Part shown: positions 1 to 64,000 of the stretch, one piece after another
Layout: each line of letters begins with the position of its first letter
Position numbering within the stretch: the first letter of the stretch is position 1
Sequence record: OU343167.1
DNA length: 64,000 nucleotides
Reading direction: 5' to 3' (one strand)
Notes under the pieces: model-generated
The model's input: only the letters and a program-made list of their open reading frames with translations
Told to the model about the DNA's origin: nothing
Databases searched by the model: none
Program-made: the position numbers and the translations under genes

Positions 1-8
1 CCAACCTA

Positions 9-272
9 ATGTTCCTCCTTCTGGTAATTGTTATAGCAATTCCCGTTGTGGCATACATCTATCTACCTTATGCTGCACTGGCTATTTCAACAGGTGTACT
101 AGCTGCATGTACCTGTGTTTTAGGTATCGGTAATGCACTAGTTGATCCAAATGCCTGCGATACACCTAAACACTGGAGAGAGTATCGTTATTATCTAATC
201 GCTGGATTTGGGTTCTTCACTGTTGCTATGTTCGCAGCAGCTAATCTCAAATATGCATTTAAGTTCATTTAA
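9..272 (+). CDS. small membrane protein
   Basis: 87 aa, several hydrophobic segments; first of a tandem run of similar ORFs. Confidence 0.65.
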   Translation: MFLLLVIVIAIPVVAYIYLPYAALAISTGVLAACTCVLGIGNALVDPNACDTPKHWREYRYYLIAGFGFFTVAMFAAANLKYAFKFI

Positions 273-290
273 AGCCTATATTACAACTGT
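268..290 (+). promoter_or_regulatory. phiKZ-type early promoter (TATATTAC at 277-284)
   Basis: TTTAAAGCC-TATATTAC-AACTGTG; same core at 40335, 41497, 56498; TATATTAC is the known phiKZ vRNAP early motif. Confidence 0.75.
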
Positions 291-319
291 GAATATACAC
301 CCACATAAAGGACAATGTA

Positions 320-529
320 ATGGCTATTATCACCAATGTATTTGCTTTCGCTATCATCACTCTGTTCATCGTCTTTTTCCTGAAACAGGGACTTGCGGTC
401 ATGGGTGTCAAAACGAACCACCTGCCGATTAAACTGGCTAAAGCTTTCAATGCATCTGGTCCTTTGGCAGCAATCCTTCTTGCCGTATACTTGATCATGG
501 CAACCTTTTATAACATCTTTCTGAGTTGA
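320..529 (+). CDS. small 2-TM membrane protein
   Basis: 69 aa, AGGA RBS, two hydrophobic helices. Confidence 0.75.
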   Translation: MAIITNVFAFAIITLFIVFFLKQGLAVMGVKTNHLPIKLAKAFNASGPLAAILLAVYLIMATFYNIFLS

Positions 530-533
530 TACC

Positions 534-722
534 ATGGGATGGATTGTACTGATACTCACCTTCTTCGCTTCTCTTACGGTTGGAGGTGTAATGACTTTCT
601 ATGGCTTGGTAGCTAGCAGTAAAACCTTTTCAGATAGAATCTCTATGGTTCTATTTGGCGTAGTTATTATTGCTATCACCGGCTATAGTGGATATCATTT
701 ATTCGACATGCTTCCAAAATAG
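534..722 (+). CDS. small 2-TM membrane protein
   Basis: 62 aa, two hydrophobic helices. Confidence 0.7.
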   Translation: MGWIVLILTFFASLTVGGVMTFYGLVASSKTFSDRISMVLFGVVIIAITGYSGYHLFDMLPK

Positions 723-730
723 GAGTTAAC

Positions 731-991
731 ATGGATTTGATGTTTACTAACCCAATAGCGTTTATTTACGGGACACTTAGCTTTCCTGGACTACTGTTCA
801 TGACTGGCTATGCTGTATCGTGGTTGTTCGTAATGGGTGTATGCAAGTGGCTTCCTAATTGGAAGTACCTCTGCATGTTCCTCTGCGTCAGTTGGGCAAT
901 TAGCTTTGCGATTTATCTAGTAATGATCATTACGGCCCTGGTTAGCGTGTATACCCCTCTCCAGTTACCGCCGTGGACGCTCATGAACTAA
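731..991 (+). CDS. small membrane protein
   Basis: 86 aa, AGGAG RBS, 2-3 hydrophobic helices. Confidence 0.75.
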   Translation: MDLMFTNPIAFIYGTLSFPGLLFMTGYAVSWLFVMGVCKWLPNWKYLCMFLCVSWAISFAIYLVMIITALVSVYTPLQLPPWTLMN

Positions 992-1004
992 CAAGGAGTT
1001 AATC

Positions 1005-1244
1005 ATGGAAACCATCATGCTGATCTGGTGGATCTCTATTTCGATTATCGCTGGGTCCCTGTTCGTAGCAAAACTGGTAAAAGATAACGATGATGTTCGT
1101 CGAACTCGTTTACCAAAGAAAGATATCATCATGCTCGACCGCATTAATATGATTTGCACTGCTCTCATATGGGGAGCTGCTATCGTAGCGCTGATCACTC
1201 TCTTCTTGGGTGGTCTTTTCATGATGATTGAAGCACAAGTGTAA
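1005..1244 (+). CDS. small 2-TM membrane protein
   Basis: 79 aa, AGGAG RBS, two helices around a charged loop. Confidence 0.75.
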   Translation: METIMLIWWISISIIAGSLFVAKLVKDNDDVRRTRLPKKDIIMLDRINMICTALIWGAAIVALITLFLGGLFMMIEAQV

Positions 1245-1247
1245 GAC

Positions 1248-1301
1248 GGCATAAAGCTCCTACCTTCGGGTAGGAGCTATGCTTTATTTTTTTTTTATTT
1301 T
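1248..1301. terminator. bidirectional intrinsic terminator between convergent operons
   Basis: GGCATAAAGCTCCTACC-TTCG-GGTAGGAGCTATGC followed by a long T tract. Confidence 0.85.
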
Positions 1302-1792
1302 AATCCAAGATCTTTCTCGATTTGTCTAGCTTGCGATGTACTTTGAATAGCCTTCGACTCTGCAAGTTCAATCATGAACAAACAATCATTAAAGGGTAGT
1401 TCAAAGAACTCTAGTAAAGATAAACCATAAATGTCATTGATCTTGTAATTGACAAACTTCCGTATCCAAGTTCTTTCAGGTCCACCTTCTACGACGTTTT
1501 CCTTAGGATGCATTCTAACCAGATCTAAAGGATCAGCCTCTGGTGAATCATGATCGAAAATACCGTAGTCTTTATGGTAGGCCTTCCTGGTCAACATTTC
1601 GGCAATAGCTGGCCTTACGGCATCTAGCGTTCGCACGAGTTCATCGAATGCACTCTTACCATTAACAGTCTTGCGACCGAAAGAGTTCATTGTAACGTGC
1701 CCGTTGTCGTCCTCCAAATTAATTGTTAGACGACTATGCCGGGGGTCCTCGTTGATTACTCCAGGTGCTTGGCTTTCTGGCCCGCCAACGTG
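1295..1792 (-). CDS. tail assembly chaperone C-terminal (gpT/gpE'/T4 gp51-like) segment, probably reached by -1 frameshift from 1756..3357
   Basis: Motif NDIYGLSLLEFFELPFNDCLFMIE resembles gpE'/gp51-type tails; frame stays open upstream of the TTG at 1717 across the stop of the preceding gene; no convincing RBS/start of its own. Confidence 0.6.
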   Translation of the reverse strand, partial: HVGGPESQAPGVINEDPRHSRLTINLEDDNGHVTMNSFGRKTVNGKSAFDELVRTLDAVRPAIAEMLTRKAYHKDYGIFDHDSPEADPLDLVRMHPKENVVEGGPERTWIRKFVNYKINDIYGLSLLEFFELPFNDCLFMIELAESKAIQSTSQARQIEKDLGLK

Positions 1793-3357
1793 AAAAATAT
1801 TGCCATCATGTCTAGCGGTACAAGGTGCGGGAAACGTTCGTTGAATGCTTGGCCCTGAGGACCTTTACATTCTTTGCAGTTATGCGATGGAAGAGCTACC
1901 ACAGCCAGTACACAAGAGTTAGTATACTCATGTACGGTATCAAAGAACTGTTCCGCGTACTGCGGATCACTCAGAGTGTTCGCCAGATAATCACTAATGA
2001 TTTCCTGATCGTCGGAAAGCAGTTGATCTTCGAAGTCTTCTACATCGTCGTCCTTTTCATAGATACCATCTACCCAATGAGCATACTGCATGGCGATAGT
2101 AGCTTTACTCAGTTTATCAATGTACGCTGAACGTTGAACACCATGTGGCGGTTCGTTAAATGTACCTTGAGACATTTCGATCAATGTCTGAGACCACTGA
2201 GAAGCAGCCATCTTACGTTGAGCGATAGTCGGGATAGCAAGACGAACACCAATATCACCAAACCAGAATACTTTCTTACCGCCAATACCGAAACCTTCAC
2301 GGTAAGCTTTGAAGTCTTCATCCGTAGCGGGTGCAAATTTCTTAGCGATAAATTTACGCTGATCATTACTGAATACAGTGTTGTCAAACCAAACGATAGA
2401 CGACATGTTAAGTTTTGCAGTGATACGAGCCGTACAGTTGTCCGGGTCTGCAATACATGGAACGTCGTAGTTGAATCCATCAATGTACATTGTAGAAGCT
2501 AGGGCATGATGCAGGATAGCTTCATCAAAGATCGATAGTTCATGTTCCAGGTCACTTGGAGTAATGAAGGACTTGTTCGATGCAATAACACAAGACAGAG
2601 CCAGATCAGTCATCGCGTTCATCATTACGGAACCAGCGTTAGAGAACGACATGCCTTTGGTTTGCATTCCCAGCCGCAGCTTGATCTGCTGCATTTCTGT
2701 TTGCAATGCGACTACTTCAGTAAGTGTCGGAGCACGCAGGCGAAGCCAGATACCCGAACGAGGCATAAACGTTTCGTATGTCGCACCAAGACCAGATTTC
2801 TTGGAGAGGTATGCCAACAGTTCTTCTTTACTGTGTCGTTTATTACGATCGATCTTTTGAGAAGGGCGGCCTGGTCGAATAAGGTTACCGTTATCATGAC
2901 CAGTAATACCTTGTTGCCATACAGAACCTTCACGTTCCGTCCCACCGATAGGAGTGGGGTCAAGGTTAGTATGGTTCATACCAGCTACTAGAGAAATCAA
3001 CCAATCTCGGTCACTGCTAGTAGTAGTGAGATCACCTTGGTGCATTCCATTCAATAGCGCCGAGTGACGTTCCAATACCTGGTTAAAGGTCTTGGGGTTT
3101 TCTAGAATGAAACTCATCAAAGAGGTCATACCAGGAATAGCTTCACTAGAACAAGAACGTGTCTCAGTGAAGTTAACTGGTTTCTGGTCAATTACCAGAG
3201 GAGGTAGTTCAACAGCAGGCGAAGAAGATACTTCTTCCGCAGGTGCGTCCGGTAGAGTGGGACCCGTGGGCCCCTGTTCTACTTCTGCATCAGCTTGCTG
3301 TTCCCAATTACCCTCAGCAGGATAATTGTCTTCTTTATCCATATCAAGCTCTTGCAT
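1756..3357 (-). CDS. tail/baseplate-hub assembly chaperone, T4 gp26-like (phiKZ gp77-like position)
   Basis: 533 aa; LRLRAPTLTEVV...IFDEAILHHALA...CIADPDNC and C-terminal CKEC pattern resemble gp26-type chaperones; acidic N-terminus. Confidence 0.55.
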   Translation of the reverse strand: MQELDMDKEDNYPAEGNWEQQADAEVEQGPTGPTLPDAPAEEVSSSPAVELPPLVIDQKPVNFTETRSCSSEAIPGMTSLMSFILENPKTFNQVLERHSALLNGMHQGDLTTTSSDRDWLISLVAGMNHTNLDPTPIGGTEREGSVWQQGITGHDNGNLIRPGRPSQKIDRNKRHSKEELLAYLSKKSGLGATYETFMPRSGIWLRLRAPTLTEVVALQTEMQQIKLRLGMQTKGMSFSNAGSVMMNAMTDLALSCVIASNKSFITPSDLEHELSIFDEAILHHALASTMYIDGFNYDVPCIADPDNCTARITAKLNMSSIVWFDNTVFSNDQRKFIAKKFAPATDEDFKAYREGFGIGGKKVFWFGDIGVRLAIPTIAQRKMAASQWSQTLIEMSQGTFNEPPHGVQRSAYIDKLSKATIAMQYAHWVDGIYEKDDDVEDFEDQLLSDDQEIISDYLANTLSDPQYAEQFFDTVHEYTNSCVLAVVALPSHNCKECKGPQGQAFNERFPHLVPLDMMAIFFTLAGQKAKHLE

Positions 3358-3368
3358 TTTGTATTACC

Positions 3369-3965
3369 TTATTTCACGAAGGAAACAGTATCAACACCAG
3401 CTTCTTGCATCTTAGCAATGAGACCCATCAGCAGTGGTTGAACAGCTGTTTCTACTTTATGTTGGAGATTTGCGTAACCCAAAGTCAGCTTACCGATTTG
3501 ATCGAGATCAGCCAGATCAGGTGTACCAGTTTTGTTTACGTGAAGAATACTAAGAGCTTCCAGAGCACTGATCATCTGTTCAATATCAGACATGCAGTTT
3601 TGCAGATCTTTAGAGAAACCTTCAGGATCACTGAGTTTACTCAGAATTTCTTCACGACGCTCCAGCGCCGGAATGATAACAATGGAAGTAGCATTAAGAG
3701 CAGCAGCTGTAATGCGATACAATTCGCGAAGAATGGCCCAGCCATCTTCTTTAATGAGTTGTTGTGCTGCTACAGCAGAAGCTTCTACAGCTTGGTCCAG
3801 TTGTTCTTTCGGGGACAGTGCGGTCATTTGATTGTGCTCCAATTTTGGATTATGGGGGAATATTTTATCAAGGGCTTCAGAGAGCCGTTTTTCATCTTCA
3901 GGAGTTGGTTTTGGATGGTGTATTGTATCCATCAAATTAAACGGCAGCTCACTAAACTTACTCAT
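3369..3965 (-). CDS. conserved hypothetical, helical protein (gp78-like position)
   Basis: 198 aa, GGAG RBS, co-oriented with the chaperone gene. Confidence 0.75.
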   Translation of the reverse strand: MSKFSELPFNLMDTIHHPKPTPEDEKRLSEALDKIFPHNPKLEHNQMTALSPKEQLDQAVEASAVAAQQLIKEDGWAILRELYRITAAALNATSIVIIPALERREEILSKLSDPEGFSKDLQNCMSDIEQMISALEALSILHVNKTGTPDLADLDQIGKLTLGYANLQHKVETAVQPLLMGLIAKMQEAGVDTVSFVK

Positions 3966-4089
3966 TGAAGCTCCTAGTGGAATAGTGTAGTAACATAGAT
4001 GTTACAGGAAACGTAACTTTTCACATATTACGAAGACATACCTGCAACATAACCGTATGTTAGATATTCATTTATACAGGATAATTCCA

Positions 4090-4941
4090 ATGAAAGAAAT
4101 GCTAGATAGTATCCTCACTCCCCTAGTGATGGAAGAACGAAAAGAAATCATGCTTGAATGCGTAGCTTCCCTAGAGGAAATGGATTACTCGGCAGCTCTT
4201 GATGAACTGCATACCGTTTGCTCTATTGCTGATGACAATGCAGACACTATGATGTTGCTTGGCCGTATTGACGATATTATCCGTGTGGCCCATGATCAGG
4301 TTCTAGCTGCACACGAAGTAAAAGTATCGGATGAGGCGACACAAGAGCAACGGCTTGCAATTGTCCGTACTATTTTAGGTTTGCCAAATTATATTCTTCC
4401 TGATCAGATTGAGTTGATTCTACAAGGCGATTTCGATAATGAGGAAATTCTTGCTCATCTGGTACCTATGTTTGAACGCCTTTCTTTCGACGAAGTATGG
4501 CCTTTAATTAATGAAGTATCTGTTTCTTTCATCGATGCTTTAAAAGCGATGGTGCAAGACACTATGATGACGCGTGGTCACATCGACGAATACATCGCTC
4601 CTGTATCCCGTATCCGTGTTCTTAATCGATTGATGAATACCATAGGTCGAGATAAGTTTAGTATGGTTCTCGAACTGTCTAATTCTGGTATGCGAGTCGG
4701 ACATGACTGGTTAGAACTCCTTTCTAATAGTCTTGAAAGCCTGGACAATAAGAACGCTCAAGATGCGGCTTATGAAATGGTAGGTCTTGCATTCTTCTCT
4801 AATCTTCACCTCGATAGTATCTATAGCACTGTTAAAGTTTCTATCGATGAATACACAGAGAACGAGATGGAACGTAATATCATGGAACGGGTGATCGACG
4901 AGATCAAGCGTAAAATGGGAAAGCTCTATGAAACTGCGTGA
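4090..4941 (+). CDS. conserved hypothetical protein (gp79-like position)
   Basis: ORF 4057..4941; ATG at 4090 has an AGGA RBS; overlaps start of the vRNAP gene. Confidence 0.75.
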   Translation: MKEMLDSILTPLVMEERKEIMLECVASLEEMDYSAALDELHTVCSIADDNADTMMLLGRIDDIIRVAHDQVLAAHEVKVSDEATQEQRLAIVRTILGLPNYILPDQIELILQGDFDNEEILAHLVPMFERLSFDEVWPLINEVSVSFIDALKAMVQDTMMTRGHIDEYIAPVSRIRVLNRLMNTIGRDKFSMVLELSNSGMRVGHDWLELLSNSLESLDNKNAQDAAYEMVGLAFFSNLHLDSIYSTVKVSIDEYTENEMERNIMERVIDEIKRKMGKLYETA

Positions 4942-6271
4942 TTATTTCCTTTTAGGAATTAAAGCTGGTCTATGTAAAAAACGTGCTTGGATGAACAGTC
5001 TGTTCAACATCGTTTATAATAACGATGATATTCCTAACATGCCTTATAAGCCACATTTTGGTGAAGGCCGAATGTGGTTCTACATGCCGAATGGCGATGA
5101 GAAAATTTTCATCGATGATTACATCGAAGGTCGAGCTCCTTTACACTTCCGTGATGAATTCATTTTACAACCGGGTGAAATAGAAAACTACAAAGGTACT
5201 GAACCGTTACGTACTACGTATGGCAATGTATTCGTTAACTACCTCTGTCTGGTCCTTCCGTTCGGGGATATCTTCCCATTTCAGACAGGATATTTCTCAC
5301 TTGCTAAAATTGAGAATGAGCTGCTAGATAGACTGATTGACGACCGTGAAGATGGTAACGTCACTGAACGAGCACCGGATGGTAAGATCTACGTTTGGCA
5401 ATATCTAATGTTTGCGGATCATTGTCTAGCTATTCCCGCTTACGCCGATAGCCTTGTTACTTCTGTTACACGTAAATCGATGACTGCTCACCCAGACAGA
5501 GATAAAGTACGTGCAGCTCTTTTGGAACAATATAAAGATCAATTAACTGACCCAGCTATTGTTGCAAAAATAGGTAACGAACTTATTAAGATGGATGAAG
5601 AGTATCTATCTGACGATGAGTCGTATGAGTTCTATGATGCAAAACATGCTAAGCTATTCGGCGGTGTTCGTAAGAAAGTTCACTATCTATTTGGTGGTGA
5701 ATCTCCGTTCTCGGATGGTACGTCGGTTGAACTTATCTCTAAGTCACTTGAAGAAGGCATTGATACAGATCACATGCCTGTGATGAACAACTCTCTTCGT
5801 TATGGTTCTTATAACCGTGGTGCTCAGACTGCATTGGGTGGCGAGTCCACCAAGACTATTTATCGAATGGTCGGTACAGTCCGAATTATAGAACCTGACT
5901 GTAAAACACATATTGGTGTTCCAACGCGAGTAGATAAGTTTAATGCTAAAGAACTCGTTGGTTACACTATGGTTAAGGATGGAGAATCCATTCTTATTAC
6001 CTCTGAAAACATTGATGGACTTATGGGTCAAATTATCGATGTACGCGGTCCAATGACGTGTAAGTCTGGACGTGACATTGAAAAGGGTATCCTTGGACGA
6101 GATAAGAATATCTGTGCTACTTGTGCGGGTAAAGCTCTTGCTGAGAACCCCAACGGTATTCCTGCTGCGGCAGCTGGTGTGGGTGGACGCTTCTTGAGTA
6201 TCTTCATGTCGAAGATGCACAGTGCTACTCTGAAGACTGTTAAATGGGACCCGGTCCGTCGTCTTTCTTAA
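4928..6271 (+). CDS. virion RNA polymerase beta' C-terminal subunit (phiKZ gp80-like)
   Basis: 447 aa; RGAQTALGG bridge-helix-like region, EPDCKT, VRGPMTCKS...ICATCAG Zn site, FMSKMH trigger-loop-like end typical of beta'-C. Confidence 0.85.
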   Translation: MKLRDYFLLGIKAGLCKKRAWMNSLFNIVYNNDDIPNMPYKPHFGEGRMWFYMPNGDEKIFIDDYIEGRAPLHFRDEFILQPGEIENYKGTEPLRTTYGNVFVNYLCLVLPFGDIFPFQTGYFSLAKIENELLDRLIDDREDGNVTERAPDGKIYVWQYLMFADHCLAIPAYADSLVTSVTRKSMTAHPDRDKVRAALLEQYKDQLTDPAIVAKIGNELIKMDEEYLSDDESYEFYDAKHAKLFGGVRKKVHYLFGGESPFSDGTSVELISKSLEEGIDTDHMPVMNNSLRYGSYNRGAQTALGGESTKTIYRMVGTVRIIEPDCKTHIGVPTRVDKFNAKELVGYTMVKDGESILITSENIDGLMGQIIDVRGPMTCKSGRDIEKGILGRDKNICATCAGKALAENPNGIPAAAAGVGGRFLSIFMSKMHSATLKTVKWDPVRRLS

Positions 6272-6333
6272 GACAAAGGGGAATCTTACCAATTCCCCTA
6301 ATTCTTTGACTATTCACAAACTAGGAAATCCCC

Positions 6334-7758
6334 ATGGCTAAAAATCGAAATCGTGGTTTCTCTATTCCTACCGTAGCTAAACCGGTAGAACCTGTTACTC
6401 CTGTTATTCCGGAAACTCCCCAAGAGACACCGGTTGAATACGGTCCCCTTTCTTTTGAAGAACTACAAGCTGCTTTCGAAGGTCATGATGACAACGAAGT
6501 AGCAGCACTCGTAGCTCCTGTTCTAGCTGCACTCCATCGTGATGCGTTCTATGATGACGATGGTCGGATGCTGACTTGCGGTGAAGTTGTTGATAAATTC
6601 GATACCGATGTTGAATCTGAAGCTGAAGACAGTGGTGACCCTAAAGGAGAAGAAGAAAGTGATCTCGAAGAGACTACTGATCTTCCTCCGGAAGGTGAAA
6701 CCGAAGAAGAGCTGGCTGATCCAGAACCTACCCCCGCTCTGGTCGATCTGCTTCGAGAAGAAGCTACCGCAGCTATTTCTGAACCTGAAGTAGTTGAGGA
6801 AGTCAAGCCTCTCGTTGATACTCCTGTATCGGGTTGGACTAAAGAAGAACTCGAACTGTATATCAAAGGCGAGCTTGTTGAAGATGTTCGTTACAATGTT
6901 CTGAAGGAAGCTATTGTTGAACATCAACGCCGTGAAGCTACTCTTGATCTAGCCTGGAATCCACAGCAATGTAAAGAGTTCCTTGTCAGTGGTATTGTTC
7001 CTGACAAAACTTCTAAAGGTGCTTGGAAATCCGACATCACTCGTTTTGCACGTAAAGCAACTCAATGGACCACACAAGAACTTGAAAGCTGGGCTCTTGG
7101 TGAGATTCGCCCAGAGGGTTCTACCAGTGAACCCGCACTGGCCGTTGAACTGAAAGAACGTTTGATGTTGGTTAGTAAGAGCAATGCTCCTGAAGATGTC
7201 ATCCTGGCTTATAAAGCTCAAACCGGACAGACAACTCAGACTACCCATTTGACCGGAACTATTCCGACTGCGGCTGCTCCGAAAGTAGATGTCGAAGCTG
7301 TTCGTATCCAACTCTCCTACGAAGGACTTACCGAAGTGAACCAAACTTACATTGAAGAAACTCTCAAGAAATACAAAGAAATTTGTGCTCCGGGTAAACC
7401 ACTGACTCCGCAAACTGGTGTCATGGCGCAGAAACAACTGGATAACGTTATTCGTTATGTTATCAATCTCGAAGATCCAGTTGGCTTTAAGTCCGGTATG
7501 GAAATTATTCGGAAATTCATCACCGAAAACCGTAAGTCTCCTGGCCTGTTCGATGATAGCCATGCATTCCGTTTCACTGATGGTTTGAGTGTTCAAGGTG
7601 GTGTACAAGAATCGCACATTCAGATCCTGACTCTGTTCTTCATCTTCGCCGATGAGAACAAAGAAGCGCGGACCCAGTACGATGTTCCTAGTCTGGTATC
7701 CCTCTTCCCGACTAAGCGTCAACCTCTCCTGCTTCAGTACTTCCAACAAGTACAGTAA
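6334..7758 (+). CDS. conserved hypothetical protein with acidic N-terminus (gp81-like position)
   Basis: 474 aa, phage-like codon use, followed by terminator. Confidence 0.75.
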   Translation: MAKNRNRGFSIPTVAKPVEPVTPVIPETPQETPVEYGPLSFEELQAAFEGHDDNEVAALVAPVLAALHRDAFYDDDGRMLTCGEVVDKFDTDVESEAEDSGDPKGEEESDLEETTDLPPEGETEEELADPEPTPALVDLLREEATAAISEPEVVEEVKPLVDTPVSGWTKEELELYIKGELVEDVRYNVLKEAIVEHQRREATLDLAWNPQQCKEFLVSGIVPDKTSKGAWKSDITRFARKATQWTTQELESWALGEIRPEGSTSEPALAVELKERLMLVSKSNAPEDVILAYKAQTGQTTQTTHLTGTIPTAAAPKVDVEAVRIQLSYEGLTEVNQTYIEETLKKYKEICAPGKPLTPQTGVMAQKQLDNVIRYVINLEDPVGFKSGMEIIRKFITENRKSPGLFDDSHAFRFTDGLSVQGGVQESHIQILTLFFIFADENKEARTQYDVPSLVSLFPTKRQPLLLQYFQQVQ

Positions 7759-7793
7759 ACATAACGCCCTCCCTTCAGGGAGGGCTTTATGCC
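7759..7793 (+). terminator. conserved hairpin terminator
   Basis: ACATAACGCCCTCCC-TTCA-GGGAGGGCTTTATGCC. Confidence 0.8.
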
Positions 7794-7831
7794 GGCAATG
7801 GTATAGGTTTTAAGAAAGAACAGGATTACAT

Positions 7832-9100
7832 ATGTTCGAATCATTATTAGCAGTTCTTAATAAGTACGATGATACATTTCCACCAGGATCACAAATTCCA
7901 ATTGCTGGTAGTGATTACTTTAGTTATTTCGGTGGGTTTAAAGCAGGCCTACCACAACCTGAAGCATTCTCTAATCTAGTTGGTTTCACAGAGGGTACAT
8001 TACACACTAGTGAAACAACTTGGTTTAAATACAAAGAGAATAACAGACTTATTTATTTACCGAAAACACCTTTTAGACGAGGCGCTGCTAGATCGATTAT
8101 AGAGAACCATGGACTCATCGATGGTAAGGAAATACAGATCGGTAGACATAAGTTCCTATGTCGTGTTATGACGGGTATTGATAACCCTGGTGCCAGTGCA
8201 ACTGGTGGCGGCGAATATAACCGTTTGGTTTATTCGATGGTAATACCCAGACAATCTGGTGCAGCGGCATTTGAGTCATTCTCAACAAGTGACTTTGGTT
8301 TAGCTAGTACCGGTGGGGCTAATTGGGTACGTGAAGTCCAAACTACTGGTACTGACGTAGGTAAAGGCTTCTATCGTGGTTTTAATTCAATCAGCTATGT
8401 GGGTAGAGAAGTAGCTGGTTCAAATATGAATAACTACGGATGGCGTCCAATTCTAATTTGGATTGACCCGGACATTATTCCATCGAAAGGACCTGGTACT
8501 GAATCACTTATAGCCGGTAATGACGATATAGGTTACTTTGGTCGTGTCCCATCTAGTGAATTAATTACAGCATCTGCGTTAGCTACCTTAGTTGGTTTGA
8601 GCGAGGGGACTGTTCTTAATGAGGCACCGGACTGGTTTAAGTTCTCTCACAGAAGTACCATTCTTTATATCCCACAAAAACCACTCAAAAACAACATGAC
8701 ATGGAATTCTCTGGCAAGTGCTGGATTGAATGGTAGGGGTAAACGAATCACTATCGGTGACAACGTATACCAGTGTCGATTGATGTATATTGGCGCTACC
8801 GATACAGGTATAACCAATAACGCTGCTCCAGGAAGAGAATGGCGTGATCTAATGTATAACGTCCATGGAACTGTAACCGGTACAAAGGCATGGGAAAACT
8901 TAACCAACGCTGATCTCGGGGTAGGTGGACAAGGAGCCGGTAGTTATAGCTGGGGTCAGGAAACTGGCTTAGTCGATGGTAAAACAGCATATGCCGGTAT
9001 CGGTTATAGTAACATGTCCCAGTTGAATATTAACGTACCCACCAATACGGGTGCACATATGGGTTGGCGTCCTGTTCTAGAGTTGATTGGTAAAGCTTAA
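7832..9100 (+). CDS. virion-associated protein with two tandem GWRP-ending domains (probable C-type-lectin/FGE-like fold)
   Basis: 422 aa; two ~190-aa repeats each YFG...WFK...Y(L/I)PxxP...R(V/L)M...G.E(Y/W)..L...GWRP(I/V)L. Confidence 0.6.
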   Translation: MFESLLAVLNKYDDTFPPGSQIPIAGSDYFSYFGGFKAGLPQPEAFSNLVGFTEGTLHTSETTWFKYKENNRLIYLPKTPFRRGAARSIIENHGLIDGKEIQIGRHKFLCRVMTGIDNPGASATGGGEYNRLVYSMVIPRQSGAAAFESFSTSDFGLASTGGANWVREVQTTGTDVGKGFYRGFNSISYVGREVAGSNMNNYGWRPILIWIDPDIIPSKGPGTESLIAGNDDIGYFGRVPSSELITASALATLVGLSEGTVLNEAPDWFKFSHRSTILYIPQKPLKNNMTWNSLASAGLNGRGKRITIGDNVYQCRLMYIGATDTGITNNAAPGREWRDLMYNVHGTVTGTKAWENLTNADLGVGGQGAGSYSWGQETGLVDGKTAYAGIGYSNMSQLNINVPTNTGAHMGWRPVLELIGKA

Positions 9101-9101
9101 C

Positions 9102-9136
9102 GGCATAAAGCCCCACCTAATGGTGGGGCAATATGT
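9102..9136. terminator. bidirectional hairpin terminator
   Basis: GGCATAAAGCCCCACC-TAAT-GGTGGGGCAATATGT between convergent genes. Confidence 0.8.
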
Positions 9137-9138
9137 TG

Positions 9139-9507
9139 TCAATACCCTTTATTCAAGAGTTCTGCTAAAGCGCGTGCTTGTGAGATATTAGTCGATGCAA
9201 AGACATCAGAAAGATATCCTTCGTTTGCTTCAGCTCCTTTACGAAGTTCTTTCATCAGGTCAGGATTCGCCTTTGCCCATGTTTCCCATAGAGCTAAATA
9301 TGCATCCCATGAGTTTATAGGACTCAACGGAGGCTTGCCTTTACCGAGCTTCCAATTAGTACCACCAACATCATAACCTTTAACATCGCATTGGTAGTGC
9401 ATCTCAATAGTTCGGCCATCGGGCATTACAGCATTTAAGGCGGAGAACCTTTTATCGCCAACGGAGGAACATTCGTATCCTCCGCGACGTTTCCATCGAT
9501 ATATCAC
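9139..9507 (-). CDS. NADAR-like protein (candidate ADP-ribosyl-DNA glycohydrolase)
   Basis: 122 aa; RFSALNAVMPDGRTIEMHYQCDVKG echoes the NADAR FS(N)F...T.EH.(Y/F)Q..K signature; GTG start overlaps polymerase TGA (GTGA). Confidence 0.5.
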   Translation of the reverse strand: MIYRWKRRGGYECSSVGDKRFSALNAVMPDGRTIEMHYQCDVKGYDVGGTNWKLGKGKPPLSPINSWDAYLALWETWAKANPDLMKELRKGAEANEGYLSDVFASTNISQARALAELLNKGY

Positions 9508-11447
9508 TTTGGGGAGTTAGCCTTCTTATCCAAATAAAGCTTCAGCATCTCATCCAGCTTCGGAGCCTTCATGATTTTCTGACAGATCTCAATGGCATTA
9601 ACACGTCCACCTGTCAAGTTCACACCTACTTCTCGACGATGATGTTCGGAGATATCTTTCATCATGGAGAATTCCATGACAGTTGTTTCCCGAGCGATAT
9701 TGAGAATCTGACTAACGTTCGGATAAGTCGAAACGATGTCAAGGTCAGCTACGTGACTAAAGATCAAAGTCTTGTAATCAGGTAAGTCCTTAACACACTT
9801 CAACCCATTTGGACCAGCCATATAGGACGGCAGTGTAACAATCCAGCTATCATGACCTACAACGTATTGATCTAGCTCGTGAACCATCTGGTCGGAGCTA
9901 GTGCCAATTACGCATGGCTCAGGACGGTTCAGATACCAGAAGTGCATGTCATCACAGAGACGCTTCGGGTTAGAGCTGAAGTTCTTATAGTCAGAAGACT
10001 TAGAGAACAGAGTAATCGAACTAGCAAGGTCGTTGATCTTTTCATCCAGTTGTTCCAGACGAATGGAGTCAATGATGTTGTAAAGACCATAACGAACCTT
10101 GTGGTTCTTCTGCATCTCAATGTGCCATTCGATACCACCAAGGTGATCAGTTTCAGCAAACTTAAGTTTACCAAAGTTCATTGTGTAACGAACATGGTTA
10201 CCTAGGTGTACAGTTTCACCCCAAGTGAAATGCTCTACCGGTGTCCAATCATCCTCTTTACCGCTATAGTTAACAAACAGATACGGATAACTACCAGGAC
10301 GTTCTACCAGAAGTTTATCAAGACTCTTCTTGAATTTAATCAGATCTTCTTCACCAAGAATCTCTGTTTCTTCATCAACGTTTAGCTCCTTCTTAAGAAT
10401 ATAGTCGAGAGCATACGAAGGCTCTTTACCTTTAGCAAGACGAGTTACCCGATACGTAGACATCGCATCAATGGGTTGGAAAGAGGCAGGACATGTAATC
10501 CAATGCCACTGATCTTCAGGTCCCTTAGATTTAGTAACACCAGAAGCGGTAGTTGTCATCGCCTGGTCTTGGCGGAAATGGAAATACTTGTAATTATTAG
10601 GAACAGACGGATCGCTAAATACAAGTGCCGGATCAACTCCTGCATCTTCCAGGGTCTTCAAGATTCGACTCATGTCGAAGCTGATGTTCCAGAAAGAGAA
10701 GAAGTCTGGTTTCCATTCGTGTAGCCGCTTAATACAGTTAATGACAATGTGAACTGGTTGATCAACCACTTCGATTTCTATTTTAAGATTACGGCCATTA
10801 CGAAGTGCAACCAATTCAGGAATACGTTCTAGTTCCTCGAACGTTTCTTTCACGGGGTCTTTAAGATCACTAACCCAATGTTTAAGATAGGCAAGATAAA
10901 CGTTTTCTTTATGGCTTACGGACATACAGATAATCTGTCCGTCTTTTCCATCTTCGTAAACGTTGGTCTCAATATCACCACCTGCTACCGTGTTACGAGA
11001 AATGAGATCAGGTGCAGCAGTTCGATAATCGTTCTTCAAGCAGCATACAGAACTAACGTCCGCACCATACAGGTAAGGACTTCGACTCAGTTGACGAAGC
11101 CTAGGGTTAGGTCCCATGCTGTAATCACCCAGAGCTTTAGCAATCGCATGCGGCATGTTAATCTGGGTAGACTTACGTTTAATAAGCTTACTAGCGTACT
11201 CATAGTCTTTCTTCTCATGATAAGTACGCTGGCTTTCTTTTTTATTTGCTTCAGGATCCAGCCACCATGGCCGTTCATAATCCTCAATAAACCTCAGTCG
11301 TGGAATCCTGCGTTTATCTTTAAGATGCACGACTTCTTTAACAACATGTAAGTCATGCTTACGGTGATTCCTATCGGTGACGTATGTAATATGTTTAGCC
11401 TCGACACCGATTATATCTTCTTTACTGAAAGAAATATTATCACTCAT
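9504..11447 (-). CDS. family-B DNA polymerase N-terminal subunit: 3'-5' exonuclease plus palm motif A (phiKZ gp82-like)
   Basis: ExoI GDIETN, ExoII FWNISFDM, ExoIII YNIIDS, motif A ADLDIVSTYPN; motifs B and C absent. Confidence 0.8.
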   Translation of the reverse strand: MSDNISFSKEDIIGVEAKHITYVTDRNHRKHDLHVVKEVVHLKDKRRIPRLRFIEDYERPWWLDPEANKKESQRTYHEKKDYEYASKLIKRKSTQINMPHAIAKALGDYSMGPNPRLRQLSRSPYLYGADVSSVCCLKNDYRTAAPDLISRNTVAGGDIETNVYEDGKDGQIICMSVSHKENVYLAYLKHWVSDLKDPVKETFEELERIPELVALRNGRNLKIEIEVVDQPVHIVINCIKRLHEWKPDFFSFWNISFDMSRILKTLEDAGVDPALVFSDPSVPNNYKYFHFRQDQAMTTTASGVTKSKGPEDQWHWITCPASFQPIDAMSTYRVTRLAKGKEPSYALDYILKKELNVDEETEILGEEDLIKFKKSLDKLLVERPGSYPYLFVNYSGKEDDWTPVEHFTWGETVHLGNHVRYTMNFGKLKFAETDHLGGIEWHIEMQKNHKVRYGLYNIIDSIRLEQLDEKINDLASSITLFSKSSDYKNFSSNPKRLCDDMHFWYLNRPEPCVIGTSSDQMVHELDQYVVGHDSWIVTLPSYMAGPNGLKCVKDLPDYKTLIFSHVADLDIVSTYPNVSQILNIARETTVMEFSMMKDISEHHRREVGVNLTGGRVNAIEICQKIMKAPKLDEMLKLYLDKKANSPK

Positions 11448-11555
11448 TTTTGAGCTTCCTTTTTAAAACTTAAATCACGTAGTATTAATCACCAGAGTAA
11501 TCTCTCATTCGAGCTTTACTTTATGATTAATAAAACTGACGAGTAGGCCACTCTC

Positions 11556-12803
11556 ATGTATAACCGATACACTATCTCTCAAGAGATGTTAGTAGTTGGA
11601 GCTAAATCCAACATTGGACCGATCACTGAAAAATACGTTACTCTTATCAGAGAAGCGTATAAAAAGGACAAGATCATTCCCGTTAGTTTGTTTACTGATT
11701 TTGCAAAAGAATTAAAAGTTGAAACCGGTATTAATTACGAGTTTACTGTCAGTGGTGACTCCGGATTAGACGCCGGCGTTAGCCTAGAAATGATGGCGTT
11801 GGGTCATAGCGGTACTTGGTATAATGCACATAAGTGGCTTCGAGCAGAGAACAGCTATAACGATCCGCGGAAACTTGAAACCATTATCGATGTTAAGAAC
11901 GTTCGTGTTAAAGGTGGTCTCGCCGATGAACTGAAATTTAAGATGTATATCTCTCTTGGGTTCATTAGTGAGAAACTAGGTTTCACCATTCGTGAAGTAA
12001 CTGCTGCTCTTGTTCACGAAATAGGACACACCTTTAACGTCTTTATGTACATGGGCGACTACGTATGGCTTAACTATTATCTTACCGATGGAATTGAAAT
12101 TCTACAAGGTAAGAAAAACAACGTATTCAAGCTTGAGGTTCTCACCGATAAATGGTTGAAGGAAAACCTTAAAGAAGAAGAATACCAGGCCTACATTAAT
12201 GACCGCTCTGATATCGGTAACGTTCGCCGTGCTATTCTATCTGCTTATAAAAAGGCACCACGACACCATTTGATGAATAACCCCGTTACAGCAATGCGAC
12301 GTGAAGAGCAGATGGCAGATATGTTTGCCTCTCGTTTGGGTTATGGTCGTGATCTAGCGACATGCCTCCATAAGTTCGATAAATACTACGGAATGGAGTA
12401 CCAAGAGTCTGGGTACATCATGTTGATTATCCATGCCTTGGCCATGCTTTGGTTCTCACCATTAGTCATGTTGGTTATTCTTACAAATAGCGAAGTAGAT
12501 GAATTCAATTTCTCTGCACGTTACGATGACCCACGTGAACGAATCATGAAAGTCCGTCGAGATCTTATTGCTCAACTACGTAGAACTGATACAGTTAAAG
12601 ATAAAGCTTCGATGAGTGATGATGTTAAAGCTATCGATGACATTATTCGAGACTTTTCTAATAACCGTAATTTGTTCGATACCGTCCTAGAATTCTTCCG
12701 TCCAGCTCGTCGTAAAGAAACTCAGTATAAACAAACTGAAGAGAATCTTGAGACATTGCTGAACAATGATTTGTTCTTACAAGCTTTCCGCTTAACTCAA
12801 TAA
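11556..12803 (+). CDS. virion head protein with zincin HExxH motif (gp83-like position)
   Basis: 415 aa; ALVHEIGH plus downstream REEQMADMFASRLGYG; SQE and SLE maturation-type sites near N-terminus. Confidence 0.65.
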   Translation: MYNRYTISQEMLVVGAKSNIGPITEKYVTLIREAYKKDKIIPVSLFTDFAKELKVETGINYEFTVSGDSGLDAGVSLEMMALGHSGTWYNAHKWLRAENSYNDPRKLETIIDVKNVRVKGGLADELKFKMYISLGFISEKLGFTIREVTAALVHEIGHTFNVFMYMGDYVWLNYYLTDGIEILQGKKNNVFKLEVLTDKWLKENLKEEEYQAYINDRSDIGNVRRAILSAYKKAPRHHLMNNPVTAMRREEQMADMFASRLGYGRDLATCLHKFDKYYGMEYQESGYIMLIIHALAMLWFSPLVMLVILTNSEVDEFNFSARYDDPRERIMKVRRDLIAQLRRTDTVKDKASMSDDVKAIDDIIRDFSNNRNLFDTVLEFFRPARRKETQYKQTEENLETLLNNDLFLQAFRLTQ

Positions 12804-12818
12804 ACAAGGTAGACCGAA

Positions 12819-13259
12819 ATGCGTACTGGTTTTGAAATTGCCCGTATCCTGAAAGAAATTAAATCCCCAACCAACAATGATCGTCAAGCTCGCGCCATGT
12901 TTGTAGCTAACGCTGTTGGTTTCTTTGTCCAGCTTGATCCATCTCTTTCTTGTGAAGAGTTGATTGATGCACACATGCCTATGTTGAAGAAGGTAGCTGG
13001 CCAGGTTAACGAGAATATTGCTCTCGACCTGAATCTGACTCGTGAACTCTTTAAACAAGTCATCCGTATCCGATTGGAACTGATTAACTGTGTTAGCGAT
13101 CCTGCTATCATTGAAGCTGCAATGAAATCCGTTACAGCAGAAGATTATCAGACAATCGATGAAACCGCTACCGCTAACATGCTTGCCAGTCGTTTTGATT
13201 TCGCTAAGAGTCAAAATGCTATAGCCAGTGTTCTGCGTCAGCTTGAAGTAGAAGGCTAA
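12819..13259 (+). CDS. putative virion protein
   Basis: 146 aa, helical, in head-protein operon. Confidence 0.65.
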   Translation: MRTGFEIARILKEIKSPTNNDRQARAMFVANAVGFFVQLDPSLSCEELIDAHMPMLKKVAGQVNENIALDLNLTRELFKQVIRIRLELINCVSDPAIIEAAMKSVTAEDYQTIDETATANMLASRFDFAKSQNAIASVLRQLEVEG

Positions 13260-13276
13260 TTCAGGGAGGGGTCGTC

Positions 13277-13579
13277 ATGATCGACCATACCCATGATGAC
13301 TTAGTTCACCCGCGTATTACAAAAGCATACGCAAAGTCATTAATCGTAAAAGAGAAGATCATCTCTGACCCTGAAATGTTGGTGACAGTCTGCATTACTA
13401 AATTACGTAATGGCCATCGGATTGTCACCGATGCAATTGTAGCGAATAAAGCAGCATTTGATTCTAAGCGTGGAGTTGTAGTAGCCAGGCGAAAAGCAAT
13501 TGAAGAAATTATTCGTTTAGAATTGTACCTCTTACGTGACAAGCTTTACGAGCATTCTAAAGGTAATGAAAATGCATGA
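13277..13579 (+). CDS. N4 gp49/Sf6 gp66-family (PF13876) protein; Acb4-like nucleotide-sponge candidate
   Basis: 100 aa; TVCITKLRNGHRIV...FDSKRG...ARRKAIEEIIRLELYLLRDKL matches family pattern T.C.L.L.NG..V.G...FD...G..IAR..A...IW.LEGYLL; GGAGG RBS. Confidence 0.6.
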   Translation: MIDHTHDDLVHPRITKAYAKSLIVKEKIISDPEMLVTVCITKLRNGHRIVTDAIVANKAAFDSKRGVVVARRKAIEEIIRLELYLLRDKLYEHSKGNENA

Positions 13580-14810
13580 ACACGATGACGTTCTTATTGA
13601 AGGACAACGACAGTTAGGTGAAGAGCTTGAAGCCGCTCCCGTCCGTGGAGTTCAGCTCGATCCAAATCTGCAAGAAAAGCTACATGCTGCATTGGAGCAT
13701 ATTAGCACGCTAGACGATCTACGTTCTACTATCCGTGCCGAAGGTGTTAGTTCGCATGATATCACAGCTCTTCGTGGTATCCATAGTTCCATGGAAGCTA
13801 TTGGTTTGAATGTGCCAGTACTACCATCTCTGGAAAACTATAACGCTCTATTTACGCCCACACGTACTAGCTTGAATCTAAAGGTTTCTAATGAAGCTAT
13901 TGGTTCGGCTATTATGGCTACCATTAAAGAATGGTTCCATGTACTGGTTGACTTTATTGTAAAGACAATCCGTTGGGTTAAGTCAGTTGAGATGAATGAC
14001 GAAGTGATCCAAGGTAGGATCGTTTCTATTAACGAAAAAATCGTTAAATTAGAATCCAACTGGAAAGAGATGCAAGCTTTGAACCGTTTGGGTAATCGTA
14101 ATCTTGATCGTAAGTATTACGAAACTGCCGAAGTGGTTCTACTTGATCCTAAGCTACCCCGCTCCGATATCGGCCTGTTGGCTTTTGGTGTAGATGATGA
14201 TCTTCGTCGAATCCGAAATATCCAACAAGAAGCACAAAAATTTGGTGCACAACTGCTGGAGCAAATTCGACAGCTTCGTCAAGTAATGGACCGCTCTCGT
14301 TTAGAACTTGGCTTTGAATCTCATATTGGACCACGACTACAGTCTCTGGCAGAAACGCTGAAGAACATGGATAGTCAGTCTGACGATCCTAACTTCTATA
14401 TCAAACACAAACGAGTTGGTATTCGTTTCTTTGAAGATACTAAACGCATGTTAAAGCGTGAGCCAATTACATATAAGTTCATCTATGAGCTCTATGGTAA
14501 ATGTGCAGACGAACTGCGTAAAGTGAATCGATTTGATCTAGAAGAATCTGTTGTACCACTTCCTAAACTTCAGGCTGTTATTGCCAACGTTAACGCTGGT
14601 ATTGAAGCACTGAATGACATGGTTAAGGTATTCAGCCGTATTCCTCTTTATCAGTACAAAGCTGGTGCAACATATGCCAACTTCTTCATCAAGGCGCACG
14701 ACATCGTTCGTGAGGATTTCTATGCTCATGTCGCAAGTGACGTAGCTAATGCCGCCTGGGATAAACTGATTAAGCGTTTTGAAGATATCAAACGTGAGCT
14801 TGGTATTTGA
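13572..14810 (+). CDS. internal head/ejection protein with cleavable propeptide (gp84-86-like)
   Basis: ATG at 13572 overlaps previous stop; ALE, SME, SLE, SNE sites followed by GSAIMATIKEWFHVLVDFI, typical mature N-terminus. Confidence 0.7.
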   Translation: MHEHDDVLIEGQRQLGEELEAAPVRGVQLDPNLQEKLHAALEHISTLDDLRSTIRAEGVSSHDITALRGIHSSMEAIGLNVPVLPSLENYNALFTPTRTSLNLKVSNEAIGSAIMATIKEWFHVLVDFIVKTIRWVKSVEMNDEVIQGRIVSINEKIVKLESNWKEMQALNRLGNRNLDRKYYETAEVVLLDPKLPRSDIGLLAFGVDDDLRRIRNIQQEAQKFGAQLLEQIRQLRQVMDRSRLELGFESHIGPRLQSLAETLKNMDSQSDDPNFYIKHKRVGIRFFEDTKRMLKREPITYKFIYELYGKCADELRKVNRFDLEESVVPLPKLQAVIANVNAGIEALNDMVKVFSRIPLYQYKAGATYANFFIKAHDIVREDFYAHVASDVANAAWDKLIKRFEDIKRELGI

Positions 14811-14812
14811 CA

Positions 14813-14846
14813 ACATATTGCCCGGCATTGAGCCGGGCTTTATGTC
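14813..14846. terminator. bidirectional hairpin terminator
   Basis: ACATATTGCCCGGC-ATTGA-GCCGGGCTTTATGTC between convergent genes. Confidence 0.8.
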
Positions 14847-14848
14847 GT

Positions 14849-17764
14849 TTAGTTATTCAGTACTTCGTGTTTAAGGAAGTTGAATTGAACGTCGTCTTCT
14901 ACAGTTAACTCTTGGTTAGCAAGAACAACAAGCTTCTTACGAATCGCGAGGCGAACAGCATCATCTTCAACTGTAAGAATGGCGTAGTTATTAGTGCCAC
15001 CCAAACCGAATACCTCAAGTGCCTGTACCCCGTCACCAGACGTCGCTTCAAGTTGAGCAACTGTATCAGACATCGATACAGTCTTACGACTGATGTATTC
15101 ATTAAGTACAGACTTACCGTTAGCCATAAGGCTAGGTCGAATTGTAGTATTGGTATATTCAGCTGGTTTCAGATAGAAACTAAGAGTGAATGCTTGATCG
15201 ACGGAGATGGTAGCTTTCTGACCTTCACGTACGGTAACAGTAGTATCACCATAAGTGGTAGTCGGATAGAGATACATCTCACACATTTCAAGTAACTGTG
15301 CATCGAGGATACTGATGTCATTCTCAAGCCATGTAACGAATTCCATCGGAATTTCGACTTTGTAGTCAAGTGCCGATTTTTCATTGGCAAAGTAGAATAG
15401 TCCATCAACCATCATTAAAGTAATTTCACGTAGACGCTTACGCGGTGCAACCAAAATAGGTTTACCGTTTGAGTCTAACATTACATCGCCTTTCTGGTGC
15501 TTGCGAACCTGATTACCTTGTGCATCCAATACCGGATCACCTTTACGATGAAGTATCTCATAATCGAGAGTACCATCAGGTTTAATCGTTACAATGATGT
15601 TACCTGCTTCATCGCGTTTATATTCGTTTTCCTCATAGAACCACATTACATCATGTTCCCAGTGCTGATAAGACTCATCACCAAGTACAGTACGACTACG
15701 TCGCCACATTTTGGTCATGTCATAACCAAGTGTTGTAACTAGACGTTCACGGTTGACAACCATGAATTGTTGTGGCAATAGGTGGGCTTGAACCATTTCA
15801 TCGATCTGGTTAGGTTGATAACCAGGTGTACTCGTATTAACAACAAGGATAGTGATATCAAACATGTTATTTAGAGTACTCGCGAAATTGTTTTGTACCT
15901 CGGAGAACATCGACATGTTAGTCGTGTAGAGCTCGTTCTTGGAATTGATGTCATGGTTAGTTTTGATATCAAAAGTAAATACGCGCTCACCGTCTTCGAT
16001 ACCAATGAACTTACCATTAACAGAAGCCCAGCGTACTTCACCAGCTGGCTGATAGCCAATTTGAAGTACAACTTGTTCATCAGCTAGTTTCTTGAACTGC
16101 TCGCCAGATTCTAAACGAACTGTAATTCGATAACCTTCATCCGTTTTAACTATATCAAAGACATCGATAGCAGCTTGTAAATTGGCTGTGTCGTTCTCAC
16201 CAACAAAAATCTTTTCGGTGATTGTTGGATTGTCTAAATAGTAGGGACGAACCTCAAAATTCTCACGCGACGCATCTAGTACGTTATGGAACGGAGAATA
16301 CACGTAACGGCCATTGTTCACCTCACGTGCAATCTGTTCGGCGGTGCTGCCTTTTAGACGAGCAATCTCAGCATCAGCAACGGTGTTAACACGTCCATTA
16401 TTGAACGTGTAGAGCATACTAGGTTTGATCGTTAATCGATCACCATTGTCCGCTACATGTATAGAGCCCGCCAAAGACTCCATATCGACTTTAAGTTGCG
16501 ACATGGCTACACCAGCACCAGAAATAACATCAAGCGACCTCGGTGCTCCTAGACGCCTTGAAGCGAGGAACTGTCTATTCGTAATGTTATCGATATTGGA
16601 TACGAGTGTATAACCACGCCGATTAACAGCGTCAGTAATTTGAACGTTAGTAATAGGTACTTGGTTTGCACCGAGTGTATTATTAATAACCTGATTACGG
16701 AGTACGTTAAAATCAACAGAATTCGCACCTCCTTCTACTCGACCACGGGCCAGAGATTGAATGAGGTTAAACGTTGTCAACGGAGACACATACGAGCTAT
16801 CGTCATCAATAGAGTTCAGATAGAACTTAAACTGGTTTGCTTTATAAGCACCTAGGTCGCGATCCATCTTTCCTTGGGTAGTATAGATATCGATACGGAT
16901 ATCACCCTGCGCCATTCGTGTGTTTGTATAGATAGTTGGAATACTCACTTGGAGTTTATTACCAATAACTTTAAACACAACGGTCAGTTCCATTGGGTCA
17001 TAGACCAAAGCCGAGTGAGTCGTTTTAAGTTCCACCCAATTATCATCTTCAGTACGGCTGATGTACGCCCGCGCATAGAAGAACTGATCGGTGAATGTAT
17101 ACGACTCTTGGAAAAGACTAGATGGGTTAAGAGATTCGGTATGTGTCTTTACTGCGAACTGATAGACCGGGATACTAAGAGAAATAACCTTACGTCGATC
17201 AATGACGAGCATAGACCATGGTACAATGTTCGTCGATAGGGTTTCCACAGGTGACTTTTTATCGAGGACATATTCGATAGTAATACCACCGTGACGCATA
17301 ACCCGAATTTCAATTGGGTACTGCATCGTGAATTTAATACCAGCTGCATCAAATTCCGTTAAGCGCGGTATAACTAGTTTCTTGATACCTGTATCTCCGA
17401 CGGCCACTGCTTTAGCAATAACTTCATCGTAGGCAATCAAGAAATTGAAGGTTGTTCTAGCGGGAGAAGCAAAGCGTCCAATATAGTCATCATCTGACAT
17501 GTGTTTATAGAGCTCTTCACTACCCAGCGAAAGACGTGGATACAGCTGACGTCCCAATGCCTCCATTTCACCAATTGCCATCGCGGTTTCCATGGAACCG
17601 ATCTCAAGCGAGAATACAAAAGGGATAGACGCATCTGGAATATCAGCAATGACGGCTCCATTACTAGAGCCGTTCATTTGTGTATCCAGTTCATTAAGAG
17701 CGATGGTTTGCATCAACGCTGGATTACGTCGAGCACTATACATCCGTTCTTTAAACTGACTCAT
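14849..17764 (-). CDS. baseplate wedge protein, T4 gp6/baseplate-J-like (phiKZ gp87-like)
   Basis: 971 aa, beta-rich; VEGGANSVDFNVLRNQV resembles the baseplate-J GGxDxExxExLRxR motif. Confidence 0.65.
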   Translation of the reverse strand: MSQFKERMYSARRNPALMQTIALNELDTQMNGSSNGAVIADIPDASIPFVFSLEIGSMETAMAIGEMEALGRQLYPRLSLGSEELYKHMSDDDYIGRFASPARTTFNFLIAYDEVIAKAVAVGDTGIKKLVIPRLTEFDAAGIKFTMQYPIEIRVMRHGGITIEYVLDKKSPVETLSTNIVPWSMLVIDRRKVISLSIPVYQFAVKTHTESLNPSSLFQESYTFTDQFFYARAYISRTEDDNWVELKTTHSALVYDPMELTVVFKVIGNKLQVSIPTIYTNTRMAQGDIRIDIYTTQGKMDRDLGAYKANQFKFYLNSIDDDSSYVSPLTTFNLIQSLARGRVEGGANSVDFNVLRNQVINNTLGANQVPITNVQITDAVNRRGYTLVSNIDNITNRQFLASRRLGAPRSLDVISGAGVAMSQLKVDMESLAGSIHVADNGDRLTIKPSMLYTFNNGRVNTVADAEIARLKGSTAEQIAREVNNGRYVYSPFHNVLDASRENFEVRPYYLDNPTITEKIFVGENDTANLQAAIDVFDIVKTDEGYRITVRLESGEQFKKLADEQVVLQIGYQPAGEVRWASVNGKFIGIEDGERVFTFDIKTNHDINSKNELYTTNMSMFSEVQNNFASTLNNMFDITILVVNTSTPGYQPNQIDEMVQAHLLPQQFMVVNRERLVTTLGYDMTKMWRRSRTVLGDESYQHWEHDVMWFYEENEYKRDEAGNIIVTIKPDGTLDYEILHRKGDPVLDAQGNQVRKHQKGDVMLDSNGKPILVAPRKRLREITLMMVDGLFYFANEKSALDYKVEIPMEFVTWLENDISILDAQLLEMCEMYLYPTTTYGDTTVTVREGQKATISVDQAFTLSFYLKPAEYTNTTIRPSLMANGKSVLNEYISRKTVSMSDTVAQLEATSGDGVQALEVFGLGGTNNYAILTVEDDAVRLAIRKKLVVLANQELTVEDDVQFNFLKHEVLNN

Positions 17765-17774
17765 TAAAATTTCC

Positions 17775-18818
17775 TCAACTTGGATTGTATCCGCGTGTTA
17801 GGTTACCGCCGGCCATTTGGTCGTAGATAGACTTAGGTACGTGCCATTCTAATTCCATATTCGCACTATTAATGTACGGGTAGGCCTGGAAGTTAAACCA
17901 TTTCTTTTCATGCTGTCGTAACTTTTGTGTCAAACGCCCACGGTTGTTATCTCGCATCAGCGGGTTAAATGTTTCAACAAGATCATTAAACTCATAGATC
18001 AAGATATGATCGTAAATTGTCATTCCCATGCAACGGAAACTAAAGTTGAGTTGATCACTTGCAGTTTGGAACGGTGTCTCTGCTCCATCACCAGTAAAGT
18101 TAATAATTTGACCAGTTGGAGCATTCATTGGTAAAGCAGCACCACATGCAGCAATACGGGTTACAAATGTTTTAGTGGAGTCCATTACCAGGCGATAGAT
18201 ACGCGTGTTGGCATCGTATTCATTAAGCATCAATAAATCGGGATAGGGTAGGATACGACCTTCTCTATTAAGTCCCATATAGACTAGCCAGATCTTGAAC
18301 ATCCATGTTATAGGATCTCCAGCAATATTGCGGAATGTCGCCTGTAAATCGTAGGTGTTGTACTGATATGGCACGTCGTCCACATAGGACATTACGTCAC
18401 GGTAAACACCGGGTGTTGTGGTACCGAGATTAATAGTAAAATCTTCCCAACCAGTAAGACTAATCAAGTTGTTACTAAGAAGGGGGATAAACGGGTTAAG
18501 AGGATCTACTCCACCGCACCATGCTGTGCCACCTGCACTATGTGCTCTCGGATCCAAATATGCCCTAACCATACGCTCGATACTCTGTGGGTTAGGATTC
18601 AGGATCATGGACAGTCGCCTGTCCACCATGCAGTTATCTTCAGCCAGGTTCAGTAATGGACGGGTAAAGAAAGTATAACCATGGTTTTCTGTATTTAACG
18701 AAATCGCATTGTTACGACCTGTGATGTTCAGGCCTTTGAATGAATCTTCAATGGAACGATCACGCGGCGACATCCCAATGTTTTGTGTAATTTGCGTTAG
18801 ATAATCACTTAATGCCAT
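17775..18818 (-). CDS. virion protein, probable tail-tube-fold baseplate component (gp88-like)
   Basis: 347 aa; LQATFRN...MFKIW...TRIYRLVMD...P..AP pattern recalls tube/gp48/gp54-type folds; upstream of wedge gene. Confidence 0.5.
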   Translation of the reverse strand: MALSDYLTQITQNIGMSPRDRSIEDSFKGLNITGRNNAISLNTENHGYTFFTRPLLNLAEDNCMVDRRLSMILNPNPQSIERMVRAYLDPRAHSAGGTAWCGGVDPLNPFIPLLSNNLISLTGWEDFTINLGTTTPGVYRDVMSYVDDVPYQYNTYDLQATFRNIAGDPITWMFKIWLVYMGLNREGRILPYPDLLMLNEYDANTRIYRLVMDSTKTFVTRIAACGAALPMNAPTGQIINFTGDGAETPFQTASDQLNFSFRCMGMTIYDHILIYEFNDLVETFNPLMRDNNRGRLTQKLRQHEKKWFNFQAYPYINSANMELEWHVPKSIYDQMAGGNLTRGYNPS

Positions 18819-18855
18819 TTTTCAAATCTCTGTGAACAAATGAAGGAAGAGAACG

Positions 18856-20040
18856 ATGCCACTACCAATCGTAGCTAGTGCTATGGCTGGCGCAGCAGGC
18901 GCTGCTGCCGGTAGCCAAGCTTTTAAAGGTCTTATGACCACAGTCCTTAATGCGACCAAAAATAGCATGGAGATTAACTCCCTTGCAGATTTGACTCGCC
19001 CATGTCGAGTTGAACCACTTGCTATTATTGATAGCGTTCTGGTCGACCAACCTTACATGCAAGATATCCTTAAAATGGCACTTAGCCAATTCGCCGGATA
19101 TTATCTGCAAGCTGTTAATATGGTTCTTGGTGTAGGCAAAATCGATACTCTCAAAGTATTCGATAGCCTGAACCCGTACCGTTCTATTGGTGCTGATGTT
19201 AGTGGCGCTGTCTTCTCGAAAGAAAATTACATGAACGGTTTCCCGTCCCTCGAAGCGTTCAACCAAAAGATCCGTCCTGAACTGATTGCTGAATACTCTC
19301 AAGAAGCGTATGAGCAATCAAAAGACGATGATCGTAAGAAGGGTGATAGGGAAAAGAAAGAAGCTGCACCACGGATGTCTTCGGGTGATACTCAGAAAGT
19401 ATACGAAACCGAAAACCTAGCTGTGGGTAAACTACTGAACGTTGAAATTACCGATGGTGATGCTAAGGCTAAACTGCCTGTACTCATCCGTCTCATTCCG
19501 GCAGCAGTTCCGTCGCAGACTCTTACTCATATCTTTAGTGCCGGCGGACGTGATACTTGGAGCCATCGTCTGTTCCTGGTTAAAACTGGACAGATTCGTT
19601 TCTGGCGCGACTTCGTTCTTGGACAGGATATGATTGATGCACACTTTGCAGCTCTGATTTCCGATAAGTCCGGCGTTTACAAAGAGATCACTGATCGTCG
19701 TCGTAATAACCTGAGCAAGTCTGTTCAGACTGGCCGTGTTTCTATGGCAGATGCTTCTAACATTGCTGTCGTTTCGTCTACCACGATGAAAACAACTGCC
19801 AATGCTCTTTACGGTAAACTAGAAGATCCGAATACCCGTCGTAAGATCTTCGATAATAGCTATCTACTCATGTTGATCGTTGTTGATGAACGTTGGCAGC
19901 GTGTTACTATTTATCACCGTGGTGTGGATATTGCATCTAGCTTCCGCATCGATGAAGTGAAGATGGCTGAGAAATCTAAAGGTCAAGACATCACTGAAAT
20001 CTTTAAGATGTTCAGCAAACAGATGCAAACCAACATTTAA
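18856..20040 (+). CDS. virion head protein (phiKZ gp89-like)
   Basis: 394 aa; SLE/SQE sites mid-protein; synteny. Confidence 0.65.
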   Translation: MPLPIVASAMAGAAGAAAGSQAFKGLMTTVLNATKNSMEINSLADLTRPCRVEPLAIIDSVLVDQPYMQDILKMALSQFAGYYLQAVNMVLGVGKIDTLKVFDSLNPYRSIGADVSGAVFSKENYMNGFPSLEAFNQKIRPELIAEYSQEAYEQSKDDDRKKGDREKKEAAPRMSSGDTQKVYETENLAVGKLLNVEITDGDAKAKLPVLIRLIPAAVPSQTLTHIFSAGGRDTWSHRLFLVKTGQIRFWRDFVLGQDMIDAHFAALISDKSGVYKEITDRRRNNLSKSVQTGRVSMADASNIAVVSSTTMKTTANALYGKLEDPNTRRKIFDNSYLLMLIVVDERWQRVTIYHRGVDIASSFRIDEVKMAEKSKGQDITEIFKMFSKQMQTNI

Positions 20041-20055
20041 CCAAGGACATGACCA

Positions 20056-20949
20056 ATGAGTATTCTTAACTATGTCCAGCAGCTTGCACCTGTAATGGAG
20101 CGCCGTCAACTGCTGAACGTTCTGGATCAACTCCAGACCGAATATGACGATACCCTTGCCCCGATTGTTTCTGATGTTCGGGAAGCTTTCCAAGGTATCC
20201 CGCTGAAGTCTAACCTCGCCAAACGAATGGAAAACGTTCTTCGTCGTGGTATTACTTTTAACCAGCCGGCTATCGATCTGATGCTGGGTTCTCTCGATAA
20301 CATTCGTGGTAACTTCGAAGTTATTCGTAAAGAAATCCGTAGTCTATTCTCGATCCAATTCACTAATACAAACCTGACATTCGATCGAGCTAACATGCTC
20401 AAGTTCATCGAAGGTCTGGCTTTCTATATTCGATTTGGTCGTAAATATCTGCTGTTCCTTGTTGCCCAAGAAGCTGCCCTACATGGGAAGGCTACCCGCG
20501 CTGCATGGACGTCGGCTGAATCCGATTGGATCGATACCAACATGGAACAGTTCGCTGCACTGTATCCGGCGATGACTCTTCAACCTCAAGCACTGAAGCA
20601 AAAGCTTAATGCTGCTTCTAATGCTACAGTTGACGAATCGACTTTCCAAGTTGCACAGCAGAATCTTGGACTTACCAAAACTGATCCTCTGGGTATGGCT
20701 GGTTTCTCTCCTCGTCAGAATCCCTTCTTGATCATCGGTAAGCTGATTGCAGAGATGCAGGCTGAGCGATATAACGTGGCACAAGAAGAGTACTATGGTC
20801 TTCAACTTCGGTTGGAAGAACTACGTGCACTTCTGGCTAAAGAACCGACCAGCCCTGTTCTGCAAAAACAGATCGAAGCTTACGAGCGTCGTATCTCCGC
20901 GTATGAATACGAGATCAATAAGATCGAAGAACGCGCTGGCGTACAATAA
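20056..20949 (+). CDS. virion head protein (phiKZ gp90-like)
   Basis: 297 aa, helical, coiled-coil C-terminus; AGGA RBS; synteny. Confidence 0.65.
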   Translation: MSILNYVQQLAPVMERRQLLNVLDQLQTEYDDTLAPIVSDVREAFQGIPLKSNLAKRMENVLRRGITFNQPAIDLMLGSLDNIRGNFEVIRKEIRSLFSIQFTNTNLTFDRANMLKFIEGLAFYIRFGRKYLLFLVAQEAALHGKATRAAWTSAESDWIDTNMEQFAALYPAMTLQPQALKQKLNAASNATVDESTFQVAQQNLGLTKTDPLGMAGFSPRQNPFLIIGKLIAEMQAERYNVAQEEYYGLQLRLEELRALLAKEPTSPVLQKQIEAYERRISAYEYEINKIEERAGVQ

Positions 20950-20959
20950 GGAGTTGACA

Positions 20960-21493
20960 ATGCCTACTAATGCAGTCAAACCTTTCGATGCTAATCGTGA
21001 GTATTCTGGCGGTCAAGCTAAAGCTCAACAACGTTTCACTATGCGTCAAGGTGATCCGCGTGTTGTTGAACTTATGGTTGAATATACCAACTTTCCTCGC
21101 CGCGCTGTGTATTGGGAATTCCGTAAACGTGTAATTGATCTCGCTCTTATTAAATTCTCGGGTAACTATAACTGGTTTATCCGTCAAGATAATAATGCCA
21201 TGATTGCTGATCACAATTACGCATTCCTGCAAGATACTGTACGGTTTATTGCCACAGGTAAACGTCGAGTGAATATCCATGCATGGCCAATGCTACTTAC
21301 AGCAGAACCGCCAGCGGGTGTTCAACTAATCGAAGATCGTCGGGATATCGCTGAACTTTTCCTAAGCTACAATCTTTCTCCGAACGAGAACGACATGCTT
21401 CAGGAATGGCTCAAGAAGAAAGGTGGCTTCGATGATCTCATGTACACAATGAACATGTTGTTTGGTAGTGTACCTGAAAAAATCAATAAGTAA
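20960..21493 (+). CDS. conserved protein (gp91-like)
   Basis: True start likely ATG 20960 (AGGAG RBS) within ORF 20747..21493. Confidence 0.7.
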   Translation: MPTNAVKPFDANREYSGGQAKAQQRFTMRQGDPRVVELMVEYTNFPRRAVYWEFRKRVIDLALIKFSGNYNWFIRQDNNAMIADHNYAFLQDTVRFIATGKRRVNIHAWPMLLTAEPPAGVQLIEDRRDIAELFLSYNLSPNENDMLQEWLKKKGGFDDLMYTMNMLFGSVPEKINK

Positions 21494-21503
21494 GGAGGGG
21501 TCC

Positions 21504-22802
21504 ATGGTTGACTCAGTTAACCATTCCCAACCTAACGCAGTCGACGGGGTAACACCCGTCGATCTGTCCGTCTCGATTGAAGATGAATTCAACGAGTTCG
21601 ATGCTTGTGCTGAAAAACTTGATAAGTTAATGATGGGGATGGAAACCATAGAGCGACTCGATACATTTATCCAGTCTAACTATGACACAGCCAGTCCTGA
21701 GATGTTAGCTTATGCTGTTGAGAAATTCGGTCTCACTGACGTTGTCTCTACAGAAGACATTAGTGATTCGAGCAGGCAGGTTTGGGAACGTACTAAGTTA
21801 GAAATAAAGAGAGCGAATAGTGACCTATATGGCTACGCTAAAGTACTGATGGCTGGTATAGATCGTACTGTAGAACGAATCACTATGCTTTATGAGATGG
21901 CTTCGAACTTAAATGGAACTAAACCATTTAAATCGGAGATTGAACTGAGAAAGGCAAAGAAGTTTAATATCAATGGCGAGTTTAAACCATTGGATATTCG
22001 ACCTGTTCTGGAACAAACACAAAACACCATTGATTTCTATGATAAGGTGTTCATGCCTTATCTCACTGCGATCGACAAAACATTCAATAATCTTACCCTT
22101 GATCAAGAGTGGACAGATGACTCCACTATTCGGTTTGAAATATTCAATGCGAAACGTTGGATGAAGGGGGCTATTGAAGTCGACCAAGACGACAGGTTTA
22201 GAGTCAATGCTACTTTGTTCCGTTCTGAGTTAACTCAGGGTAATAAGGCTCTTTATTTCTCTGGTCCGAGTGAAACTAAGACTGAGCAACTTAAAGATTG
22301 GCAGTTTATGGTAAACTCCATTCGGGACTTCCGTTTTAAGTATTACACTGTACCAGAACAGAAACTATTAAATGAGCAAGATAACAAAGTTGAAGTGTCG
22401 AATATAAACGCTGTTCGTCAGCGTTTAGGAGTACTACTTGGATTAGCTAAACGCTTACAATCGCGCAAAGGCTATGACCAAAAGATCTCTGCTCAACTTC
22501 GTAAACTTGAACAATCCGCTGAAAAGATTAGAGTAAAAGCTGGACAACTTCGCCAAAGTCAAGGTCGTAAAAAACCTGGCGCTGAGGAAAGAGATGAAGC
22601 CCGGCCATCCGTATCTAATGTCGTTAACGATCTAACAATGATCCTTAATAATGTCATGCGGATGATCATTGACTATAACAACACTCTCGCTGGTATGATT
22701 CGCTTAATTGCAGGTTTGGCTATGGTAGCCGACCTTGAACTTAAGGCGTATCAGGCTCCTCTTCGCAAACCTACGGAAGAAGAACAGAAGCGTTTGGGTT
22801 GA
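21504..22802 (+). CDS. virion head/inner-body protein (gp92-like)
   Basis: ATG 21504 with AGGAGG RBS; SIE, GME, STE sites in N-terminal region. Confidence 0.7.
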   Translation: MVDSVNHSQPNAVDGVTPVDLSVSIEDEFNEFDACAEKLDKLMMGMETIERLDTFIQSNYDTASPEMLAYAVEKFGLTDVVSTEDISDSSRQVWERTKLEIKRANSDLYGYAKVLMAGIDRTVERITMLYEMASNLNGTKPFKSEIELRKAKKFNINGEFKPLDIRPVLEQTQNTIDFYDKVFMPYLTAIDKTFNNLTLDQEWTDDSTIRFEIFNAKRWMKGAIEVDQDDRFRVNATLFRSELTQGNKALYFSGPSETKTEQLKDWQFMVNSIRDFRFKYYTVPEQKLLNEQDNKVEVSNINAVRQRLGVLLGLAKRLQSRKGYDQKISAQLRKLEQSAEKIRVKAGQLRQSQGRKKPGAEERDEARPSVSNVVNDLTMILNNVMRMIIDYNNTLAGMIRLIAGLAMVADLELKAYQAPLRKPTEEEQKRLG

Positions 22803-22870
22803 TGACATATTGGGGAACCACACGGTTCCCCTTTATGCTATGTTATCTATTCACATGTCAGAGAATCGAA

Positions 22871-25525
22871 ATGACTATTCACAATCTGAACAAACATCTT
22901 GGTGGTGGTAAAGCCACCTCCTCAAACGAAGCTATTGCTGATGGCGTAGCTCGCGAAGTACCAGTTGATACAGTTGATACTTCTGTAAAAGCCTTGACCA
23001 CTACCAAAGATCTACCAGAAAATCCAGAAGAAGGTGCTGTTTATCACGTTAACGGTGTTGACTGGGTATTCGTTAAAGGTGAATGGGTCACGCGTCAAGG
23101 TATTTATGGCCACGAAGATTTTGGCGATGCGCATGAACCTCTGTGGGATGGTACTGGTGAGAAACCTAATATCGAAACACAGAGAGCAGAATCTGAAGTT
23201 GTCCGAGAAAATAGTGATGAACCTGCAATCACTCCTGAGGGTACCAATGAGTCCACGGAACAGGTTGTAAGTGAAACTGAACAAGTTGAAGAAGTAGTTG
23301 AAGAAAACGCTACTCCTGAACCTATCGTTAATCCAGCCTCTCCTAGTGAGACTATGGAAGAAGCTACTTCTGAAACGGAAGCCGAGAGTGAGTCAGTGGT
23401 TGAACCCACCGTACATGAACAGGTAGAAGCCCATGAAGCAGCAGCTAACCCCATCGAAGAGATTGAGGAAAGCGAGACCCAGGAAGAAGAGAAACCCTCG
23501 ACAGAAAACGTTGACGGGGAACCTCTAGCTCATCCCGTTGAAGAAGATAAGCCTGTTGAAGTAATGGAACCTTCTGATGTGGGTATGTGTGAAGAAACTA
23601 TGTTGGCACATGATCGCATCGGTCAAGTGGCGAATAGTATCGATCAGTTGCATACAGCACAGACTGCTCTAGAAGCTTATCACGATGTCGTTAAGACTGG
23701 TCGTGTATCTAAGCAATCTGCCGCAGTACTTCATAAAGGTCTTGTTCATATTGATCGGACTTTTAATCTCAAGGTCAAAGCAACAGGACTTGAGGCATTC
23801 GATACTACTCCTCGTTCGGCAATGGAATCTGTCGATATTGATGATGAGACTATCACTGGACGAATGAAGCAGATCGGTGGGGCAGTCTACAAAAAGATTC
23901 AAGAACTTCTCGCCAAGCTGATCGAATACATTAAGAACTTTGATCTAAAGCGTAAACAATCTGAAGCTAAAGTAGACAAGCTGCTTTCTCAGATCAGTGA
24001 TGTACCGCGCAACGCGATTCCTGAAAACGAAAAGATTAAAGTATCGAAAGCTAAGTTCTTCTATGCCGGCGGTAAATTCGTTGGCACTGATACAAGTGCA
24101 GAAGTAGCTGTTATTGATCTAGCTGTATCTGCTGCCATGGCAATGCAGTCTAACGTTGTATTCCTTGGTCAACAACTTGCTAAGATGGAAGCGACTAGTG
24201 ATGGTGTGAACGAGTTCAGAAATGTTATTGAAACACGTCTGAGTCAGAACCGTGATCACGTTGAGAAAGATCTTCCAGGTGGTGGTAAAATCATTCGAGA
24301 AGGCCATGCCCTTATTCTTGAGCGTGGTGAAGATGAACATGCAGGTGAAGAACTAGATGCTCTTTCTCGTACTGATATCGAGAAAGCTTTGAAGTCACTT
24401 CAGAAGTTCTATCAGAATGCAGGTAAGTCTGACCGTATTTCTCGAATTGTAGATTCTGCTCGTACTAAGTCACAAGAAGCAATTAAAGCTGCACGTACTG
24501 GTGGTGATGAACGTTATGTTCAAGAGCTACAACAACTTTACGTTACAGCTGTAGCAGATATGATCAAAGAGATGAATCTCCAGATGGTAACTGCTCTTGT
24601 TACTTATACGTCTTCTGGTAAAGCCATGTATCTTGAAGCATGCCTTGAGAACCTTAAAGTGCAAGGTGCTGGCATGGAGTCTCACGATCCGTTCGTATTC
24701 TCTAATGAAGGCCTCTTTACCGAAATCGGTCACTTCTTCAACGCTATGATTCATGGGCGTAAAGAAGATCTTAAGCCAGAGCAGTACAATGCGGTTAAGA
24801 GCAAGATCTCTAAAACGTTTGGTGATCCGAATTGGCTGAAGAATCGTCGTTTCATTGAAGGCGATATTAAGTTCAAAGGAGATCCTTCTCTTGGGGATAA
24901 CTTCAAACAAGTAATCGCTAAGGCAGTTGGTCAACTTAACCAGGCTGCCCGTGGTAACGCAGCTGTGTTTACCCGAGCTGCTAACTCCGTTAAGCCATAT
25001 ACTGACTTCCTAATCAAGATGGAATATCGTAACCATCCTGAGAAGACTCAGAAAATGTACGACGGCATGCCAAGCTTTGATAAGAATAAGTTCAAACCCG
25101 TTAAATATAACAGTGGTATGGCACATTCTTACGTAGACGTTACTCTTCCTGCAATGACTCCAGAACAGGTAGCCTCAGCCGCAGATGAGATCATTAAAGC
25201 TATTGATTATATCACTGGCTATTGGAAAACATCTATGGGCAAAGAGTGGTGGGATACTTTCAACGTTGAGAATGAGTACGGTCTATTTGGTCGATTTATT
25301 CCAGCGCACATGGAAGGTTCCGGTAAGTACACGGATGTTATCCGTAACATTGCTACGTACACTAAAGGTGAAGACCAGAAATGGTGTGTTAAGCTTGCCA
25401 GTAAGATTGCTGAATTCGCTGATGATGGCGAAGCCACATTCTTCAAAGAAGGCGGTGGTCAGTGGGAATTCTATTTCACTTACATCCGCGGTCTAATCAA
25501 CTGGATGGATGCTTCCACCCGTTAA
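22871..25525 (+). CDS. inner-body/ejection protein (gp93-family), acidic propeptide plus two mature-type domains
   Basis: ATG 22871; TALEAY...VSKQSAAVL...GLEAF...SAMES propeptide motif; second GMES/SNEG site internally. Confidence 0.75.
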   Translation: MTIHNLNKHLGGGKATSSNEAIADGVAREVPVDTVDTSVKALTTTKDLPENPEEGAVYHVNGVDWVFVKGEWVTRQGIYGHEDFGDAHEPLWDGTGEKPNIETQRAESEVVRENSDEPAITPEGTNESTEQVVSETEQVEEVVEENATPEPIVNPASPSETMEEATSETEAESESVVEPTVHEQVEAHEAAANPIEEIEESETQEEEKPSTENVDGEPLAHPVEEDKPVEVMEPSDVGMCEETMLAHDRIGQVANSIDQLHTAQTALEAYHDVVKTGRVSKQSAAVLHKGLVHIDRTFNLKVKATGLEAFDTTPRSAMESVDIDDETITGRMKQIGGAVYKKIQELLAKLIEYIKNFDLKRKQSEAKVDKLLSQISDVPRNAIPENEKIKVSKAKFFYAGGKFVGTDTSAEVAVIDLAVSAAMAMQSNVVFLGQQLAKMEATSDGVNEFRNVIETRLSQNRDHVEKDLPGGGKIIREGHALILERGEDEHAGEELDALSRTDIEKALKSLQKFYQNAGKSDRISRIVDSARTKSQEAIKAARTGGDERYVQELQQLYVTAVADMIKEMNLQMVTALVTYTSSGKAMYLEACLENLKVQGAGMESHDPFVFSNEGLFTEIGHFFNAMIHGRKEDLKPEQYNAVKSKISKTFGDPNWLKNRRFIEGDIKFKGDPSLGDNFKQVIAKAVGQLNQAARGNAAVFTRAANSVKPYTDFLIKMEYRNHPEKTQKMYDGMPSFDKNKFKPVKYNSGMAHSYVDVTLPAMTPEQVASAADEIIKAIDYITGYWKTSMGKEWWDTFNVENEYGLFGRFIPAHMEGSGKYTDVIRNIATYTKGEDQKWCVKLASKIAEFADDGEATFFKEGGGQWEFYFTYIRGLINWMDASTR

Positions 25526-25526
25526 A

Positions 25527-25554
25527 GCATGGGGAGCTTCGGCTCCCTTTATGC
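25527..25554 (+). terminator. hairpin terminator
   Basis: GCATGGGGAGC-TTCG-GCTCCCTTTATGC. Confidence 0.75.
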
Positions 25555-25584
25555 TATGTAAACTAATTCTATTTCGAGGCTAAC

Positions 25585-26847
25585 ATGCTTGACACTGAAA
25601 TGCCCTGTACTGTAAATACAGAACCTGCTGAAACAATCATCGAACCAGCGGAAGATATCCAGGTAGAGATTGAAGACGTATCTGATTTCCAAAACGATGT
25701 AGCTGAACAAGAAGTTGTAGAATCCGAAGACCTCGAAGGTGTCGCTGAATCTCTAGAAGCTTATTCTCAACTCCTTAAACAAGCTGGTGACAAAGGTATC
25801 ACTAAACAATCTGCTGCAATGATGCGAATTGGCATGAAACAGATTGATGCGCGGCTCAATATCAAACGAGAAGCACTTAGCCTGGAAGGCTTTAAAACGT
25901 GCACTATGCGCGATGGACTACAAACCACTACTGTTTCCATGGAAGATGTCAAAGAGCGCGTTAAAGAGCTTGGTAAGCGCATTGTAGAGTTCATTGCTAG
26001 GCTGATTGAACGAGCGAAGGCGATTTACCAAAAACTGGCTGGTCCTAAAGTTAAAACACAAAAGGCAGCACAACAACTAATTGCTGCTTCTCGTGCCTTC
26101 CCTGCTTATCCTGGCGGTAAGATGCGTGGCTCTGTTCCAGAAAATGTTTCGGAAGATCTTAAGAAGAAAGCTGCTGAGATTAAAGAGCGTAAAGGTGATA
26201 TCGACGAAGAATCTAAGAAGATTCGTATTGAAGATACCACTAACATTGTTGCCGATGGAGAGAACACTTACGACACCATCACAACTGAAAAGGCTTACGC
26301 TGTATTCCTCTACGATCGTCTTCCCAAAGCACTAATGTCCGTGATGAAATTTGCCAAAGATAATGTTGGTAAAGGCGATGCTTCTGAATATATTGAAAGT
26401 GTTCTAGATCACACCCACAGTGAAATGACAAAAGTTGTTCAAGCCTCTATCGGTCAAGATTTCCTACCCGGTAGTATCCGTCTTTCGTGGGATATGGAAA
26501 ACCTAGGCTTTAAGATTATTCAGGGTACTGACTCGAATGGACCTATTGAGGTTGATCTCCGTCCAGCAAGTGCTATCACTAAATTTGCTCAGGAATGTGA
26601 AACTGTTCTAGCTGTCATGACCGATGATGCATCTGTAAATCGGCACAATGGTGAACTTCAACAGCTATCGGACTCCCTCGGTGCAAAACTAGTGACTGAG
26701 CTGGACGACCCAGCTGTATTTGGTGCCATCACAAGTCTAATCACTAAGATCCGTTCTCTCGATGTTCTTGCTCAAGTTGAACGTCAGATTGTTACCTCTG
26801 TTTTTGCGAAACTAGCTATCGCTAAACACGAGCTAACTAAGTACTAA
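25585..26847 (+). CDS. inner-body protein (gp94/95-family paralogue)
   Basis: 420 aa; SLEAY...GITKQSAAMM...SLEGF...SMED-VKERVKELGK propeptide/cleavage pattern. Confidence 0.8.
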   Translation: MLDTEMPCTVNTEPAETIIEPAEDIQVEIEDVSDFQNDVAEQEVVESEDLEGVAESLEAYSQLLKQAGDKGITKQSAAMMRIGMKQIDARLNIKREALSLEGFKTCTMRDGLQTTTVSMEDVKERVKELGKRIVEFIARLIERAKAIYQKLAGPKVKTQKAAQQLIAASRAFPAYPGGKMRGSVPENVSEDLKKKAAEIKERKGDIDEESKKIRIEDTTNIVADGENTYDTITTEKAYAVFLYDRLPKALMSVMKFAKDNVGKGDASEYIESVLDHTHSEMTKVVQASIGQDFLPGSIRLSWDMENLGFKIIQGTDSNGPIEVDLRPASAITKFAQECETVLAVMTDDASVNRHNGELQQLSDSLGAKLVTELDDPAVFGAITSLITKIRSLDVLAQVERQIVTSVFAKLAIAKHELTKY

Positions 26848-26878
26848 CATAAATGCCCTCCCTATGGAGGGCTTTATG
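26847..26878 (+). terminator. hairpin terminator
   Basis: ACATAAATGCCCTCC-CTAT-GGAGGGCTTTATG. Confidence 0.75.
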
Positions 26879-26921
26879 ACTGCTATGCCAAATTCTATGT
26901 TTAACATAACGAGAAATCAAA

Positions 26922-28082
26922 ATGGACACTCGTCAGAATCCAGCAAATCGCCCGCAATTAAAAGATAGTCCTCAGGAAGAACTTCCGGATATGATCGTCA
27001 ATGATCATGAACAAGAATTCAAAGATTTGTTTGAAGCCCATATCGCTATTGAAGCTTATCTTGATCAATTAACTGATGCAGGTCGAGATGGCCTAAGTTT
27101 ACAAACTCGTAAGTTCATGGCTATTGGTCTTGAGCATATAGACCGTATTCTTGGTAAACAAGAACGTGTATCGATTGAAGCACTTCTTACTGATCCAACT
27201 ATTTCACAAGAGTCACTAGTTGATCGTTTAAAAGAGGTGGGTAGAAAAATCCTTGAGCTCATCGAAAAGATAATCGATGAAGCTAAACTACTCGCGCAAC
27301 GTGTTATCTCTGGTATCAGCTCAACTGAAAAGAAAACAGAAGAGCTTCTTAAGTTAGCTCAACAGAGCAGCAATAAGAAAGCCAGTATGGAATTCCATGA
27401 CAACGGTACAACTATCACTGTTAATGGAGCTTCCAAGCTTTTTGCAGGCTCTGAGTTCTGCCTGGATGATTTCAAAGCTGAAACCACTGTAATGAAGTTC
27501 TTCATTAATACTTACCCGAAGTACCTTGTCGATAATATTAATCGGCTATGTAAGTCCCTTAAGAGTTACGATGTAGAAACTGGTGATATCACGACATTTG
27601 AAGCGAACTCGGAATTCATTGGTAAGCATACCAGTATTATTCATCCGCTCAAAGATGTTGTTCTACCGGGTAACTATGTTATCCATTTCCGCGACGTATC
27701 TCTTCTACCAATGGTCATCCATGATGAGGATATGACCAGCGGGCCAGAAACATATGAACATCCAGTGCGCAGTCGATTGGAAATCCAAAAGACTCTTAAA
27801 CAGAATCTGGTCGTTACAAATAGCCTTGGTGAACTCTTTAAAGAGGAAGCTAAGGTACTTGAGCAAATGAAATGTCTAACCAAAGATCTTATTGCATTGG
27901 AAGATCGTCGTGGTGAGACAGTATGGAAAAGATCTCGGGATGCTCTAGATCGAGTGTCTAGTATTGTAATGGATCTTATTCCGAAATTACGGCCGAACTA
28001 TGGTCCAATTGTTGCACGTATTAATGCTATCACTAACATTCGAAATAAAGTGTGTGAATTAGAGCTCAGTGCGACCTCTTAA
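26922..28082 (+). CDS. inner-body protein paralogue
   Basis: 386 aa; AIEAY...GLSLQT...SIE...SQES-LVDRLKEVGR. Confidence 0.75.
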   Translation: MDTRQNPANRPQLKDSPQEELPDMIVNDHEQEFKDLFEAHIAIEAYLDQLTDAGRDGLSLQTRKFMAIGLEHIDRILGKQERVSIEALLTDPTISQESLVDRLKEVGRKILELIEKIIDEAKLLAQRVISGISSTEKKTEELLKLAQQSSNKKASMEFHDNGTTITVNGASKLFAGSEFCLDDFKAETTVMKFFINTYPKYLVDNINRLCKSLKSYDVETGDITTFEANSEFIGKHTSIIHPLKDVVLPGNYVIHFRDVSLLPMVIHDEDMTSGPETYEHPVRSRLEIQKTLKQNLVVTNSLGELFKEEAKVLEQMKCLTKDLIALEDRRGETVWKRSRDALDRVSSIVMDLIPKLRPNYGPIVARINAITNIRNKVCELELSATS

Positions 28083-28142
28083 CCAATTCTATGGTTATTA
28101 ACAATCATCATCGCGCGATGATTCTCCTCCGAGGAAAATGTA

Positions 28143-29576
28143 ATGCTACGATCCATTCATAAATACGTCGGTTCTCTAGAAGAATTCAAAGAAGAACCGA
28201 TTACTCCAGAAGTTGCTGCTGTTGCAGAAGCTCCTTTGGAAACACAAGAAGTAGAAGTCATCGAAGCACCGACCAATGTGGTCGATGAGGCTCCTGTTGA
28301 ATTACCCGTTCCGACACCTGTACCCGAAATTGGTGCAGTTGGTACCGATACTGTTGTAGAAACCGAGCCGGTTGAAGTACCTGCTGAGATTGCTCCTATC
28401 GAAGGTCCAGTTGACGTTACTGAAGCTGTTGGTGAAATCGATGCTGTATCGCATGCTCACGTTGAAAAAGAAATCCTTGAACAACGTGCAGATGAACTGA
28501 TTGAAACGCAACATGCCCTTGAAGCGTATTCTGGTCTACTGCGTCAAGCTCGTGGGGAGATTTCTCAACAGACGGCAGCATTCCTTCGTGTTGGTATTAA
28601 ACAAGCTGAACGTGTTCTTGGTACTAATCAAGTATCCACAGGACTTGAAAACTATAATGCCGGCGAACGTTCTGATATTCTTCGTGCAGAAATTTCTGTA
28701 GAAGATATTAAAGAATACGCCAACAAGGCATTTGAGAAACTGAAAGAAATCATCGAGAAGATCATTGACGCCATTATTGGTGGTATCGATAATCTGATGA
28801 ACGGTATCTCCAAAGCAGATAAAGTTGTCACTCAACTCGAAGAGATTCTTGCTTCTGGTGGTAATCTCTGGACCGGTACAGGTAAGACCTTTGTTCTTAA
28901 CAATCCGGCACCTGTCTTTGCGAATGGTAAATCCAAACTTGGTGATACCAAAGTTCTCAGTGGTCTAGCTCATTTCTCGGCTTACGTATACCCGGCCGCT
29001 GTTAAGAAATACTACGAGAACCTTGCTAAACTTATTAGCGGTTATAACGTAGTTAAAGGTGATGGCGAAGAGATGTCGGAGAAGTTGTACAAAGCTACCG
29101 CTCCTCTTGATGACATCTACGGTGCAAACTACGATATCTTCCCTGGTAACATGCGTGTTGAACTTCAAGCAGACGGTATCGTTTACGGTATTGGTCCAGC
29201 CACTTCTGCCAAAGAAGCACCGGCGGAATTTGAAGTTAAAGTATCCAGTCCAAGTACTCTGCGTACCAATACGAAACGCCTTCGCGATATCATCGAGATT
29301 CTGAAAGCAGCTCGCGATGAACACGTTAAGATCAAAGAAGGTGCTGAAGCCCTTAAGAAAGCAGTTAGTAAAATCGAAGATCAGCTTAACAATGAAGATC
29401 TCGACGATGCATCTAAAGCTGCTGCTCGAAAAGTAACTCAGACTGCACTGGAACTGATTCGTGAATCCAACCCGCGTTCTCGTGAAATCATCCGGTATGT
29501 AACCCGTACTGTTGTTGCATACGCTTCTGTTTATATTCAAGAAGCTAAGCTGCATAAAGAGCCGGCTAAAGACTAA
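28143..29576 (+). CDS. inner-body protein paralogue (gp95-family)
   Basis: 477 aa; ALEAY...ISQQTAAFL...GLENY...SVED-IKEYANKAF. Confidence 0.8.
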   Translation: MLRSIHKYVGSLEEFKEEPITPEVAAVAEAPLETQEVEVIEAPTNVVDEAPVELPVPTPVPEIGAVGTDTVVETEPVEVPAEIAPIEGPVDVTEAVGEIDAVSHAHVEKEILEQRADELIETQHALEAYSGLLRQARGEISQQTAAFLRVGIKQAERVLGTNQVSTGLENYNAGERSDILRAEISVEDIKEYANKAFEKLKEIIEKIIDAIIGGIDNLMNGISKADKVVTQLEEILASGGNLWTGTGKTFVLNNPAPVFANGKSKLGDTKVLSGLAHFSAYVYPAAVKKYYENLAKLISGYNVVKGDGEEMSEKLYKATAPLDDIYGANYDIFPGNMRVELQADGIVYGIGPATSAKEAPAEFEVKVSSPSTLRTNTKRLRDIIEILKAARDEHVKIKEGAEALKKAVSKIEDQLNNEDLDDASKAAARKVTQTALELIRESNPRSREIIRYVTRTVVAYASVYIQEAKLHKEPAKD

Positions 29577-29577
29577 G

Positions 29578-29612
29578 ACATAGACGGGGCTCTTCGGAGT
29601 CCCGTCTTATGT
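29578..29612 (+). terminator. hairpin terminator
   Basis: ACATAGACGGGGCTC-TTCG-GAGTCCCGTCTTATGT. Confidence 0.8.
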
Positions 29613-29625
29613 TCAGGAGTTAACA

Positions 29626-30747
29626 ATGGAAACAGAAAATATTCCCCTAGATGTGGAATCTAATCCACCCGAGGAAATCGTCGTATTCGATGACTCCCCT
29701 GCGGCATTGAGTGCGCTACTTGAGAAAGATGAAGTTACTGCTAATCGTATTCTTGATCTAATTGGTGGTTTTGAAAATTATCCAATGTTTGAAAGAGAAT
29801 CACATCTACTAGATCTCGGTTGTGAAGATTTCAAAGGAACCGTTGTAGGTATTCTTGATAAAGTCATTGCATTTCTAAATCGAATTATGGAAGATATGTT
29901 CGATGGTAGTCTAGCTTTATCTCTAGCATTTGACAATATCCTTCTTCGAGTAGAAGAACTTAATACGTTAACACGTACTACTGCACGCCGTTCAAAGGAA
30001 CCGACCTTTGATGTGACTACTCGAATTCAAAATCTTTGTGTTCGTTATAAAGCCATCAATGAAGTACAGGGATTGATTGCAAACCTAAAGAACCTTGAGC
30101 AAATTGGGAAACAGTTCTTTGATTACAATAATGAAGAACTTATTCGTGCAGCATTCCATATCCCACAGCGCATTACAACCGCTGAGGAATTAAATAAACT
30201 CGTTGAAACAATCATGTTATCCAACCCGGTTAAAATGGTTTCTTCTAATCCACTTTATAGTCATCGTGGATATCGGCATGAGTCTCTTCACCTGATGGGT
30301 AATTATCAGGTCGTAGTTCTTGACAAATCGCCAGAAGCAACTGGTATAGATCGAATGTTGGGTATCAGTGTTAAACTAGATAACTCTGAACGTGATCCTT
30401 TGCCCCTTCCAGATTTAATTAAATTTCAACATTTCTCTGGACCTGTACAGATTACTGTATTGCGCCAAGTAGAGAAGATGGCCGAGATGTTTAACCGTGC
30501 AAGTGGTATGAGTATCCGTCATCGTCGGAAAGAACGTATTCGATCAATGTTGAATATTGTCAAAGGTATTCGTAATCAGATTGTCAATGATCAAGTTGAG
30601 GGCGCAGATGAAGCAATTCTACGTCGGTTTGTTGAAGTACTTGAGCGCTACATTGATTGGCTTGCTAATCCTTACTTGGGTATCTTGGCTCTTGCCGGGC
30701 GTAATCTTAACGCTGTTCTTAATGTATGTCGTTCCAATATTAAGTAG
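29626..30747 (+). CDS. inner-body protein (gp96-like)
   Basis: 373 aa; GFE/GCE-DFKGTVV short propeptide pattern. Confidence 0.7.
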   Translation: METENIPLDVESNPPEEIVVFDDSPAALSALLEKDEVTANRILDLIGGFENYPMFERESHLLDLGCEDFKGTVVGILDKVIAFLNRIMEDMFDGSLALSLAFDNILLRVEELNTLTRTTARRSKEPTFDVTTRIQNLCVRYKAINEVQGLIANLKNLEQIGKQFFDYNNEELIRAAFHIPQRITTAEELNKLVETIMLSNPVKMVSSNPLYSHRGYRHESLHLMGNYQVVVLDKSPEATGIDRMLGISVKLDNSERDPLPLPDLIKFQHFSGPVQITVLRQVEKMAEMFNRASGMSIRHRRKERIRSMLNIVKGIRNQIVNDQVEGADEAILRRFVEVLERYIDWLANPYLGILALAGRNLNAVLNVCRSNIK

Positions 30748-30841
30748 GCCTTGGCGTTCAATAATCTGAAACAGTGTTTCGTCCATGAGTAGCGTTTAGG
30801 ACGAATAACGCTACTCGTATTCTGTACAGAAGGTAAACAAC

Positions 30842-33376
30842 ATGTTGAAGAACATTCACAAATATATCACCAGTCTTGAAGACTTCGCTGAGAGCTCCAC
30901 CGAAGTTGAAGATAAGCCTGTTGAAACTGTAGATGCTACTAATGTAGAAGCATCCGCAGAACCGGAAAGCGATGTAGTTGAAGCAGGCGATGAACTTGCG
31001 CAAGCTACCCCCACTGAAGAAGTAAAACCCGATGGTGATCTGGAAACGGTAGAAGAACCTCTTGCTGGTGAAACCAGTGAAGAGCCGTCTGGTATTCCAG
31101 AACCTATGGCTACTACCAATGAATCTGCGGCTGAGGCCGCTGCTGCTCAAGCTGAAGAAGCACAAGCTGCCGAAGTGAAAGAACTCACTGAACAGGCCGA
31201 ACAGATTCAAGCAACCCAACAGGAAACTGTTGAAGCAGCCGCGGCAGATGCTGAGGCCATCGAAGCCAACGAGACAGATGTAAATGGTAACACTGTACCT
31301 GCTGAAGATACTACTGGTGAACAAAACGTAGATATCACTAATAGCGGCGATGCTGGTGAAACCGAACTGACTAACGATGTTGAATCTCTTGATACCGAAA
31401 CTACTGTCGATGACGGTGGTGAAACTGCTACCGCTGATACCATCGGTGAAGAACCGGAAACCCCGGTTGAAGAAGTAGAAGAGACTTCGGAAGCAGAGAT
31501 TGAAGAAGTAGCTGATGTCAGTGATGCTGCCCCTGAACTCGACAACACTGAGCCGGCCACTGTAGAAGGTGGTGAAACTCAGGGTGGTGATGAAGAACTA
31601 CCTGAGTTAGAACCGGAAGCTCAAACCGAAGCAAATGATCAGGTGGATGGTGTTTCTACCCCTGAAGTTGAAGAAGGCGCTGACGAAGTCACCGTACCCG
31701 AAGTCGAAGAGTCTATCGCGGAAACTACCGAAGAAGAAGTTTCTGAAGATGTAGCTGAAACGGAAGAAGTCAACGAAGAAATCGCTGAAGATTCCACTGA
31801 TGATATTCCAGCTGAAGAAACTCCAGTTGAAGAACAAGTGACTGAAACTGAAGAATCTACTGTGGAAGAAATTCCAGCAGAGGAAGAACCAGTAGTCGAG
31901 GAAACTGAAGTCGAAGAAGAAACACCGGCGGAAGTGGAAGAAACTCCTGAAGAAGACATCGTCAACGAAGAGGAAACTCCTGTTGAGACAGAAGCGGAGG
32001 TTGTAGATGAACAAGTCGAAGATCAATCCGAGTCTACCGATGAGACTACAGATGTCGCTGAAGACGAACCAGTCCTCGAAGAGATCGAAGAAGACGAACC
32101 CGATGGAGAAATCGATGATGACGGTGAAGCTAACTTCGATGAAGGTGAACTGGATATCGAGGACGTTGACACTGATGTCACTGAAGACGATGTAGCCGAA
32201 GCCGTAAAAGAAGCCGATGAGGCCGAAGAAGAAGCCGATGCTGATGAAGAGGAAGCGATTGATGCCAGTCGTACAATCGAAGATCTTCAGAAAGAGAAGG
32301 AGTCTGTAGAAGGCTTCATGGAGATTCTGAAATATGGTCTCTCTCAAGAAAGCTATAGTGTTCAAACTCTTATCCTGAGTCAAGTTAAACTTGATGAACT
32401 CAAGAAAGCATTTGGTGACTATGCTCCTTCCGTTCCTTCGATGGAGCAATATGGTAAAGAAGATCTCGATAAGTACTATGCTGCTAGTCTTGAGTCTTTC
32501 CGCGGTTTCCTTAGTCGTATTACCGGTCTGAAGCGTGCACTGAACGAGAAGTTGATTAAATGGTGGGAAGGTCCCCTCGTTACTAAAGTTAAGAAGCGTT
32601 CTCAAGCACTTAACAAAGATGTCGACCTTGCTCTGACTAAACTTGGTAAGTCCAATATCGGGCGTGAAACCGTTAAAGGTATTTCTAGCGATATGGCCAC
32701 CAAAGAAACTAACCTCGTGCAAGCTGTTGCAAAAGATCTTCGTGTCACTTCCGAGATCGCTGTTAAGGGCGTTAAAGACTCTGAACGTGCACTGCAAGAA
32801 GTAGTAGGTGTCATCAACAAGGCTGTTACTGAAGGTGGTTACGATAAGACTGGTCCGCTAGTTAAGACTGCTCTGAATATCAAACCTGCCAAGTATCCGG
32901 AAAACATGGCTAACGCTCTCATGGGTGGTTGGGCTATTGAATACGAGAAAGGCCCACGCGGTGGCGATAGTAAGATCGAGGCTTTGGCATATACTCTGGT
33001 ACCTGTCTTCAAGAAGATCAAAGTAGAGGATCGCCAAGTTAGTTTCGATGTGACCAAAGCTGATCTAGCGAACATGCTTAAGATGGCTAAGGCATACGTC
33101 GCCCTGGCTGATAAGCTTGCTGATTCCGTTGGTTCTAAAGCTATCGATGACATTATCAATCTCGACGTTACACGCAACCGTGCATTGAGCACTGGCTCCA
33201 GTGAGTTCGATACTACTTCCCGTGCATCGGGTTGGGATGAACAAGCTGAACTGGATGATCTGGCTAGTGCAATGCTGAAAGTGTCTTACGCGCATGTGGA
33301 TGCGTATAAGTTCGTAACACAGCATGCTCTTGACGTGGCAGATGGTATTGTTAGTGTTGTTCGTAAAGCTCTGTAA
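30842..33376 (+). CDS. inner-body protein with very long acidic propeptide (gp97-like)
   Basis: 844 aa; E/D/T-rich first half; SQE, SME, SLE sites ending at residue 551. Confidence 0.8.
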   Translation: MLKNIHKYITSLEDFAESSTEVEDKPVETVDATNVEASAEPESDVVEAGDELAQATPTEEVKPDGDLETVEEPLAGETSEEPSGIPEPMATTNESAAEAAAAQAEEAQAAEVKELTEQAEQIQATQQETVEAAAADAEAIEANETDVNGNTVPAEDTTGEQNVDITNSGDAGETELTNDVESLDTETTVDDGGETATADTIGEEPETPVEEVEETSEAEIEEVADVSDAAPELDNTEPATVEGGETQGGDEELPELEPEAQTEANDQVDGVSTPEVEEGADEVTVPEVEESIAETTEEEVSEDVAETEEVNEEIAEDSTDDIPAEETPVEEQVTETEESTVEEIPAEEEPVVEETEVEEETPAEVEETPEEDIVNEEETPVETEAEVVDEQVEDQSESTDETTDVAEDEPVLEEIEEDEPDGEIDDDGEANFDEGELDIEDVDTDVTEDDVAEAVKEADEAEEEADADEEEAIDASRTIEDLQKEKESVEGFMEILKYGLSQESYSVQTLILSQVKLDELKKAFGDYAPSVPSMEQYGKEDLDKYYAASLESFRGFLSRITGLKRALNEKLIKWWEGPLVTKVKKRSQALNKDVDLALTKLGKSNIGRETVKGISSDMATKETNLVQAVAKDLRVTSEIAVKGVKDSERALQEVVGVINKAVTEGGYDKTGPLVKTALNIKPAKYPENMANALMGGWAIEYEKGPRGGDSKIEALAYTLVPVFKKIKVEDRQVSFDVTKADLANMLKMAKAYVALADKLADSVGSKAIDDIINLDVTRNRALSTGSSEFDTTSRASGWDEQAELDDLASAMLKVSYAHVDAYKFVTQHALDVADGIVSVVRKAL

Positions 33377-33382
33377 GTAACA

Positions 33383-33420
33383 ACATATTGCCCTGCCCTA
33401 AAAAGGCAGGGCTTTATGCC
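33383..33420 (+). terminator. hairpin terminator
   Basis: ACATATTGCCCTGCC-CTAAAAA-GGCAGGGCTTTATGCC. Confidence 0.75.
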
Positions 33421-33454
33421 GGATCTTATGATCTTAAACCATGAGGTGGTTACC

Positions 33455-35101
33455 ATGCCCCATGCAATTATCCCCTTGCCAGACGTATACGAAACCGTAA
33501 TGCGGAAGGTATCAGTCGATGCTATTCGACAAATTGCTACAATGATGCAGTTACCCGGTGCTACCCGAGTTTACCTACCTGGACGTGTCGATACCGTTCC
33601 TATGAACGACGGTATGTTTGGTAACTGTTGCGATGCAGCCGATGCTGTTCACTTTGACCCAGAAGAACGTATTACAGTTGCATATGAAGAAATAGCCGAA
33701 GAGAACTTTACTCTTTCAACTGCGGTTTATAACAACGAGAACTTTCCTCTATTCGTTGATGATGTTCATGATATTACTATTCGACCGATTCGACGTTTTG
33801 TTGACTTCAGGATAGACATTGAATATCAGGCACCTAACGTGGTACTGGCTCAACGCTGGTTAGACGATCAACGGATACGTTGTTCAGCCGGCGGTGCTGA
33901 GATGACAATGTCTCTAACGTATCACTATAATGTCCCTCCATCTCTTTTAGGTTTGATGAAAGGACTGTATGATACAATGCAGAAGTCAAACTGGCCAACC
34001 GATCTAACCTTCCGTGAGTGGATGGAGAAACATTGGTGCCAACCTCAAACCGAAATGGCTACCCTAGCAAGTACACATCCTACACTTTCTATATACGAAC
34101 GTCAAGTTGATGTGGTCGGTTGGTTTGACTTTAGTACATCTCCAGATACGCCACAAAAGTCGTCTGATAATGCTGGTGGATACACTGTTAATTTTAGCTA
34201 TCTGTGTCGTTATGAACGACCTACGCATATGCGTGTTAACTATCCAATCCTAATGAACCAGTGTACTATTCCTAAAGTATTCCGACCGGAGTATCGATAT
34301 CAGAATTATCAAGCGGTTGATCGGAAGACTACATCTTTACGTGGAACATTAGATCATCAATTTCTCTTAATGCGAGATATGGGTCTACCTTATATCCAGC
34401 ATCCAGATATCGATGATTGGCATACTGACCAAATTCCACCGCACCGCTTCACATTCTTTAATGGGTTGTTGTGCCTGAGTAAAGATGACCTGACATCACT
34501 GATGGACTTCAAGAACCTAGGTCGATTTACATTCAATCCATATTGGCTTGAGTTTATCCAGACTCTAGGAACAGCTGCAATCGCAGATGGCTCTTTCTTT
34601 GAAATCCGGTTGTACCAAAATAACGAGCGGTTACGTGTACCGATGACAATTGATCCTGGGACTACTCTTCTGAGAACAACCATCCCACTGGATCCTTTGA
34701 AGTATTACCACATTCAAATTAGTCTCTCTAAGAACTTCTATGGTATCCATGATAAGTACTGGGAGATGATTCGTCGTTATCCAACTACCTGCTGGAGTCT
34801 GTTCCGGTTGTTCCGTGTTAGTATTGGTCGTAACCCGATCGAGAAAATGGAACTACTGGGTCTAAGTGGTCCTCGTCCAGAAGATCCCGATGCTCCAGGT
34901 GAAGGTACTACACCAATCACGTCTGACCTGCCTAATACGTTTAAGCGTGGTATCGTGAAATGGGGTGATATTGCTAAAGCTCGTGAAGAGCAAGACAAGA
35001 TCATTGCTGAAGTTGGAGCCAGTGGTGGTTATATAGATCAACACAAAGTCGGTCCATTGAACGTATTATTTTCGCACATTATTTCTGACATTAGGAGTTA
35101 A
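33455..35101 (+). CDS. virion structural protein (gp98-like)
   Basis: ATG 33455 with GAGGT RBS in ORF 33416..35101; synteny. Confidence 0.65.
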
Positions 35102-35103
35102 CG

Positions 35104-36510
35104 ATGTCTCTTTTTGTAGATGAGGAAGAAATTGCTCCTCAGAGTCCAGAAGTTAATCCTGTTACTGTCAAAGCACGCCCCGAGGTTTATCGGGGCATTG
35201 CCATTGATACAAAGTTCGTACCAAAAAGTTCGATGCTTGCATGGATAAATGGTTCTAACTGGAACGTAACGTATTTCTCACAAATTCTTGACGAAACTCA
35301 AGAACCAACTCCCCTGGCTCTCCATCGTCAACCACCATATCAACAATACCGTTGCATTAAAGGAATGGATCTTAAGGTTAACCAATCTTTAGATATTTCC
35401 CAAGATGAACGTATTCGTACATTCTCTGTTACTGGTGCCGGACACACATATCCGTTCCTCGTTCCCAACGTTGGAGATATGTTCATTGGTAACATTGGTG
35501 ATGGTGTACTAGGTCTATTCACTATTACGGCGGCTCGTCGTGAAACATTCTTGCGTGATTCCACATACGCTATCGAATGGAAGATGGTGAGTAAACTTAA
35601 TGAACAACAGGTAGAAGACCTTGAACGTAAGACTATAATCACTTACTATTATTCTGCAAGTTCTCTTACTAGTGGTTGTGGTCCGTTTGTTACTGAACAA
35701 GAACAACAAGATCAAAAAGATTTTGCTGCTCTTCGTAAAGAGATCATTCGGAGATACATTAGTGACTTCTTCTCTGTTGAACATAGTACATTCCTAGTAC
35801 CAGATCAGTTAATGAAAACCTATGACCATTTTGTAACTAAAGCGATGGTTATGATGGTTGACATGAAAACTGATCGACGGATGATGAATGTTAAGTTACT
35901 GAATGTAATGTCCGAACCTGTAATGAAGCAACCAACTATTTGGGATGCTATCTTACGTCAAGATGCTACCCGTCTTTGCGGTTCTACTGAACGTGCACAT
36001 CTCGTAGCTACTAGAATCTCCCGCTGGCGGCCAGAACTACAGGCAATTGGTTATACCGGTATCCCTAGGTTCGTGTTCCCTATCGAGGGACCAACTGACG
36101 TGGATTCACAATACGATGGTGAAGACCGTGCTCGACCAGAAGGAATTCCGTTCCATGAAGGTCAACCACGTCGTCCTCAAATACCGTATAAGACGCAAGA
36201 AGAACGAAACAGCGAATGGTTTAAACGTGCTGATCCAGATGTCATAAAACAAGATGAAGCGTGGGATCGCCCGGCTGACATCGCACCCGTAGTTCGTGAT
36301 AACTTCTATGTATTTACCGAAGCCTTTTATACGGAAGATGCCAAGCTCCAGACTAAACTGGAAATGTTAACTTGGCAAATGATCAATCGTCAACCTATGG
36401 ACATGAACCAATTAAGAAAAGTGACGAAATGTTGCCTTTCGTGGGACAATTTGGAACGATTTTATTATCACCCTGTCCTGATAGCACTACTTAAATACGC
36501 AACGAGGTAA
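35104..36510 (+). CDS. virion structural protein (gp99-like)
   Basis: 468 aa, AGGAG RBS; synteny. Confidence 0.65.
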
Positions 36511-36516
36511 TCTCCA

Positions 36517-37089
36517 ATGCAACTCTGTGAACGATATACTGCGGCATGGCGTTTGTTCCATCTTCGTTATGAAGTTGTTACACCAGATCTTGCAGCTTAT
36601 AGCACTAACTATCTACGTAATAACCATATCAACGTAACGGGAGATCGACTAGTCGACCGTGAACGTGTATCGCAAATGTCCCGTGGTCAACAAACAGCCG
36701 CTGGTATTGCAATGATGATGGGTGAGGGGTATAGCGTAGGTCTCGTTAACTATAAAGACTGCGTGCAGATCTATGCTGACATCCAGAAACATCTGGGTGA
36801 CTGGCGAGAACAAACTCTATTCCATGCACATCCAGCTGGTTTCCCACCTATTGAAGATCTTCGTCTTTTCGAAGCACTTGCTATTGAGGTTTATGAACTA
36901 GCGAAAAAGCTGGAACCGCGTGAAGACGTACGTAGTCAAATATTTGACTCGCTTGTGGCAATGAACCGTCGTCGTAACTTGGCATCCACTAATAAGTGGT
37001 TGCAGGCACGTAGTGAAGTCGAAGGTAAATTAAAGCCATACGTTTCTATCGTAGATCAGATTGAACGTTACATCGTGGAGGCTGAATAA
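36517..37089 (+). CDS. conserved hypothetical protein (gp100-like)
   Basis: 190 aa; coupled to next gene by TAATG. Confidence 0.7.
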   Translation: MQLCERYTAAWRLFHLRYEVVTPDLAAYSTNYLRNNHINVTGDRLVDRERVSQMSRGQQTAAGIAMMMGEGYSVGLVNYKDCVQIYADIQKHLGDWREQTLFHAHPAGFPPIEDLRLFEALAIEVYELAKKLEPREDVRSQIFDSLVAMNRRRNLASTNKWLQARSEVEGKLKPYVSIVDQIERYIVEAE

Positions 37090-38474
37090 TGTCTGTCGAT
37101 AGTACGCTTTTAATGCGTGAAGTCGAACAGGTTACCGAAATTGGTGAAAGCTATTCTAACTTCCGCAATGAGATTAAAATCCTTGCTAATAAAAAGTGGA
37201 TTACTCCTGTACGTCTTGATTTTCTTTATTTGAATAGAGACTACGGGAGTGGTCAACTTGGTGATATCAGAGAGGTTCAGTTCTTAATTGGTTATGGTGA
37301 CTATGTCCATGATATCGTCCCTTATCGCGATAACCTACAAGTCGATGTATCTGAGATACCTCTACTGGAAGCAGTAGCTACACGTAACGTCGAACGGAAA
37401 GCAGTTACCAAACGTTACCGAGGGATTATTTCCGTTAGTGGTGACGATAACCCGGCCTTGTCAGGAAAGAACTCTAATCTTAAATCCAGAGAAGCGATGA
37501 ACCAGATCGGATTGATCAGCGTACAGATGCAACTTGTGGATGAACTGACGTATAAACTGATGATGGTAACTTGTGGCACTACATATCGAGTTACGACCAC
37601 AATGAATGCTCTTAAATCACTGTGGACGCAATTTGGGCAATTAGTGGGAGGCTCGGATAGCCAAAGATTACTTGCCATCGATATCGCAGATGGATATAGT
37701 CAAGAAGAACGTAATCAGATTATCATCCCAGATGGAATGCCTTTGAAAGACGTTCATCGATTCTTCCAAGATAAAGAAGGAGGAATCTATTCTACGGGTA
37801 TTGGACGTTATATACAAAATCAGGTTTTATTCTTGTATCCTCTTTACGATACAACTCGTTATGGAAAGAATACAAAAGTGCTAAACTTGATCAACGTTCC
37901 TAATGATCGGTACCAGGGTGCTGAGAAGACGTTCAGAAACACGATGCGCCATATCACAGTGTTAGCCACTGGCGATGCGACTTCACTTGACCAAGGACTC
38001 GCCGAGCAACTTCAGAATGGTAACTCTTTCCGATTTGGGGATGCTCGTAAAGTATTCCAAGACTTTGCAATTGACAAAGACAACAAAATGTTAGTTGATA
38101 GGGCTACTAACTTGTTCGAAGTCAAGATGAAGGATTTGGAAACAGGATTCAATAACGTTCGCTGGGCAAAAGATAGATTGACATCTAACCCTTTCAAGCA
38201 ATATACGGATATGGCTAGAAAGCAAGGACAAGAGATCAAATTGGAATGGACACATGGTAATCCTGATTTACTCTATCCGGGGATGCCTGTTAAATTTCAG
38301 ACAATATCTGATAACCGAGTGAAAACATACCACGGCGTGTTATTAGGTGTAAACGAACAACGTAGATCAGCTGACGCTGGGGCCACAGTCAATCGCCACG
38401 TCGGTAAAGTCACATTGGGCGTTTTCATTAATCGCTTCGAAGTAACAGAAGACGGTATAGAGCCCACCCCGTAA
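37089..38474 (+). CDS. virion protein, possible baseplate-hub (T4 gp27-like) fold (gp101-like)
   Basis: 461 aa; C-terminal LLYPGMPVKF...YHGVLLGV beta-barrel pattern seen in hub proteins. Confidence 0.5.
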   Translation: MSVDSTLLMREVEQVTEIGESYSNFRNEIKILANKKWITPVRLDFLYLNRDYGSGQLGDIREVQFLIGYGDYVHDIVPYRDNLQVDVSEIPLLEAVATRNVERKAVTKRYRGIISVSGDDNPALSGKNSNLKSREAMNQIGLISVQMQLVDELTYKLMMVTCGTTYRVTTTMNALKSLWTQFGQLVGGSDSQRLLAIDIADGYSQEERNQIIIPDGMPLKDVHRFFQDKEGGIYSTGIGRYIQNQVLFLYPLYDTTRYGKNTKVLNLINVPNDRYQGAEKTFRNTMRHITVLATGDATSLDQGLAEQLQNGNSFRFGDARKVFQDFAIDKDNKMLVDRATNLFEVKMKDLETGFNNVRWAKDRLTSNPFKQYTDMARKQGQEIKLEWTHGNPDLLYPGMPVKFQTISDNRVKTYHGVLLGVNEQRRSADAGATVNRHVGKVTLGVFINRFEVTEDGIEPTP

Positions 38475-38492
38475 TTGGGGTGGGTTTTTATT
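38461..38492 (+). terminator. hairpin terminator
   Basis: CCCACCCC-GTAATT-GGGGTGGG then T tract. Confidence 0.75.
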
Positions 38493-38505
38493 TAGGTAGG
38501 ACCAT

Positions 38506-38937
38506 ATGCAGAACGTGTTCTTTCGTATTGACCACGTTTGGTCATACAACTTTATTGGATCTATAAAAGGATTCATCGATCTTTCAATAGATGTAGTAAA
38601 CCACTTATACTCTTTAGCCACTGAGTATGTGAAACTACAGCACAACTTTATTTATAACCACAACGCTAAAGAGTTCAATAAAGGGTATCAATACATCCTT
38701 ATGGAACTACAACGCTATCCAATCGATACAAGTTTCTTTGAAGGTAATTTCAAAGAACTATATAACTTTCATCGATTAGCATTTAATAGCTTAAAAGGTG
38801 AAATCGAGACTATAAAGACATATTGCAACGACGAAGGGAATATAGAGGCGTTCATTATAGAACTTCGTGAGTGTCCACCTTGCATTCAAAGCATTTTAAA
38901 CCCTATATCACAATTGGGAATAAACCAGTTATATTAG
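38506..38937 (+). CDS. hypothetical protein
   Basis: 143 aa, AGGA RBS, AT-rich. Confidence 0.6.
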   Translation: MQNVFFRIDHVWSYNFIGSIKGFIDLSIDVVNHLYSLATEYVKLQHNFIYNHNAKEFNKGYQYILMELQRYPIDTSFFEGNFKELYNFHRLAFNSLKGEIETIKTYCNDEGNIEAFIIELRECPPCIQSILNPISQLGINQLY

Positions 38938-38944
38938 GTGCTTT

Positions 38945-39088
38945 ATGCAAGAACAAGCTAAGGAAGAAATGTTCCCGCGTTCCAATAAGAGTGATCCCAA
39001 TGTCCCACCGAGCTGGGTTAAACTAGAGCATGTTGTAATCGTGTTCGTTATCTCTCTTGTTGCAACAATCATTTTCAACGGCTTCTAA
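38945..39088 (+). CDS. 47-aa membrane protein (below ORF-track cutoff)
   Basis: MQEQAKEE...VVIVFVISLVATIIFNGF; AGGT RBS. Confidence 0.55.
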   Translation: MQEQAKEEMFPRSNKSDPNVPPSWVKLEHVVIVFVISLVATIIFNGF

Positions 39089-39097
39089 GGATAAACC

Positions 39098-39262
39098 ATG
39101 TTCTATGATCATAATAAACCTCACGAAGAAAACGAAAAGAGTCGTCGTGAGTACGCCCACAATCGTGAACTTATGCAATATGCAACCGCTGGTATTGCTT
39201 TAATAACCGCTGCAATTACCCTTACTATAGCGGTAAAAAAGGCAGTGAATGAGTTCACCTAA
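39098..39262 (+). CDS. 54-aa membrane protein (below cutoff)
   Basis: MFYDHNK...ATAGIALITAAITLTIAVKK; AGGA RBS. Confidence 0.55.
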   Translation: MFYDHNKPHEENEKSRREYAHNRELMQYATAGIALITAAITLTIAVKKAVNEFT

Positions 39263-39330
39263 TCTTGCACAATCTGATGAGTTGTGGTTTCGCGACCATT
39301 AGATTTTGTAGGACAAAGGAGCCATTGACT

Positions 39331-39804
39331 ATGGCTGAATTCGTGATAGGTAAAGACATTTTTAAAGAGCCTGGGGATCTTTACCTAATAACTGTTAATA
39401 CCCGTGGCGTAATGGGTACAGGTTTAGCGGAAAGCTTCCGTGAGAAGTTCCCTGAACTGTATCAAAGATATAAACATGATTGCAAGTATCGAATCATCAC
39501 CATCGGTAACCCAACCATCTATCTTGCCGATGATGGTAAACGTTACATGATGTTCCCAACGAAAGATCGTTGGCAAGATGATTCACAGTTAAGCTATATC
39601 AATGACGGCCTCCAATGGATAGTCGACAATATTGATGTAGAAGATGGGATCGACCCTAAGTGGAAGATCGTAGTACCACCGCTCGGTTGCGGAAACGGCA
39701 TGCTGAAATGGCCTGATGTTAAACAAACATTAGAAAAGTTCAGTAGTCATATCCCTAACGAGATGGTGGTCGTAGTACCGCCCTGGATGGCGGCCCTTGC
39801 TTAA
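39331..39804 (+). CDS. DarG-like macrodomain (ADP-ribose hydrolase)
   Basis: VNTRGVMGTGLAESFREKFP, FPTKDRW...S, IVVPPLGCGNGMLKW are canonical macrodomain/DarG motifs; start at 39331 with AGGAG. Confidence 0.85.
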   Translation: MAEFVIGKDIFKEPGDLYLITVNTRGVMGTGLAESFREKFPELYQRYKHDCKYRIITIGNPTIYLADDGKRYMMFPTKDRWQDDSQLSYINDGLQWIVDNIDVEDGIDPKWKIVVPPLGCGNGMLKWPDVKQTLEKFSSHIPNEMVVVVPPWMAALA

Positions 39805-39814
39805 TCAAACCTAA

Positions 39815-39844
39815 AAAGCCCTGGTCTTCGATCAGGGCTTTATG
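39815..39844 (+). terminator. hairpin terminator
   Basis: AAAGCCCTGGTC-TTCG-ATCAGGGCTTTATG. Confidence 0.7.
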
Positions 39845-39878
39845 TCGTGTCAAACCAAACCCAAAAGGAAATTGAAAA

Positions 39879-40307
39879 ATGAATATCGCAATCAACGCAA
39901 TTGTAGCTGTAAGTGTAATCGCTTTCCTGGCCTACATGGCTTATGCAATTTACATGCACCGTCAACATGAGCTAGCTAAAGGGATCAAATCGGATATCTG
40001 GCGCTGGCACATGAAAACTATGGATAACATGATCGGTAAGATGGAGAACATTCTCAGGTACTCTAGTTTGAAGAGTAGTTTCGTAGCCGGTGAACGTCAG
40101 TTTGTTGAAGTTATTCGCGAATATCGTATTAAGTCGATCGCTAATACCGAAAGTAAACTTCGTCAAGCTGGACTCGTGAGTGGTCTGTGTAATGAAGTAA
40201 GTAATCACAACGAACATGTGGCCGACGATGTAATTGATCGTGTTCTCGGCCATTTCATCACCGATCAGAATCTGCTTCAGCGCATCGCTCGTAAGTCCGT
40301 AGTCTAA
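39879..40307 (+). CDS. N-terminally anchored membrane protein
   Basis: 142 aa, N-terminal TM helix. Confidence 0.75.
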   Translation: MNIAINAIVAVSVIAFLAYMAYAIYMHRQHELAKGIKSDIWRWHMKTMDNMIGKMENILRYSSLKSSFVAGERQFVEVIREYRIKSIANTESKLRQAGLVSGLCNEVSNHNEHVADDVIDRVLGHFITDQNLLQRIARKSVV

Positions 40308-40325
40308 AGACTACATTCAAACCAA

Positions 40326-40350
40326 TTTAAAGGCTATATTACAAGTGTGA
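40326..40350 (+). promoter_or_regulatory. early promoter (TATATTAC 40335-40342)
   Basis: TTTAAAGGC-TATATTAC-AAGTGTGA. Confidence 0.8.
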
Positions 40351-40378
40351 TATTAGTCAACAGATCAAGGAGATCAAC

Positions 40379-40483
40379 ATGGGACTCGCACGCTTCTGTG
40401 TAAAACTCGCTGCATGCATCATCGTTGTTAATGCTGCCTGTTGGGCAGTTGATGAAGTATTCAATGCTGCTCAAGGAGAATAA
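40379..40483 (+). CDS. 34-aa hydrophobic peptide
   Basis: AGGAG RBS; MGLARFCVKLAACIIVVNAACWAVDEVFNAAQGE. Confidence 0.6.
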   Translation: MGLARFCVKLAACIIVVNAACWAVDEVFNAAQGE

Positions 40484-40485
40484 AC

Positions 40486-40581
40486 ATGAACACTCTCGTA
40501 AAAACTGTATTTGTCGTAACTGTCGGTATCCTGGCAATGAATATTGCTGGTACTCTTTACGATGAAGTAGTGGGTGCATGA
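40486..40581 (+). CDS. 31-aa hydrophobic peptide
   Basis: AGGAG RBS; MNTLVKTVFVVTVGILAMNIAGTLYDEVVGA; ATGA-coupled to next gene. Confidence 0.6.
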   Translation: MNTLVKTVFVVTVGILAMNIAGTLYDEVVGA

Positions 40582-40907
40582 AAACCCGCTATGTTGTTGG
40601 TGCCGTTGCATTAGGTATAATTGTATCCGGTTTTGCTGGTGCAGCTTATCTAATGCAAAGGCATATCGACATGGTTAATAAAGTCGTAGCTAAGGCCGGT
40701 AAGGTCGTTGAAAGCTATCACCATGTCTTGCTCCGTAGGAGTCAGTACCTCTTTGGTGATCCAGAGAGACGCTACGCGATGCTACGTAAAGCATGTTGGG
40801 AAGAGGTTCGTGAGATCCTAGATCAGGAATACGAGCCAATCCGAAAGACTGCTGAACCGCGTGTCGATCATTATATCAAACAGGTCATCTATCGAGACCT
40901 ACCTTAA
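40578..40907 (+). CDS. N-terminally anchored membrane protein
   Basis: 109 aa, N-terminal TM helix. Confidence 0.75.
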   Translation: MKTRYVVGAVALGIIVSGFAGAAYLMQRHIDMVNKVVAKAGKVVESYHHVLLRRSQYLFGDPERRYAMLRKACWEEVREILDQEYEPIRKTAEPRVDHYIKQVIYRDLP

Positions 40908-40922
40908 AAAGGGAACTCCATC

Positions 40923-41120
40923 ATGAAAAAGATTCTGGTTGTTACTGGTGCTCTGGCTGCCGTTATCGCTCTCGGTACAGCTGCATGTAAGCTGTATGAA
41001 ACTCTGAACGACAACGTTGTCGAACCAACTGGCGATGATGCATCCACGGATACCGCAGCTGAATCTCCTGTTCAAGAACAGGATACCTCTGCTCCGGCTG
41101 AAGAAACAACTGCTCAATAA
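40923..41120 (+). CDS. small anchored protein with acidic tail
   Basis: 65 aa; MKKILVVTGALAAVIALGTAAC, possible lipoprotein-like signal. Confidence 0.7.
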   Translation: MKKILVVTGALAAVIALGTAACKLYETLNDNVVEPTGDDASTDTAAESPVQEQDTSAPAEETTAQ

Positions 41121-41146
41121 CCCCATCTGCAAATAAGGAAAGTAAC

Positions 41147-41428
41147 ATGTTCGGTAATTTTGTAAAAGGTCTGGGTTGTGTTGTAGTCGGCGGTGTAATC
41201 TCGATGATCGCCATTACATGGACCGACGAGAACACAGCAGAAGAAGTCATGCAGAAACTGCGTGACGCCAATGATCGAATCCCGCCGGATTACGATCTCG
41301 ATAAACGTAAAGAAGAACTGTCCGATCTGGCAGAACGCCTGATCCATGAAGCAGAAGAACGTATTCTGCTGACGGCAACTCTGCGCGAACTGCGTGAGGA
41401 GGTTGTCAAGTTCCTGCGTAAACTGTAA
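41147..41428 (+). CDS. N-terminally anchored coiled-coil protein
   Basis: 93 aa. Confidence 0.7.
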   Translation: MFGNFVKGLGCVVVGGVISMIAITWTDENTAEEVMQKLRDANDRIPPDYDLDKRKEELSDLAERLIHEAEERILLTATLRELREEVVKFLRKL

Positions 41429-41430
41429 TA

Positions 41431-41460
41431 AGAAGGGCTCTTCGGAGCCCTTTCTTTTTA
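41431..41460 (+). terminator. hairpin terminator
   Basis: AAGGGCTC-TTCG-GAGCCCTTTCTTTT. Confidence 0.8.
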
Positions 41461-41487
41461 TCATATTCGAATGTACATTTAAGTCTT

Positions 41488-41512
41488 TTTAAAACGTATA
41501 TTACAAATGTGA
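41488..41512 (+). promoter_or_regulatory. early promoter (TATATTAC 41497-41504)
   Basis: TTTAAAACG-TATATTAC-AAATGTGA. Confidence 0.8.
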
Positions 41513-41543
41513 TAATACCCCTATCTAGAGAAGGAAACTCAAC

Positions 41544-41699
41544 ATGAAAGCTATCGTAATGGTTCTGGTTGGTATGGTTCTCGGTGCAGCTGTTGTTTAC
41601 GGCGGTTCCTATGAAGCTCCGAAAGTTGAAAAAGAATCCGAGGTTATTCTCGGTCATCGTATCGGTCCCAATGGCCAAGAAATGCTCGTAACTAAATAA
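41544..41699 (+). CDS. 51-aa anchored protein (below cutoff)
   Basis: AGGA RBS; MKAIVMVLVGMVLGAAVVYGG... Confidence 0.65.
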   Translation: MKAIVMVLVGMVLGAAVVYGGSYEAPKVEKESEVILGHRIGPNGQEMLVTK

Positions 41700-41709
41700 G
41701 GAGATAAAA

Positions 41710-42051
41710 ATGGAAAAGTCCGTAGCAGTTAAAGTAATCGACAACATGTGCCGTCCGAATATCGTTGCTCGCATGAATGGTAAACTGGTCTACCATGCGC
41801 GTAACGTAGAAATAGTGGAAGGTAAGGATCTATGGCCAAATCGCACTGACGTAGATGATGTTCGTGTACTGGTCGGTGAAACCTTCCGTAACGATGAATG
41901 GGTATCCCTGCGCAGTTCTAGCCTGGTTAAAGTAGACACTGTTGCTGGTGTATACGAAACCCTCAACTCTGTTTACCTTGCTCCGGATCTTCTGGGAAGT
42001 CTCTCGGTTGGTCCCGGCGGCTTCAATTCGGATGCCACTCTGAAAGGGTAA
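41710..42051 (+). CDS. hypothetical soluble protein
   Basis: 113 aa, AGGAG RBS; LRSSSLVKVD...VYETLNSVY motif common in small phage proteins. Confidence 0.7.
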   Translation: MEKSVAVKVIDNMCRPNIVARMNGKLVYHARNVEIVEGKDLWPNRTDVDDVRVLVGETFRNDEWVSLRSSSLVKVDTVAGVYETLNSVYLAPDLLGSLSVGPGGFNSDATLKG

Positions 42052-42056
42052 TAGTC

Positions 42057-42209
42057 ATGGACTTCATTAAAGAAAATGCACTCAGCTTGGGTCTCATCGC
42101 CGTAGCCGTTGTCGGCTTCGTCGGCGTTGCTGCTTACCATAACAACTGGATGGAAGAGCGTCGTAAGACCAAGGACGAAACTGCAAAACCAAAAGCTGAA
42201 CTGCGTTAA
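42057..42209 (+). CDS. 50-aa anchored protein (below cutoff)
   Basis: MDFIKENALSLGLIAVAVVGFVGVAAY... Confidence 0.6.
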   Translation: MDFIKENALSLGLIAVAVVGFVGVAAYHNNWMEERRKTKDETAKPKAELR

Positions 42210-42247
42210 TCCATTCTCACTTCAAATTCGAAAATAGGAATATACAA

Positions 42248-42571
42248 ATGAATCAAGTCCTCAAAGAAATGGCAATTGGTCTTGGCGTTGCCCTGGCTGT
42301 CGCTGGTGTCATGATCGGTACTGATATCGTGGCTAAGAGTCTGAACGATAAGATTCTTTTCGCTGATTTCAGTAAGCGGTTGGACGTACTGATCCAAGAA
42401 GCACGTAAAGCTGCGATCGAGAATGATACCGCTGCTCGTCTGCGTTTCTCTCAGGGCCTGTTGAGTCTCCGCATTAAAATGGCTATTGAAATGCGTGATC
42501 GTGACGGTGAGTACAAAGCTGCATTCGATGTACGCATCGATGAATTCAAATCCGAAATGGGTTGGGGGTAA
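42248..42571 (+). CDS. N-terminally anchored membrane protein
   Basis: 107 aa, N-terminal TM helix. Confidence 0.75.
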   Translation: MNQVLKEMAIGLGVALAVAGVMIGTDIVAKSLNDKILFADFSKRLDVLIQEARKAAIENDTAARLRFSQGLLSLRIKMAIEMRDRDGEYKAAFDVRIDEFKSEMGWG

Positions 42572-42575
42572 TAGG

Positions 42576-42832
42576 ATGGAAACCTACGTTAAATACGGTC
42601 TCATTGCATTGGCGGTTAGTGCAACCGCCGTTGCTGCTATCCTCGCCGTAAAAGCAACCACCAAGGAAGAAGGGCGAACTGTAGCGGAACAGATCGAAAG
42701 CAGTATCTCCGATATTCTTATCGATAAGATCTCGGCCTACCGTAATAGTGATCAACATCGCAAGTTGGTGAATCGGCTCAGGCGTGATCGTGAACTGGAT
42801 GTCGCAGAGTTCATTTCGCGTATCCAGCTGGA
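42576..42832 (+). repeat. 257-bp direct duplicate of 43330..43586 (assembly artefact)
   Basis: Identical METYVKYG... coding sequence, broken at the adapter. Confidence 0.9.
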
Positions 42833-42888
42833 AGCACACGTCTGAACTCCAGTCACGTGGCCTTATCTCGTATGCCGTCTTCTGCTTG
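42831..42888 (+). other. Illumina TruSeq indexed adapter contamination
   Basis: GAAGCACACGTCTGAACTCCAGTCAC-GTGGCCTT-ATCTCGTATGCCGTCTTCTGCTTG then poly-A. Confidence 0.97.
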
Positions 42889-43329
42889 AAAAAAATAAAG
42901 CAGTCCCTATTGGCCACGGACCCTGCACCAATTGCCGCCGTATAAACCAACGCTCAGTGCGTCGATTACTAGCTGTTCGTGAGCGTTCATCTCTTCCCCG
43001 CTTCCAGTCGTGTCGCAGACATCCTCCCATACGTACTCCCACGCACTCACTCGCAGTTCTGCGTCTCCCGTGTCGCTGCTGTGAATGGGTGAGTGCGGAT
43101 GGCACACGGCAGGAGTGGTAGCGAGGGTGAAAGAGGGAGTGATTGAAAGCGAGGAGTGGGTTCGATGGAGGGATGAACAGAAGGCAGAGTAGGGAGTGTG
43201 ATATCAAAAGGGAATATCGATGTGCGCAGGGGACTGCGGAGCGCCCCCGCGGAGCGGCCTCAGCTGATATGGGAGCCCTTGGTGATGGAGTAAACGTTGG
43301 AGGTGTAAGGCCGAGAGGGTTGCATGTGA

Positions 43330-43716
43330 ATGGAAACCTACGTTAAATACGGTCTCATTGCATTGGCGGTTAGTGCAACCGCCGTTGCTGCTATCCTCGC
43401 CGTAAAAGCAACCACCAAGGAAGAAGGGCGAACTGTAGCGGAACAGATCGAAAGCAGTATCTCCGATATTCTTATCGATAAGATCTCGGCCTACCGTAAT
43501 AGTGATCAACATCGCAAGTTGGTGAATCGGCTCAGGCGTGATCGTGAACTGGATGTCGCAGAGTTCATTTCGCGTATCCAGCTGGACATCGCTCTGAACG
43601 TTCTTCCGGAGGTAGAAGTACTTCTGGAATCTCATCGTGATCAGCTGACCGAGGAAGAGTTCGATCGGCTGGTTGCAAATCTCCAACATTTCGTACAACG
43701 GATCATCGCTAAGTGA
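43330..43716 (+). CDS. N-terminally anchored membrane protein (intact copy)
   Basis: 128 aa; its real RBS (AGGA) precedes the first copy at 42576. Confidence 0.75.
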   Translation: METYVKYGLIALAVSATAVAAILAVKATTKEEGRTVAEQIESSISDILIDKISAYRNSDQHRKLVNRLRRDRELDVAEFISRIQLDIALNVLPEVEVLLESHRDQLTEEEFDRLVANLQHFVQRIIAK

Positions 43717-43889
43717 AAACCAAAATAGGTGTAGGTTTTCTTGCAGTTCTGATGGGACTCGCTGCTGCTTGCGGTGAGTTCTATTATGAACTGACCAAAC
43801 CCGAAGGTAAGGTTTCGAAGGAATGGTGTCAACATCCAGCTAAACCGAAATGTACTATGTTTGCATTCACTGTAAATGAGGATAAATAA
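43713..43889 (+). CDS. 58-aa anchored protein (below cutoff)
   Basis: GTGA overlap; MKTKIGVGFLAVLMGLAAACGEFYYE... Confidence 0.55.
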   Translation: MKTKIGVGFLAVLMGLAAACGEFYYELTKPEGKVSKEWCQHPAKPKCTMFAFTVNEDK

Positions 43890-44492
43890 ATGGATAGTCG
43901 TCTGTCGAAAGTCTTCCAAAACGTGGACCATGTGTTCACCCAAGAGCAGACCAATGAACTGGTCAATCGTCGTAATGAAGACATGATGTTGACCGTAAAG
44001 GTTGACGCTATGCTGGCGTTGATCAAAAACGATGCGGTTAAGTTCAAAGATCTGGAAACGTTGATCATTAATGATGCAATCGATTTCATTACAGCTGAAC
44101 GTGCATCTGATATCGCACTGGGCCTTTTCAACAAAATGGTTTACCAGGATGTTGGACCAGATGCAGTCGGCTTGTTGGAATATGCCAAAGCCGCCGAGTA
44201 CATGTGCACGCACGTGGATGAATCCTGTGCATGGGTCAATACGTACCGTGATAAGCTGAAGTCTTTCATGGTCACTTTCACCTCTCAGTGCATTGGCAAT
44301 GCTTTGGTTCGTTCTGAGCTGAGAACTCTTCAGGCTCAAAACTACAACATCGCCAAGCAAAACTTTCGCAACATGAGTAAACCTGCCCCTGAAGGCACCG
44401 TAAAGGAACTGGCTGCAAAATACGGTAAGTCCATTTCGGAGATCCGCCGTATGAAAGCCGAAGGTCGTCTTGGGGAACTGACCCAAGAATAA
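43890..44492 (+). CDS. hypothetical helical protein with HTH-like basic C-terminus
   Basis: 200 aa; ends TVKELAAKYGKSISEIRRMKAEGRL. Confidence 0.75.
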   Translation: MDSRLSKVFQNVDHVFTQEQTNELVNRRNEDMMLTVKVDAMLALIKNDAVKFKDLETLIINDAIDFITAERASDIALGLFNKMVYQDVGPDAVGLLEYAKAAEYMCTHVDESCAWVNTYRDKLKSFMVTFTSQCIGNALVRSELRTLQAQNYNIAKQNFRNMSKPAPEGTVKELAAKYGKSISEIRRMKAEGRLGELTQE

Positions 44493-44493
44493 T

Positions 44494-44521
44494 AGATGGG
44501 TCTCTTCGGAGACCCCATCTC
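44494..44521 (+). terminator. hairpin
   Basis: AGATGGGTCTC-TTCG-GAGACCCCATCT. Confidence 0.6.
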
Positions 44522-44587
44522 AATGTGTCTTGGAAAGGATGCATTGAGATGTACTCAACTAAACCCAAATGTAAAAAGGAAATTACC

Positions 44588-45706
44588 ATGAAACAATATC
44601 GCAAACCCACCACCCGTCTGACCAAAGAAAAACTGGAATGGGTTATCGAACGTCGCAAGGAACGTAAAGCCGAGAGCCCCTTCGGCCGCGCTCATTTCCC
44701 TGCTGGTACCCGTGCAATCTTCGAGTCCTGTTCTCTCCGTTTCCTGGACGAAAATGAACGCGTGTATCCCGGTCAGCGTTATGAAACCTTCGAAGCTACC
44801 GTTCTTGGTATCGTGGCCAATGGTCATGACAGCTATGTCGCTGTTCTGGATAAACCCTGCAACTTGATCGAAGGACGCAAGTACAGCATCAACATTAGCT
44901 GGTGTAAAAAGATCCTCGAACGTGGCGAAGGTAACTTCACCTGGTTCAAAGAAGAACCGACTGAGTACGATCATGCGCATGGTTGGAACATCCGTGAGAA
45001 ACATCCGACTGTTCGTTGGGTAGAAGGTCCTCGCCCTACTAAGGTTCGCAACCTGACCTGGGCTGAGGAGTTCGACTACCATCGTCATACCGATCCGGTC
45101 TACGTCGAGATCAACAAGCACCACAACCAGTACTTCATCACTGACATGCGTACGTTCGTGATGTTCGCTCTCCAAGAGCATCCTGCATATACCAACCCTT
45201 CGAAGGATCATCTGTACGATCTGGAGAAACTGGTAGCAGCGATGTATGCTGATCCGACTATCAAGGCAGCTGAAGTAAAACTGTCTCGTTATTTCGGTAG
45301 CTGGTTGATCAGCAAGAAGAAGTTCCATAAAGTCCTGCAACGCTTGCTGCCATTCTACAAGACTTCTCGTCGTAAGGCGCAGGAAGAAGATAACAAAGCA
45401 ATGTCCGAAATGTACGAAAAAGAAATGGAACGTGACTTCGATGAAATGTATGGAGAGTCTTCGGATTCTTCTGATGAATCGTGCTACTCCATGGAAGACT
45501 CGTACTACGACTCTGGTTTGGATGACGACATCGAGATGACTGACATGTATGAAGATTCGGCATGTTCTCGTGAAATCAGTGATGACGTTCAACCCAAAAC
45601 CATCGGTGAACTCCTGCGTGAAGCAATGGAAGAACCCGACGAAGATAAATCCAAACTGGTTATCAGCAGTATGGAAACTCTCTCGGAAGCGGTTGTTATC
45701 AAATAA
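44588..45706 (+). CDS. hypothetical protein, acidic C-terminus
   Basis: ATG 44588 with AAGGA RBS, 372 aa. Confidence 0.75.
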   Translation: MKQYRKPTTRLTKEKLEWVIERRKERKAESPFGRAHFPAGTRAIFESCSLRFLDENERVYPGQRYETFEATVLGIVANGHDSYVAVLDKPCNLIEGRKYSINISWCKKILERGEGNFTWFKEEPTEYDHAHGWNIREKHPTVRWVEGPRPTKVRNLTWAEEFDYHRHTDPVYVEINKHHNQYFITDMRTFVMFALQEHPAYTNPSKDHLYDLEKLVAAMYADPTIKAAEVKLSRYFGSWLISKKKFHKVLQRLLPFYKTSRRKAQEEDNKAMSEMYEKEMERDFDEMYGESSDSSDESCYSMEDSYYDSGLDDDIEMTDMYEDSACSREISDDVQPKTIGELLREAMEEPDEDKSKLVISSMETLSEAVVIK

Positions 45707-45739
45707 TTCGTTCCTAAGAACTTTCAATAAGGAATAGGC

Positions 45740-45880
45740 ATGCTCTGGAAAATCACGTGTTACAATGGTACTGTCTGGGAGGCTCCCTCACAAATGGGAA
45801 TCGAAGAGGCACTTCAAAAGTTCTATCGTGACACTGAATTGTCGCAGTGGGATATTGTCAAAATAGAAAACATGCATTAA
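45740..45880 (+). CDS. 46-aa hypothetical protein
   Basis: AGGA RBS; MLWKITCYNGTVWEAPSQ... Confidence 0.5.
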   Translation: MLWKITCYNGTVWEAPSQMGIEEALQKFYRDTELSQWDIVKIENMH

Positions 45881-45889
45881 GGAGTAATT

Positions 45890-46522
45890 ATGGACGTCGT
45901 TCAAGCAGTTCTGGTAATGGCTGCCCTTAAAGAACAAGCCGTCAAAGGCGTTGTTCGCGTTGCATTGACTCGCCCCCGTGCAGCTAACTGGGTAAAGGTC
46001 GAAGATCGACTGATTCCTGACTATACTTCCAAGATCACTCACATCGAAGTTCCGCTTCACGATGTGCTGATCATGGGTAATGTCAATGCCAGTGGCAAAT
46101 ACGAACGCTGCGTCGTGCGTAACAACGCAAGCTGGTATGATATCATCATCCTGAAAAATGGTGTACCGACTGTGGAAGGTTGGATGCATCAACGCGCTAC
46201 CGCAGACATGCAGGTCAAAGCTCTGGGTACTGTAGCGGAGTGGTCTAAACCCGCTACTGCTGCCTTACCTAATCCGACCAAGATCTTCTTCCATCTGGTA
46301 ACCGTAATGGATACCGATGGTCGTGTCTGGTCTGTGGTGATCGAAGCTCGTGGTATCCCGGTAACTCAGGAAAACGTGAAAGATAAACTGTCCATGGGTA
46401 TGTTCTTCGAGAGTGAAGAACACGCCCGTGAATACGTCAACGATCGAGTAATGTTCTTCAGTGAGGTCTCTCCGACTAAACCTCAATGCAACGCCCTGTC
46501 GTATGCACAGGTAGCTGCATGA
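45890..46522 (+). CDS. hypothetical protein
   Basis: 210 aa, AGGAG RBS. Confidence 0.75.
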   Translation: MDVVQAVLVMAALKEQAVKGVVRVALTRPRAANWVKVEDRLIPDYTSKITHIEVPLHDVLIMGNVNASGKYERCVVRNNASWYDIIILKNGVPTVEGWMHQRATADMQVKALGTVAEWSKPATAALPNPTKIFFHLVTVMDTDGRVWSVVIEARGIPVTQENVKDKLSMGMFFESEEHAREYVNDRVMFFSEVSPTKPQCNALSYAQVAA

Positions 46523-46525
46523 TAA

Positions 46526-46560
46526 CAGGGGACCTTCGGGTCCCCTTTTTATTTTTTATA
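46526..46560 (+). terminator. hairpin terminator
   Basis: AGGGGACC-TTCG-GGTCCCCT then T tract. Confidence 0.8.
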
Positions 46561-46612
46561 TCGTAATTTTTTATTTAGTAATAAACCCATAAACCGCAAA
46601 AAGGAAATTACC

Positions 46613-47641
46613 ATGATCATTAATGCAAGCCTGAACCGCGCTATGTTTTCCACTCAGACCAACGAAGCTGCCGAACTGCTTCTGTTGTCTTATCTGCGTA
46701 CCTCACCCGATGCGGCCGCAACCGAGGATAATGCTACCAAACGTATCCTGGCGGCCAAAGATAATTTGGTTGCACTGTGGAAGAACGGCTGCCGTTTTGT
46801 GATCGACGATGACCATCGATGGATCATCTCTGAATTTGGAAATGCCATTCGTATTGCATATCAGGGACGTATCCGTGGTAGCTGGACTACCTTTGGTATT
46901 AACCTTGTGGACATCAATAACGGTGAAGCTGTTCTGAACGTTATTCGTGCCCGGCTTCGTACTGGTTACCCGGCGGATGAACTGCAACCTGGTTCTAATA
47001 TCAAAGGACATCTGTATGAAGACTACAAGGTGAATGGAAGTGGGATGTGGGCCGTAGGTCGAATCATTCTCGGCTTGCAGCCCAATGGGGTATTCCTCTG
47101 GGCTACTCTCGAACGTCTCTATGAGGTGGCTAAATATCACAAGCTGTACGCCGATATCGTTGATGACTTCGGGATCAATCACGACCGTGATTACCTGAAC
47201 AACATCGTCGATGGGAAATGGGTAGTGAATGAAGCTAACGCTAAGGCAGTGCTGAATAGCTACTTCGTATCGATGCTGAAGTTTTTCTATGAGCGTGGGT
47301 TCTACTACCAAGACACCATCGATGGCGGGCGCATCGATATTCGTTCCAACGTAGGTTCCTACCACTTCGATGGAAAGAATGCGACTGCGCACACGATCAA
47401 TATTACTTACCTCAGCGAGAACAGCTACGAAGTTCGTGATAATGAATGGGAATTCTGTTGGGATTGCAACAACACCGAATACTTCCCTCTGGAAGCTCCT
47501 GTTGAAGCACTGACTGCATTCCAAACTCGTGTCGACAAAGAGCATATCTACATGGCGACTGGTCGTGGTTATAAGCTGGAAGATATCCACAACATCCAGC
47601 GTACTAAACGTGAACCTACCGAGTGGGAACAAGGGAAGTGA
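46613..47641 (+). CDS. hypothetical protein
   Basis: 342 aa, AAGGA RBS. Confidence 0.75.
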   Translation: MIINASLNRAMFSTQTNEAAELLLLSYLRTSPDAAATEDNATKRILAAKDNLVALWKNGCRFVIDDDHRWIISEFGNAIRIAYQGRIRGSWTTFGINLVDINNGEAVLNVIRARLRTGYPADELQPGSNIKGHLYEDYKVNGSGMWAVGRIILGLQPNGVFLWATLERLYEVAKYHKLYADIVDDFGINHDRDYLNNIVDGKWVVNEANAKAVLNSYFVSMLKFFYERGFYYQDTIDGGRIDIRSNVGSYHFDGKNATAHTINITYLSENSYEVRDNEWEFCWDCNNTEYFPLEAPVEALTAFQTRVDKEHIYMATGRGYKLEDIHNIQRTKREPTEWEQGK

Positions 47642-47928
47642 TTAACATTAATCACGATCTACCTATCTGGGTATTACTACTATTAAGTACAGCCACATCA
47701 TTCATCTACGCTTTTGTAAAAACCTTTCAGCAAAGAAACATCTTTCATGGTTATAAAAAGGCTGCTTTCTTCACCTCGTGGGGTATCAGTACCCTTGAGT
47801 TGACCACCATTGGCCTATTTGTGATAGTGGGTCTTCCCGCTATTATATCTAGTGGTCTAGGTGGTTCTATAGGTGTCGTGTTGGCAATGACATTCCATGA
47901 TAAGATTTTTCGTAAATTAACAAAATAG
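47638..47928 (+). CDS. small 3-TM membrane protein
   Basis: GTGA overlap start; FVKTFQQRNI...GLGGSIG..LAM pattern. Confidence 0.65.
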   Translation: MININHDLPIWVLLLLSTATSFIYAFVKTFQQRNIFHGYKKAAFFTSWGISTLELTTIGLFVIVGLPAIISSGLGGSIGVVLAMTFHDKIFRKLTK

Positions 47929-47937
47929 GAAAAAACA

Positions 47938-48276
47938 ATGTCTCGTAAACTCGGAAAGAAACATCCTCGCAATCGTTACGAGGATGCTAAGGCATATGAA
48001 CACAAGTTGCGCACTGAGAAAGCCCAACTGGCGAACTGCCGACTGGGGCAATTGTATTCGGTTCGTATCCTGAATGACAACTGCTTCTTGCGTGATCGCC
48101 TCATGTGCCAGGAACAGGATATGTTCGATCCTCTTCGACTGACCCGTGCTAAACGGGAACGTTATCTCAAAGGTGAGCGCTATTGGCTCAATGCTGGATC
48201 GGGTAAATTCATTCGTTCTGGCTATGAAAAGAACTGGGCTAAAAATAAACGTAAGGAGATGGCAAATGAGCAGTAG
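47938..48276 (+). CDS. basic hypothetical protein
   Basis: 112 aa, AGGA RBS. Confidence 0.7.
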   Translation: MSRKLGKKHPRNRYEDAKAYEHKLRTEKAQLANCRLGQLYSVRILNDNCFLRDRLMCQEQDMFDPLRLTRAKRERYLKGERYWLNAGSGKFIRSGYEKNWAKNKRKEMANEQ

Positions 48277-48550
48277 TTATAACCCACCGGTGGACACTGT
48301 TGATGTCCTCCATATCGACTGCGAGTACGAAACGTTCTCGTTCGGTAAGTTGTTTCAACGTATGGTCGATCACTTCGGTAGCGATATCAAGCTGGACGAT
48401 TTCGAAATCGAAGCAACCAAGATCAAAGTACGTGGTTGCAACTGTTGTTTGGATCTGGATGACTACACGGATTATATTCGTGTAACTCGTCTTACCCAAC
48501 CCGCCGCCGATACCGAGACCCTATCGATCGAAGGTCTTATTGTCGGTTGA
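48266..48550 (+). CDS. hypothetical protein
   Basis: Start MSSSYNPP at 48266 within ORF 48146..48550. Confidence 0.65.
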   Translation: MSSSYNPPVDTVDVLHIDCEYETFSFGKLFQRMVDHFGSDIKLDDFEIEATKIKVRGCNCCLDLDDYTDYIRVTRLTQPAADTETLSIEGLIVG

Positions 48551-48551
48551 C

Positions 48552-48583
48552 GGCATAAAGCCCCTACCTTCCGGTAGGGGCTA
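48552..48583 (+). terminator. hairpin terminator
   Basis: GGCATAAAGCCCCTACC-TTCC-GGTAGGGGCT. Confidence 0.75.
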
Positions 48584-48710
48584 AATCCCATTTCTTTTCG
48601 CCAAAGAGTTCGTCTCGGGCATTGCGCGTTTTGGGCACTAACCCAGCAGTAGGAATAAGAAGTAACGCGTAATCTCCTTACATACTATCAGCCAATAGGT
48701 ATTATTTCAC

Positions 48711-49265
48711 ATGGACAAAAAACTGAAAGAATTCCAAGCAGTGACTCCGGGCGTAGATCGTTTCGTTTATTACGAGAAAACTGACACCTGGCTCCCCAAA
48801 GATACTCGTCCAATGGACTGTTTCCGCAATAAGAAAGCAATAGAGGCATTCGATAAAGCCAACGAAGAAATTCAAGAACGTTGGTTCTATTGGTGCATCG
48901 CATGGGAGAAAGCTTCTGTTCGCCCTACAATGGAAACCGAACTCTGGAAGAACCCGTTCATCTCTGTTGAAGAACGACTGGAGATTGCAGAAGGCGCCAT
49001 CGCGTTCCGTAACGAGGTCATCAGAAATCTCCAGGGACGTTTAGTTTCGCCAACGATTGCCGAGTTCAAACTTAACGACGAAATGGTGGAAGCTATCTTG
49101 GATAGCAGTTACACTGTAAAAGATTTCGATCGGAACTCGGAAACGGGCGAAGTAGAGCTTCAGTATCAGATTTCCAATAACTTCCACAATCGCGAGTTGG
49201 CACGTGATACTGTTCACCGTATCATCAATGCCCTCAAACAACTTACCCCGGTGCAACAGCAATGA
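48711..49265 (+). CDS. hypothetical protein
   Basis: 184 aa. Confidence 0.7.
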   Translation: MDKKLKEFQAVTPGVDRFVYYEKTDTWLPKDTRPMDCFRNKKAIEAFDKANEEIQERWFYWCIAWEKASVRPTMETELWKNPFISVEERLEIAEGAIAFRNEVIRNLQGRLVSPTIAEFKLNDEMVEAILDSSYTVKDFDRNSETGEVELQYQISNNFHNRELARDTVHRIINALKQLTPVQQQ

Positions 49266-49471
49266 TCTACCTTGGTTGGTTCACCATCATCTTCGTGGTG
49301 ATTGGTCTTGGTTTATTCGGTGCTTTCTGTCATCGAATAGTTAATTCCACTAATCCTGGATTGGAAGAGAAGCGTACTACAATGAATATCGCTATCTGGA
49401 CAGGTATTCTTCTAGTGCTCGCTTATCTCAATGAAATCAGTCGGGTCTTTATTGTAGGGGTAGTTACATGA
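49262..49471 (+). CDS. small 2-TM membrane protein
   Basis: 69 aa, ATGA-coupled on both ends. Confidence 0.7.
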   Translation: MIYLGWFTIIFVVIGLGLFGAFCHRIVNSTNPGLEEKRTTMNIAIWTGILLVLAYLNEISRVFIVGVVT

Positions 49472-49710
49472 CATTACAAGAGCTGCGTGAACTTCTTTAT
49501 AAAGAAGCTGGTATGGAATCAATCCATGCTAAAATTAAGCAACGGGCGCTCGCTGGTGATTCAGAGGTAAACTTCGATTACAGCAACGAGAACACACCAG
49601 TTGAAGGGAAGATGAATAATCGTCAAGCGGAAATCCTCCGTAAAGACGGTTACATTGTTGAATACAATAGTGCCTGTCTCTGGTACGAAGTAAAAGGATG
49701 GGATGAATAA
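49468..49710 (+). CDS. hypothetical protein
   Basis: 80 aa. Confidence 0.7.
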   Translation: MTLQELRELLYKEAGMESIHAKIKQRALAGDSEVNFDYSNENTPVEGKMNNRQAEILRKDGYIVEYNSACLWYEVKGWDE

Positions 49711-49976
49711 TGGGACTTCGTTACATGGGTTATTCCGTTAAAGCAACTGTGACTGACCGTGAAGGCGAGTCGCATATCTTTGACGGCTTTGCCAAGCCTG
49801 GCGAGGGTAATTCGGTTTATCCCGGAGCTAATGGTGAAGGCGATAAGCGTCTTGCAGCTCGCCGCGCACTGGAAGCCTTCATGGATAGTCCAGTCTTCGA
49901 GGAACTAACATCAGATATGTACGATACGTTCGATGTTCGTTTCAATTCTCTTGTACACACTGGAATGCCGGAGTAA
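49710..49976 (+). CDS. hypothetical protein
   Basis: 88 aa, TAATG-coupled. Confidence 0.7.
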   Translation: MGLRYMGYSVKATVTDREGESHIFDGFAKPGEGNSVYPGANGEGDKRLAARRALEAFMDSPVFEELTSDMYDTFDVRFNSLVHTGMPE

Positions 49977-49981
49977 TAAAA

Positions 49982-50419
49982 ATGTCGATGTATACCAAAG
50001 ACAACGCTGAACTTTACACCCACAAAGAAGATGGTGGTATTTACTACTACCATGGCTTGGCTCATGGTACCGGTGATCAACGTGGAGAACTGCTGCACAT
50101 CTACAGTGATTACTTCACTGACATGACGTACTACCGTAACCACACCTGGTCTACTCGGATGGAACGCGTTTCTGCTCCAGGGCTTCGTCTGAGTCGTTTC
50201 TTGCATCCACGTCTGTGGATCACCACTCTGATCGGTTTGATGATCATTATCATTACTCAGGTTGTTTTCGGCACCGAGTTCAATGCAATCACTCCCCAAG
50301 AGATTGTCGGTACAGCCGTCGCTGGTGTACTGGCACTGGGTCTTCCGAGTTTCATCCTGCACCAACTGTACAAGTGGAAGTACAGGAAACCTGTTAAACA
50401 GAAGTCCGAAGCGGCATAA
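49982..50419 (+). CDS. DUF1653-like SH3 domain fused to two TM helices
   Basis: LYTHKEDGGIYYYHGLAHGT...LHIYSD...YYR resembles DUF1653 (YRHYKG..Y.V...A...E..VVY). Confidence 0.5.
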   Translation: MSMYTKDNAELYTHKEDGGIYYYHGLAHGTGDQRGELLHIYSDYFTDMTYYRNHTWSTRMERVSAPGLRLSRFLHPRLWITTLIGLMIIIITQVVFGTEFNAITPQEIVGTAVAGVLALGLPSFILHQLYKWKYRKPVKQKSEAA

Positions 50420-50672
50420 AAGGAAATCCCCATTGGCCGCTAAACCAATGGGGTTCCAAACAGTGCATTCGCGACTACACTGTCAGCAGGTGTCGTCCAA
50501 GAGAACTGCGGATTAGCTACTTACCCCTCGTGGGCATTTTCACTAGCAGTATTATAACAACACCGTACGTTCTGAAAAGATTAGCCCTCCTGTGCAACCA
50601 GGAGGGCTATATGTCGTCAAGTTTAAGCTTGACTTTTTGCCCAAATGGGCCCACTTGCAGAGGAGACTCCTA

Positions 50673-50939
50673 ATGAAAGTCTTTGAAACAAGTTCCAGAC
50701 CAGATCCCCACCACGGGTACTTGACTGGTCTAGAGGTAACAGCATTCAATGGTAAGCCGATCGTCTATGGGCGAAATGAGCAAATCAAAGTTGCTGTATA
50801 CGATGGTAAGATGTTCCTTGGTTACATTGGCAATGGTCAGCTTGTAAGCAAGCTTTCCGATGCTAAATGGATTAACGGATCATCGAACTATCATATCAAG
50901 TCTAACTCCAGTAATCTTTTGTTTACTAGAGCAGCTTAA
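50673..50939 (+). CDS. hypothetical protein
   Basis: ATG 50673 with GAGGAG RBS, 88 aa. Confidence 0.65.
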   Translation: MKVFETSSRPDPHHGYLTGLEVTAFNGKPIVYGRNEQIKVAVYDGKMFLGYIGNGQLVSKLSDAKWINGSSNYHIKSNSSNLLFTRAA

Positions 50940-51325
50940 CCTCAATTGCCCTCTTCCTTGTGGAGAGGGCTTTACTTAGTTTATTTTTTTTTTGTTGATT
51001 TAGAAGTTTTACTTGGGTGTTTAATGAATCTGTAGAACGAGGAAAAGGTACCTCCGGAGGAGGGGGTTTTATTTAGTAATAAACAATACCGAAGGTATTT
51101 CCTTATTCTAATTATAAACTTCTTTAATCCTTATTCCTGCTTTTACCCGAAGGGGATCTAACGGAGGCGATGCCCAAACATCGCCATACCAAATGAATTA
51201 AGCTTTAAAAAACAACACAGTCGCCTTGCCTCTCAGGAGCCTCTACACGACATTTCTAATATTAAGTGTCACCATGTTAGGCTTTATCTCTAATATCTCT
51301 ATAAACGCGTTGTAGAGCCTTTTAC

Positions 51326-51356
51326 GGCATAAAGCTCCCCGAAGGGAGCAGTATGT
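51326..51356. terminator. hairpin terminator of leftward operon
   Basis: GGCATAAAGCTCCC-CGAA-GGGAGCAGTATG (TTCG loop on minus strand). Confidence 0.75.
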
Positions 51357-51757
51357 TAGGTCTTACGTTCTTCGAGATAGTTAGTCAACATCGCCTGGCC
51401 TTCCTGGCATGGATCTGTATCAAAGAAGTATTTAGAGTAGTTAGATACATCTACTGATATAAAATCACCATCTGGACAAGGTGCAGCTTTCTGGAGAATG
51501 TCGATATGCAGATGATGACTAAAGAACAGAGATGCTCTATACCTCTCTCCTTTCTCCATGATCTCGTTGGCCGACATGGTGAGGAAGTCTACATCCATTC
51601 CTTCTAATGCATTGATAAACAGTTTTGCTATCTCAAAGCGGACCTTATAAAGATTTTGGGATGCCACATGTACCAGAACAGAAGTACCGTGACGTTGTTG
51701 TAGATTGAAACGAAGGTAACCCTTTAGGTTATCGATAAGTGCGTCAATACAACTCAT
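51356..51757 (-). CDS. hypothetical protein
   Basis: 133 aa downstream of helicase. Confidence 0.65.
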   Translation of the reverse strand: MSCIDALIDNLKGYLRFNLQQRHGTSVLVHVASQNLYKVRFEIAKLFINALEGMDVDFLTMSANEIMEKGERYRASLFFSHHLHIDILQKAAPCPDGDFISVDVSNYSKYFFDTDPCQEGQAMLTNYLEERKT

Positions 51758-51817
51758 GATATTTACTCTTGTGAATTTGTGAATAAAGCCTTCCCCTAAG
51801 GGAAGGCATTTATGTCG

Positions 51818-53356
51818 TTAGATAGACCATGCGTCAGAATCGAGATCACCGCCAATTACAGACCCAGGAACAACTTTCAGAGAATAATCTTCCTCTTTAT
51901 CAATGTCCCATGGAATCGTACCGATATTACTAAATGGTAGAAGAACATATTGGTCTTCTTCTGCCGTTACAGTGTTACGGTGTTTACCACGTTGAATAGC
52001 GAGATACGCTTTTCCTTTATGGCGGATGATGTGGTGGAACAGCTCAAGGTCAGGTTCCTGACCCAGACGACGACAACCATCGTAATAACCTTTGTTCGCT
52101 ACTACCTTAACGAAGTCCTCGGTATTTTCACGCATCAGTTGCAGTGCATCAGAACCAAGCTGATGAGGGCTGATGAAAGTGATACCACGAGGAGTAGTGT
52201 AGTTACGCATGCGACGGAATAGAAGACGAATATCGTCACCTGCTACTTTAGCATCAAGTCCTGTCTTAGGTAGCATGTTCAGATAGTCAACTACCAGGAA
52301 TTGAATCTCGTATCCCTGTCCCTGAAGACCATCTAGATAGTTAGTGAAACCACCAATTGTAAATTCAGTGGGGTCGAATCGAACCATCTTAACTTTAAAG
52401 CCATTCTCTTCAAGGCGCGCACAAACATAAGCAGCAGCTTCACGTTTATCGATATCTTTGACAATGACTTCTTCACCCGTTTCGTTTTCACGGATGTATT
52501 TGTAAATAGTCAGAAGGTTATCAGAGATTTCGTTTTCAAGGGTTGCAAATAGAAGAAGAGGCTTCTTCGATTTATCACGCATCCATGGCTTATTAAACAA
52601 TGCGACATGTACAAACAGTAACATAACCAGATACGATTTAAAGTTATGTTGTAGAGCTGCGGTGGTAATAAACTCACCACGACGGAAAGCACCTAGGCTA
52701 CCCAATACACGGTTGAAACCTTTCCAACCTAGTTTGAAAGCACCATCGGCAGACAAAGTAGTTTGTACAGCTTCGAAGAATTCTTCTACACCTTCCGGGT
52801 TGTCAAAATCAAGGCAACCCATTTCAGCGGGATGTCGACTTTCAGCACGAGCCTTTACATAAGGATCGAGCTTAGCCCCCATCTCGTTGATCATACCAGC
52901 GATATCATTACCGCCACCACGGTTAAACAGAAGCTTAGTGGAATACTCTTTCATAATCGCTTTAATAGTTTCATCATTGATGTATTCATTAAGCGAACGA
53001 CGATAAGAGTTGATCCGGTGCATGATAGCCATCCCATCTGGGAAGTTTTCATTAACACCATTTAGTACAGCTTCGTAAAGATAGTTCTCTTCACGGCAGC
53101 TCACTTGCACAGATTGTAGTACTTCAGCGATACTTGGAAATTCGTGCTTAACTTTCTTATTGAGATCTTGAACAAGTTTACGAAGCTCAAGAAAAGTTTG
53201 TCGACCATGATCATGATCAACAGTAGTCTCTTTAATTTCAAGTGAACCAACAATTTTATCAATTAGTTCAGTAGACGGAGAGGCCGGAGAATCTGGGCGG
53301 TGCTCCAAGCAAAGCAGGGTAACGCAACTGACAAGAAGCTGTTTTGGGGAGGACAT
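51818..53356 (-). CDS. dnaB: replicative DnaB-like (SF4) helicase (phiKZ gp118-like)
   Basis: 512 aa; GAFRRGEF then AALQHNFKS (Walker A region), TLENE, LVVDYLNML (Walker B), ISPHQL, GKHR arginine finger. Confidence 0.9.
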   Translation of the reverse strand: MSSPKQLLVSCVTLLCLEHRPDSPASPSTELIDKIVGSLEIKETTVDHDHGRQTFLELRKLVQDLNKKVKHEFPSIAEVLQSVQVSCREENYLYEAVLNGVNENFPDGMAIMHRINSYRRSLNEYINDETIKAIMKEYSTKLLFNRGGGNDIAGMINEMGAKLDPYVKARAESRHPAEMGCLDFDNPEGVEEFFEAVQTTLSADGAFKLGWKGFNRVLGSLGAFRRGEFITTAALQHNFKSYLVMLLFVHVALFNKPWMRDKSKKPLLLFATLENEISDNLLTIYKYIRENETGEEVIVKDIDKREAAAYVCARLEENGFKVKMVRFDPTEFTIGGFTNYLDGLQGQGYEIQFLVVDYLNMLPKTGLDAKVAGDDIRLLFRRMRNYTTPRGITFISPHQLGSDALQLMRENTEDFVKVVANKGYYDGCRRLGQEPDLELFHHIIRHKGKAYLAIQRGKHRNTVTAEEDQYVLLPFSNIGTIPWDIDKEEDYSLKVVPGSVIGGDLDSDAWSI

Positions 53357-53446
53357 TTGAACCGCATCCTTTTAGTAAAATTAAAATGATGTACCGTGTA
53401 TCATTTTTATCTTAAGTAATTTGTCACCAATTTAAGTATATATTCC

Positions 53447-53450
53447 TATG
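53447..53450 (+). promoter_or_regulatory. candidate late promoter TATG upstream of gp119-like gene
   Basis: AT-rich divergent intergenic region; phiKZ late promoters carry TATG at the start site and one is known upstream of gp119. Confidence 0.4.
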
Positions 53451-53493
53451 TAGACACTTAATAGCCTTGGTCCCACAATAGGTCAATACCCCG

Positions 53494-54030
53494 ATGATCA
53501 AGTTACTTGTAATCCCCGAAGCAGTCTATGATCAGTACAAAGCTGATGGTGTGCAGTTTACTAAGCTACTCTGCCCCAACTATATAGCTTCCGTAAGCTC
53601 GGTAAATGACCTTGCGGAGATCGACGCTGCAATTAATGAATTCCCATTCCGGTTCTGTCAGGGAACTCAGATCGAGAAGGCTGACAGTCCGGTTGTTGGG
53701 ATCGCCCTAAAGGCAACCTCCGACGACGATAATCAATTCAAGATGCAAGAATTGCACAATCGTGTAGAGGAACGTATTGTCAATATGGCTCTGCGTAAGG
53801 CAAATGATTCTGATTATATCAGTGTTTATAGCCTTTATCCTGTAGATGAGTATCTTTGGGTTGCGGTGCAGAAGAGTCTGCACACTGGTTCAAGCGATCC
53901 TGACCGGCTCACAATTAAGGCTAACCACACTTTCTTTGATAGTATGATTAGCGAGCTGACTAGAGCTTGCCCATTTGAGCAAGTAATGGCAACAAATCTC
54001 TTCACTTATTATCTGGAGTCACAAGGCTGA
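53494..54030 (+). CDS. conserved late protein upstream of capsid (gp119-like)
   Basis: 178 aa; synteny. Confidence 0.7.
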   Translation: MIKLLVIPEAVYDQYKADGVQFTKLLCPNYIASVSSVNDLAEIDAAINEFPFRFCQGTQIEKADSPVVGIALKATSDDDNQFKMQELHNRVEERIVNMALRKANDSDYISVYSLYPVDEYLWVAVQKSLHTGSSDPDRLTIKANHTFFDSMISELTRACPFEQVMATNLFTYYLESQG

Positions 54031-54101
54031 ATCCGGAAAATACCAGCTTTGATGACAAGATATTTGTAACATCCAAAACCCATCCTGCGTAGGAATAAAA
54101 C

Positions 54102-56327
54102 ATGAAAGACCTTAAATCTCTGTTCAAAGTGAACGGCGACCGCGACCTGACTCGTTTCTCCATGGAATCCTTCCTTGGTAAACTGGACCTGGAAAAAGAC
54201 TACGGCGACAGCATCCTGTCCGCTGGTAGCAAACTGATTAGTAAGATCGGTCTGGAAAACTTCGGCCAACTGAGCGACGAAGATGCTCAAAGTGCTGCTG
54301 GTATGTACGCTAGCCTGCAAAAAGTTGCCCGTCAGTGTGGCTTCGAATCCTTCGAAGGCGCTAACAGCCGTGTAGGCGAAAACCAACTGTCCGCTGCCAC
54401 CATGGCTGCCCTGGCAATGTCCAACTCCACTGAGTACGTTAAGGCTCTGAAACAAGTTGGTAAGAAAATTGCTTCCACTGACAAGAACGTCATTTCGGTT
54501 GAACACCGTTTCGACGGCCCGGCTGGTTCGATCCAAACTTTCGAAGCTGCTGCTGGCGTCGGTCTGGAAAACTACAACGAGAAATCCCAGCGTGACTTCC
54601 GCGTTGTGACCGTTGGTTATAACCTGGCCGCTTCCCGTCAGGATGAGTTCGCTGAGCGTATCTATCCGACCACCGTTATCAACCCGATTGAAGGTGGTGT
54701 TGTTCAGGTTCTTCCGTACATCGCGGTAATGAAAGACGTTTACCACGCTGTTTCCGGTCAGAAGCTCGACAACCAAGAAGTCAACATGGTTGAAGCCTAT
54801 CGTGATCCGTCCATCCTGGACGACGAGTGCACTGCACTGATCCCGGCTATCGATCCTGCTGGCACTAACCTGAAGTACTTCGCTGATCCGGCTCTGCTGC
54901 CTCCGGTAACCGTTATCAACGAACAAAACATGTCCATCGAAACTGCTCCGCTGAAGCCGGGCGTTAAACTGGACCTGATGGGTAACTCGAACGCCAACCT
55001 GCTGATCAACAAAGGCATGCTGGACATTTCGGATACCATCGATCCGTCGGGCCGCCTGAAGGCTCTGTACGTTAAGTTCCAAGGTAAAGTCATCAAGTTC
55101 CAAACTGAACGTCTGCCGCGCGCAGTGTTCCAGCCGGACCTGGTTGGTGATACCCGCGGTGCCAAGATCGACTTCTGGTCGGATGACCTGACTGTTTCGG
55201 CCGTAACCCGCACTACTGACGCTGCACAAACTGCTGGCATGAAAGAACTGGAACAACGTAAGTGGGTTCTGCGTCTGAGCATGCAATTCAGTGGTCACAT
55301 CAGCCTGAGCCGTGGCGATAGCCGTTTCACCATCGGTGAAGTAACTATCGATCGCATCCTGGACGAAGACAAGCGTCGCATCGACCTGGAAACTGGCGAT
55401 GGTAAAGCTCTGGCCGACAGCATTGGCGAAATGGAAATCGTTGGTTTCGACCTCGACACCCGCTTCACCAACACTAACCGCCGTCAGCGTGGTCACCTGC
55501 TGCAAACTCGTGCCCTGCAATTCCGTCACCCGATTCCGATGCATGCTCCGGTTACCCTGCCGCTGAGCACCATGGACGAAGAAGGTCCGGGCGAAGTTGT
55601 TAAGGCTCTGACTGTCAACACCAACATCCGTAACAGCAACAACGCTGTTAAGCGCCTGCTGAACTACCTGGCTCAGCTGAAAGAAGTAACCGCTAACGGT
55701 TTCGACCGTCCGCAGTTCGGTGCTGTTGAAGGTGCTCTATCCGCAGTAATGCGTCCGACCTACCGCTACAAGAAGCTGCACCTGCCTGACATGATCGACA
55801 CCCTGAAGTCGCAAGACCGTTGGGAAGACGTCTGCTCGGCAATCCTGAACGCTGTTAAAGGTGTACTGTTCCCGGCTTACCGTGAATCCAACATCGAAGC
55901 AGCTTTCCGCGTGATCTCCGGTAACCAAGACGAGCGTCCGATGTTCCTGTTCTGCTCGGACAAAGAGATCGCTAACTACCTGATGACCAAGGGCGACGAT
56001 CGTACCCTGGGCGCTTACCTGGAATACGACCTGGTATCGACCAACAACGAACTGTTCGACGGTAAGCTGGTAGTGATTCCGACCCGTAAGACTCCGCAAG
56101 AGAACGACATCCTCAGCTTCGGTCAATTCTACTACGTATCGACCGTAATCGCCGACCTGCCGATCACCCGTGGTGGCCAGCAAGTTACTCGCGAAATCGC
56201 TGCGATTCCGTTCAACCTGCACGTTAACAACATCCCGTTCGCTCTCGAATTCGACGTTACTGGCTTCGAAGAAGTGATGGGTGAGTCTCAGTGGAACAAG
56301 CCCCTGGTTGAAGCCGTAAAAGGTTGA
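54102..56327 (+). CDS. major capsid protein (phiKZ gp120-like)
   Basis: 741 aa, strongly biased codons; GLE-NYNEKSQRDFR maturation site; RQDEFAERIYPT. Confidence 0.92.
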   Translation: MKDLKSLFKVNGDRDLTRFSMESFLGKLDLEKDYGDSILSAGSKLISKIGLENFGQLSDEDAQSAAGMYASLQKVARQCGFESFEGANSRVGENQLSAATMAALAMSNSTEYVKALKQVGKKIASTDKNVISVEHRFDGPAGSIQTFEAAAGVGLENYNEKSQRDFRVVTVGYNLAASRQDEFAERIYPTTVINPIEGGVVQVLPYIAVMKDVYHAVSGQKLDNQEVNMVEAYRDPSILDDECTALIPAIDPAGTNLKYFADPALLPPVTVINEQNMSIETAPLKPGVKLDLMGNSNANLLINKGMLDISDTIDPSGRLKALYVKFQGKVIKFQTERLPRAVFQPDLVGDTRGAKIDFWSDDLTVSAVTRTTDAAQTAGMKELEQRKWVLRLSMQFSGHISLSRGDSRFTIGEVTIDRILDEDKRRIDLETGDGKALADSIGEMEIVGFDLDTRFTNTNRRQRGHLLQTRALQFRHPIPMHAPVTLPLSTMDEEGPGEVVKALTVNTNIRNSNNAVKRLLNYLAQLKEVTANGFDRPQFGAVEGALSAVMRPTYRYKKLHLPDMIDTLKSQDRWEDVCSAILNAVKGVLFPAYRESNIEAAFRVISGNQDERPMFLFCSDKEIANYLMTKGDDRTLGAYLEYDLVSTNNELFDGKLVVIPTRKTPQENDILSFGQFYYVSTVIADLPITRGGQQVTREIAAIPFNLHVNNIPFALEFDVTGFEEVMGESQWNKPLVEAVKG

Positions 56328-56436
56328 ACTGGAAAGGGTACCTTCCGTAAGCTTGAAAATGGTACTACCCGTTATCTTGAAGACGGAGTGGCCCGCCGCC
56401 TAGAGCGGTAAAGCGGAAGTGTTAAGCTGACTGCTG

Positions 56437-56476
56437 GCATAACAGCCTCTACCTTCGGGTAGAGGCTTTATGTCGT
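56437..56476 (+). terminator. capsid operon terminator
   Basis: GGCATAACAGCCTCTACC-TTCG-GGTAGAGGCTTTATGTC. Confidence 0.85.
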
Positions 56477-56488
56477 CATTAAAAAATA

Positions 56489-56513
56489 TTTCAAATCTAT
56501 ATTACGGTATTGA
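56489..56513 (+). promoter_or_regulatory. early promoter (TATATTAC 56498-56505)
   Basis: TTTCAAATC-TATATTAC-GGTATTGA upstream of operon containing nvRNAP subunit. Confidence 0.7.
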
Positions 56514-56543
56514 AGAATCATTCCCTAATTAGAGGATCAGACA

Positions 56544-57023
56544 ATGTTCTGGAATACACACGGGCATCATGTTGAGCAAGAGCTCACTGATTCCCAAATG
56601 AATCCTGGCGACATTGTCGTCATGAAAGAAAATACTACGGTTAGTAATAATACGTCTAACCAAACCAATTCTCAAACCACCACTACTATTCATCCTACCC
56701 AGGATGAGAATATGTCCCATTTTGCTAATCGCTTCGAGAAGCAAATAAGACATGTTAATATATCCAATGGCCGTTGTTATGAATCGGGAGGTACCCCTGA
56801 AGAAAAACAACGTTCGCGCAACACGCGGAAGGGTAAAGGTAAAACGCGTGTTGCGCATGGGAAACGTGGAGACAGAAATCATAGAGATTCGAAAGCATCC
56901 CAAACGAGTCGATATGAACCTAGTCAAGAACGGAGTAGGCCCAAAGGACGTAAAGTAGAAATGGTATTGGATAGGATTGTTTTAAATGGTAAAGATCAAC
57001 CGTTCCCGTGCGGGTCATATTGA
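56544..57023 (+). CDS. basic, low-complexity hypothetical protein
   Basis: 159 aa, GAGGA RBS; T/N-rich then R/K-rich. Confidence 0.5.
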   Translation: MFWNTHGHHVEQELTDSQMNPGDIVVMKENTTVSNNTSNQTNSQTTTTIHPTQDENMSHFANRFEKQIRHVNISNGRCYESGGTPEEKQRSRNTRKGKGKTRVAHGKRGDRNHRDSKASQTSRYEPSQERSRPKGRKVEMVLDRIVLNGKDQPFPCGSY

Positions 57024-58023
57024 GGACGATCCCGTACTGGAGTGTCCTCTTGACACATCGTACATGGACAGATGGCAGACATCTGTTTTCCAAAACATTT
57101 TCTTCGGTCAAGGTCTCGTCGATAAACGTGTACGTTACTTAAACCAGTCGACGCATGAAATAAGTATTATCGATGGAACAGGTATTGTCCTGGATCTACC
57201 GGGTACTAACCGTATTGAAAATAGACTTGTTATTTGTATCAACTTTACATGGGGTGGCGATGTAGAACTTAATATCGGAGCGATAATTAAACATTGGCCT
57301 AATCTCACTCAAGAATATCTGGAACAACTGGTAGGTTCTGTTAAGAACAAAGGAACCAACACGCCATGTGAACTGGATTTCTATTTCATTGTTGACCTTG
57401 ACCACATCGATACCGATCCTTATGGGCTTTGGATCGAAGCGCTCAACGTTCAAGTAGTTTCCACAGATCGAGCGAAGAAGACTACATTCTTCCCGCGCGA
57501 TTGTTTCTTCTCGAAGAACGATGAACTCTACCGTCAGGAAGATATCATCTGGACTACTACTACAACTGTTGCCTATTTCGTAGACGATGAGCGTATAACC
57601 GAAAGTGTATTTATGCCATTCGGCAGCGATCTACTTGAGGTAAAGCCTGTCTTCATGCCAGATATGCCTGTTGGTATTCATATTAACCTAAGGGGTAATG
57701 TGACATTTGCAGCACGACGGGATAATGCGAAAGCGATTGTTATCAAACCTGGAGACTTTAAGAAGTATGGCATCTATTCCAGTTTACGTGAATGGAGAGA
57801 AGCTGTAAAGGAAAGTACAAAAGGAATGTCAAAGGAAGATGCTCAGAGACGTATGGATTGTTTTGATATGTTCCATCGACATCTATACGACGAAGAACTC
57901 GAACCTTTGGCTGTGAGAGATATCATCCTGTTTAGGGATATATCAGTTGGAACTGTCGTGGACTTCTTAGCTGAAGTAGCCAAGGCAGATGCATTGCTCG
58001 AAAAGATATTCCGAAAGCGATAG
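56986..58023 (+). CDS. conserved hypothetical protein (gp122-like)
   Basis: 345 aa, AGGA RBS; synteny. Confidence 0.7.
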   Translation: MVKINRSRAGHIEDDPVLECPLDTSYMDRWQTSVFQNIFFGQGLVDKRVRYLNQSTHEISIIDGTGIVLDLPGTNRIENRLVICINFTWGGDVELNIGAIIKHWPNLTQEYLEQLVGSVKNKGTNTPCELDFYFIVDLDHIDTDPYGLWIEALNVQVVSTDRAKKTTFFPRDCFFSKNDELYRQEDIIWTTTTTVAYFVDDERITESVFMPFGSDLLEVKPVFMPDMPVGIHINLRGNVTFAARRDNAKAIVIKPGDFKKYGIYSSLREWREAVKESTKGMSKEDAQRRMDCFDMFHRHLYDEELEPLAVRDIILFRDISVGTVVDFLAEVAKADALLEKIFRKR

Positions 58024-58028
58024 GAGGG

Positions 58029-59657
58029 GTGATGGACCCGTACGTAATCAGTAGGATTGATGGTGTCATACCCAAGCTAAATAAAGATTTAGCCAATGGG
58101 CTTGCAGTAAAGCACATGATGGAGATCAACCCAGAAACAGGCATGAACGCAACTCGTGCATATGTTGATAAGTTGTTTGAAATCAACTCGGCGCTATTCC
58201 CTGCTGACTTCAAGTATCATGGAAACCGTCTGTGTAAACCCGAAGTTCATTTCGAAGAGATAACCCGTGAGTATGGCTCTAAGCGTGTAGCAAATATCGC
58301 CGAGAGTAATACGTACATGATCGAGCTGATCACTAGCTATAAAGGCGAAATGATGTTCCCACGAAGGGTACTATTGCCATATGTTCGTGATGGTGGTATC
58401 TGTACGCTCAATGGTGCAACCTATTCGATCTCTCCGGTGTTGACTGATGTTGGCTTCTCGGTATTGAATGGCAGTATCTTCATTCCATTCCGGCGTGCCA
58501 AACTGACGTTTAAGCAAGTTGACCACCACTACATGTGTAATGGTCAGCGTGAAGTGATGTATGTGATCTGGTCTCAGATTCACAACGAAATGTCTAAGCG
58601 CACTAAACGTGATCTGGATAACCGGCAGCACATCGAGTCGTGTCTTGCACATTACTTCTTCTGTGAGTTTGGTGTCGTTGAAACGTTCAAGCGTTGGGCT
58701 GGAGTAGATATTCAAATTGGATATCTGAAAGACTTTCCTGAGTCTCAGTATCCGCGTGATCAATGGAACGTTTATGAATCTGCGGTTCTGAAACGTCGTC
58801 ATCCAACTGGAGATATGGTTCTGGTTCTACCCAAAGACAAGGAGACAGACTTTGTCCGTCGACTCGTTGCAGGGTTCTGGTACGTCGTAGATGCATTCCC
58901 AAGCCGGTTCTACGAGCCGAGCTACATGGATAATAAACAGCTATGGCGAATCATTCTCGGTCTGATGATCTTTGGTGACTTCGAGCACCAAGGTAAAATT
59001 GCTGAGAACATTGAATCTCACCTGGATAGCTTCAACAACTCTCTGGATGAGATGACTATTGAAGAACTTCGTTCAGTTGGAGTGAAAGTCAATACCATCT
59101 GGGAACTGCTATATGCGATCATGACAGATATGGCACACCATCTGTATGCCACTGACATTGATGAAACTAGTATGTACGACAAACGCCTGAGTATTCTTAG
59201 GTATGTGATGGCAGAGTTTAACTATGCTGTCTCCATGTTTGCGTATACGTTCCAAGGTCGTAAAGATAAAGAGTGGACTGGACAGGAAATCAACGATGCC
59301 CTGAAACGTTCATTCAAACTCAATACGTGCATTAAGAAACTTACCAGTGAACACGGTGAGCTCGACACACTGTCGTCTCCTGGTGATAGCAAGGTTATTA
59401 AAGTAACCTCGATCCTTGTACCGCAGGATCGCGCGAAGACTTCTAAAGCACACAACAAATCACTAATCGGTGATAGCTCTCGTTTAATCCACGCTTCGAT
59501 CGCGGAGGTGGGCCAATACAAAAACCAACCGAAAAACAACCCGGATGGTCGTGGCCGACTAAACCTCTTCGTCGGAGTTAGATACGACGGATTGGTTGAA
59601 CGACGTGAAGAAGATCGTGAACTTATTGACAAAGCTCAACAACGTTTTGTCTCTTAA
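58029..59657 (+). CDS. non-virion RNA polymerase beta N-terminal subunit (phiKZ gp123-like)
   Basis: 542 aa; LPYVRDGGICTLNGATYSISPVL beta-type motif; C-terminal PDGRGRLN fork-loop-like segment; synteny. Confidence 0.82.
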   Translation: MMDPYVISRIDGVIPKLNKDLANGLAVKHMMEINPETGMNATRAYVDKLFEINSALFPADFKYHGNRLCKPEVHFEEITREYGSKRVANIAESNTYMIELITSYKGEMMFPRRVLLPYVRDGGICTLNGATYSISPVLTDVGFSVLNGSIFIPFRRAKLTFKQVDHHYMCNGQREVMYVIWSQIHNEMSKRTKRDLDNRQHIESCLAHYFFCEFGVVETFKRWAGVDIQIGYLKDFPESQYPRDQWNVYESAVLKRRHPTGDMVLVLPKDKETDFVRRLVAGFWYVVDAFPSRFYEPSYMDNKQLWRIILGLMIFGDFEHQGKIAENIESHLDSFNNSLDEMTIEELRSVGVKVNTIWELLYAIMTDMAHHLYATDIDETSMYDKRLSILRYVMAEFNYAVSMFAYTFQGRKDKEWTGQEINDALKRSFKLNTCIKKLTSEHGELDTLSSPGDSKVIKVTSILVPQDRAKTSKAHNKSLIGDSSRLIHASIAEVGQYKNQPKNNPDGRGRLNLFVGVRYDGLVERREEDRELIDKAQQRFVS

Positions 59658-59680
59658 ACTTCTCAAATAGGAAAAGTCAG

Positions 59681-61744
59681 ATGTACAACCAACAAGCTCA
59701 ACTCCCGGTATCCTGCCAACAAGTCGATCAGAGTACCTTTAATGGTAATCTGCCTCATGGCAATGACCGGGTACCTCAACTCCAACTCAGCCAGAACCTG
59801 ATGAATAACCAACAGCTGGTGCTCATGGCTATTGGTCTGTTCCGTGGGCTTGCGCAATCGTCGGTTGGAAAAAGCAACCTTCATATTTTCGCGTACAACC
59901 TGCTGTCGTCGAACTGGTTCCAAAACCAGATCTTCCAACAATGGTGTCAGCACCTGGTGGATTTCGTTGAGTTCCTGTGTGTCTGCAAGAACTACAGTCA
60001 GACGGATGCTCCGCCGAAAGCTGCACAGCGTATGTATGAAGCGTTCCTTGGTCAATGCGTTGCATCGTATCCTGCTCTCGTGCAAATGGGTGCAGTTCCG
60101 CAACATATGTTCCAAGGTCTGCAAACTGCTCAAGCCATGTATCAGCAGATCCTCCAAGAGATTCAAGCGTACAAATCTGGTAACTATCGTCCCCAACAAC
60201 AGCAAATGGGAATGATGGGTCAACCGCAAGGTATCCAGATGGCAGGTAATTTGCCTCCCATTAACCCAGGTAACATGGGACAGTTCGCAACAACCACCCA
60301 AGCTACTTTCTCTCAACCCGCTGGTACTTATGGCGCAGCGCCAAACACGGTATCGAGCACCACCAGTTCGTATTACGATGATACTCCGGCTGCATCTGCT
60401 CCCCTGATGCCGAAGGAAGAGATCAGTACTGATATTTACGGTGGCTACTCCCATCAACAGGAGCAACAACCGATGTACAGTCAACAACCGCAAGTGCAAA
60501 ATACACCCGTTGTGGAAGATACTGATCTCCCTGTTCCGATCGACGTATCTCAGGTGATGATCGATCCGATGTATTACCAACCTACTGGTTTCCGTGTAAA
60601 CATCGCTCGTCCTTACGATGAGATTCATAACCCTGGGGGAATTCTGATTAAACCGGCACAACTGGTTGATTGGGAACGGACCGTTGGTGATGAAGATCCG
60701 TACAGTCCTCTGGTTGATCCGGAACACTATTGCCGTTTCTTCGTCAAGTTCCCCGATGGTGTAGTAAAAGAGAAATTCATTGAATGGAACCCGCAAATGG
60801 AATACCTGAAACACGAACTGAATGATGACCTGCGTCGTCGTGAATATCGTCCTAACGGTGTGGTATATGCTTCCACCACTCCCATCTCTACTATCGGTGG
60901 AGATGCAATGGGTATTGAAGAAGTAGAAAGCCTCGTCAAGGATAATGAACTCGGTGAAGCGGCGGCAATGCGTCCGATCATTCTTGATAACAAGATGTTC
61001 ATGGGTGCTAACGATCTCGAAAACGAATCTGAAGCACGTGCTGCTGTTCGGGAACTCCTGAACATTGGTGACGACGAAGAATCGCAGTCGATCACTCTGC
61101 CTGCACACGAATATAAATCGATGAGCATCTATCACATGGATGTTAGCGATGAAACCTTCGAGCAGCTGAGTAATCTGCGTAACTATACCGATCTGATCGG
61201 GATTGCTACCGAACTGAAAGAAATGGTAAATCGCGGTCAACTGAGCATCCGTTATTTCCGTTTCCTGAATGATCGTCTGACCGATTCCATCAATGACTTC
61301 ATGGCAGATAGCCTGTCGATCCAAAATATCACCATCAGTGATTTCGCACATGACATCGGTGATTTGCTGGATTACATCAGTAACAAGAAAGGTGTACAAG
61401 TACTGCAAATCATCAAAGCGTGTGCAGCTCAAATTATCGCTCGTTCGGTAACGATGGCTGAGGTTGATGATATCCGTGGTGTTGCCGATCAGTACGTTAA
61501 CTTCCAGGTAGGTTGGACTCTTGAACAGATGGCCACTCTGAACGTTCTGACCGAGAAAGCCGTCCTTGTTTCTGAAGGAACTCACCCGACTGTTCGTGAA
61601 GTGCTGAAAGGTATGATCACTCGTGCTACGGCATCTGGCCTTGCCAATGTCCGTATGCGGTTGATCACCGTTGATGGCGTTTACATGGAAGTTATTCGTG
61701 GACGTCTGACCGAGAAAGCGGTTCTGTTGAAGCGCCTGAAGTAA
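59681..61744 (+). CDS. conserved protein with Q-rich low-complexity N-terminal half (gp124-like)
   Basis: 687 aa, AGGA RBS. Confidence 0.75.
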   Translation: MYNQQAQLPVSCQQVDQSTFNGNLPHGNDRVPQLQLSQNLMNNQQLVLMAIGLFRGLAQSSVGKSNLHIFAYNLLSSNWFQNQIFQQWCQHLVDFVEFLCVCKNYSQTDAPPKAAQRMYEAFLGQCVASYPALVQMGAVPQHMFQGLQTAQAMYQQILQEIQAYKSGNYRPQQQQMGMMGQPQGIQMAGNLPPINPGNMGQFATTTQATFSQPAGTYGAAPNTVSSTTSSYYDDTPAASAPLMPKEEISTDIYGGYSHQQEQQPMYSQQPQVQNTPVVEDTDLPVPIDVSQVMIDPMYYQPTGFRVNIARPYDEIHNPGGILIKPAQLVDWERTVGDEDPYSPLVDPEHYCRFFVKFPDGVVKEKFIEWNPQMEYLKHELNDDLRRREYRPNGVVYASTTPISTIGGDAMGIEEVESLVKDNELGEAAAMRPIILDNKMFMGANDLENESEARAAVRELLNIGDDEESQSITLPAHEYKSMSIYHMDVSDETFEQLSNLRNYTDLIGIATELKEMVNRGQLSIRYFRFLNDRLTDSINDFMADSLSIQNITISDFAHDIGDLLDYISNKKGVQVLQIIKACAAQIIARSVTMAEVDDIRGVADQYVNFQVGWTLEQMATLNVLTEKAVLVSEGTHPTVREVLKGMITRATASGLANVRMRLITVDGVYMEVIRGRLTEKAVLLKRLK

Positions 61745-61775
61745 ACATAAGTGTCCCTCTTCGGAGGGACCTTTT
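61745..61775 (+). terminator. hairpin terminator
   Basis: GTCCCTC-TTCG-GAGGGAC then TTTT. Confidence 0.75.
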
Positions 61776-61789
61776 CATAGGAAAATGAG

Positions 61790-62200
61790 ATGTTATCATT
61801 TGAAAATGGAGTAGGCGTAGAATTCATTGCTTTAGATCGACTTCCAAAATACATGCATGTGAATTATGAAGTCAGTAAGTTTAGCAATGATATTCGTTCC
61901 GGCGTGATCGCTTGTGAGTTTGGTCATCCTAAGATGACAGGTAACATTGAAACAGACTACAAACGAGCAACATCCATCAACTGCAATAATGGTGCAGCTT
62001 TAGTACTCGGTATCGACCCTGTACATGAGAAAGCTAAACTCATTGGCTTCAACGTATACATCCGTCCATTCGGGCCCAATCATGATCGGATGCATGCGAT
62101 GATCAAGAACGATATTCCAATGCGACTTGGTGTACGCGGCCTCAAGAATGCGGCTGGTGTATTGAAAGAAATTATCACATTCGACATATTGTCAGATTGA
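61790..62200 (+). CDS. prohead-protease-fold protein (gp175/T4 gp21-like), probably inactive
   Basis: CEFGHPK, IRPFGP, LGVRG, LKEIITFD match G(E)YGHP, VKPSGP, FSIRS, EIVTWD. Confidence 0.6.
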   Translation: MLSFENGVGVEFIALDRLPKYMHVNYEVSKFSNDIRSGVIACEFGHPKMTGNIETDYKRATSINCNNGAALVLGIDPVHEKAKLIGFNVYIRPFGPNHDRMHAMIKNDIPMRLGVRGLKNAAGVLKEIITFDILSD

Positions 62201-62249
62201 TAACTAGCCCCTCTAATGAGGGGCTATATGTCCCTCTAGGAGCAGAGTA

Positions 62250-62789
62250 ATGAAATTCGAAAAACTACCGAATGCTAAATATCGGGTAACCGTTTCCTTC
62301 GATGAAATGCGCCAACGTATGGTCGCTGGTATTCGCCGGGATCTTGCCGTACTCGGTGAAGAACGAGTAGAAGCAATCGTTGAAAATGCATTTGGTTTGA
62401 GTCAACTTCACCTGTGGGAGAATTCTTCTTTTGTTAAGAAGAATGAACTCCTGTTGACAGGAATCGAATTAGGTCATCCCCAAGTAAAAGTATCTTCACT
62501 TGAGAATATTATTCTTCGTTCTCTAGTAGTAGATGCAAATCGTGTATGTGCTACTATTGATAGTTGGTCCATTCAATATAGTAACACCATCAATACACCA
62601 CATGTATTGATTTTGGATGTTACCGCAGCAGGTCCCTTGGCCCGTGATCTGAATGCCCTTTATAATCTGCTTCCTCTTACAGTTGGGTTTAGATATCAAC
62701 TGAATGACAATGAGCAGGTGGTTGATATTGTAGGTATCGATATCCTCTATGAAGATGATTTCGATAATCCTGTATTTAAAGATAAATAA
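62250..62789 (+). CDS. second prohead-protease-fold paralogue, probably inactive
   Basis: GIELGHP, ANRVCATI, AAGPL, VGFRY, DIVGID. Confidence 0.55.
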   Translation: MKFEKLPNAKYRVTVSFDEMRQRMVAGIRRDLAVLGEERVEAIVENAFGLSQLHLWENSSFVKKNELLLTGIELGHPQVKVSSLENIILRSLVVDANRVCATIDSWSIQYSNTINTPHVLILDVTAAGPLARDLNALYNLLPLTVGFRYQLNDNEQVVDIVGIDILYEDDFDNPVFKDK

Positions 62790-62793
62790 CGCC

Positions 62794-62809
62794 TATATCA
62801 CAGAGGTGA
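62794..62809 (+). promoter_or_regulatory. variant early promoter TATATCAC..GGTGA
   Basis: One mismatch to core with downstream GTGA as in the other copies. Confidence 0.4.
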
Positions 62810-62842
62810 TATAAATACACTCTATCAAAAGGAAATTGCAAA

Positions 62843-63547
62843 ATGAATCAGGTTTTCAACGCTGTAAAATCCATGTTCATTCCGTCTCATCGTGAAGTGT
62901 TCGGTAAGGCAATTCGTGATGTAGAACATGATATGGATTTCTTTGAAACCATAATGGACGCTAGCAGTTATAGTCCAACTGAACTCCCTAAAGGCAAAGG
63001 AGAGAGTATGTCTATTGATGTCCTTACTGTCGATGATCTTCCTTTGCGGGGTGATCCTGAGGCAACTTACAAAGTAACTTCTACTTTGGATTTGTATCGT
63101 TGGGTTAATGGGGAATATGTTGTACATAACCCTTACCTCGATCCAGTCGTGCAAAGTTTTGGTGAAAGAGCAGTGATTGTTGATCCAACCGCAACTCTGC
63201 CACATCTGACCGAGGAACATCTCCGTAAAGGTGGTGACATCAGACTGGCCATGGTTTATAATGTTCGGGCTCTGCGTGAAGATCTCCGTCGCATGGAACT
63301 TCTGAACATTTCCATGGAGTCGCTGCTACCGCGTAATCTCCGTGTTAAAGACCTTGACGTACCAGGTATGTTCCTTTCCACTAACCACACCATCTTGACT
63401 CGTCAACTGAAGTCCATCATGCGTGGTAAAGGTAACTATGATAAATATGTCGTAGAAGGCCTGGCTCGCATGGGTGTTGATGTATGGTACGATGAAGCTA
63501 AACGTAAAGTTGGCTTTAAAGATGGCACTTTCGTGGCGCTGGTGTAA
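62843..63547 (+). CDS. hypothetical protein
   Basis: 234 aa, AAGGA RBS. Confidence 0.75.
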   Translation: MNQVFNAVKSMFIPSHREVFGKAIRDVEHDMDFFETIMDASSYSPTELPKGKGESMSIDVLTVDDLPLRGDPEATYKVTSTLDLYRWVNGEYVVHNPYLDPVVQSFGERAVIVDPTATLPHLTEEHLRKGGDIRLAMVYNVRALREDLRRMELLNISMESLLPRNLRVKDLDVPGMFLSTNHTILTRQLKSIMRGKGNYDKYVVEGLARMGVDVWYDEAKRKVGFKDGTFVALV

Positions 63548-63820
63548 ATGTCTGTCTTCGGTTATGTATTGACGTGGACTCAGGAATTTCACATGTGGTT
63601 CCTGATAGCTGTTCTCGCTGCTTTCTTTGCTCTTTATCTAAATCATCGGTTTAGGTATCTCATCTACGTGCCATTTGAAAAGATTGGCAAACGTGATTTC
63701 ATTAAGATGTCCCTTACTTCAATTACAATGCTGTTGTGTATTGTCGTTGTATTTGGGGCTACTCTACGAATGATCGAGATGAAAGAGATCGATAGAGTAT
63801 GGTCGATTGAACAGCGATGA
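63548..63820 (+). CDS. small 2-TM membrane protein
   Basis: 90 aa, TAAATG-coupled. Confidence 0.7.
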   Translation: MSVFGYVLTWTQEFHMWFLIAVLAAFFALYLNHRFRYLIYVPFEKIGKRDFIKMSLTSITMLLCIVVVFGATLRMIEMKEIDRVWSIEQR

Positions 63821-63825
63821 GTAAC

Positions 63826-63880
63826 AACATAAAGCCCTCTCCTTCGGGAGAGGGCGATATGCTTTATTTTTTTTTTATTT
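63826..63880. terminator. hairpin terminator with T tract
   Basis: ACATAAAGCCCTCTCC-TTCG-GGAGAGGGCGATATGC + poly-T. Confidence 0.85.
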
Positions 63881-64000
63881 CTCGAAACTTAATTCAACTT
63901 GTGAAGTTGGAATGTAGGCTAGAGAACGAGTAGTGGGTTTTAAAATAACCGTATTACCAGTTAGAGGACCATCTAGGAATTCATCAGTATCGACGGGTAC

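Follow-up and report, generated by a model that had tools for sequence, protein, structure and literature searches.

Introduction

A conserved -1 frameshift of tail assembly chaperone genes was reportedly described by Xu, Hendrix and Duda in 2004, a paper listed among the references of PMC9024508, and the gpG/gpGT pair of phage lambda and the gpE/gpE' pair of phage P2 are among the known systems closest to the locus studied here. In the dnaX gene of E. coli, a homopolymeric in-phase heptamer leads to two isoforms, tau and gamma, which have a common N-terminal body and are made in a fixed ratio. As a usual rule, a stimulatory structure lies 5-9 nt downstream of the heptamer. Programmed transcriptional slippage on A or T runs is also known, as in Thermus dnaX and some IS transposases, and bacterial multisubunit polymerases slip on runs of about 8-9 residues or more. 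In phage T4, the products gp26 and gp51, both members of PF12322, have been called hub assembly chaperones (PMC3004832).

The locus analyzed here lies in a stretch of 64,000 nucleotides from record OU343167.1 (the window), which belongs to a Pseudomonas jumbo phage of the PA1C/PS119XW group, in agreement with a preliminary description of the DNA that had assigned it to a phiKZ-like jumbo phage. Judging from sequence comparisons, a gp77-like gene and the small ORF downstream would constitute one recoded gene, expressed as isoforms of 533 and about 687 aa; we assign a probability of roughly 0.62 to the joint reading in which ribosomes slip at the end of this gene and its product is a hub assembly factor.

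As in lambda gpG/gpGT and P2 gpE/gpE', a slippery run is found at the 3' end of a morphogenesis-linked gene, a putative minority -1 shift would give a C-terminally extended isoform with a common N-terminal body, the arrangement is kept where the sequence is not, and the protein seems not to be part of the virion. In contrast to those pairs, the two pieces match only phage families of unknown function in Pfam and PHROGs, the gp77-like body has 533 aa versus about 140 aa, the gene is not located between those for the tail tube and the tape measure, and the predicted fold indicates another family. The membership in the G/GT-type tail-assembly-chaperone family that had been put forward was consequently abandoned, and the label "G/GT tail-assembly chaperone" is only an analogy.

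Results

Organization of the locus

The gp77-like gene was identified from the list of ORFs and the annotation of phages PA1C, PhiPA3, 201phi2-1 and phiKZ (Table 1; its coordinates count in the TAA stop at 1758..1756). The protein corresponds to phrog_4585 (E 1e-156), and homologues were detected with tblastn in 214 phage records. The gp78-like and gp77-like genes share a strand, with 11 nt between the former and the start of the latter, and their order is syntenic in all relatives, as is the whole neighborhood, which comprises the gp78-like gene, a head protein, the virion RNA polymerase, small ORFs and a helicase. Each of these two genes has an AGGAG or AAGG motif 7-9 nt ahead of its own ATG. 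As had been pointed out before, the locus is detached from the tape-measure gene, with no such gene adjacent to it. A GC-rich hairpin past the end of the extension is likely the transcript end, and no tRNA was detected when the window was scanned for them.

Table 1. Coordinates in the window of the features discussed in the text.
Feature	Position	Strand	Remarks
GC-rich hairpin	1255..1278	.	10 bp; between the end of the extension ORF and convergent plus-strand genes
Downstream ORF as annotated in relatives (PHIKZ076.4 / PhiPA3 gp073 / 201phi2-1 gp135 homologue)	1295..1690	-	131 aa from ATG
Putative extension after shift	1295..1792	-	165 codons (1792..1298) + stop 1297..1295
Stop-free stretch of -1 frame	1295..1864	-	189 codons + stop
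69-nt block identical in the window and HPP-Temi	1740..1808	-	spans T-run, dual-coded overlap and 0-frame stop
gp77-like gene (PHIKZ077 / PhiPA3 gp074 / 201phi2-1 gp136 homologue)	1756..3357	-	533 aa in 0 frame
Candidate shift site A-UUU-UUC	1792..1798	-	sequence
gp78-like gene	3369..3965	-	198 aa; directly upstream of gp77-like gene

A T-run and an open -1 frame at the end of the gp77-like gene

The last residues of the 533-aa gene and the heptamer A-TTT-TTC at 1798..1792 read on the minus strand as claimed in the preliminary description, with the 0-frame codons ATA TTT TTC at 1800..1792 and a T5 run at 1797..1793. The -1 frame, said before to be open across the stop of the gene from about 1863, is actually open between 1864 and the stop codon at 1297..1295, a stretch that has the final 109 nt of the gp77-like gene in common with it. 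The size of 687 aa calculated for the fusion was reproduced, with 522 residues through the second Phe followed by 165 codons in the -1 frame. The extension consists of a Gly/Pro-rich linker and a helical domain, and its predicted model is poor (pLDDT 54). Between the window and phage HPP-Temi, the longest perfect match in a region of 2.2 kb with an overall identity of 82.8% is the 69-nt block that includes the T-run (Table 1).

In the mechanism that we propose, most ribosomes would stay in the 0 frame up to 1756, producing the 533-aa protein, the last residues of which would form a C-terminal helix, and a fraction of them would shift backwards by one nucleotide at the U-run. The tRNA-Phe at the A site would move from UUC to UUU, and that at the P site from UUU to AUU; the slipped ribosomes would then read 165 further codons in the -1 frame to give an isoform of about 687 aa, sharing the first 522 residues with the short one. 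With the heptamer of the window, A UUU UUC, re-pairing would be perfect in the A site, and 2/3 pairs would be retained in the P site. The mismatch at the first position, already noted as a caveat, is indeed there, with A instead of U, and the same A is found in PhiPA3, Phabio and D6-like phages.

Conservation of the arrangement in related phages

The locus was compared in a set of 37 related loci, including those of phages of Erwinia, Salmonella, E. coli, Klebsiella, Ralstonia, Xanthomonas, Vibrio and Bacillus, with identities of the upstream protein down to about 20%. A run of T5-T8 was found at the homologous place in all of them, in phase with at least U_UUY, and in 36/37 it lies 34-121 nt ahead of the stop, together with a -1 ORF of 150-226 codons that begins ahead of the run and continues through the downstream gene. 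The homologues thus keep the T-run and the open -1 frame, which is the pattern that the preliminary description had pointed to for such a cross-phage comparison.

Because of the recurrence in 36/37 related loci, a chance arrangement is very unlikely. The one relative with a different frame relation, Xanthomonas phage RTH11, is what would be expected from chance or from a decaying gene, and some sequencing chemistries tend to make errors at homopolymers; however, the same frames with varied run lengths appear in about 30 distinct genomes and metagenome contigs obtained over 20 years with different methods, and constraint at the protein level is detected on both frames, against decay. We regard chance, artefact or decay as highly improbable explanations of the arrangement.

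In several phages a stop in the -1 frame is located shortly ahead of the run, at 5 nt in JM-2012, 8 in pVa-21, 12 in phiKZ, 13 in Phabio and D6, and 14 in AgentSmith, and therefore entry into the -1 frame is pinned to the run. An alignment of 21 extension pieces showed homology from the first codon past the run: a Tyr or His comes directly after it, followed by GGPES in the Pseudomonas phages or by Pro elsewhere, and the motifs D-P-x-x-S-R-L, G-H-V-T, F-G and A-Y-x-x-x-Y-G-I-x-D-H are conserved further on.

The codon TTT represents 31% of the Phe codons elsewhere in the gp77-like genes, with 0/14 in Xoo-sp14 and 0/18 in L022, and runs of T>=5 are nearly absent elsewhere in these genes. In addition, the Val, Leu or Thr codons ahead of the run often end in T. 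Judging from this codon use, the T-run is under selection at the nucleotide level, beyond amino-acid needs.

The downstream ORF as a probable part of the extension

The two pieces are annotated as separate genes in all public records, with a downstream start that varies from overlapping the upstream stop to 219 nt past it. If they were indeed separate, the downstream gene would start at TTG 1717, at ATG 1690, at a non-canonical codon or by reinitiation, and the T-run would merely encode Phe-Phe. Such an organization fits the presence in the window of ATG 1690 with a GGAGG upstream, and odd starts do exist in this functional class, as internal initiation in T4 gene 26 gives the annotated product 26'. 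Along the -1 frame of the window, NTG codons first appear at TTG 1717 and ATG 1690, but the sole Shine-Dalgarno-like GGAGG (1714..1710) is 19 nt ahead of the latter and overlaps the former, and neither this motif nor the ATG is conserved: GGAGG is GGATG in the 83%-identical HPP-Temi, and the equivalent of ATG 1690 is a Phe codon in Phabio, an Asn codon in D6 and absent in phiKZ. The earlier observation that the downstream ORF has no well-placed ribosome binding site is in line with these data.

Other relatives speak more directly against two genes. The first ATG, GTG or TTG is found at extension codon 85 in phiKZ, 87 in AgentSmith, 68 in Bosolaphorus and 56 in Phabio, in all cases past conserved motifs, and the probabilities of a stop-free bridge by chance are 3e-8, 2e-8, 4e-3 and 4e-4, respectively. 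Moreover, the bridge has accumulated many indels and yet the -1 relation and the continuity of the frame are kept in 36/37 loci, which makes an untranslated spacer unlikely. A mere requirement for Phe-Phe also leaves unexplained the use of TTT, otherwise 0-30% of Phe codons, and the T-ending codons in front of it.

A search with a profile of the extension yielded 382 relatives among 1.84 billion representatives. The best 150 of these 382 are all 84-175 aa long, with N-termini scattered along the profile, and none of these 150 is a natural in-frame fusion, which is what two genes would predict. The family phrog_12109 covers residues 22-162 of the extension, starting 13 residues ahead of the annotated ATG. 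The four longest gp77-like homologues (613-674 aa) were also considered as candidate in-frame fusions and discarded, as their extra length is N-terminal and they end just past Phe-Phe. With all this, we take ORF 1295..1690 for the C-terminal portion of the extension rather than for a gene of its own, and consider the existence of two independent genes improbable.

Proposed slippage by the ribosome or by the RNA polymerase

The proposal that a programmed -1 shift at the T-run joins the gp77-like protein with the product of the downstream ORF held as to the site and the frame, which are conserved, while its ribosomal mechanism and its efficiency are what we infer. The 0-frame tail past the run is also conserved and is modelled as a helix; both products are therefore expected to matter, which fits slippage by either machinery.

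The T-run appears in three registers, NNT TTT TTT, NTT TTT TTN and NNN TTT TTY, and every run, in any register, contains an in-phase U_UUN, as needed for tRNA slippage. Among the lineages examined, about a dozen have canonical heptamers (U-UUU-UUU, U-UUU-UUC or U-UUU-UUA); in the others the first letter is G or A, and pVa-21 keeps just U_UUU. The homopolymeric in-phase heptamer and the proposed isoforms with a common N-terminal body recall E. coli dnaX; there, however, the outcome of the shift is a shorter protein, and the shift depends on an SD-like element ahead of the heptamer and a hairpin past it, of which the gp77-like gene has no evident counterparts.

A short stem and a pseudoknot had been put forward downstream of the site. 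Their letters are present (TTGGC at 1788..1784, GCCAA at 1773..1769, CCAG at 1780..1777 and CTGG at 1764..1761), but as a conserved stimulator they failed, with neither covariation nor excess pairing, since in 16 sequences of the Pseudomonas clade 74.8% of the cells were paired versus 73.7% in shuffles, with one compensatory pair. No hairpin is shared across 18 lineages in the 90 nt from the run, with fold z-scores of +1.2 to -1.6. A 101-nt segment of the window gave a fold z of -2.5, with an outer stem that begins 1-2 nt past the heptamer and is not conserved, and the concern about a short spacer is justified, as the sole stem of the window starts 1-3 nt past the heptamer. Neither an SD-like element upstream nor a consistent stimulator 5-9 nt downstream was found with fold tools, which are blind to pseudoknots, and an Rfam scan of 1100..4100 gave no match.

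The same fusion would be obtained if the phage multisubunit RNA polymerase or that of the host added one U on the template A-run. Several features agree with this: the conserved element at the ORF junction is a homopolymer in which T-richness is kept and not a fixed codon phase; most lineages have T6-T8, lengths at which some polymerases stutter; no RNA stimulator is needed, as in bacterial transcriptional slippage, and none is conserved here; many heptamers are non-canonical at the P-site position; and the phages encode their own unusual polymerases beside the locus. On the other hand, the run is of only T5 in the window, HPP-Temi and pVa-21, which is short for polymerase slippage, and the in-phase U_UUN of every run is the one expected for tRNA slippage. 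In the known bacterial cases the homopolymer, of about 8-9 residues or more, spans most of the RNA-DNA hybrid, a length that refers to bacterial slippage and not to a threshold of the phage polymerases; the run is T5 in the window, well below this length, and T5-T8 in the relatives. We consider transcriptional slippage possible but doubtful, and the -1 recoding is probably ribosomal. Still more tentatively, the T-run might be a programmed transcriptional slippage site for the phages' own non-canonical multisubunit RNA polymerases, in such a manner that a fixed share of the mRNA would carry an extra U.

Predicted fold and putative function of the gp77-like protein

An AF2 model of the gp77-like protein was obtained with pLDDT 84 and pTM 0.82. 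When this model was compared with BFVD by Foldseek, 11 proteins named baseplate hub assembly protein (T4-like) or hub subunit were matched with E 3e-5 to 7e-4, probability 1.0 and TM by target of 0.49-0.62. The predicted fold thus resembles that of baseplate hub assembly proteins of the T4 gp26/gp51 type.

Sequence profiles did not confirm this likeness. The PF12322 HMM gave no match at E<=5 for 10 diverse members of the gp77-like family, while T4 gp26 and T4 gp51 scored 8.8e-64 and 3.9e-52. With hhalign, the comparison with the gp51 family (an alignment of 19 members) aligned 62 columns around a CxxC motif at E 0.005, with a probability of only 6.7%, and comparisons with the single sequences of T4 gp26 and gp51 remained below 3%. 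Searches in Pfam at permissive thresholds with both pieces and 10 or 21 relatives gave nothing meaningful, the family profile did not match the sequences of solved structures, and no PDB entry scored below E 1 when the gp77-like model was compared by Foldseek. For the extension, no resemblance to gp26, gp51 or gp28 could be detected, and as to the likeness of its helical motif to gpT/gpE' that had been suggested, no named family was returned. The analogy with T4 gp26/gp51 drawn in the preliminary description therefore has some backing from the Foldseek matches to hub assembly proteins, unconfirmed by the sequence profiles.

Conserved Cys pairs are present in the gp77-like family as in gp26/gp51, and the protein, also like these, is not seen in the finished baseplate: in the virion structure of Goslar, all the hub density is assigned without a gp77-like homologue, and the annotation of 201phi2-1 gp136 lacks the mass-spectrometry note that its neighbors have. 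T4 also makes several such products, the paralogues 26 and 51 and the internal product 26', but through paralogy and internal initiation, with no frameshift, and the jumbo-phage protein is twice as long. The homologue of phage Churi is listed among the proteins detected early in infection, unlike what is expected for a late morphogenesis factor. According to the predicted model, the protein is most likely a non-virion assembly factor of a T4-like baseplate hub, which would exist as two isoforms in a fixed ratio.

Discussion

As the preliminary description supposed, no account of this recoding site in Chimalliviridae was found in the literature searched, where nothing was found on PHIKZ076.4 either. 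Ever since the phiKZ genome was published, annotations have treated the locus as two hypothetical genes with no relation to each other and with a downstream start that differs in almost every record, although the gp77-like gene occurs in all the phiKZ-like lineages that were sampled (the 214 phage records). Its reading as one recoded gene would correct the annotation of hundreds of genomes and define a previously unseen protein of about 687 aa.

This reading would also provide a first functional lead for the locus, namely an assembly factor in two isoforms with a predicted fold like that of T4 gp26/gp51, and the logic of a short and a frameshift-extended chaperone, as in lambda G/GT, would have arisen independently in an unrelated protein. 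If the slip were instead made by the polymerase, a programmed stutter by a phage-encoded multisubunit enzyme would operate across Chimalliviridae and their Bacillus-phage relatives and would set the ratio between two isoforms of a core assembly factor. The locus may thus offer a simple natural case of ribosome versus polymerase slippage in phages that use polymerases of their own and modify the ribosomes of the host.

The gene pair and its relatives

The 2.2-kb region studied was 100% identical in phage vB_PaeM_phiLBG22, 99.5-99.9% identical in PA1C, PS119XW, phiHQ, BRkr and HHBS36_1, and 82.8% identical in HPP-Temi (Pawinskivirus); the PA1C-group relatives are jumbo phages with genomes of around 300 kb. 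In PA1C both ORFs carry the annotation 'hypothetical protein'; the upstream one is given as the homologue of a phiKZ-type gene (PHIKZ077 in phiKZ), and the downstream one is labelled 'similar to PHIKZ076.4'. They lie on the same strand behind a gp78-like gene, and the pair is flanked by genes for a head protein and the virion RNA polymerase, small ORFs and a helicase. At the gp78 position Halocynthia phage JM-2012 has a gene (1827-2231 of that locus) with the annotation metallophosphoesterase, the gp78-like proteins of the other relatives being hypothetical.

The second-longest perfect match to HPP-Temi (67 nt, 3323-3389, minus strand) runs from the end of the gp78-like gene across an 11-nt spacer into the first part of the gp77-like gene; coupled translation or a conserved signal in the transcript may account for it. 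At the other end, between convergent genes (1255-1294), an A10 run immediately 3' of the extension ORF stop is followed by a 10-bp GC-rich hairpin (1255-1278) with a terminator-like T tail on the plus strand only. ARAGORN found no tRNA or tmRNA genes across the 64-kb window (1-64000).

Features of the proposed shift site
Feature	Position	Strand	Remark
533-aa ORF	3357..1756	minus	TAA at 1758..1756
Codons ATA TTT TTC	1800..1792	minus	0 frame of the 533-aa ORF
Open -1 frame	1864 to 1295	minus	stop-free

A conserved T-run and an open -1 frame

The preliminary description proposed a -1 shift on the T-run near the end of the gp77-like gene. Re-reading the minus strand confirmed its positions, peptide reading and complementary pentamers, as well as the length of the predicted product (522 + 165 codons). 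A tblastn search located the upstream protein in 214 phage records, covering at least 10 host genera, and the downstream protein in 72 records. Frames were compared at 37 loci (22 annotated and 15 from IMG/VR), including phiKZ, PhiPA3, 201phi2-1 and Phabio on the Pseudomonas side; Erwinia RAY-like and Wellington-like phages, Salmonella SPN3US, E. coli Goslar, and Klebsiella Eowyn and Centimanus on the enterobacterial side; and Ralstonia RSF1 and FLC4-3B, Xanthomonas Xoo-sp14, two Vibrio phages, JM-2012 and Bacillus phage AgentSmith. The same arrangement was seen in 36 of them: the upstream gene carries 5-8 T's starting 34-121 nt ahead of its stop, and a -1 ORF of 150-226 codons opens ahead of the run and passes through the downstream gene. 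In several lineages a -1-frame stop lies just 5-14 nt ahead of the run, and therefore the frame can be entered only at the run. The one exception is Xanthomonas phage RTH11 (OQ790161.1), which has the T-run in a different frame relation, with one apparent frameshift compared to all relatives, either real or a feature of the record. Its annotated upstream ORF (627 aa) continues in another frame, and the extension ORF is +1 to it.

The run and the bridge

The site always reads TTT TTY, or else NTT TTT TTN with a Val, Leu or Thr codon ending in T ahead of it. When the site is excluded, TTT makes up 211 of 682 Phe codons (31%) in these genes, with 0/14 in Xoo-sp14, 0/18 in L022 (another of the loci) and 2/20 in PhiPA3, and runs of at least five T's are almost absent. 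The longest perfect match between the window and HPP-Temi in the region, 69 nt (1808..1740), covers the run, the overlap coded in both frames and the stop of the 0 frame. Judged from these comparisons, the run is selected as nucleotides. Just past it the nucleotides are also strongly conserved (ACN YTR GCG GSC within the Pseudomonas clade, and ACC CTA in many of the remaining phages) due to dual coding, the 0-frame tail T-L-A-G-Q-K falling within the modelled terminal helix and the -1 frame reading Y/H-V-G-G-P-E-S.

To study the bridge, the -1 frame of each locus was translated on its own, beginning at the codon that follows the run, and was kept separate from the 0 frame in searches and alignments as well. 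The translations could be aligned over their whole length. Their first residue is Tyr or His, and what comes next is rich in Gly and Pro in the Pseudomonas phages and a Pro in most others; the motifs they have in common extend to A-Y-x-x-x-Y/F-G-I-x-D-H, which is nearly universal, and to an S-x-x-E-F/W-x-x-x-P helix region in the C-terminal part. The first ATG, GTG or TTG comes past the conserved motifs, at extension codon 85 in phiKZ, 87 in AgentSmith, 68 in Bosolaphorus and 56 in Phabio, and the probabilities of a stop-free bridge, computed from the same-frame stop density inside each gene, were 3e-8, 2e-8, 4e-3 and 4e-4, respectively. On this comparative evidence the bridge between the run and the annotated start is coding. 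Many extension pieces in the alignment finish with a short tail that is rich in Lys and Arg and varies in length; that of the window is short (G-L-K).

In the window, the earliest NTG codons of the -1 frame are TTG 1717 and ATG 1690, and the sole SD-like GGAGG, which is not retained in HPP-Temi, lies 19 nt ahead of ATG 1690, compared with spacings of 7-9 nt in the neighbouring genes. Where the window has this ATG, Phabio has a codon for Phe and D6 one for Asn. Annotated downstream starts range from 4 nt ahead of the upstream stop (201phi2-1) to 219 nt past it (phiKZ), and among the best 150 of 382 extension relatives the predicted N-termini are scattered over many profile positions.

Mechanism of the proposed shift

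An in-phase U_UUN is kept at every site. Canonical heptamers (U UUU followed by UUU, UUC or UUA) were found in about a dozen of the lineages examined, whereas the window, like PhiPA3, Phabio and D6-like phages, carries A or G at the first position. Ribosomal slippage would be compatible with all the sites, including those with five T's, and is our preferred reading (probability around 0.6). The window's 101-nt fold, starting 1-2 nt past the heptamer, gave a z-score of -2.5, and when the 90 nt beginning at the run were folded in 18 lineages, no common structure emerged (z-scores from +1.2 to -1.6). The stem and pseudoknot put forward previously gained no support, with pairing in 74.8% of cells versus 73.7% in shuffles and one compensatory pair, and Rfam had no match at the locus; no conserved downstream stimulator was found by folding, pairing counts against shuffles or Rfam. 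This absence, like the homopolymeric nature of the run and its variable phase, fits slippage by the polymerase during transcription, for which runs of five T's are nevertheless short, making it the rather unlikely option. Ribosomal and transcriptional slippage would yield the same two proteins.

Function of the gp77-like protein

Neither the body nor the extension matched Pfam, and PHROGs returned only phage families of unknown function for both. The body model (44-sequence alignment) was confident, with pLDDT 84 and pTM 0.82, residues 1-47 being disordered, and that of the extension was poor (pLDDT 54) and mostly helical. The body model had no neighbour in the PDB. In BFVD, after its own orthologues, it matched 11 proteins (E 3e-5 to 7e-4, probability 1.0, TM by target 0.49-0.62) named 'baseplate hub assembly protein, bacteriophage T4-like', 'baseplate hub subunit' or 'baseplate protein', and GenBank gives the AgentSmith homologue the same hub assembly name. 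Invariant Cys pairs at 301/308 (C-x6-C) and 494/497 (C-x-x-C) in 44 homologues make a metal site possible.

T4 gp26 and gp51 are listed as hub assembly chaperones (PMC3004832). Both match PF12322 and are therefore paralogues; in T4 (NC_000866, 15803-17229) they are divergently transcribed neighbours. Profile comparison did not confirm homology (probability 6.7% against the gp51 family, over 62 columns around a CxxC motif). The gp51 relatives likewise share an invariant C-x-x-C and, in addition, a third Cys, and their protein-database entries bear a further family tag, PF28602, which the Pfam copy used does not contain.

In the Goslar virion structure the hub is T4-like and all its density was assigned without the gp77-like homologue, and gp136 in the 201phi2-1 annotation bears no mass-spectrometry note. 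The Churi homologue is among the proteins detected early in infection, which counts against a purely late role. Weighing the fold matches, the Goslar structure and the 201phi2-1 annotation against this early detection, the protein is best read, with odds of about one in two, as a hub assembly factor that is absent from the virion and produced in two isoforms.

Comparison with known systems

The earlier label of a G/GT-type tail assembly chaperone failed on family, size and gene position, so the pair falls outside the lambda G/GT and P2 E/E' families, although it would work like them in giving a short and a frameshift-extended form of an assembly factor. We found no joined CDS in any record examined, nor, in a literature coverage that was incomplete so that an earlier mention is possible, any description of a frameshift in the gp77-like gene or anything on PHIKZ076.4. 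In modelled fold and probable role the protein resembles T4 gp26/gp51, whereas T4 obtains its several products by paralogy and internal initiation (26') and the jumbo phages would do so by recoding. No natural in-frame fusion was found among the longest upstream homologues or the best 150 of 382 extension relatives, which suggests that both isoforms are needed.

What the first reader, a model, noticed from the sequence alone, without database searches (positions are those of the whole stretch)
56325..56411. Capsid UGA followed in frame by a 27-codon repeat-like peptide: candidate stop-codon readthrough
Seen: ...GTA AAA GGT TGA ACT GGA AAG GGT ACC TTC CGT AAG CTT GAA AAT GGT ACT ACC CGT TAT CTT GAA GAC GGA GTG GCC CGC CGC CTA GAG CGG TAA = TGKGTFRKLENGTTRYLEDGVARRLER*, lying before the terminator (56437) with no start codon or RBS of its own. 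It has three R-x-L-E(-N/D-G) units after a G-rich linker, unlikely for random 3' UTR. The most expressed gene uses UGA-A, whereas most inner-body genes end in TAA. Established: UGA is the leakiest bacterial stop; T7 10B and Qbeta A1 are minor extended capsid forms. Inference: a minor capsid species displaying a beta-hairpin/metal-binding tag.
Basis: partly seen in the sequence, partly recalled or inferred. Interest (0 to 1): 0.72.

Follow-up and report, generated by a model that had tools for sequence, protein, structure and literature searches.

The report
Conserved read-through tail on jumbo-phage capsid
The major capsid gene of this phiKZ-like Pseudomonas jumbo phage ends in a UGA stop followed in frame by a 27-codon peptide that is kept under protein-level selection across the whole phiKZ-like clade, so a small share of capsid subunits very probably carries an extra tail, and that tail is the same motif as the C-terminal tail of another virion protein (phiKZ gp143).

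Summary
The 741-codon capsid ORF (54102-56324) ends in TGA (56325-56327). Twenty-seven in-frame codons and a TAA (56409-56411) follow, then a terminator hairpin. The window is a PA1C/PS119XW-type phage. In 25 distinct relatives (phiKZ, phiPA3, 201phi2-1, Phabio, Psa21/D6, Noxifer, metagenomic contigs) the capsid gene ends in TGA, followed by 24-30 in-frame codons with three R-x-L-E-D-G units. Twenty-one relatives that end in TAA have no such tail. The tail shows coding selection: pN/pS is 0.53 in the read-through frame (p=1.6e-8) against 0.9-1.1 in the other frames; invariant Arg/Glu/Gly columns use several synonymous codons; indels are in frame. No relative has a sense codon at the stop. I found no suppressor tRNA, SECIS match or strong conserved RNA fold. 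The tail matches the conserved C-terminal tail of the DUF7941 virion protein gp143 (hhalign E=1.5e-12). Published phiKZ mutants deleted just behind the stop are viable, so the tail is accessory. Best reading: selected low-level UGA read-through makes a minor capsid isoform with a docking-type tail. Translation itself is inferred, not shown, and I found no report of it in the papers searched.

The parts
54102..56324 (+). Major capsid protein ORF (741 codons), homologue of phiKZ gp120 (Pfam PhiKZ_MCP)
   Evidence: ORF list. It is 100% identical to the capsid genes of PS119XW, HHBS36_1 and phiLBG22, and 73% identical at the DNA level to phiKZ gp120. Homologues carry PF25620. Its G+C is 52-56%, against 38-46% in the flanks.
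56325..56327 (+). UGA stop of the capsid gene, followed by A; the proposed leaky (read-through) stop
   Evidence: TGA is kept in 25 distinct lineages that have the tail, and TAA is found in 21 that lack it. None of 120 homologue clusters has a sense codon here. The base after TGA is A in 18, G in 6, C in 1 and T in 0 lineages.
56328..56408 (+). 27-codon in-frame extension: a G-rich linker (TGKGT) and three R-x-L-E-(N/D)-G units, ending in RRLER
   Evidence: alignment A4. pN/pS is 0.53 in this frame only. Invariant R/E/G columns use 2-5 synonymous codons. hhalign against the gp143 tails gives E=1.5e-12.
56409..56411 (+). TAA that ends the extension
   Evidence: In relatives the second stop is TAA, TGA or TAG, always 24-30 codons after the first. 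Sequence conservation collapses directly behind it.
56444..56467 (+). G+C-rich hairpin (10-bp stem, TTCG loop) followed by TTTATG: probable transcription terminator of the capsid transcript
   Evidence: Fold. The hairpin keeps its position in all relatives, with different stem sequences. The simple scanner does not call it because the T run is short.
56495..56505 (+). ATCTATATTAC motif conserved in all relatives, inside an A/T-rich spacer; promoter-like element for the downstream genes
   Evidence: Invariant in alignment A1. The hairpin-spacer-motif cassette recurs at 10 or more other places in the genome of an identical relative. The promoter role rests on my recollection of phiKZ promoter motifs and was not tested.

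Best explanation
The capsid gene ends in a UGA that evolution keeps as a leaky stop. Most ribosomes terminate there and make the normal 741-residue capsid protein. A small fraction probably inserts an amino acid at UGA, most likely Trp from the host's near-cognate tRNA, because the phage has no suppressor tRNA. These ribosomes add 27 more residues before stopping at TAA.

The added tail is a short linker plus three R-x-L-E-D-G units. It is the same module as the conserved C-terminal tail of the DUF7941 virion protein gp143. In phiKZ the capsid protein's C-terminal arms meet at the centre of each hexamer, and in pentamers they bind an outer-surface protein. A rare extended subunit would therefore present one such tail at a few capsomer centres.

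I infer that the tail is a docking peptide. It would give the head a limited number of attachment sites for whatever binds the gp143-type tail, and the N-terminal domain of DUF7941 proteins is the leading candidate. The function is accessory, not essential.

Shown: the sequence, its conservation, the coding-type selection, the link between TGA and the tail, the match to gp143 tails, and the absence of a suppressor tRNA.

Inferred: that it is translated, at what rate, which amino acid is inserted, where the tail sits, and what it binds.
For: - **Conservation with the stop kept.** Twenty-five distinct lineages have TGA plus a 24-30 codon tail with the same motif.
- **Coding signature.** Over 11 independent pairs, pN/pS is 0.53 (Fisher p=1.6e-8) in the read-through frame, against 0.90 and 1.10 in the other frames. 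Stops per frame are 0, 35 and 34. Window versus HPP-Temi shows 4 changes, all synonymous. Invariant Arg, Glu and Gly columns use up to five codons, including CGN/AGR. Length changes are in frame.
- **Loss of the tail goes with a change of stop.** L042 (nested in the clade with 100/99 support) has a deletion of about 59 nt and TAA. L046/L064 and L061 also have TAA. The tree needs 4 changes of stop, and the motif follows in 3.
- **No sense codon at the stop.** None of 120 homologue clusters carries the motif fused to the capsid protein.
- **Stop context.** The base after TGA is never T (A18/G6/C1), whereas T follows 10 of the other 21 TGA stops in the window.
- **No alternative decoding apparatus.** The genome of an identical relative has 7 tRNAs and none reads UGA. 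There is no SECIS or other Rfam match.
- **The tail is a real protein module.** It matches gp143-family C-terminal tails reciprocally: HMM E=0.005 and 0.0016 and hhalign prob 97.7%, E=1.5e-12.
- **Geometry.** The C-terminal arms of phiKZ gp120 form the central six-helix bundle of hexamers, and in pentamers they bind the outer protein gp244 (PMC11297242).
- **Accessory role fits the experiments.** phiKZ escapers with 27-69 bp deletions directly behind the stop, and insertions there, are viable (bioRxiv 10.1101/2022.02.14.480438).
Against: - No peptide, ribosome footprint or extra protein band has been reported. I found no Ribo-seq of these phages.
- The phiKZ cryo-EM model ends at the annotated last residue and reports no extra density assigned to a tail.
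- Selection on the tail is moderate (pN/pS 0.53), far weaker than expected for a core structural element.
- Independent evolutionary events are few (4 contrasts), so the TGA/tail link cannot reach significance in a phylogenetically corrected sign test.
- One relative without a tail (L075) also ends in TGA, although a TAG follows it directly.
- Natural losses and viable laboratory deletions show that the phage can do without the tail.
- The proposed binding partner is an analogy to AlphaFold predictions for other DUF7941 proteins. It is not a test, and the linker of phiKZ gp127 lacks the motif.
Confidence: 0.72

Rival explanations
1. The stretch behind the stop is not translated. It is conserved as an RNA or DNA element (a 3' UTR structure, processing site or protein-binding repeat), and the open frame is a by-product.
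For: The region is G+C-rich and folds well together with the terminator (z=-3.96). RNAalifold finds a weak long-range CCGU/ACGG pairing with a few compensatory changes. The repeat is also visible at the DNA level (CGT NNN CTT GAA).
Against: The consensus fold is marginal (-3.9 kcal/mol, covariation term -0.2). Substitutions follow the codon structure of one frame only. Arg columns switch between CGN and AGR, Gly columns use all four codons, and indels are multiples of three. The same peptide motif ends an unquestioned protein, gp143. There is no Rfam match.
Confidence: 0.06
2. UGA is decoded efficiently here, by selenocysteine insertion or a dedicated suppressor, so most or all capsid subunits carry the tail.
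For: UGA is the Sec codon, and Pseudomonas has the Sec machinery (my recollection). A weak stem can be drawn downstream of the UGA.
Against: No SECIS-type match was found, and the weak stem starts about 17 nt behind the UGA. No tRNA in the phage genome reads UGA. About 36% of genes in the window end in TGA, so a general suppressor would be harmful. The phiKZ capsid model ends at the annotated C-terminus in 1620 chains. If full occupancy were tolerated, a sense codon should appear in some lineage, and none does among 120 clusters.
Confidence: 0.03
3. Read-through happens only as unselected noise, and the peptide has no function of its own. Its conservation reflects recent common ancestry or a constraint unrelated to the product.
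For: The tail is dispensable in the laboratory and has been lost several times in nature. pN/pS is only moderately below 1.
Against: The clade spans capsid proteins down to about 63% identity, and silent sites in the tail are near saturation (pS up to 0.6), yet six positions are invariant or nearly so. The frame stays open in all 25 lineages. Where the tail is lost, the sequence decays and the stop changes. A functionless peptide would not match the conserved gp143 tail at E=1.5e-12.
Confidence: 0.08
4. The tail acts in cis during its own translation, as a nascent peptide or by ribosome occupancy that affects the terminator, mRNA stability or expression of the downstream genes, rather than as part of the virion.
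For: In several relatives the second stop lies only 7-11 nt in front of the terminator hairpin, so a ribosome there would open the stem.
Against: The spacing varies from 7 to 31 nt, and in this window it is 32 nt with another small stem between. A regulatory nascent peptide does not explain why the same motif sits at the C-terminus of gp143.
Confidence: 0.05
5. The 27 codons are an independent small gene, started by re-initiation at or just after the capsid stop.
For: In the L035/L072 lineage a gene caller does start a separate gene at an ATG two codons behind the capsid TGA.
Against: The RxLEDG tails have no conserved ATG/GTG/TTG and no Shine-Dalgarno sequence at a usable distance. The strict link to TGA rather than TAA would be unexplained.
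Confidence: 0.03

Closest known systems
Qbeta A1 (read-through) protein: UGA read-through of the coat gene of an ssRNA phage
   Same: A leaky UGA ends the major coat gene and is followed by an in-frame extension. A minor extended coat species is made beside the major one, using the host's normal tRNAs. (The Qbeta facts are from my own knowledge.)
   Different: [quoted passage not shown] Translation is not yet shown.
T7 10B / T3, Lactobacillus A2, Listeria A118/PSA: minor capsid isoforms made by programmed frameshifting at the 3' end of the capsid gene
   Same: dsDNA phages make a second, C-terminally extended capsid protein from the same gene by recoding (review PMC5009743). T7 10B is likewise non-essential (my knowledge).
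   Different: Those cases use a -1 or +1 frameshift at a slippery site. Here the extension is in the zero frame behind a stop codon, so no frameshift is involved.
C-terminal tail of the DUF7941 virion protein gp143 of phiKZ-like phages (phrog_2935; 'lysis regulator' in PMC12894885)
   Same: It has the same three-unit R-x-L-E-D-G motif ending in R-x-L-E at the very C-terminus, with profile-profile E=1.5e-12. Both gp143 and the capsid tail are non-essential.
   Different: In gp143 the tail follows a DUF7941 N-terminal domain (Foldseek hit to the phiKZ baseplate chain 9xqd_0) and is made in every copy. On the capsid protein it sits behind a stop codon. The gp143 tail is also present in lineages whose capsid gene has no tail (the L063 contig).
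Hoc of T4 and Ig-like decoration domains added to phage structural proteins by recoding
   Same: These give sub-stoichiometric, non-essential decoration at capsomer centres (the Hoc facts are from my knowledge). One relative (L035/L072) has an in-frame ORF containing a Big_2 Ig-like domain directly behind a capsid TGA.
   Different: The tail in this window is not an Ig-like domain and is far too short to be a folded domain.

Membership tests
Programmed stop-codon read-through giving an extended coat protein (Qbeta A1 type) | Coat gene ends in a leaky stop (UGA) that is conserved among relatives | tested here: met
   TGA is found in 25 distinct lineages with the tail, and no sense codon in 120 clusters.
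Programmed stop-codon read-through giving an extended coat protein (Qbeta A1 type) | In-frame downstream ORF under protein-coding selection | tested here: met
   pN/pS is 0.53 (p=1.6e-8) in frame 0 only, stops per frame are 0/35/34, and invariant columns vary in synonymous codons.
Programmed stop-codon read-through giving an extended coat protein (Qbeta A1 type) | Extended protein is made and found in the virion | not testable with these tools
   This needs mass spectrometry, western blot or Ribo-seq. No such data were found in the papers searched.
Programmed stop-codon read-through giving an extended coat protein (Qbeta A1 type) | Stop context that favours read-through | tested here: inconclusive
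   The base after TGA is A18/G6/C1/T0, against T in 10 of 21 other TGA stops in the window. The lineages are not independent, and the context rules for Pseudomonas are not known to me.
Programmed stop-codon read-through giving an extended coat protein (Qbeta A1 type) | Extended protein is essential for infectivity | tested here: not met
   From the literature: phiKZ with 27-69 bp deleted directly behind the stop, or with a gene inserted there, forms plaques. Natural losses also occur.
Minor capsid isoform by programmed ribosomal frameshift (T7 10B type) | Extension lies in the -1 or +1 frame and is reached at a slippery site | tested here: not met
   The extension is in the zero frame directly behind the stop, and the other two frames are full of stops.
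Selenocysteine recoding of UGA | SECIS hairpin immediately downstream of UGA | tested here: not met
   There is no Rfam match at E up to 10. The consensus fold is marginal and starts about 17 nt downstream.
Stop-codon reassignment or phage-encoded suppressor tRNA | tRNA with an anticodon that reads UGA in the phage genome | tested here: not met
   ARAGORN on the whole genome of an identical relative finds Thr, Leu(2), Tyr, Asn, Met and Pro only, and none in the window.
gp143-type C-terminal tail (DUF7941 protein subfamily, phrog_2935) | Three R-x-L-E-D-G-x-x units ending in R-x-L-E at the C-terminus | tested here: met
   hhalign of A4 against A6 gives prob 97.7%, E=1.5e-12 over 26 columns. Reciprocal HMM hits are the only ones in the genome.
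gp143-type C-terminal tail (DUF7941 protein subfamily, phrog_2935) | Tail preceded by a DUF7941 N-terminal domain | tested here: not met
   The tail follows the HK97-type capsid protein, not a DUF7941 domain, so only the tail module is shared.
gp143-type C-terminal tail (DUF7941 protein subfamily, phrog_2935) | Tail docks on the N-terminal domain of another DUF7941 protomer | not testable with these tools
   This is proposed for other DUF7941 proteins from AlphaFold models and filaments of Goslar gp22. No multimer prediction is available here.
Ig-like decoration domains appended by recoding | Extension contains an Ig-like fold | tested here: not met
   The window tail has no Pfam hit. Only the unrelated L035/L072 extension has Big_2 (E=4e-9).

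The most novel reading that the evidence does not exclude
The read-through tail is a capsid-borne copy of the gp143 docking peptide. A few capsomer centres per head would then bind the DUF7941 N-terminal domain, either anchoring gp143 or DUF7941 filaments on the head, or titrating gp143 (a holin regulator) as capsids accumulate. The second option would couple lysis timing to head production. Leaky termination would set the copy number, because only about one tail fits where six C-termini meet.
Probability: 0.2. Interest if true: 0.85.

Novelty: new variant of a known kind. Interest (0 to 1): 0.7.

Why it matters
phiKZ and its relatives are the main models for nucleus-forming jumbo phages and are used in phage therapy. 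Their capsid has been solved at near-atomic resolution, and yet the papers I searched mention no second form of its major protein.

- If the tail is made, the annotated proteome of every phage in this clade lacks a virion component. Mass-spectrometry searches and cryo-EM maps should then be re-examined with the extended sequence.
- It would be a clear case in a dsDNA phage of stop-codon read-through, rather than frameshifting, setting the dose of a capsid decoration.
- The shared tail links the capsid to gp143, a protein tied both to the virion and to lysis control, and gives a concrete binding hypothesis to test.
- The site directly behind the capsid stop is a favoured place for inserting cargo in engineered phiKZ and OMKO1. 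Such constructs remove or displace the tail, which may explain the modest virulence change reported for engineered OMKO1.

Tried and rejected
- **Rfam scan of 56200-56560 at E up to 10:** only chance hits.
- **RNAalifold on 21 tails:** marginal structure.
- **tRNA scans of the window and of a whole identical genome:** nothing reads UGA.
- **Pfam on the tail peptides:** no hit.
- **PDB sequence search with the tail profile:** nothing below E=1.
- **AF2 of a 30-residue tail with its alignment:** low confidence, pLDDT 62, one hairpin.
- **Simple terminator and promoter scanner:** calls nothing in 56200-56600, because the T run behind the hairpin is short.
- **Phylogenetically corrected sign test of TGA against the tail:** too few independent events (4) to be significant.
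- **Search for a capsid homologue with a sense codon at the stop:** none among 120 clusters.
- **Search for the motif in the linkers of phiKZ gp126 and gp127:** absent.
- **Structure job that included sequences from annotated-record loci:** I repeated it with database proteins only.
- **Literature searches for read-through of gp120, Ribo-seq of phiKZ, or an extended capsid protein:** nothing relevant.
- **Sequencing error:** considered and rejected, because many independent genomes share the TGA.
- **The overlapping 47-codon ORF annotated in HPP-Temi (another frame, not conserved):** considered and rejected.
Full report
**1. What is in the sequence**

The window is a Pseudomonas jumbo phage of the PA1C/PS119XW type (Pawinskivirus). 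The stretch 55900-56560 is 100% identical to PS119XW, HHBS36_1 and phiLBG22. It is 99% identical to PA1C, 96% to HPP-Temi, 80% to Phabio and 73% to phiKZ.

The ORF 54102..56327 encodes the 741-residue major capsid protein, the homologue of phiKZ gp120. Twenty-seven in-frame sense codons follow (56328-56408), then TAA (56409-56411). After that come a G+C-rich hairpin (about 56444-56467) with TTTATG behind it, an A/T-rich spacer with ATCTATATTAC (56495-56505), and the next gene at 56544.

The tail peptide has a short G-rich linker and three R-x-L-E-(N/D)-G units. It contains no conserved start codon.

TGA is a common stop in this phage: 21 of 58 long ORFs use it, against 33 TAA and 4 TAG.

**2. 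Comparative test**

I collected capsid-gene 3' ends from four sources:
- annotated phage records;
- IMG/VR;
- metagenome contigs;
- contigs that encode database homologues.

In each I read the frame through the stop.

Twenty-five distinct lineages end in TGA and continue in frame for 24-30 codons with the same motif. They include phiKZ/PA7, phiPA3, 201phi2-1, Phabio, Psa21, D6, Noxifer and many uncultured relatives. The consensus is x-x-x-G-x-x-R-x-x-E-D-G-T-x-R-Y-L-E-D-G-x-x-R-R-L-x-x; R7, G12 and G20 are invariant, and E10, R15 and E18 nearly so (alignment A4).

Twenty-one distinct lineages end in TAA and have only 0-52 unrelated codons behind. Five of these are distant chimalliviruses of Xanthomonas, Erwinia, Salmonella and Ralstonia.

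There are two exceptions:
- L075 ends in TGA followed at once by TAG.
- L035/L072 end in TGA followed in frame by a 203-codon ORF with a Big_2 Ig-like domain.

None of 120 homologue clusters in the 5.8-billion-protein collection has the motif fused to the capsid protein, so no lineage has replaced the stop by a sense codon.

**3. Is the tail under protein-level selection?**

- Window versus HPP-Temi differs at four positions in the tail, and all four changes are synonymous.
- Over eleven phylogenetically separate pairs, pS is 0.43 and pN is 0.23 in the read-through frame (ratio 0.53, Fisher p=1.6e-8). The same columns read in the other two frames give ratios of 0.90 and 1.10, neither significant.
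- The invariant columns are encoded by several codons. Arg uses CGT/CGA/CGC/CGG, and at another position CGN as well as AGR. Gly uses all four codons. Glu uses both.
- Length differences are in frame.
- The other two frames carry 35 and 34 stops across 24 sequences.
- Directly behind the second stop the alignment falls apart until the terminator hairpin.

This is the signature of a translated sequence, under moderate rather than strong constraint.

**4. Phylogeny**

A maximum-likelihood tree was built from the capsid C-terminal half, with the last 12 codons left out. It puts the lineages with a tail in one well-supported part of the tree.

TAA lineages are nested inside that part: L042 (within a 100/99 clade), L046/L064 and L061. 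L035 (TGA plus the Ig-like ORF) lies among TAA lineages. The stop identity needs four changes, and the motif changes with it in three.

In L042 a deletion of about 59 nt has removed the first two units, a remnant of the third is still alignable, and the stop has become TAA.

The events are too few for a corrected sign test (median p 0.25). I therefore treat the link between TGA and the tail as consistent support, not proof. Noxifer was not in the tree; it shows that the tail reaches down to capsids about 63% identical.

**5. Alternatives for decoding**

- The window has no tRNA gene.
- The whole genome of an identical relative has seven: Thr, two Leu, Tyr, Asn, Met and Pro. None reads UGA, and there is no Trp or Sec tRNA.
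- Rfam gives no SECIS or other match.
- RNAalifold finds only a marginal consensus stem.

Decoding would therefore rest on the host, most simply on near-cognate tRNA-Trp as in other bacterial UGA read-through. That point is from my own knowledge and was not tested.

The base after the capsid TGA is A in 18, G in 6, C in 1 and T in 0 lineages. T follows 10 of the other 21 TGA stops in the window. This suggests a selected context, but the lineages are not independent.

**6. What the tail is**

A motif search over the six-frame translation of the complete genome of the identical relative found the motif only twice. One hit is behind the capsid stop. [quoted passage not shown]

This ORF is the homologue of phiKZ gp143 (phrog_2935, 'virion structural protein'). 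Most of its 77 homologue clusters (65 by a one-unit pattern; the rest carry degenerate units) end in the same three-unit tail, typically R-Y-L-E-D-G-x-x-R-L-x-E-x-G-x-x-R-E-L-E-H.

The match is reciprocal:
- A profile of capsid tails finds the gp143 ORF as the only other hit in the genome (E=0.005; the next hit is 0.63).
- A profile of the gp143 family finds the capsid tail (E=0.0016).
- The profile-profile comparison gives 97.7% probability, E=1.5e-12, over 26 columns.

AF2 models the gp143 homologue with confidence (pLDDT 87.6). It shows a globular domain followed by the tail at pLDDT 71-79, with a beta-bridge at each R-x-L. The only significant structural match is a 150-residue chain of the phiKZ outer baseplate (9xqd_0, E=2e-6).

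A 2026 preprint on phage Goslar identifies that chain as the N-terminal DUF7941 domain of gp127. The same preprint lists gp126, gp127 and gp143 as the DUF7941 proteins of phiKZ. It proposes that such proteins assemble head to tail, with the linker or tail of one protomer docking on the N-terminal domain of the next.

Another paper describes gp143 as a cytoplasmic regulator of the holin gp142. Transposon data show that gp143 is non-essential. The gp143 tail also occurs in lineages whose capsid gene has no tail, so it is the older and wider feature.

**7. Where the tail would sit, and whether it is needed**

In the phiKZ capsid structure the protein is modelled from residue 164 to its last annotated residue, 747. 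The C-terminal arms (728-747) of the six subunits of a hexamer form a central six-helix bundle around a pore of about 9 Å. In pentamers the arms swing outwards and bind the outer-surface protein gp244.

A tail added to residue 747 would thus start at the capsomer centre, where six C-termini meet and space is limited. That fits a product that must stay rare.

Three published Cas13a escape mutants of phiKZ carry deletions of 27-69 bp starting immediately behind the capsid stop; one changes the stop to TAG. A gene inserted at that place is tolerated. In OMKO1 such an insertion left the host range unchanged and virulence modestly affected. The tail is therefore not needed for plaque formation, like T7 10B and T4 Hoc (my knowledge).

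**8. Conclusion and limits**

The best explanation is selected low-level UGA read-through that gives a minor capsid isoform.

I add that its tail is the gp143-type C-terminal module, most likely a docking peptide, and that the trait marks the Pseudomonas phiKZ-like clade.

The following remain unshown:
- that the tail is translated;
- at what rate;
- which residue is inserted at the stop;
- whether the product enters the virion;
- what it binds.

The papers I could search contain no report of this read-through. The library lacks most subscription journals, so a prior report cannot be excluded.

I class it as a new variant of a known kind: recoding at the end of a capsid gene, by read-through as in Qbeta, but in a dsDNA jumbo phage and with a tail borrowed from or shared with another virion protein.

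Noticed in passing
L067:44866-45399 (genome of identical relative OU343167; would be about window coordinate 82,700, outside the window): A 177-residue homologue of phiKZ gp143 (DUF7941 domain, virion protein, reported holin regulator) ends in the same three-unit R-x-L-E-D-G tail as the capsid read-through peptide. The tail is conserved in most of 77 homologue clusters.
   Followed up: yes
L035:2344-2958, L072/L073:3766-4380: In an uncultured relative from a TAA-type clade the capsid gene ends in TGA-A after a G/D/T-rich linker. A 203-codon ORF with a Big_2 Ig-like domain follows in frame. An ATG sits two codons behind the stop with no well-spaced ribosome-binding site, so this is either a separate gene or a second, independent read-through decoration.
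   Followed up: partly
window 56436-56513, and 10 or more other places in L065-L070: The hairpin + TTTATG + A/T-rich spacer + ATCTATATTAC cassette behind the capsid gene recurs across the genome (blastn). It is conserved in position in all relatives, with different stem sequences. It is probably a terminator-promoter unit of the phage's own transcription system.
   Followed up: partly
window 54200-56450: The capsid gene and its tail have 52-56% G+C, while the neighbouring genes have 38-46%. Codon use looks adapted to the G+C-rich host, as expected for the most highly expressed late gene, and the tail shares this composition.
   Followed up: no
L075:3823-3828: One relative without a tail ends its capsid gene in TGA followed directly by TAG (a tandem stop). 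This fits UGA being leaky enough to need a back-up stop.
   Followed up: no
P0065-P0120: Many environmental capsid homologues end in long low-complexity G/T/D/E/P tails, often finishing in TP, with TAA stops and nothing behind. They look like linkers with no attached domain.
   Followed up: partly
L003:1882-2025 (HPP-Temi record): The deposited annotation has a 47-codon 'hypothetical protein' that overlaps the capsid stop and the tail in another frame. It is not conserved in the window or other relatives and is probably a gene-caller artefact caused by the unannotated coding signal.
   Followed up: partly
L070:37861-48043 (outside the window): Seven phage tRNA genes lie in one 10-kb cluster: Thr, Leu x2, Tyr, Asn, Met and Pro.
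   Followed up: no
window 53494-54030 and 51818-53356: Upstream neighbours are a homologue of the minor capsid protein gp119 (Pfam PhiKZ_gp119 in relatives) and, on the other strand, a divergent DnaB-like helicase. The gene order is conserved in every relative fetched.
   Followed up: no
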